DNA of 30,632 nt from Octopus sinensis. Taxonomy: Eukaryota. Made by a program: the position numbers and the translations under genes. Within the stretch, counting starts at the first letter, position 1; the number at the start of each line of letters is the position of its first letter. Below are positions 1 through 30,632 of this stretch, in pieces. The stretch covers positions 1-30,632 of the forward strand of contig NW_021823633.1 in assembly GCF_006345805.1 (NCBI RefSeq). The letters are read 5' to 3'. The notes beneath the pieces are model-generated. The model was not told where the DNA came from. It did not search any database and saw only the letters and a list, made by a program, of their open reading frames with translations.

Positions 1-128
1 TTATTATTTTTATAATTTGTGTATATTTATTTTATTATATAAATGCAAAAAAACACCACCGGGAATCAAAGTAAGCTTAAATGATAAGCCGTGATAAGTG
101 AACCGCGATATCACGAGGTACTGCTGTA

Positions 129-171
<43 letters not shown>

Positions 172-345
172 ATAAATATTAGGGAATAAATCCAAATTTA
201 CAGGGAAAAAATCAGATTTAGGATTAAATCCAATTTTATAGTAAAATATTATAATATTAATTCGAGACAAAACTACTATTTTGCAAAACAAACAAGCAAA
301 GACTTAATCAATACATAAACATTTTTAATATAAAGAAATAAACCG

Positions 346-388
346 CCACTACAATCGTTTCATGTCTTCAATGACATTCGTCAGGTGG
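346..388 (-). ncRNA. Minimal type-I hammerhead ribozyme (mirror copy)
   Basis: Exact reverse complement of 464-506. Stem I extends further (GAUAAAU/GUUUAUU beyond a 2-nt bulge). Confidence 0.85.
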
Positions 389-463
389 ATTTATCGATCT
401 CCTAATCTGTTTTAATTTATGAGTTTTAATTCATGGATTAAAACAGATTAGGAGATCGAAAAT

Positions 464-506
464 CCACCTGACGAATGTCATTGAAGACATGAAACGATTG
501 TAGTGG
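464..506 (+). ncRNA. Minimal type-I hammerhead ribozyme
   Basis: CCAC-CUGACGA-AUGUC(AUUGAA)GACAU-GAAAC-GAUU-GUA^GUGG. Full catalytic core, 5-bp stem II, stem I CCAC/GUGG; predicted cleavage after 502. Confidence 0.85.
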
Positions 507-614
507 CGGTTTATTTCTTTATATTAAAAATTTTTATGTATTGATTAAGTCTTTGCTTGTTTGTTTTGCAAAATAGTGGTTTTGTCTCGAATTAATATTA
601 TATATATATATATA

Positions 615-826
615 CTGTTGTGTCCGGGGAGAGTCATTTTATTTTTTGCCTTATAATTTAACACACTCACCGGTAAAATTTCCTCTTATTCATTCTTTTT
701 ATTTTCCTAAAATTTTCATTGCATCTTGTAACCTTTTCAATAGGCTTGACTCTGTCCGTTATTTACACTGAGTGTGTTAAATTATAAGTCACAAAAAGAA
801 AATGACTCCCCCCCCAGACATAACGG
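615..826. mobile_element. MITE-like element with imperfect ~60-bp terminal inverted repeats
   Basis: ctgttgtgtccggggagagtcatttt...cttataatttaacacactca (615-669) is the imperfect reverse complement of tgagtgtgttaaattataag...aaaatgactccccccccagacataacgg (769-826). No ORF. Confidence 0.7.
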
Positions 827-2277
827 AATATGCTTCAACACACGAACTCACATAAAGAATCTCGCAAACCAACCCCCCAAAACGATATATATTATATATA
901 TATACAAGTATATATATTAATTATATATATATATACACATATTTATAATTAATAAAAAATACTAAGAAAAAAGAGAAGAAAAAGCAATAATGCGAGGACG
1001 TGAGAGAAAGAAAGAGAGAGAGAGAGGGGGTTAGAGAGAAAGAGATTTAAATAAATAAATAAATTAATTAATTAATTAATAAACTTACAGACAGAAAGAC
1101 AGGCAGTTACACCTATACTAATCTTTTGAAATATATTCTTATATCGTATCGAAATCTATCTCCATGTATGAGTCTGTCTGACTTTCTTTCCATCTGCTAA
1201 TTTAAATGTCTACCTATCATTTTAAATCTTTCTTTTACTACATAGCTTTCCACGAATAACACACACACAAAAACACACACACAACACACAGACAAATAAA
1301 CACAACACACACAGACACGCACACTTACACACACAGACTAATGCCAATCACATGTCCACAGAGATTTCTGCGTATTGTCGAACTTTCATAAATTTTTAAT
1401 TTATTTCTTAATTGAACAAAATAAATCTTCAAGATGTCTAGTAAAATACACAACTCAAGAGTCAGCCCATAGCCTCAGGATTGGACGCAATTTTATTTAG
1501 CATATAAACACAAATTACACTATCAACATCAAGGGGTTTTACTCTGTTTTAATTGTCCATCTACATGTACGTTAACAATTGTTAATTTAACCCAGTAAGT
1601 CTCTTATTGATTCTTTAGAAGTGTGGCCTGTCATGTAAGGTTGGGGAGCTCTAAAAACATAATAATCATTAGTATTGAAACATTTCACTAAAAATATTTT
1701 CCGGTTATTTTTTTTATATTCATTGCATTTCCAATAATCAAATTCCCTGCAGCTAAATCTCTTACACGTCGAACAGAAACGTAGCTGTTGCAGTCGGGTT
1801 ACTTGTAAAAAAAATGGCGCCATCTTTGTAATAGATTTCTGCTGTTCTGTTTTACGAGAGTGTTAGCGCAATTTTATTTGCTCAGAATTCCCAACTTTAT
1901 AACTTTACATTCATCACTTTTCAGAATAAAACTACAGTCAACAACTGATTTCTTGTTCAGCACATGTTGCTTCCTATCGTTCTCTTTCTTTTTTTTTAGT
2001 AATTATCTGTCATGAAATAACTTAGATCAAAAGGAAATTTGTCCTAGAATAGTTTTAGTCGGTTCATAGAGAGAATAGAAGGCTCTTCATTTTGCCATTC
2101 ATAGCAATTAAATGAGTCATCACTGAGCTCATAGCACCAACAAAAATGTCCTTTATAGAGTATTTTCTTCGACTCTTTAAATTTATGGCTGATTTAACGT
2201 GCATATGTGTATGTGTGTGTATACATATGTTTACATATACATATAGACATTAATCAATATCTTAAACATACACACAT

Positions 2278-2288
2278 CTATCAATCTT

Positions 2289-2373
<85 letters not shown>

Positions 2374-2374
2374 A

Positions 2375-2416
<42 letters not shown>

Positions 2417-2927
2417 CCTATCTAAACATATATATAATGTTTGTGTGTGTGTGTATAGTTTGCGCGTGTGTATAGTTATATATTTATGTCTCTCCATATA
2501 CCAATCTATCATCACACACACACACACACATATATATAAATATATATATAAATGCATATATATATATATACATATATACATATGTATACATACATAGATA
2601 TATATGTGAGTGTATGTGTGTACATGTCTGTACATTGGTAAAATACCACAAATGGAACGAGAGGGTAAGAGACTGACAATTTGACAAGACAACAGGTAGA
2701 CAAAGGTAGGTGCACAAAAAGTAAACACATACGCACACACACACACACAAAAAAAAATTTATAAAAGCATGAATATTTGTGCGAAGAAAATTGTGCGTCG
2801 AACAAAAACAAGAAAAGGACAATTCGTAAACTGAAATTTCGGGTGAACTCTTCATCAAAGTAGAGCAAGAAAGAAATATGCATGGAAAAAGAAACAAGAA
2901 AAGAAACGATACCCGTCCTGTCTGTGT

Positions 2928-2974
<47 letters not shown>

Positions 2975-3060
2975 ACACACACACATACACAAACACACAC
3001 ATACACACACACATATATATATGCATTCACACACACTCACACACACACAAACACATAAGT
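2278..3060. repeat. (TCTA)n followed by CA/TA compound microsatellites
   Basis: Direct inspection. Confidence 0.95.
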
Positions 3061-3074
3061 ACGTACATAGGAGC

Positions 3075-3260
3075 AAAGGAAGGTGGGAAAAATAGTACTC
3101 GAATACTAAAAGAAGAACAAAGTACTATTTTATTAAAACCGACAAATTTTCAAAAACTGTTACACAGAGTTTCCGTGACCGTTATGTTTGTCAGTTGTTA
3201 AAACTGTCTTACGAATGGTCACATGAAACACTGAGTAACAATCTGTGAAGTTTTTCGGCC
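3075..3260. mobile_element. Old, diverged palindromic copy of the family-2 hammerhead element
   Basis: 3080-3173 resembles 11901-11994 (aaggtg..agtactc.aatac...ctgttac.c.g.gtttc). The right arm 3204-3240 reads CUGU-CUUACGA-AUG(GUCA)CAU-GAAAC-ACUGA-GUA-ACA, with core G5 mutated. Confidence 0.6.
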
Positions 3261-3336
3261 TTAATGAATGAAATAGCATATATCGATGCTATTATGTTAA
3301 ACTGTCGTACGTCCAAATTAGGCCAAATGCGTTTTT

Positions 3337-3607
3337 GGACAAGTGTCTTCTAATATAGCTTCGGGCCGACCAAAGCCTTGTGAATGGATTTCGTAGATGG
3401 AACCTGAAAGAAGCCCGTCGTGTATGTATGTATATATTTGTGTCTGTGTTTCTCACCTCACCATTGCTTGACACCCCCGTAACCTAGCGGTTCGGCAAAA
3501 GAGACCGATAGAGTAAGTACTAGGCTTACAAAGAATAAGTCATGGGGTGGATTTGTTGGCAGTAATCCAGCATGGCCGCAGTCAAATGATTGAAACAAGT
3601 AAAAGAA
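3337..3607 (+). mobile_element. tRNA-derived SINE type 1, 5'-truncated
   Basis: Homologous to the copies at 11401-11759 and 29351-29743 (cggttcggcaaaagagaccgatagagtaagtactaggcttacaaagaataag; cagcatggccgcagtcaaatgattgaaacaagtaaaag). Confidence 0.85.
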
Positions 3608-3630
3608 TATATATATATATATTATATATA

Positions 3631-3678
<48 letters not shown>

Positions 3679-4579
3679 CATACATACATACATACATACA
3701 TACATACATACATACACACATACATACATACATACATATATATATATTAGGGTGTGTGTGTTGTGTTGTGTGTTGTTGACTCGAAAGATTTGCAATATTT
3801 CGGTAACTTATGCCATTTATTCGTCAGGTCACAACAAAAGATGCAGAATATTCTAATTAGAGGCCATAGAGTTGCGCCACCAGAAGCCATCTTATATTTT
3901 AGCCTTACTTATATTAACGTGAACTCTAACCTAAAACCAATAATTTATCCCCTCCTCTAATTATAACCAACCGAAATTTAACAAAGCTTTGATTTCTATT
4001 CAACCACACTAAAATTTTAACAATAATTCTGCCAAACAGTAAGATTCCTCCTCCTCTTCCTCTCCTCCTCCTCCCACAGACTCTTTAATTCTGACCACCT
4101 AATCAAACTATCCATAGTGATATTGATTTACTTGCAACAAAAACAAAAATAACACACTATTATATCGCACTCTCGTTGCAACCACATTGCTCCATCCACA
4201 TGGTGAAACAAAATATGTATCAAATTTTTAAAACCAAAACTATATTACATTGTAATGAACGCAAGTCATTTAAAACATCGATGTCAATTGATAGAATATA
4301 AATTTCTATGTGAAGCGAAGTTAAGTTTAAATAATTTAATGTAATAATCAGAGCAGAAGCGTTGGAAGTACGGTTATGCAGTATATAATTGGATAAGAAA
4401 AATACAAACTTGAGTGTGGATACAGTAGGCACAATGTTAGACGTATGGTTGAATGCTCGACTACTTTGTAGTGCGTACATTACATTAAAATAGGTACATT
4501 TACACAGACATTAACACACACACACACATTACTGCAGACTTCAAAACAAAAATAACATTTCGCATACTCACTCACACAG

Positions 4580-4582
4580 CTT

Positions 4583-4667
<85 letters not shown>

Positions 4668-4811
4668 ATCTATCTATCTCAATCTATCTATCCATCTATC
4701 TCTCTATCTATCTCTCTATTTATATATCTCTATGTATGTATGTATACATCTATTTCTCTATCGATCTATGCGTATGTGTGTGAATGTATGTATGTATGTA
4801 CGTATGTATAC

Positions 4812-4843
<32 letters not shown>

Positions 4844-5593
4844 ATATGTATGTGTGTGTATATATATGTATATATATTTCTCTGTATGTATATATGTATG
4901 TATGCATGTACAGGTGCGAGATACTAAAAAGTGTTGCTCCTATATCAGTTCATAGTACAACATTACATTTTGTCAATTAATCGAACAATTTCCCATAAAA
5001 TTCCCAATTCTTACGCAATTCTAAGGTTCGTACGGGGCGTGACATTTCATGTGCATATATGTGTTCATACATTCCTCCATATCTACATACATACATACAC
5101 ACACACATACATACATACACACATACATACATATGTATATATACTCATACTAATATATGTATTTATGTATGTAAGTGAATACATAATCATATATATATAT
5201 ATATATATCAATGTATATGAATACGCATAAACATACACACACATACACACAGATATATATATAATATATATATGTATATGTGTATATATATATATACATA
5301 TATGTATATATATATATTATACATATATGTATATATATATTATATGTATTTATATATATGTATATATATATACGTATATATATACATATCTATATTCACA
5401 TATATATATAGTATATATATATACATACCTATATCATAATATGTATATATATATATACATATATGTATATATATATCATATATATATATATATATATATA
5501 TATGTGTTATATATATATATATATATACGTATATACATACATATCTATATCAACATATATATATATATTATATATATACACATAGCTATATTC

Positions 5594-5624
<31 letters not shown>

Positions 5625-5640
5625 ATGTATGTATATATGG
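4580..5640. repeat. (CTAT)n and long degenerate TA/TG microsatellite block
   Basis: Direct inspection. Confidence 0.95.
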
Positions 5641-6379
5641 GCAATATTCTTCAAAGGATTACAAATTGAATCTAACAGAATTCGTTAACACTAACACGCC
5701 TACAACAGATATATAGACACATAGAATGCATACGAACTGACACATGTACACATTCATACATATACTATAACATGCACAAAGTGTACGCATACCTGTCTAT
5801 TTATTGGCGTATGTATATGTTCTTGTATATATATGCGCCTCTGTGTGTTTTGTGTGCGTATTTATGAGGGAGAACGAATGCGTGTGTACAAATAATTTAG
5901 GGCATGTTCGTGTATGAATAATGATCCACATTAGGAGTGTGTGTGTGTGTGTGTGTGTCTGTGTGTTTCTAAGTGTGTATCAGTGTGTGTAAGTGTAACA
6001 CTGTAAGTACTATAGATATTTAGATAGCGATGGAATACACAATTAATGTATTTGTGTATGCGTGTGTGTCTGCTGAGGGGAAGCGTCTGTGTTTGTATAG
6101 GAGCCAGAGAGGTAATGTAACATTTTACAGTGTAAGCATGCGCACAACTTACCCGTTTCGCTGTAATTTCTGGTTCATATCATGTAAGAGAATTGCATTG
6201 ACCCTTCGGGCGATACATCAATTGCAGAATTTTACATTTAAATACAATAATATTTTATTTCATACATATGTGCATAAGTACACATATACTGAGACATACT
6301 TAAATATACACAGACACGCATATACACTGCCATATGCAGACAGATATACACATGCACACAAAGAACTACTCACATACAG

Positions 6380-6494
6380 AGCTACACACAAACACATGCT
6401 GACCTACACATATATATATATTTATACATATATGTATATATAGGTATATATATATGCATATTTATATATTTATATATTATAGATATATATATAC

Positions 6495-6527
<33 letters not shown>

Positions 6528-6679
6528 ATATATATATATATATATATTACATACACACAAACATGCCGACCTACACATATATAAATCAAACGAATATGTA
6601 TAAAACACACACATCAAAGTAGAGACATATATATATGTATTTATACACACACATATATATATGTATATATAGGTGTGTA

Positions 6680-6725
<46 letters not shown>

Positions 6726-6837
6726 TATTATATATTTTTTTATTACAACATACATACACACACGGCACATACATACATATATATACATGTATATATATAT
6801 ATGTATATTATAATATATATATATATATATATATTAT

Positions 6838-6891
<54 letters not shown>

Positions 6892-7269
6892 GCACATCAC
6901 ATTCACGTACACGCACACATACACGCAGCTATGTAGGAAGCACGTGTACAACACATTTAGCAACGTAACCGTCTATTCATAGGTGTTGCATGTGGCTTCT
7001 ATAAATAGCGATATAATAAAGACAATACTGAGCTAGATAAACACTACCCAACACAAATACGTACTCACACCAAGTGTGTGTGTGTCTGTGTGTGTGTACG
7101 TATGAATATTAATATATTAATCTAAATACATTTGGCAAAGTTTCTGTGATATTTATAGATATTACATATGGCCTCTATAAATAGCGATGTATAAAGATAA
7201 ATGTAAACACACACACACACACACACACATACATACATACATAAATGCATATATATATATATACATACA

Positions 7270-7302
<33 letters not shown>

Positions 7303-7340
7303 CAAATATACATATATATGTATACTCATATATTTGTACT

Positions 7341-7373
<33 letters not shown>

Positions 7374-7719
7374 ATATATATATATATATATTATATATAT
7401 GTATACTTGTATGTATATATATATATAAGTGAAGATAGAAATTGTGTGTATGTGTGTATATAGGTTTGTGAGTCTGGCTCTATATATTTTGATTGAGTGC
7501 TCCACATCATACCACCGGCATGACCACCACGACCACCACCACCAACAACAATAACATTACTATCTCCACATTAATTTTTTTGCGAGATATCGACTAAATT
7601 TTCCCGAAAAAAAAAAACTTTGTTTCGGTATATTCATAAATCTACTAATTATTTTAATACCCTACCATATGCACGCACTCTTATAGACATAACTCTATAC
7701 ATACTAACTTACATAAATG

Positions 7720-7750
<31 letters not shown>

Positions 7751-7836
7751 TCTCTCTCTATATATATATCTACCTATCTATATATCCACCTATCTTTCTG
7801 TCTGTCTGTATATCTATCTATCTATCTATCTATCTA

Positions 7837-7884
<48 letters not shown>

Positions 7885-8109
7885 CATTTTTTATTTTATT
7901 TATTATTTTTTTGTTCTTTTCTTCCCTTTTACGATCCCTCTTGATCGAAAACCTACGCCACCCTTTTTCTTTGTTTCTTTTGTTTTTTGTTTTTTTCATC
8001 CCCCAAAAGAAAAGCTCTACCTTGTAACTTGTCCCATCTGTGTGCAGCCCTGTGTGGCCAATAAAGAAACTTATCTATCTATCTATCTACCTATCTTTCT
8101 GTCTTTCTG

Positions 8110-8180
<71 letters not shown>

Positions 8181-8217
8181 CTCTGTCTCTGTCTCTCTCT
8201 GTCTCTCTCTGTCTCTC

Positions 8218-8248
<31 letters not shown>

Positions 8249-8260
8249 GTCTATATATAT
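6380..8260. repeat. TA/CA blocks and (CTAT)n/(CT)n tracts with short unique spacers
   Basis: Direct inspection. Confidence 0.9.
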
Positions 8261-8698
8261 ATGGGCCACAAGTAAACCTTATATAATTAGAGAACGTCTT
8301 TGAAAGGTACTTTAAAAGCATACAAATGCGAACCATGCCTACAGACGCCATATTATTCACTGACTGCATATCGTCCTCTCGTCATATTCTAGAAAACTGA
8401 ACAGCTATTATTAAAGCTGACATCCAATGTTATATAATAACATGCAAAACCACAGTTCGATCGGATTTCTATATGCATTCGTTTGATAATAAATTACACG
8501 CCATAATTTTTATATGCATAGACACGTATATAATTACCAATATGTTTGTATAAATGAAGGAAATGCCCTCCGTAGAGAAAATCATAAACTTAACGTAACG
8601 CTCTCTCTCTCTCACTTTCTATATCTCTCCCGCGCTCGCTGTCTGTCTCTGTCTGTCTGTCTCTCTGTCTGTCTGTCTATCTGTCTGTCTGTCTCTCC

Positions 8699-8734
<36 letters not shown>

Positions 8735-8872
8735 GTATACACACACAACACACATATATATATCTTGCAATGCTGTCCTGGGGTACGACTCAAAATTGCA
8801 TTCAGCGTCATGGCTCTGTTTCGTGAGTGGCATGCTTTGAAGATGTGTCGAAACACCAATTGGCCACCATTG

Positions 8873-8978
8873 TTTTTATCGATCCGGAAATCAAAGTCGA
8901 CCTCAGCGGAATTTGAGCTCAGAAAATAACAATGGACGAGATGTCGGCGTGTGCTGAAGATTCTTCCAGCTTACCGCC

Positions 8979-8980
<2 letters not shown>
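8873..8980 (-). mobile_element. SINE type 2, diverged 5' part
   Basis: aaagtcgacctcagcggaatttgagctcagaa...gattcttccagcttaccgcc is reverse-complement similar to the 20045 copy. Confidence 0.75.
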
Positions 8981-9037
<57 letters not shown>

Positions 9038-9039
<2 letters not shown>

Positions 9040-10285
9040 ACTGACCAAAATAGATAGGAAAACAAGAAAAATAATGACAGGATCTAGGATGCATCACCCA
9101 AAATCTGACATAGAAAGACTATATATACAACGTATAGAAGGTGGTAGAGGCCTTATACAGCTGGAAAACTACTATAAAATAACCACCATAGGACTGCAAA
9201 AATATCTACTTCAGAAGGAAGGAAAACTGATCCAGATAGCGGCAAAACACGAGCAAAACAAAAAACTGTTCTCAGTATTTAAGGAAGCTGACAAATACAA
9301 ACAAGAATCATACCACCTAATAAACATGAAGAAGAAGAAGAAGATGAAGAAACAACAAAAGCTATAAAACAAATGAAATCCAAACTAAAAATAGAACAGC
9401 AACGAACCATGATAAAACGATGGCAAGAAAAGCCCCTTCATGGTAAATACTGCACTAAACTAAACGCAAAAGAAATAGACAAAGAAAAATCCCAGCAATG
9501 GTTGAAAAGCTCAGGACTCAAAGCAGAAACAGATGGATTTTTAATTGCAGCACAAGACCAAAGCCTCCCCACCAGAAATTACCAAAAACATGTAATGAAA
9601 AGAAATATTACAAGTAACTGCAGAATATGTGGAGATGGACAAGAAACAATAAATCATATTATCTCTAGCTGCCCAGTCCTGGCTAAGAAGGAATATATTC
9701 ACAGACATGACAGAGTTGGAACCTACATACATTGGAAGCTATGCCAACATTATGGAATAACAACAGAAAAAAGATGGTATAGGCACACACCAGAAAAGGT
9801 CACAGAAAACGAGAAAGCAACCATACTCTGGGATATGCCGATACACACAGATAGAGAAATTAAGGCCAACAGACCAGATATAGTTGTCAGCGACCATGAA
9901 GAAAAAAAATGCTTTCTAATTGATGTATCAATACCGGCTGATGACAACGTGTCTCTAAAAGAAATGGAGAAACTCTCAAAATACAAAGACCTGGAAATAG
10001 AGGTAACTAGAATGTGGAATCTGAAAACAGAAACAATTCATATCATAGTAGGTGCATTAGGCATGATAAAAAAATATTCAGACAAATACATAACAAAAAC
10101 ACCAGGACTTACAAACACATATAACATACAGAAAATCGCACTACTAGGCACTGCACACATCCTACGCAGAACACTTTCCTTACAATAACCATCAGAGCAT
10201 CACAACAAATCACAGCACATACCCAAGGCACACAGAGCTGCGCTCGGTAGTGAAGTGAAAGCACGCTATAAAAATAAAACTACTG
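9038..10285 (+). mobile_element. 5'-truncated non-LTR retrotransposon with restriction-like endonuclease (R4/Dong-like): RT C-terminus, CCHC knuckle, RLE, 3' UTR
   Basis: Motifs ERLYIQRIEGGRGLIQLE, ETDGFLIAAQDQSLPTRNY, CRICGDGQETINHIISSC, YIHRHDRVG and RPDIVV..LIDVSIP..EKLSKYKDL. One apparent 1-nt deletion near 9305 splits ORFs 8951-9367 and 9373-10188. (AAT)n lies on both sides. Confidence 0.9.
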
Positions 10286-10306
10286 AATAATAATAATAAT
10301 AATAAT

Positions 10307-10409
10307 GTGCCTAGTGTACCCTTATCAGACGGGTAGTCATGATCGGTATATTGGGCTTCGTATGTTTTACCCCAGTGTCACTGTGATGGCATGAACTGCT
10401 CTCTCACTC
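10307..10409. mobile_element. Short terminal fragment of another (AAT)n-associated interspersed repeat
   Basis: A 103-bp complex sequence bounded exactly by (AAT)n tracts. I recall it as the end of an abundant octopus repeat; not verifiable from this window. Confidence 0.45.
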
Positions 10410-10422
10410 AATAATAATAATA

Positions 10423-10470
<48 letters not shown>

Positions 10471-10472
<2 letters not shown>

Positions 10473-10560
10473 CTGGATCATAGATATAGCTTGCCCAGCT
10501 GACAACAAGGTATGCCAATAGGAAGAAAGAAAAGTTGAGAGATATGACAGGTTAGCTTGG
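10471..10560 (+). pseudogene. Fragment of a second RLE-type LINE (endonuclease core)
   Basis: Reads CWIIDIACPADNKVCQ*EERKVERYDRLAW directly after an (AAT)n tract; parallels LIDVSIPADDNVSLKEMEKLSKYKDL in the 9373-10188 ORF. Confidence 0.7.
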
Positions 10561-11208
10561 TAGCTGAGTAGACTGGAGCCACATGAAACGAAGTGTTTTC
10601 CTGAAGATCAAAATGTACTGAAACTCCAATCTTGCGATTATGATTGCAAACCTCCCAACCGGCAGACTGCGCACGTTCGCGCAGCATTTGTTCCGGCGCT
10701 CAAACCATTCTACCGAGCCACCAATTTGCTGGTTAATTACACCCAGCCAAACTTCAACGCTAGGTTTGAGAATCACAGAATATAAATAAGTAAGCGAGAT
10801 AATCTGCTTAAAAGTTGGCTAGGTTAGCGTGAACTTCAGCGTCGTCACCTCAATCAAATGCCAATTTGGTATAGATGAATGATCGAGCCAAGATTGGTGG
10901 TGGACATAATTTGGCGTGAGAGATTGAAGCAATAATTGGCCATGTTATGTGATTAACTTAGCTCTCTTTCTCTGTCTGATAGTCTGACCTTCTCTCTCTG
11001 TCTCTCTCTCTCTCTCTTTTACTTCTCCCTTGCTTTCTCTTCTTTCCATCACTGACTCTTGGCTATTATTTTAGCAATGTAAGCCAAAAATCTTATCTTT
11101 CATGATTTTGTCTACCGACGTTGTCTCACTCACCTGCCTCACTTTTGCTTAGTGAATCGACACTCTCTTACTCTCCCTTGCTTTCTACGTCTCCAGCCTC
11201 TCTCTGAC

Positions 11209-11269
<61 letters not shown>

Positions 11270-11285
11270 ATATATATATACATAT

Positions 11286-11338
<53 letters not shown>

Positions 11339-11400
11339 ATACACACACACACACCACACATATATATATATATATATATATACTCTCTTTTTTTTACTCA

Positions 11401-11759
11401 CTTTTACTTGTTTCAGTCATTTGACTGCGGCCATGCTGGAGCACCGCCTTTTAGTCAAGCAAATCGACCCCGGGACTTATTCTTTGTAAGCCCATTACTT
11501 ATTCTATCGGTCTCTTTTGCCGAACCGCTAAGTTACGGGGACGTAAAAACACCAGCATCGGTTGTCAAGCAATGCTAGGGGGACAAACACAGACACACAA
11601 ACACACACATACATATACATATATACGACAGGCTTCTTTCAGTTTCCGTCTACCAAATCCACTCACAAGACACTTGCCCAACATGCCACGCAGTGGGACT
11701 GAACCTGGCACCATGTGGTTGGTTAGCAAGCTACTTACCACACAGCCACTCCTGCGCCT
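11401..11759 (-). mobile_element. tRNA-derived SINE type 1, near full length with a ~30-bp internal deletion
   Basis: Minus-strand head aggcgcaggagTGGCTGTGTGGtaag...GGTTCAGTCCC (A-box- and B-box-like), internal TG/TA microsatellite, tail gaaacaagtaaaag. Confidence 0.9.
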
Positions 11760-11809
11760 ATATATATATATGAATATATATACACACACCACACATATAT
11801 ATATATGTA

Positions 11810-11877
<68 letters not shown>

Positions 11878-11979
11878 GGAGTAAACACATAAATGTGAAA
11901 CAAGGTGAAAAAAAGAGTACTCAAATACCAGTGGTAGAGTAATATGCTTATATTTAAGCAGCAGAAAATTCAACAAAAT

Positions 11980-12015
11980 CTGTTACTCTGTTTCTCGTTG
12001 CCGTTCATCAGACAG
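11980..12015 (-). ncRNA. Minimal type-I hammerhead ribozyme (mirror copy, 2-nt deletion in stem III)
   Basis: Minus strand reads CUGU-CUGAUGA-ACGGCAACGA-GAAAC-AGA-GUA^ACAG. Confidence 0.65.
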
Positions 12016-12323
12016 TTTTTGCTAGAATGGAACTGATATATCAATTCAATCTATACTCTTACAAACGCTACACCTTTAAAAAGAAATGGACTTGTTTGAT
12101 TGGCCCTTTAGAAAAAACGGTCAATCTTCGAGCGATAAACAAAAAGGTATAAGTTTTATAAGTTTTTATATATATATACATATATCTTTGACCTTTTTGT
12201 TTATCGCTCGAAGATTGACCGTTTTTTCTAAAGGGCCAATCAAACAAGTCCATTTCTTTTTAAAGGTGTAGCGTTTGTAAGAGTATAGATTGAATTGATA
12301 TATCAGTTCCATTCTAGCAAAAA

Positions 12324-12361
12324 CTGTCTGATGAACGGCAACGAGAAACTCAGAGTAACAG
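12324..12361 (+). ncRNA. Minimal type-I hammerhead ribozyme
   Basis: CUGU-CUGAUGA-ACG(GCAA)CGA-GAAAC-UCAGA-GUA^ACAG. Stem I extends to ~10 bp (GCAAAAACUGU/ACAGAUUUUGU). Stem II has a GNRA loop but an A.A mismatch at its base. Confidence 0.75.
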
Positions 12362-12599
12362 ATTTTGTTGAATTTTCTGCTGCTTAAAATACAGTATAAT
12401 ATATATATATATGTATGTATAACACTTATACGTGGATATGCTGTATAAATATTTGGATATATGTGTGAATATATATATATATATATGTGTGTGTGTATAT
12501 ATACAGAGAGAGAGGAGAGAGAGAGAGAGAGTAAGAGAGAGACACAGAGACAGAGAGAGAGACGCAAGCATGGTTTTATGATTAAGAAGGTCAATTTTT

Positions 12600-12728
12600 A
12601 ACCACATGATTGCGGGTTCAGTCCCACTGCTAGGTATTTTTTACATGTGTCTTCTATTATAGCATCAGGCTAATCAACGCCTTCTGAGCGAATTTGCAAG
12701 ACGGAAAGTGTGCGGAAGTCCGTCGTTC
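12600..12728 (+). mobile_element. SINE type 1, diverged 5' part
   Basis: aaccacatgattgcgggttcagtcccactgc...gacggaaagtgtgcggaagtccgtcg. Confidence 0.7.
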
Positions 12729-12752
12729 TTAGAAATATATAGATGCATATGC

Positions 12753-12912
12753 GGAACTCCGTCGGTTGCGACGACGACGGTTTATAGTTGATCCGATCAA
12801 CGCAACTGCCTGCCCGTGAAATTAACGTACGAATGGCTAAGCACTACACAGACAGGTGTACCATTAGCGTGGTTCTCATGGAGATTCAGTGACAAAGCTA
12901 GCCTTTGGAAAA
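12753..12912 (-). mobile_element. Interspersed repeat segment (type 4), second copy
   Basis: ggaactccgtcggttgcgacgacgacgg...gttgatccgatcaacg...gtgaaattaacgt matches 17430-17594 in the opposite orientation. Strand is assigned relative to that copy. Confidence 0.75.
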
Positions 12913-12980
12913 CTAATATACATACATATATATATATATATACACTCACACTTATATATACAGCCACGCACTCGCGTACA

Positions 12981-13045
<65 letters not shown>

Positions 13046-13204
13046 ATATATATATATATATATATATATGAAAAATCAACGAAAATATATACATTTAGAT
13101 GGACTGAGGTAGTCATAAGACTACCTCAGCCCTTCTAAATGTATATATTTGTCGTTACCTGTCATAAAAAGCCTTTTTTTTTATTTGCAATGTGCATTTT
13201 TACT

Positions 13205-13355
13205 ATATATTCTCTTCCTTCAGTAGAACCGCTCACAGCCTCTAACAATATCAGAGACCCGGGTGTAATTGTTGATGACGATCTCAGTTGGAGTGCACAC
13301 ATCAAGAAGAAGGTCGATATAGCTCGTAGGATGTGTTCCCGGATCTTAATCTTTG
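13205..13355 (+). pseudogene. CR1/L2/Jockey-group LINE reverse-transcriptase fragment
   Basis: Reads NIRDPGVIVDDDLSWSAHIKKKVDIARRMCSRIL, matching the RDLGV.VD..L.W..HI motif of the RT C-terminus. Confidence 0.8.
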
Positions 13356-14574
13356 GTCGAAACATATCTAAGTTTATCTAAGTTTATCTAAGTTTATATA
13401 TATATATATATATATAATATACACATATACCGCTTCAAAATCTTAATATCACGTGTTCTGTCCCCTTGTTTGATTTCTGGGGCATGTCGGTGTTTGTAAC
13501 GATAACACTCGGCCAACCAATATTCTGTGAATTTGTTTAGCAACAACTGGGGAATCGTGTATGTTATGAACGCACATCGCCAAAAAGGTGTAGGTGTTCT
13601 CCGGTGACGGAAAGCAACATCGATCAATTATTTACCCTTGGATCTGCGAGGACGTACTAAAAATCAAAGAATTATTTTAAATTAGTCAAATTTATACTTT
13701 CCCTTATACCTAGCGGATATATTTGGTTGCTTTGAACGAGCTGAATTTTCAGCTACAAAGAAAAGGTGTAAATTTATTCTCTCATTAAGACATAAAGTGC
13801 TGCCTGACGAAAAGTTAAAACCGTGGATTGCAGGAAATTATAAAATTTCATTTCGTTTTCCATCTCTTAATGCAAAGCCGGGAGAAATGAAGCTATTCCA
13901 ATTGAAATTATTGATCACTTGAGACGGGGGTGGGTAAAGAAAAAATAAAAAAAAAACACCCACAAAACAAACAAAAATGAAAGCAAAAGCCAAACGAATA
14001 AACTCCATCATTAATTTTAACGCCATTTTTCAGCATGTACGTGAGTTAGCGAATTCTCTCTTCACATGCATTAAGGAGTCCTGCTATCATCTGCATTAAC
14101 TTACATGTGTAAAATTGGATTTTCGTGTGTGATTCAAATTAAATCCAAACAGATAGAATCGTTCTTGTAGTCGAAGATGGTATTCATTGCAAATTTCCAA
14201 ACTCCAGTACAAACATTGATTCTCACGCAAACGATAAAAGAATTTTAAAATACTATCCCTTGGTGTTAACACTGATGGCAACAAATAGAATTCACAAATG
14301 GAAACGACAATGTCTCATATTTTCTCATGAATATAATAAAAATAAAAATAAAAAAAAAAAGACTGAGGCAAAACAATTGAAACAAATAAAGAAATTGATG
14401 AATCCATTTTCCTGCATCACAAAATGTGCATTCTTCATTATTGTCACGTGTACATAATGCGATTGAAAGAATTATGAAGTGACTTGTGGTGGTGGGGGGA
14501 GAAGGGATAGTTATGTAAATGCCCCATTGTTGGTACTCGCATCAGAACAATTTGAAGAGAGACAAGGGGCGTAC

Positions 14575-14719
14575 TCGATCCCAATGTTATTTCGATTATC
14601 GATTTGAAAGGATAAAATTCACTGTTGACGCAGGTCGGAATTGAACTCAGATTGCAGAGAGATAGAACGGTGGTGCAAATCTTTTTTTATCCGCATGTAA
14701 TGTTTCTGTCAATTCGACT

Positions 14720-14720
<1 letters not shown>
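14575..14720 (-). mobile_element. SINE type 2, strongly diverged
   Basis: cgatcccaatg...atcgatttgaaaggataaa...ggaattgaactcaga...tttctgtcaattcg. Confidence 0.45.
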
Positions 14721-14775
<55 letters not shown>

Positions 14776-15280
14776 ATCTAGTAATTACCTCGCTATATAT
14801 ATATATCTATATATATAATATATTATATATATATATATATATATAATATATATACATACCATATATATATGCATTCAAAACACAAAACTACCATAAACAT
14901 ACATGTATAACAGAACATACACAACAAATATATACATTATTATGTGTATATATGTATGTACATATATATATCCATATATATGTATATATATGCATACACA
15001 GACGCACACACATATATTTATATATATATACATACACATGTTCATATACATGTTTATGTATTTATGTGTATATAATATATATATATATGTTTTTGTATGA
15101 TTATATGTGTTTGATTGTGTGTGTGTGTCTGTGTATGTGTGTGCGTATGTGCATGTGTGTGTGTGTGTTTGTATATATATATATATTTACCTAACAAAGC
15201 GTAAATATGAAGAACTGCAATAAATTTTAAGTATTGCAATGCCTTATTTTAGGTTAAAAATGAATAAAAATATGAAAATA

Positions 15281-15522
15281 TTTCCTCCGATGACCCGTTT
15301 CATCGCTTATTGTCTTCTCTTCAGGGACGATGTTTCCATCATAAATCCCCAGTGAATAACAAACGTCTTTGCTATTGAGTGAGGATAGAGGACAGGCATG
15401 TCTTCTCTGAGGAGCGGCCAATATTCAGTGAAACGGACATTCAAGAGACTCACCTGCTTTTGTACACTTATATATAGTTTAGAAGGAATAAGTTTACATT
15501 CGACCACATTCGGGGGTATCAT
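15281..15522 (-). pseudogene. Decayed Penelope-like element 3' end: GIY-YIG endonuclease remnant followed by a degenerate hammerhead
   Basis: The ORF contains NVVECKLIPSKLYISVQKQVSLLNVRFTEY, resembling the NVVY..C..C.KLYIG.T.R.L..RF.EH pattern. It is followed by CUGAAGA-N16-GAAAC-GG-GUC at 15324-15292. Confidence 0.5.
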
Positions 15523-15711
15523 AATACACTAGCACACACACATACAAACACACACACACACACATGATCCTTCACTTATTGCTGGGACTGAGCGAGTGAA
15601 GCTTGAACTGGCACCGGGTGAGAACTATTGTTTTGCAGGAAAATGGAGGGGTCACATTATGTACACTTCCCTGAACTACTCGCTCGTGTCGCACCAATCA
15701 ATATAATCCTA

Positions 15712-15770
15712 TTCTTACTACGACTACTACTACAACTACTACTACTACTACTACTACTACTACAACCACC

Positions 15771-15813
<43 letters not shown>

Positions 15814-15884
15814 TTACAACTACTACTACTACTACTACCACCACCACCACCACAACACCACCACCACAATACTACTACTACTAA

Positions 15885-15922
<38 letters not shown>

Positions 15923-16880
15923 ATAATAATAATAATAATAATAAAAAAAGATATTTTTTCTTCTTAATCTCCTTCCTCCTTTCTGTTCCTTCTTCCTCTC
16001 CTTCTCCTCTTCACCACTTCCACATCCGCCTCTTCCCTCTTCCTCCGCCTACGCCTACCCACGACCGTAAACCAGCAATGTGAACCACTGACCTCAATTT
16101 GTTTGTGTGGAAAAGTACATTTTCCACTCGGTCGAGTTTGTTTGTGAGCGTCCGTGTCGCTGTCGTCGCCGTCATCACCACTACCACCATCATCGTCATC
16201 GTATCATCATCATTATCATCATCATCATCGTCATCCTCGTCGTTATCATCATTATCACCATCATCATCGTCAGCATTATTGTCAAAAACATGATCTTTAT
16301 CATCATCGTCATCATTCTAGTCATCATCCTTGTCATCAACATCATCATCATCGTCATCATCATTACCACCATCGTCATAATCACCATCAATATCACCATT
16401 ATCATCATCCTTGTTCTCCTCTCCCTCCTAATCTTCATCATCATCATCATCAATATCACCATTCATTGTCCTCCCCCTCCTAATCTTCATCATCACCATC
16501 ATCATCATTGTCCTCCTCCTCCTCCTCCTCTTAATCTTCATCATCATCATCATCACCATCATCGTCATCAGCAATTGCATGAAATTCTAAGAGTTTGACA
16601 AAAGCCGCTGCCAGCGTATCCACCACAGCCACCACCACCACCACCACACCACCACCACCACCACCACCACCACCCCACCACCACCACCACCATCACTACC
16701 ACCACCACCATCACTACCACCACCACCACCACCACCACCACCACCACCACCAACACCACCACCACCACCAACACCACCACCGTCACCTTCACTACCACCA
16801 CCACCACCACCACCACCACACCACCACCACCACCAACACCACCACCACCACCACCACCACCACCGTCACCTTCACTACCG
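15712..16880. repeat. Trinucleotide mosaic (CTA/CCA/AAT, then CAT, then CAC)
   Basis: Direct inspection; source of the homopolymeric ORFs in the track. Confidence 0.95.
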
Positions 16881-17230
16881 TCGCCGCCGCCCTTCACACC
16901 ATTAGCGTTTCTGCTATCGTTCTCACCATCTTCTTCATTATATTTTATCTTCATCAGAAGCAACGACAATAAAAAACGACCGAAACAACAAGAACAACAA
17001 TATAAACGTTAAGAACATTAAAGCACCAAGAATGACAGCACCATCACCACCACCAACAACAACAACAACAGCAACAGCATATAGAGTGGCATCGGCAATA
17101 ACAATAACAACGGAAAGAAAAATAAATGTCCAGGGAATGACATCATCTCACTCAAATCACACACGCAATCGGGTTGGGAAAAGGAAAGATATATTGCGTA
17201 AAATAAACATGATGGCCATGACAGGAAATG

Positions 17231-17410
17231 TTTTTTTGGTTCCTTCTCGAGCCATGCCTGGCTCATAAGGGCCGGTTTCCGGGTTTCCTTGGCGTATAGG
17301 TTCCCCACCTGGACAGGACACCGGTCCGTCGCAGGTGAGCTGCAAGATGCAGGAGGAAAGAGTGAGAGAAAGTTGTGGCAAAAGAGTCAGCAGAAGTTCA
17401 GCATTACCGT
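17231..17410 (-). mobile_element. SINE 3' part with a V/Meta-type core (type 3)
   Basis: Minus strand ctgcgacggaccggtgtcctgtccaggtgggg...ggaaacccggaaaccggcccttatgagcc resembles the conserved core of V-/Meta-SINEs (recalled, not searched). Confidence 0.55.
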
Positions 17411-17594
17411 CTGTTGTACCTGTATTTCAAAGGGCCAGCCTTGTCACATTGTGTCACGCCGAATCTCACCGAGAACCACGTTAAGGGTACACGTGTCCGT
17501 GGAGTACTCAGCCACTTGCACGTTAATTTCACCAGCACCCTGTTCCGTTGATCGGATTAACTGGAACCCTCGTCGTCGTAACCGACGGAGTACC
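17411..17594 (+). mobile_element. Interspersed repeat segment (type 4, probably a SINE 3' tail)
   Basis: Reverse-complement homologous to 12753-12912 (cgttgatcggat.aact; gtcgtcg.aaccgacggagt). Confidence 0.75.
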
Positions 17595-17788
17595 ACGACG
17601 AATACTCTTGTGTTTTTCTTAGTCACAACATATGAATGAGTAAAGAAGGAAGGATAGATGAATAAGGAAGGAAGGGGTGGTGACAAACTTGGTAGTGGGA
17701 TGATGGAAATTGTACGGTGAAAAAATCAAACAGCGTTTCAACTCTGTGTGAGTATGTGTGTATGTAAAAGGGAGGTATTTGAATGTTT

Positions 17789-17819
<31 letters not shown>

Positions 17820-18309
17820 GAAGTGGGATGGTGAACATTCAACGCTGAAAAGAAAAACCAAACAGCGTTTCAACTCTGTGAGAGTATATGTGTGTAAGTA
17901 TGTGCGTGCAGAAGGGAAGCAATGTGAACGTTTGTATGTTTGAACCAGCGTTCTTTCAGTAACAAACGATAATCGATGTCACATCTCAAAATACAACCAC
18001 GAGATAACACTGAGAAATGTATCAATTTAAATTACCATCCATATTCTATCTTTCGTCCCTATTTATATGTAAAATACTACAATTAGCCGTCATTTTTGAC
18101 AGCACGGAGCCAGCTAATTACAATATTATAATTAAGACAAAAACATTCTCATAACAGGTCTATAATCCTTTATTCCTGTTTTTTTTTTCTCAGAGCCTCC
18201 AAGCTTGGCAGAAGGAAAGACGGAATTTATTCTCAAACCAGAGATTGTATATGGATGCTTGTAGCAGACTGAGCAATGTTAAAATGTACTCACGATACCA
18301 GGCTGTTTA

Positions 18310-18676
18310 TCTTTTACTTGTGTCAACCATTGAACTACGGCCATGCTGTAGCACCGCCTTGAAAGGTTTCAGTCGAATAAATCCCCCCTGTACCTATTTT
18401 TAAAACCTGGTACCTATTCTATAGCTCTCTTGCGCCAACCTGCTAAGTTAGGGGGACGTAAGAAAACCAACACTAGCTGTCAAGCGGTGGGAATGACAAA
18501 CACAGACTCAAAGACGCACACATACAGACATATAAGCGACGGGCTTCCTTCAGTTTCCGTCAACCAAATCTACTCACAAAGTTTTGGTCGTGCCCAAGTT
18601 GCCACACAGTGGGACTGAACCCAGAACCATGTGGTTGGGGCATATAACTATTTACCACACAACCACATCTGCGCCT
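18310..18676 (-). mobile_element. SINE type 1, diverged near-full-length copy
   Basis: Colinear with 11401-11759 (cagtgggactgaacccagaaccatgtggttgg; cttcagtttccgtcaaccaaatc). Confidence 0.85.
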
Positions 18677-18986
18677 ACTGGAATTCATTCTTCTACTTAT
18701 ACCATTATTGTTCTTACCGTTGTTATGGAGTCAGGATGTTAAGGGCTGATGGCGTATATTTAGAGATTTGGTCTGAGTGATTGTAACAAAGTTATTCTTA
18801 ATGCCATGGATCAATGGTGTTTATTCAAGACACCTGGCCTGAATCTCTTAGCAGAATGAACTCTGTAAAATATCTCCAAGATGGTAGAAGGTGATGTTAA
18901 ACTAGTGACCTGGGACATTTAGTAGATTCACTAAAGTAGAAACAACAGCAAACTAGTGGCTTGTAGTTAAGCAGTGACCTGTTGTT

Positions 18987-19232
18987 AATCGGAAGGCATG
19001 GAGATCCGTATGTGACGCTGGGGTAGGGCGTTTTGAAACGCAACGTAGGAGACTGTACGAAGAGAGCAGGAGATGACGTCACAAACCCACCGCGGTAGCT
19101 TTTTGTGTGTGTGTGAGGGGGGGGGGGTCATGCTCAGTGCCCTGTCTTGTCGGTGACATCTGCTCCCATGGGAAACAATCCGCTGGATGCGGAGGAGGAG
19201 CGATGTCCCGGATCGATGCAGTCATCACCTTT
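18987..19232 (+). pseudogene. Decayed RTE-like LINE C-terminal fragment
   Basis: Reads NRKAWRSVCDAGVGRFETQRRRLYEESRR*RHK, then GCG..SRI; resembles the RTE-type R..WR..G...FE..R and C..C....SRIGL.SH motifs. Confidence 0.55.
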
Positions 19233-20044
19233 GATGGGCTGTCATAAGAAAGCAGAAGTAAAGTCGTGAACAACTGTAAGCTACTGACCAGTAAACCTGT
19301 GGAGCGCATTCGGATCGGGAGCATTCGGGCCAGAATGAGCTCCGTAATAGGCAACCAAAATGCAGGGACCGATGGTGCTTTACAGAGTGCTGGTCTGTAA
19401 ATGTGTAGCAGTGTGAACTTTGCTAAATGTACTCAAAAAGCCAAGAGATGATGTTAAGCCTACTACAAACTATGTCTACGATTCAAGAATTCAGGATGCA
19501 AGGATGGGAATAAATACCAGAAGGTAACCAGTCAGGTAGTCTACCAATTCTAGTATTCCCTCATTCTGCGACTGGTACTTTATTTATCGAACATCGTCCC
19601 CTACGGTGGGAGGTAAGGAACGACTGAGTTACGTGCGATTCATCGGAAGAAATAGGGCAAGCTTCCTTTGTTTTGTGTGACGTCCAGCCGCACCTATCTC
19701 TGACAATCCTGCCATTCCCACTCCCTGCTACTTTTTTATCAACGTCGAAAGGGAAGAGTGCAAAGGGAACCTCAGTAGGAATTGAACTCATTATGAAGGG
19801 AACCGTAAGAAGTACAGCTCGGTACCACGTCGGCGGCGGCGGTGTTAACAGAAAGACAACCAAACACGCGTATATATTCATTTGCAGACAAGGACACCGA
19901 CAAGAACATACTTCTGCTAGCAGAGACGGAGCTCGATTCCAAATCGGTGGATTCCAAGCGGTAATTCTTTGGGTAAATAAAAAGGAAGTTCAAAAGTCTT
20001 GGAATGGAGGAAAAGAGGGAGACCTTGGGCGGTAGTGAAGATGG

Positions 20045-20272
20045 GGCGAGCTGGCAGAATCGTTAGCACGCTGGGCAAAATGCGTAGCCGTATTTCGTCT
20101 GCCGTTACGTTGTGAGTTCAAATTCCGCCGAGGTCGACTTTGCCTTTCATCCTTTCGGGGTCGATAAATAAAGTACCAGTTACGCACTGGGGTCGATGTA
20201 ATTGACTTAATCCCTTTGTCTGTCCTTGTTTGTCCCCTCTATGTTTAGCCCCTTGTGGGTAGTAAAGAAATA
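20045..20272 (+). mobile_element. tRNA-derived SINE type 2, full length, with a 14-bp target-site duplication
   Basis: A-box-like TGGCAGAATCGT and B-box GAGTTCAAATTCC. ggtagtgaagatgg is repeated at 20031-20044 and 20273-20286. Confidence 0.92.
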
Positions 20273-20307
20273 GGTAGTGAAGATGGAAAAGGAGAGGAGA
20301 AAGTGAA

Positions 20308-20357
<50 letters not shown>

Positions 20358-20979
20358 CGAGAGAGGGTAGGGAAAGAAAAGGGAAGTGTCAATTTATAAC
20401 GCATGAGACGTTTGGGCACTGCATTTTCGCGCCGCTCACTCGACGCTGAATTCTTTGACATTAGACGTTTGCATGTTCCTCTCATACTACGCCATATCTC
20501 TCCGCTTCTCTCCCTCTCTCTCTGTTTATGTGTGAGCATCTAGTTATATTTCTATGTATGGGTAGTCTCTCTCTCTCCCTCAGTCACTTAGATTCCATCT
20601 ATCCGCGTGTGTGAGTGCGTGTGTGTGTTTGCCTCCAGTGCTAAAAAGTACTGTCGACGGAAAAGGTTCAGTGTCCAGTCTGTGATGTCAGATCATCAGT
20701 GTTTAATCAACTGTAACTAACTATCTTCTTTGCCAACAGATTTTATGGTTACTTAAAAAACTCTTCAGACAAATACTTTGTGTATTAAATTACGTTTCTT
20801 TGTGAACCGGTTGTAAGTTCTGCCGCGGACTACATTGCTGTTTAGCCCTCACAGATCGATAAGGTAAATACTAATGATTGCTGGTGCAGATTAAATCGAT
20901 TAACACTTTTTCTCAAACCTCTGCAGCTTTCTAACCGCACTAAGAAATCGTATATATAAACGATCAACTAGCGATAATG

Positions 20980-21310
20980 CACACACACACACACTAACAC
21001 AACACAGACACTCACTAACACACACACACACACTCACTAACACACACACAAACACTCACTAACACACACACAAACACTCACTAACGCACACAAACACTCA
21101 CTAATACACACACACACTCACTAGTACACACACACACACACACTCACTAACACACACACAAACACTCACTAACGCACACACTCACGAACACATACACAAA
21201 CACTCACTAACGCACACACACACTCACTAGTACACACACACACACTCACGAACAAACATACAAACACACGCACGCACACAATCACACGCACGCACACACA
21301 AACACACACA
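20980..21310. repeat. Minisatellite of ~20-nt cactcactaacacacacaca-type units
   Basis: ctcactaac/ctcactag/ctcacgaac recurs about every 20 nt. Confidence 0.85.
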
Positions 21311-21315
21311 CATTT

Positions 21316-21451
21316 CCTTCTCAACCACACTGCCCTGTGTTCAATGTCAATTCGCGCTACCTTGGACAAATGACTTCTACAATAACCCCGGACAAACCTA
21401 GAACCTTGAGAGTGGATTTCGTTGAAGTAAACTAAAGGACGCTCCTCGTAA
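21316..21451 (+). mobile_element. SINE type 1, strongly diverged 5' part
   Basis: caaccacactgccctgtgttcaatg...ccttggacaaatgacttctac...ccttgagagtggatttcg. Confidence 0.55.
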
Positions 21452-21452
21452 C

Positions 21453-21545
<93 letters not shown>

Positions 21546-21689
21546 TAATCAAAATGTACAGTATTATATATCCATTACGGCCAATATTACCTATCAGTTT
21601 CGCACTAGGTGTTCAACGGAGCGTTAAGTAACAGTACGATTATGTAACCCTGCACTCTTCAGAGCTGGCAGTTAAGGAGTGAAGTATGG

Positions 21690-22072
21690 CGACTGCAATC
21701 TATTGTTTTATGGCGGATCTATATATGACCCTGTAATCTGGATAGAGTAACGGCAGATTTTTCAATAGTTCAGGATAGGTATTCTCTGATCTTCAGCTGT
21801 ATGTTAACATCTGCAAGGCAGCTAATTTCCACAAATATGCACAGTTTCTCTTCTCTATCCCAAATTATCACATCAGGTCTGTTGTGCTTACATTTTATTG
21901 AGGTCTTCACTGGTATATTCCACCAGTATTCCTTTTATTATGAGTGGCTATATCTTCTACCATATTTTAGAATTTTATTTATTTCTCCTCGGGGTTATCC
22001 TTCCGACGATTTTCCTATAGAGTGTCCCGGTTACAACTCATGTCACATAGGTCGATAATACCTTGATATCTT
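21690..22072 (-). pseudogene. Decayed RLE-type LINE fragment (third family)
   Basis: With stops and frameshifts, the minus strand gives SRYYRPM*HE.. and KEYWWNIPVKTSIKCKHNRPDVIIWDREEKLCIFVEISCLADVNIQLKIRE..ENTYPELLKNLPLLYPDY (RPD..E..K RLE signature). Confidence 0.8.
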
Positions 22073-22074
22073 CA

Positions 22075-22091
22075 TATATATATATAGTATA

Positions 22092-22134
<43 letters not shown>

Positions 22135-22154
22135 TTAATAATATATATGTATTC

Positions 22155-22203
<49 letters not shown>

Positions 22204-22298
22204 GTAATACATACATACATATATATATATACAAATGATAGTATATGTATATATATATATAATATATATATATACTATATATATATATATATTAAGAC

Positions 22299-22333
<35 letters not shown>

Positions 22334-23664
22334 CATACATATGTTGCGGGTGTGCGTATACATCATATAATTTTGTTGTAATAATCACATCTCATTTGCC
22401 TGCTTGTAAGCATTTATGGAGACTCACAGCCTGAGGCACAAAACAGACACAGTAAAAGTATTACCACGCGCACATACACACAGCACGAGAGAGAGAGAGG
22501 GGGGGAGAAAGTGAGAAGGAAAGAGAAAGATGGAGTGGATCTGATTGAGAGGTTGCCAAGGAGAAGGAAGATGAGAAAGGAATATGAAGTTAGCAGAAAA
22601 ATAAAAAAGCGACAGTTAACAAAACGAAAGTAAGAGAGTGAGAGAGAGAAAGAAAGAGAGAGAGAGAGAGAGAGAGAGGGTGAGAGAGAGACAGAGAGAG
22701 AAAGAGGGAGAGAAAGAAAGGAGAGAGAAAGAAAGAGAGAGAGAGAGAGACAGAGAGAGAGACAGAGAGAGAAAGAGGGAGAGAAAGAAAGGGGAGAGAG
22801 GGAGAGACAGAAAGAGAGAGGGAGAAAGGGAGAGAGAGAAAGAGAGAGAAAGAAAGGGGAGAGAGGGAGAGCGAGAGGGTGAGAGAGAGACAGAAAGAGG
22901 GAGAGAGAGAAAGAGAAAGAGAGTATGAGAGAGAGAGAGAAAGAAAGAAAAGAGAGGGAATGAGAGCGCATGTGCACGCACATGTGCAGAGTGCGCCTGT
23001 GGGCGTGAGCATGTGTGTATGTGTTTGCGATGGTGCGAACACGTTTGAGTGAATGACAGTGTGTGCATGTGTATGTATATGTGTATGTGTGTGTGTGTGT
23101 GTATGTGTATATATGTGTGTGTGTATGTGTGTGCATGTGTATGTATATGTGTGTGTATGTGTGTGTGTATATATGTGTGTGTGTATGTGTTAGCATGTGT
23201 ATGTATATATGTGTGTGTGCATGTGTGTGTATGTGCGTGTATGTGTGTGTGTGTGTATGTGTGTGTATATATGTGTGTGTGTGTATGTGTGTGCATGTGT
23301 ATGTATATGTGTGTGTGTGTATGTGTGTGTATGTGTATGTGTGTGTTTATATGTGTGTGTGTATGTGTGTGCATGTGTGTGTGTGCGTGTGTGTGTGTGT
23401 GTGTGTGACACACAGACACACATGCAAGGTACCAGAGGTGAGGCGCCTACTGTACAGATGAATGAGTCCAAAATCAGCTTAGTTATGCAGAGTCTCAACT
23501 GTTCAGAGATTGTTGTTAACGGATTAAGGGCGGGAAACTCAACCCCCACCCCCACCCAGCCTACTCCAGCTCTCCCTCATCTCGTTCTACCTGCATACAC
23601 AGGCACAGGCACACTCTCAGGTCTCGTGCTCATGCATGTACTTATCCTTTTATTCACGTTACAC

Positions 23665-23703
<39 letters not shown>

Positions 23704-24165
23704 TATAGGTGAGAACAAACGAACACAAAGTGTTCCATAGATCTGTGTGTGCATAATATATATAATATATATATATATATATAATATATATATATGACAG
23801 TGTTTGTGTGCATATATATGACTGTGTATATATGTATATATACATATTTATATATATATATACATACATAAACACACATACATATATGTATGTGTATATA
23901 TATATATATACATATATGATGTATATATATATATATATATATAATATATATATATATATATGACAATGTGTGTGGATATAAATTACTGTGTATATATGTA
24001 TACACACACACATACATATATGTATGTATGTATGTGTATATATATATATATATATATGTATATATAATATATATATATATACACAGTCATTTATATATGT
24101 ATACATATATAATAATAATAAAATAATAATAATAAAATAATAATAATAATAATAATAATAATGAT
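22075..24165. repeat. TA, GA-rich, TG-rich and TA microsatellite blocks ending in (AAT)n
   Basis: Direct inspection; short unique islands at about 22340-22620 and 23420-23660. Confidence 0.9.
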
Positions 24166-24244
24166 AAAATGTAATAACAGATGTGTGTGTGCGTGGGGGG
24201 GGGGGCGTATTTCTGTGTGAATGCGCGCGCTTTTTTTTGTTTGT

Positions 24245-24437
24245 TTTCCTCACTCCGCTTGACAAACGGAGTTGTTTTGCTAACGCTCTCGTAACTTAGC
24301 GGTTCGACAAAAGAGAACAACAGAGTAAGTAGCATGCTTTAAAAATAACATAGTACTGGGGTTTGATTTTTTCACCTATACCCTTCAGGATGGTGCCCCA
24401 GCATGGTCGCGGTAACTGAATCAGGTAAAAGAATAAA
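24245..24437 (+). mobile_element. SINE type 1, diverged 3' half
   Basis: cgcttgacaaacgg...cgtaacttagcggttcgacaaaagag...ccccagcatggtcgcgg...gtaaaagaataaa. Confidence 0.7.
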
Positions 24438-24534
24438 GGTTAAAAGAAAGAAAGGCCTTTTATTATGTGAGTGACTGTAGATAGTAAATGGTCCAGTGTA
24501 TTACTGGTACTGTTTATCAATATGTAGCGTCTAA

Positions 24535-24655
24535 TTAGCAGAGCTACTAGAGCGTCGGAAGACTGCTTTGCGGTAACTGTTCTGGCTTTCAGAATTCTGA
24601 GTTCAAATCCCGTTGAGATCAGCTTTGTTAGTTAACATTCCAGGGCCGATGAATC
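24535..24655 (+). mobile_element. SINE type 2, strongly diverged
   Basis: ttctgagttcaaatcccgttgagatcagctttg resembles the B-box region of the 20045 copy. Confidence 0.5.
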
Positions 24656-25096
24656 ACCACAAATTTTTAAAAATGCAAGAACAAAATCGAGATGGGTCGA
24701 ACCGATGAGAAATCTTGTTTTGTGGTTATTCTGTATGCTAGAAATAGGAGCCTAATGCCGTTTATCTGATAATTTTTGTTTTTAAAATTGATCTTTTTCA
24801 GTCTGTAAGACTTTGGACCAAAGTTGGATCCCGGATCCCGGATCCCAAGCAATAAATCAACAACAACAATATCAATAGCAGCAGCAGCAGTCCAGGAATT
24901 TGTCCCTGGAGATCTCCATTTCCAGCGACTTCGAGGACCACCTCCCAGTGGTGCCGGGCGTCAACGAAGAGCCCTCGACTACAACAAGACCACCAAAGTT
25001 TGTTTTTTTTTCCCAAGGTCTGGGGTCTCCCGCCTCTAAGCCCCAGACCATCACCTAATCACCCTCACCCGTCTTGTTGCTTAACAACAACAACAA

Positions 25097-25141
<45 letters not shown>

Positions 25142-25255
25142 CAAAAAGGCAACAAAACTGGGAACAGCAACGACATTAACAACCATAATATCAACAACGA
25201 TGGCAAGAACAAAGAACACAAAAAAGAAATTTTAAGAGGTGGTCATGGTACGAAC

Positions 25256-25445
25256 CTGAAAGATGGAGGTACTCTGGAACCAAACTTTGTAGAATTCCAA
25301 ATATGGTCATGTAAACCATCTATATTGCTATAGAACTCCAAAAGGTTGCTGCCAACTGACCGCAACGATCTGTTATATTCGTGGACACAAATCTTGAAAT
25401 ATTCCATTCCGAGTTTATGCATTAACTCGTTGAAAGTCCAACAAC
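25256..25445 (-). CDS. Internal coding exon (190 nt) of the same soluble guanylate cyclase subunit; H-NOX core
   Basis: Acceptor T-run-cttgtggacatatttccAG|GT and donor ttcAG|GTtcgt. Translation (G)CWTFNELMHKLGMEYFKICVHEYNRSLRSVGSNLLEFYSNIDGLHDHIWNSTKFGSRVPPSF(R) aligns by eye with sGC beta1 [52 protein letters not shown]. Subunit type (alpha vs beta) is not resolved. Confidence 0.92.
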
Positions 25446-25485
25446 CTGGAAATATGTCCACAAGAAAAAAAAAAAAGGTTAGAGC
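25446..25485 (-). promoter_or_regulatory. Branch point (CTCTAAC), polypyrimidine tract and 3' splice site of the H-NOX exon
   Basis: Minus strand reads gcTCTAAcc-T-run-cttgtggacatatttccAG. The putative branch A at 25479 is 33 nt from the AG. Confidence 0.7.
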
Positions 25486-26290
25486 ATAATAGATATTTGA
25501 TTTTTAGTTTTGCCACAAAGCTTGCAGTTTTGAGGGGAGAGAGCAGTCGGTTACATGCCCTTCCCAACCCCCAGTCAGCAATTGGAAGATTTCGGCTGAA
25601 ATTGAACTCGGAACGTAAAACGTCAAAAGAAAGAAAAAAAAGGTTAGTGCATAATAGATATTTGATTTTTAGTTTTGCCACAAAGCTTGCAGTTTTGAGG
25701 GGAGAGAGAAGTCGGTTACATGCCCCTCTCAACCCCCAGTCAGCAATTGGAAGATTTCGGCTGAAATTGAACTCGGAACGTAAAACGTCAAAAGAAAAAA
25801 GAAAAAGGTTAGTGCATAATAGATATTTGATTTTTAGTTTTGGCTCAAGGATTGCAGTTTTGAGGGGAGAGAGAAGTCGGTTACATGCCCCTCTCAACCC
25901 CCAGTCAGCAATTGGAAGATTTCGGCTGAAATTGAACTCGGAACGTAAAACGTCAAAAGAAAAAAAAAAAGGTTAGAGCAGAATAGATATTTGATTTTTA
26001 GTTTTGGCTCAAGGCTTGCAGTTTTGAGGGGAGGGGGAAATCGGTTACATGCTCCTCCCCACCCCCAGTGAGCAAATGGTAGATTTCGGCTGAGATTGAA
26101 CTCGGAACGTAAAACGTCAAAAGAAAAAAAAAAGGTTAGTGCATAATAGATATTTGATTTTTAGTTTTGGCTCAAGGCTTGCAGTTCTGAGGGAAGGGGG
26201 AAATCGGTTACATGCTCCTCCCCACCCCCAGTGAGCAAATGGTAGATTTCGGCAGAAATTGAACTCGGAACGTAAAACGTCAAAAGAAAT
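25462..26290 (-). repeat. Tandem array of 5 x ~165-bp units derived from a SINE 3' part plus intron-end sequence
   Basis: The marker ggttag recurs at 25477, 25642, 25807, 25971 and 26134 (periods 165, 165, 164, 163). Each unit contains gttccgagttcaatttc (SINE B-box region) on the minus strand. A SINE head lies at about 26290-26338. Confidence 0.95.
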
Positions 26291-26358
26291 TCGGCTGACC
26301 AGTTAGGCCGAGACGATAACGGTTCTGCCAGTTCGCTATTTTAAGGATAATAACGATG

Positions 26359-26565
26359 AGCCTTTCTACTATGGGCCATATGGGGGAGAGGGGGATGAGT
26401 CGATTACATCGACCCCCCAGTGTTATACTGGCACTTATTTTATCAACCCCGAAAGGATGAAAGGCAAAGTAGACTTCGACAGAATTTGAACTCAGAACAT
26501 AGCGGCAGACGAAATGCCGGTAGGCATTTCGCCCGGCGTGTTAACGACCCTGCCAGCTTGTCACC
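26359..26565 (-). mobile_element. SINE type 2, full length
   Basis: gtcgattacatcgacccccagtg...ccccgaaaggatgaaaggcaaagtagac...gaatttgaactcagaac...gcatttcgcccggcgtgttaacgaccctgccagc. Confidence 0.9.
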
Positions 26566-26574
26566 TTAATAATA

Positions 26575-26810
<236 letters not shown>

Positions 26811-26842
26811 TTCAAATTTTTGGCAGAATGGCAGCATGGAGG

Positions 26843-27013
26843 AGGGGATTAAGTCGATTACATCGACCCCAGTGCATAACTGGTACATATTTAATCGACC
26901 TCAAAAAGGATGAAAGGCAAAGTCGAACTTGGTGGAATTCGAACTCAGAAGGTAGAGAGTCGGGTGAATTTACTCTACAGCGAATTTATTTTCTAACGCT
27001 CTAACGATTTCGC
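26843..27013 (-). mobile_element. SINE type 2, diverged
   Basis: ggattaagtcgattacatcgaccccagtgc...aaggatgaaaggcaaagtcgaac...ggaattcgaactcagaa. Confidence 0.85.
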
Positions 27014-27084
27014 TCATACAACGTCCTTGCCAGAGGGAAGACGGCGATTTGTCACCGGAACGCAATCACATCAACAACAATAGT

Positions 27085-27152
27085 AATATCATCATCATCA
27101 CCAACATAATCATCATCATCATCATCATCATAATCATAATCACGACCACCAC

Positions 27153-27188
<36 letters not shown>

Positions 27189-27424
27189 CATCATTCTCAT
27201 CATTACCATCATCATTATCATCATCATCATCATCATCACATCATCATCATCATCACCATCATCATCATCCTCATCATCACCACCATCATCATCATCATCC
27301 TCATCATCACCACCATCATATCATCATCATCATCATCATCATCCTCATCATCACCACCATCATCATCATCCTCATCATCACCACCATCATCACCATCCTC
27401 ATCATCACCACCATCATCATCATC

Positions 27425-27456
<32 letters not shown>

Positions 27457-27621
27457 ATCATCATCATCATCATCCTCATCATTCTCATCATTACCATCAT
27501 CATTATCATCATCATCATCATCATCATTATCATCATCATCAATCATCATCATCATCATCATCATCACCATCATCATCATCCTCATCATCACCACCATCAT
27601 CACCATCCTCATCATCACCAC

Positions 27622-27654
<33 letters not shown>

Positions 27655-27706
27655 AATCACGATCACCACCAACACCATCATCATCATCATCACCATCATT
27701 ATCATC

Positions 27707-27759
<53 letters not shown>

Positions 27760-27811
27760 CATCATTCTCATCATTACCATCATCATTATCATCATCATCA
27801 TCATCATCATT

Positions 27812-27848
<37 letters not shown>

Positions 27849-27903
27849 CCATCATCATCATCCTCATCATCACCACCATCATCACCATCCTCATCATCAC
27901 CAC

Positions 27904-27945
<42 letters not shown>

Positions 27946-27997
27946 AATCACGATCACCACCAACACCATCATCATCATCATCACCATCATTATCATC

Positions 27998-28065
<68 letters not shown>

Positions 28066-28540
28066 AATCACCATCACCACCAACACCAACACCATCATCA
28101 TCATCATCACCATCATTATCATCATCACCATCACCTTCACCATCATGTTCGTCTTGATCATCTTCATCATGATCATGATGATAATGATGATGATCATCAT
28201 CATCATCCTCATCTCCCTCCTCCTCCTCCTCATCATCATCATCAGGTTCACCATCATGACGATGATGAAGATGATCATCATCACAATCGTCATCGTCATC
28301 ATCGTCATCATTATCATCAGCATCAACAACAATAATAATAACAACAACAACAACAACAACAAAAACAACGACATCAACAACAACAAGATAACAACAACCC
28401 ACAATGTCCTGCAACTATTATTACTACCACCACCACCACCACCACCACCACCACCACCACCACAGCAACAAGAACAACAACAGCAACAACAACAAAAACA
28501 AGACAATGACAACAATGGCAAGAACAACAACAGCTAAAAT
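27085..28540. repeat. ~1.2-kb (CAT)n-based tract with a ~285-bp higher-order period, followed by CAA/CCA tracts
   Basis: The marker cctcatcattctcatcattacc occurs at 27186, 27474 and 27757. Confidence 0.92.
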
Positions 28541-28658
28541 TATAACAACAACAATAGCAGCAACAACATGTACAACATCGTGAAAAGCATTAACTGCAAC
28601 ATGAACAGCAGCAAATGTTTGAGTTTTATGGATGAAAAGAGGGCCGGGTTGTTTTTAC

Positions 28659-28780
28659 CTGAAAGTCTGGCAGTGGCGGACACTATCTTCACAACCAAGT
28701 CATCATCATAATCTAGATAACGTGTCTCGTGATCATGTGACGAGAGATCGAACTTCTCCCAATCAATCGCCAATTCATCT
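28659..28780 (-). CDS. Internal coding exon (122 nt) of a soluble guanylate cyclase subunit; N-terminal part of the H-NOX domain
   Basis: Minus-strand acceptor ttttttctttgtctttgcAG|A and donor tcaG|GTaaaa. Translation DELAIDWEKFDLSSHDHETRYLDYDDDLVVKIVSATARLS(G) resembles sGC beta1 [20 protein letters not shown]. Starts phase 2 and ends phase 1, which matches the start phase of the 25445-25256 exon. Confidence 0.85.
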
Positions 28781-28909
28781 CTGCAAAGACAAAGAAAAAA
28801 CAGGAGAAAAGTTAAGAGTAAGATATGAACACGAAAAGGGACATAAAGGGCAAAATGGGGATAAGGGCAACAATAAGAAGCTTAAAAACTAGAAGAAAAA
28901 GGGAGTAAT

Positions 28910-29070
28910 GTTGGGGGCTGCTTGGTTAAAAGGATCGTTTGCAACCACGTTGTTTGGAGCTCAGTCCTACTGCGCGGCACTTTGAGCAAGGTATTTTCTA
29001 TAAGAGTCCCTGACCGACCAATGCCTTGAGAGGGAATCCTTTGAGAAGAAACTGTACGGAAGCCTGTCAT
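28910..29070 (+). mobile_element. SINE type 1, diverged 5' half
   Basis: caaccacgttgtttggagctcagtcctactgcgcggcactttgagcaagg...gaccaatgccttgagagggaat. Confidence 0.6.
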
Positions 29071-29149
29071 GTATATGCGTAACCATATGTGAATCGTTGG
29101 CGATTTTTTTTCTTCCGTCTTCCTTTTTTCTTGGACTTTTCTCTGTCTC

Positions 29150-29190
29150 CTCTTTCTGACGAAGAGCTTTGCTCGAAACGTTAAGCCACT
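29150..29190 (+). ncRNA. Minimal hammerhead ribozyme motif (family 3), stem I degraded
   Basis: CUGACGA-A-GAGC(UUU)GCUC-GAAACGUUA at 29156-29183. Stem III is the palindrome AACGUU. Only ~2 bp of stem I are left. Confidence 0.6.
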
Positions 29191-29350
29191 TTTCTTTCCC
29201 TCCCTGAGCGTCTGCTAATACTTCACATGTACCACACCTTCGCGTTGTGTTTGTTCTTCGTTTGAAGGGAATAATAGTGATTTCCTTTGATTTCTAGATG
29301 AGTAGTAAATAACACTAACCAAAGACAAAATAAGTAACAAAAAAGAATAT

Positions 29351-29743
29351 GAGTGACTGTGAGGAAAGTAGCTTGCTTCCCAACTACATGTTCCTGGGTT
29401 TAGTCCGACTGCGTGGCACCTTGGGCAAGTTTCTTCTACTATTGCTTCGGGCCGACCAAATCCTTGTGAGTGGATTTGGTAGACGGAAACAGGAATAAGC
29501 CCGTCGTATATATGTATATATATGTATGTGTGTGTATATGTTTGTGTGTCTGTATTTGTCTCCTCAACATCGCTTGACAACCGATGCTGGTGTGTTTATG
29601 TCCACGAAACTTAGCGGTCCAACAAAAAAGACCAGTAGAATAAGTACTAGGCTTGCAAAGAATAATCTCTGTGGTCGATTTGCTCGACTAACGGCGGTGC
29701 TCCAGCATAGCCACAGTCAAATGACTGAAACAAGTAAAATAAT
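29351..29743 (+). mobile_element. SINE type 1, near full length
   Basis: gagtgactgtgaggaaagtagcttgc...ctgcgtggcaccttgggcaag...gcttgacaaccgatgctggtgtg...cagtcaaatgactgaaacaagtaaaa. Confidence 0.9.
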
Positions 29744-30009
29744 ACTAAAAAGGTGTCACACGGTAGAAGTGAAGAAGCAGATCGTTCAGGCGACCATGTA
29801 ACTGAATAGACATCATCGTCGAAACTGACGGATATCCATTCTCGTTTGCTTTTCTTGTAAGATATCTATTTTAGCCAAGTCAAACACTTTCAGCTGACGA
29901 CATATTTAATTTATGTCTGGCGCTAATAAAAATATTACTTACTCCTTTCAGTTCTCTGCAAAAAGTATCAAACTAGTTTAATATTCATGTCTGCAATATT
30001 TATTACTAA

Positions 30010-30325
30010 TAAACATACATATATACATACATACATACATACATACACATACATACATACATGCATGCTTACATGCACGCATACATACATACATACAAAT
30101 ATACATACACATACATACATACATACATACATAAATACATACACACATACATACATACATACATACATACATACATACATACATACATGCATATATACAT
30201 ACATACATACATACATACATACATGCATACATACATATACACATACATACATACAAATATACATACATACATACACACACATATCCATCCATCCATTCAT
30301 ATATACATACGCATACATACATACA

Positions 30326-30359
<34 letters not shown>

Positions 30360-30632
30360 CATACACATACATAGATACACACATACAGACATCCATCCAT
30401 CCATACATGCATACCTACCTACCTACCTACCTACCTACATACATACATACATACATACATACATAATACATACATACATAGACAAATATTTATATACATA
30501 CATGCATATACATATACATACATGCATACAGACAGACATGGATGGATACATACATATGTATATATATACATATGTGTGTGTATGCATGTGTGTCTATTTC
30601 TGTGTGTGTGTATGTGTCTGTTTCTCTGTGTG
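30010..30632. repeat. (CATA)n microsatellite
   Basis: Direct inspection. Confidence 0.95.

What the first reader, a model, noticed from the sequence alone, without database searches (positions are those of the whole stretch)
25446..26338. SINE-derived tandem array has quintuplicated the branch point and polypyrimidine tract of an sGC exon
Seen: on the gene (minus) strand each ~165-bp unit ends in CTAAC plus a T-rich run, and the last unit's T-run is the real polypyrimidine tract. Units 2, 3 and 5 carry CACTAAC, closer to consensus than the real site CTCTAAC. The upstream units are followed by candidate acceptors (ttccgAG; aatttcAG, e.g. at 25596). Use of 25596 with read-through would add 150 nt in frame but with a TAA at 25506-25504, giving a likely NMD target. 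The array starts from a SINE head (26338-26290) and rejoins at a tttctt microhomology. Inference: a copy-number-variable set of decoy 3' splice signals that could tune productive splicing of an NO-receptor gene.
Basis: partly seen in the sequence, partly recalled or inferred. Interest (0 to 1): 0.72.

Follow-up and report, generated by a model that had tools for sequence, protein, structure and literature searches.

The report
Intronic SINE repeat duplicating splice signals
A piece of a mobile element and the splice signals beside it were copied five times in a row just upstream of a guanylate cyclase exon; the structure is real, but it is a known kind of repeat and nothing here shows that it regulates splicing.

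Summary
On the minus strand there are five ~165-bp units (25462-26283; 95% alike). They begin behind a SINE head (26340-26290) and end 16 nt before the acceptor (AG 25447-25446) of a 190-nt H-NOX exon. Each unit ends in CTAAC plus a 15-17-nt pyrimidine run. The four distal copies are each followed by ccgAG and t(t/c)tcAG. Every decoy use gives a premature stop, including the predicted +150 nt with TAA at 25506-25504. The gene is a molluscan-type soluble guanylate cyclase alpha-2-like subunit, so it is the partner subunit, not the haem-binding beta subunit. The architecture (full SINE head, head-truncated repeats, complete last tail) is already described for intronic SINE arrays in bivalves. 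The intron is 93% repeats. Mosaic units indicate growth by unequal crossing-over. The decoy CAG is a derived change that spread with the units. The functional claim, a copy-number-variable tuner of splicing, could not be tested. No transcript, orthologous locus or second individual was reachable. The array shows no sign of selection for or against the decoys, though the test has no power. Most likely it is a tolerated intronic minisatellite that makes at most low-level NMD-bound transcripts.

The parts
28659..28780 (-). Exon A (122 nt) of the sGC alpha-2-like gene, encoding DELAIDWEKF...ATARLS. Acceptor ttgcag| (AG 28782-28781); donor CAG|GTAAAA (intron starts at 28658).
   Evidence: Sequence. 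Joined to exon B it gives a Pfam HNOB match, E 4.7e-12. The PDB alignment to the sGC beta-1 H-NOX domain runs across the junction.
25446..28658 (-). Phase-1 intron of 3213 nt. 79% is tandem repeats, and 93% is repeats once three SINE copies are counted.
26290..26340 (-). tRNA-like head of the founder SINE (GCGAACTGGCAGAACCGTTATCG...), present once, upstream of the array.
   Evidence: Aligns with the heads of SINE copies at 26575-26365(-), 20045-20273(+) and 27010-26830(-). ARAGORN and Rfam do not call it a tRNA.
25462..26283 (-). Five tandem units, cut after TTTCTT: u1 26283-26121 (163 nt), u2 26120-25957 (164), u3 25956-25792 (165), u4 25791-25627 (165), u5 25626-25462 (165). Each holds the SINE B-box region, the core, an A-rich tail, CTAAC and a pyrimidine run.
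   Evidence: TRF, alignment A2, distance matrix, pyrimidine-run coordinates.
26284..26289 (-). TTTCTT microhomology at the upstream breakpoint. The same hexamer at 25467-25462 closes the last unit.
   Evidence: Read.
25478..25482 (-). Proximal CTAAC (within CTCTAAC), branch A at 25479, 33 nt from the real AG with no AG in between. This is the presumed real branch point.
   Evidence: Exon A's acceptor has the same layout: CTTAAC at 28816-28811, 31 nt from its AG.
25462..25476 (-). T12CTT run, the presumed real polypyrimidine tract.
25643..25647 (-). Decoy CTAAC of u4 (CACTAAC). The equivalents are at 25812-25808 (u3, CACTAAC), 25976-25972 (u2, CTCTAAC) and 26139-26135 (u1, CACTAAC).
25596..25597 (-). 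Decoy acceptor aatttcAG nearest the exon. The equivalents have their G at 25761, 25926 and 26090. A weaker ccgAG lies 11 nt upstream of each (G at 25607, 25772, 25937, 26101).
   Evidence: The A of CAG is derived: u1 and the other SINE copies have T or C there.
25504..25506 (-). In-frame TAA, reached if acceptor 25596 is used with read-through.
25549..25554 (-). 5' splice-site-like CAT|GTAACC, 41 nt after the decoy CAG and repeated in every unit (GT at 25554, 25719, 25884, 26048, 26211). It matches 6 of 9 consensus positions and would define a 41-nt frame-shifting mini-exon.
25256..25445 (-). Exon B (190 nt) encoding (G)CWTFNELMHKLGMEYFKICVHEYNRSLRSVGSNLLEFYSNIDGLHDHIWNSTKFGSRVPPSF(R). Acceptor ttccag|G; donor CAG|GTTCGT.
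   Evidence: Homologues match up to ...PSFR, and their next residue C is missing from the window.
26365..26575 (-). Second SINE copy in the same orientation, 22 nt upstream of the founder.

Best explanation
This is a tolerated intronic minisatellite of SINE origin.

DNA level. A tRNA-derived SINE sits in sense orientation just upstream of the 3' end of a short intron in a soluble guanylate cyclase alpha-2-like gene. A first duplication between two TTTCTT hexamers copied the SINE from just before its B box to its A-rich tail. It also copied the ~45 nt that follow, which hold CTAAC and the T-run. Later rounds of register-shifted (unequal) exchange between the 165-bp units raised the number to five and left mosaic units. 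The tandem array, the breakpoint hexamers and the mosaic pattern are shown; the order of events is inferred.

RNA level. The proximal CTAAC and T-run, with the first AG after them, form the working 3' splice site. This site gives the only open frame, it matches the homologues' exon boundary, and it lies within exon-definition range (190 nt) of the donor. The four distal copies are cryptic 3' splice-site modules. If used they can only join to their own ccgAG/tcAG, and every such product carries a premature stop. I infer that they are used rarely, if at all, and that their products are removed by nonsense-mediated decay. On this view the array has little or no regulatory role.
For: Array and unit structure. 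SINE homology of the head and body. [quoted passage not shown] SINE-derived satellites are also known in squamates (PMC10702118). The intron is 93% repeats and the window has 76 TRF rows, so repeat growth is the local norm. Unit distances fall into two subgroups (u1-u2 6; u3-u4 4; u4-u5 4; between subgroups 13-17 of 155). The mosaics are u2 and u4: u2 carries the u3-5 state at column 36 but the u1 state elsewhere, and u4 shares a derived state with u3 at column 69 and with u5 at columns 114/118/120. Up to 11% divergence between units shows the array is old and tolerated. Only the 25445 exon start gives an open frame. Homologous proteins and ORFs start at or align to that boundary. There is no AG between the proximal branch point and the real AG, whereas AGs follow every distal branch point. 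No unusual RNA structure (z = +0.57) and no protein family in the array ORFs.
Against: By simple measures the decoy tcAG sites are about as good as the real site. They have the same pyrimidine fraction (0.62), equal or longer U-runs, and a CACTAAC that pairs with U2 one base better than the real CTCTAAC. They are also transcribed first. The decoy CAG was created by a derived T-to-A change and then kept in all four copies. None of the four decoys has lost CTAAC or its AG despite up to 11% divergence. I expect about one such hit by chance, so this is not significant. Exon B's own donor (GTTCGT) is not strong. 'Mostly unused' is therefore an inference and has not been shown.
Confidence: 0.65

Rival explanations
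1. The four distal modules are functional decoy 3' splice sites, or 41-nt decoy exons. They capture U2AF, SF1 and U2 and either divert a share of transcripts to NMD or hold the intron unspliced. Unit number, which varies between individuals, would then set the output of the cyclase subunit.
For: The decoys look competent: CACTAAC, 15-17-nt pyrimidine runs, and a CAG 46-48 nt downstream. All products carry premature stops. Each unit also has a 5'ss-like CAT|GTAACC 41 nt after the CAG, so it has the two-sided layout required by the decoy-exon model (PMC6097662 and PMC7373989). The CAG is derived and retained. Mosaic units imply ongoing unequal exchange, which is the usual source of copy-number variation.
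Against: There is no expression, lariat or population data. The decoy AGs are followed by C or T rather than G, and a poor GAG intervenes before each CAG. The 5'ss-like site lacks G at -1 and +5. Only the nearest decoy would give an exon under ~350 nt. The signal positions show no excess conservation. The surrounding intron and window are full of similar neutral repeat growth. A regulatory role is not needed to explain anything seen.
Confidence: 0.12
2. The repeated U-runs and the CU-rich stretches (CTTCTCTCTCCCCTC in u3-u5) act as a multivalent platform for pyrimidine-tract binding repressors of the PTB or hnRNP C type. These would dampen use of the real acceptor and cause exon B skipping (190 nt, frame-shifting) or intron retention, rather than acting as decoy acceptors.
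For: Five 15-17-nt pyrimidine runs and three CU-rich blocks lie within 830 nt of the acceptor. hnRNP C competes with U2AF65 on long U-tracts of SINE origin in humans (PMC3629564). Exon B skipping would shift the frame.
Against: This is pure motif reasoning. Binding preferences of the cephalopod or molluscan proteins were not examined, and there are no data on exon skipping. The same repressors would equally serve simply to silence the decoys, which is the ordinary outcome under the best explanation.
Confidence: 0.07
3. A rival on origin only. CTAAC and the T-run are the SINE's own 3' end, so the exon's present branch point and polypyrimidine tract were donated by the SINE (exaptation) and not copied from the native intron.
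For: The 3' 65 nt of the unit do not align well with the other SINE copies in the automatic alignment, so the SINE's end is not fixed. No significant target-site duplication brackets the element.
Against: The complete SINE at 20045-20273 ends in an A-rich GTAGTAAAGAAATA directly before its perfect 14-nt TSD. The founder has a matching CTTTGTGGCAAAACTAAAAATCAAATA just before TATTATGC-CTAAC, which puts the SINE end near 25492. A weak TSD candidate (TATTATCCT 26352-26344 / TATTATGCT 25491-25483) fits that end. From general knowledge, sense-strand SINE tails are A-rich or simple repeats, not T12 runs. Exon A's native acceptor has the same branch-point-to-AG layout.
Confidence: 0.25
4. Assembly artefact: a single unit was wrongly expanded, or a longer array was collapsed.
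For: Tandem repeats of this size are error-prone in short-read assemblies. The true copy number in the sequenced individual cannot be verified here.
Against: The five units differ from one another at 4-17 positions in a structured gradient, and their T-runs differ in length. An artefactual expansion would not produce this.
Confidence: 0.03

Closest known systems
Intronic tandem-like SINE arrays of the TSD1-(SINE)n-TSD1 type in bivalves (PMC11481361, Fig. 5E text)
   Same: [quoted passage not shown] The array lies within an intron of a mollusc and is in direct orientation.
   Different: Here the repeated unit seems to extend past the SINE tail into the intron's branch point and pyrimidine tract. 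The array abuts a coding exon, 16 nt from the AG. Flanking TSDs could not be shown.
SINE-derived satellites of squamate reptiles (PMC10702118)
   Same: Tandem repeats built from a portion of a SINE, arising independently at a locus.
   Different: Those amplify to many copies and associate with subtelomeric regions. This one is a five-copy, single-locus, genic array.
Decoy exons that promote intron retention (SF3B1 and OGT type; PMC6097662, PMC7373989)
   Same: Intronic, non-productive splice-site pairs that could engage the intron's terminal sites. Inclusion products carry premature stops.
   Different: Known decoy exons are single, often conserved, and shown to work by reporters and antisense block. 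Here there are four recent repeat copies with a weak 5'ss-like site and no functional data.
Cryptic 3' splice sites from SINE U-tracts held in check by hnRNP C (antisense Alu; PMC3629564, PMC5115870)
   Same: A SINE-associated long U-tract followed by AGs inside an intron is a latent 3' splice site, and its products are NMD targets.
   Different: In Alu the U-tract is the antisense poly(A) tail. Here the SINE is in sense orientation and the T-run is probably native intron. Whether the repressor system exists in this lineage was not examined.

Membership tests
tRNA-derived SINE | 5' tRNA-related head with internal Pol III box A and box B | tested here: inconclusive
   The head aligns with three other copies in the window. 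It has a box-B-like GAGTTCAA(A/T)TTC and a box-A-like CTGGCAGAA(T/C)CG. ARAGORN finds no tRNA and Rfam gives no match. Reading these as boxes A and B rests on my knowledge of the consensus.
tRNA-derived SINE | Dispersed copies with target-site duplications | tested here: met
   Four related copies are in the window. The copy at 20045-20273 has a perfect 14-nt TSD, GGTAGTGAAGATGG. The founder itself has only a weak TSD candidate that is not significant.
SINE-derived tandem array, (SINE)n type | Complete head once, then head-truncated units sharing one junction, with a complete last tail | tested here: met
   The head at 26340-26290 occurs once. All five units start at the same TTTCTT|TTGACG junction, and the last unit runs into unique sequence. 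This matches the description in PMC11481361.
Minisatellite / VNTR | Unit number varies among individuals | not testable with these tools
   Only one haplotype is available. Mosaic units show past unequal exchange, not present polymorphism.
Decoy splice sites / decoy exon | Splice-site-like sequences on both sides of a short intronic segment | tested here: met
   A branch point, pyrimidine run and CAG are followed 41 nt later by CAT|GTAACC in each unit. This is sequence resemblance only, and the 5' side is weak.
Decoy splice sites / decoy exon | Demonstrated engagement by the spliceosome, with an effect on intron removal or mRNA level | not testable with these tools
   No RNA data for this locus could be reached.
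Soluble guanylate cyclase alpha subunit | N-terminal H-NOX-like (HNOB) domain | tested here: met
   Pfam HNOB E 4.7e-12, 46.6 bits against a cut-off of 25.5. Best named relatives are molluscan alpha-2-like subunits at 50-57% identity over exon B.
Soluble guanylate cyclase alpha subunit | HNOBA and catalytic cyclase domains in the same gene | tested here: not met
   No further exon is found in the 25 kb downstream. The window simply ends before them, so this says nothing against membership. The Octopus bimaculoides model A0A0L8IHS4 has HNOBA and cyclase domains but lacks HNOB, and it starts exactly at the next exon. That fits but does not prove that the two belong together.

The most novel reading that the evidence does not exclude
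The array is a copy-number-variable bank of working decoy 3' splice sites, or 41-nt decoy exons. It sets how much productive mRNA of an sGC alpha-2-like subunit is made. The derived CAG would then have spread through the array because it was favoured.
Probability: 0.1. Interest if true: 0.6.

Novelty: new member of a known kind. Interest (0 to 1): 0.3.

Why it matters
If the decoys were used, this would be a natural case in which a minisatellite changes gene dosage through splicing. Its unit count is a simple variable that could be typed across individuals, in a gene of the NO/cGMP pathway. As it stands, it is a clean example of two known things. One is how a SINE can seed a tandem array inside an intron. 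The other is how such growth can multiply splice signals next to an exon without destroying the gene. It also flags a probable annotation gap, since the H-NOX exons are missing from a public octopus gene model.

Tried and rejected
1. Orthologous or paralogous DNA. Exact-pattern scans for a 26-nt invariant stretch of the unit and for the general SINE core found nothing in metagenome, prokaryotic-genome or viral collections. Those collections appear to hold no DNA of this animal group.

2. Transcripts or proteins containing exon B. The 63-aa peptide and a 10-sequence alignment both gave no usable hit in the word-indexed search. In one search I set the E-value limit too tight, which wasted a search. 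The exhaustive representative search found only relatives of 57% identity or less.

3. Exact look-ups of the window ORFs over exon B and over the array, and of the octopus model P0073. None is on record.

4. More exons of the gene in the window. None were found.

5. tRNA or Rfam recognition of the SINE head. No match.

6. RNA structure hiding the decoys or exposing the real site. None beyond shuffled controls.

7. Coding potential of the long ORFs across the array, which exist because 165 = 55 codons. There are no domains, so I rejected this.

8. Independent repeated SINE insertions as the origin of the array. Rejected because all units share one truncation point and junction and lack the head.

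9. Distal branch points serving the real acceptor. Rejected because AGs intervene.

10. A quantitative splice-site model (MaxEnt type) was not available offline. I used descriptive measures only.

Full report
**What is there**

Tandem Repeats Finder reports one long-period array in the window: 25466-26289, period 165, 5.0 copies, 95% matches, no indels, score 1385. Read on the minus strand, the array starts behind a short tRNA-like SINE head. It stops 16 nt before an AG (25447-25446) that opens an open reading frame. The five units align without internal gaps, and 141 of 167 columns are invariant.

**The gene**

Two coding exons lie on the minus strand.
- Exon A is 28780-28659. Its acceptor is ttgcag| and its donor is CAG|GTAAAA.
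- Exon B is 25445-25256. Its acceptor is ttccag|G and its donor is CAG|GTTCGT.

Joined across a phase-1 intron of 3213 nt, they encode 104 residues that match Pfam HNOB (E 4.7e-12, above the curated cut-off). They also match the H-NOX domain of sGC beta-1 structures, with the alignment running straight across the exon junction.

An exhaustive HMMER search of 1.84 billion representatives gave best matches of 50-57% identity. The named ones are molluscan 'guanylate cyclase soluble subunit alpha-2-like' proteins from chiton, Bulinus, Dreissena and Tegillarca. The exon therefore belongs to an alpha-type subunit of the NO-sensitive heterodimer, not to the haem-binding beta subunit.

No further exon of the gene lies in the 25 kb downstream. 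The only cephalopod relative retrieved is the Octopus bimaculoides model A0A0L8IHS4. It lacks the HNOB domain, and its conserved part begins at '...RCATEDGKLIVHLY', the exon that should follow '...PPSFR' of exon B. This explains why exon B had no near-identical hit. It also suggests the window holds N-terminal exons missing from that model. I believe the SINE family is octopod, but that rests on memory and was not tested.

All of them hold.
- CTAAC plus a 15-17-nt pyrimidine run closes each unit.
- Counted from the exon, units 2, 3 and 5 read CACTAAC, and units 1 and 4 read CTCTAAC. By the standard U2 pairing scheme, CACUAAC forms one more pair than CUCUAAC (established knowledge).
- After each distal CTAAC the first AG is ccgAG, 35-37 nt from the branch A. 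The second is t(t/c)tcAG at 46-48 nt.
- The real AG is 33 nt from the proximal branch A, with no AG between them.
- Using 25596 with read-through adds 150 nt in frame and meets TAA at 25506-25504. Every other decoy use also meets a stop.
- TTTCTT precedes the first unit (26289-26284) and closes the last (25467-25462).

**Origin of the unit**

The founder (26340-26121) matches other SINE copies in the window (E 2e-8 to the copy at 20045-20273). That copy is complete and carries a perfect 14-nt target-site duplication. The repeated unit starts just before the B-box-like GAGTTCAAT and runs through the SINE core and an A-rich tail.

The complete copy ends in ...CCTTGTGGGTAGTAAAGAAATA. The unit has ...CTTTGTGGCAAAACTAAAAATCAAATA at the corresponding place. 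After that come TATTATGC, CTAAC and the T-run. A weak TSD candidate (TATTATCCT at 26352-26344, TATTATGCT at 25491-25483) fits a SINE end near 25492, but about one such match is expected by chance.

My reading is that CTAAC and the T-run are the native end of the intron, copied along with the SINE. This is inference, and I put it at about 3 to 1. Exon A's native acceptor has the same layout: CTTAAC 31 nt from its AG.

**How the array grew**

Pairwise differences split the units into (u1, u2) and (u3, u4, u5). There are 4-8 differences within groups and 13-17 of 155 between them. Two units are mosaics.
- u2 carries the u3-5 state at column 36 but the u1 state elsewhere.
- u4 shares a derived state with u3 at column 69 and with u5 at columns 114/118/120.

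This is the signature of register-shifted exchange between units. I therefore infer a first duplication at the 6-nt microhomology, followed by unequal crossing-over. Up to 11% divergence means the array is not recent.

The same architecture is described for intronic SINE arrays in the blood clam: a complete head once, head-truncated repeats, and a complete last tail (PMC11481361). SINE-derived tandem repeats are also known in squamates (PMC10702118). The intron is 79% tandem repeats and 93% repeats once SINEs are counted. The window as a whole has 76 TRF rows. Repeat growth is the local norm.

**Do the decoys matter?**

Arguments that they could:
- By simple measures the tcAG decoys equal the real site. 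The pyrimidine fraction is 0.62 in both, the U-runs are equal or longer, and three of the four have the better branch-point match.
- They are transcribed first.
- The decoy CAG is derived. u1 and the other SINE copies have T or C where u2-u5 have A, and the A was kept as the units multiplied.
- Each unit also has CAT|GTAACC 41 nt after the CAG. That gives a two-sided 'mini-exon' layout that would shift the frame, reminiscent of decoy exons (PMC6097662, PMC7373989).

Arguments against:
- The base after each decoy AG is C or T rather than G.
- A poor GAG comes before each CAG.
- The 5'ss-like site lacks G at -1 and +5.
- Only the nearest decoy would give an exon of ordinary size (340 nt).
- Long U-tracts of SINE origin are typically kept silent by hnRNP C-type binding in the one system where this was studied (PMC3629564).

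Within the array, signal positions vary about as often as the rest: 1 of 9 signal columns against 21 of 155 overall. With five units this test has no power. RNA folding shows nothing special (z = +0.57).

One point of logic can be settled. Because AGs follow every distal branch point, the distal copies cannot act as spare branch points for the real acceptor. They can only be decoys.

**What could not be done**

No transcript, orthologous locus or second haplotype was reachable.
- DNA pattern scans found nothing.
- Exact ORF look-ups found nothing.
- Homology searches returned only distant relatives.

Use of the decoys, copy-number variation and any effect on expression therefore remain untested.

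**Verdict**

The structural interpretation is right, with two refinements: the subunit is alpha-like, and the splice signals are probably native rather than SINE-borne. The regulatory interpretation is an untested possibility, and I rate it at about 10%.

The most likely account is a tolerated SINE-seeded minisatellite that happens to have multiplied a 3' splice-site module. It would yield at most low-level transcripts bound for NMD. It is a new member of a known kind, of modest interest.

Noticed in passing
window 11953-12388: Near-perfect palindrome: arms 11990-12159 / 12180-12349 (170 nt, 98% complementary) extended by 11953-11990 / 12351-12388 (38 nt, 100%), with a 20-nt spacer. It first showed up as two mirror-image ORFs. 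It could be a foldback or MITE-like element, or an assembly artefact.
   Followed up: partly
window 27088-28568: About 1.5 kb of trinucleotide repeat fills the upstream half of the same intron: (ATC)n with 413 copies, then (CAA)n, which read as GAT and TTG on the gene strand. Overall the 3213-nt intron is 93% tandem repeats and SINEs, so the ancestral intron was probably only a few hundred nt long.
   Followed up: partly
window 20031-20287: Complete 229-bp SINE (20045-20273, + strand) with a perfect 14-nt target-site duplication, GGTAGTGAAGATGG. This suggests a recent insertion, and it is useful as the reference copy for this family.
   Followed up: yes
window 8951-10188 (+) and 21770-21910 (-): Fragments of a non-LTR retrotransposon ORF2 C-terminus. 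ORF 9373-10188 matches Pfam zf-RVT (E 4.4e-6), and a shorter ORF at 21770-21910 has a similar ...NRPD(V/I)...D(V/I)S... motif. A (TAA)19 run precedes the first fragment.
   Followed up: partly
window 25256-25445 and 28659-28780, versus P0073: The public Octopus bimaculoides protein A0A0L8IHS4 (545 aa) lacks the HNOB domain and starts, after a spurious N-terminus, at the exon that should follow exon B. The window's two exons may be the unannotated N-terminal exons of that gene or its orthologue.
   Followed up: partly
window 25250-25258 and 1-25255: Exon B's donor is the non-consensus CAG|GTTCGT, and the next exon is more than 25 kb away. A weak donor facing a very long intron makes exon definition at this exon less robust than usual.
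   Followed up: no
window 25549-25557 and the equivalent position in each unit: Every unit carries CAT|GTAACC 41 nt after the decoy CAG. The unit therefore mimics a whole mini-exon with both splice sites, not only a 3' splice site.
   Followed up: partly
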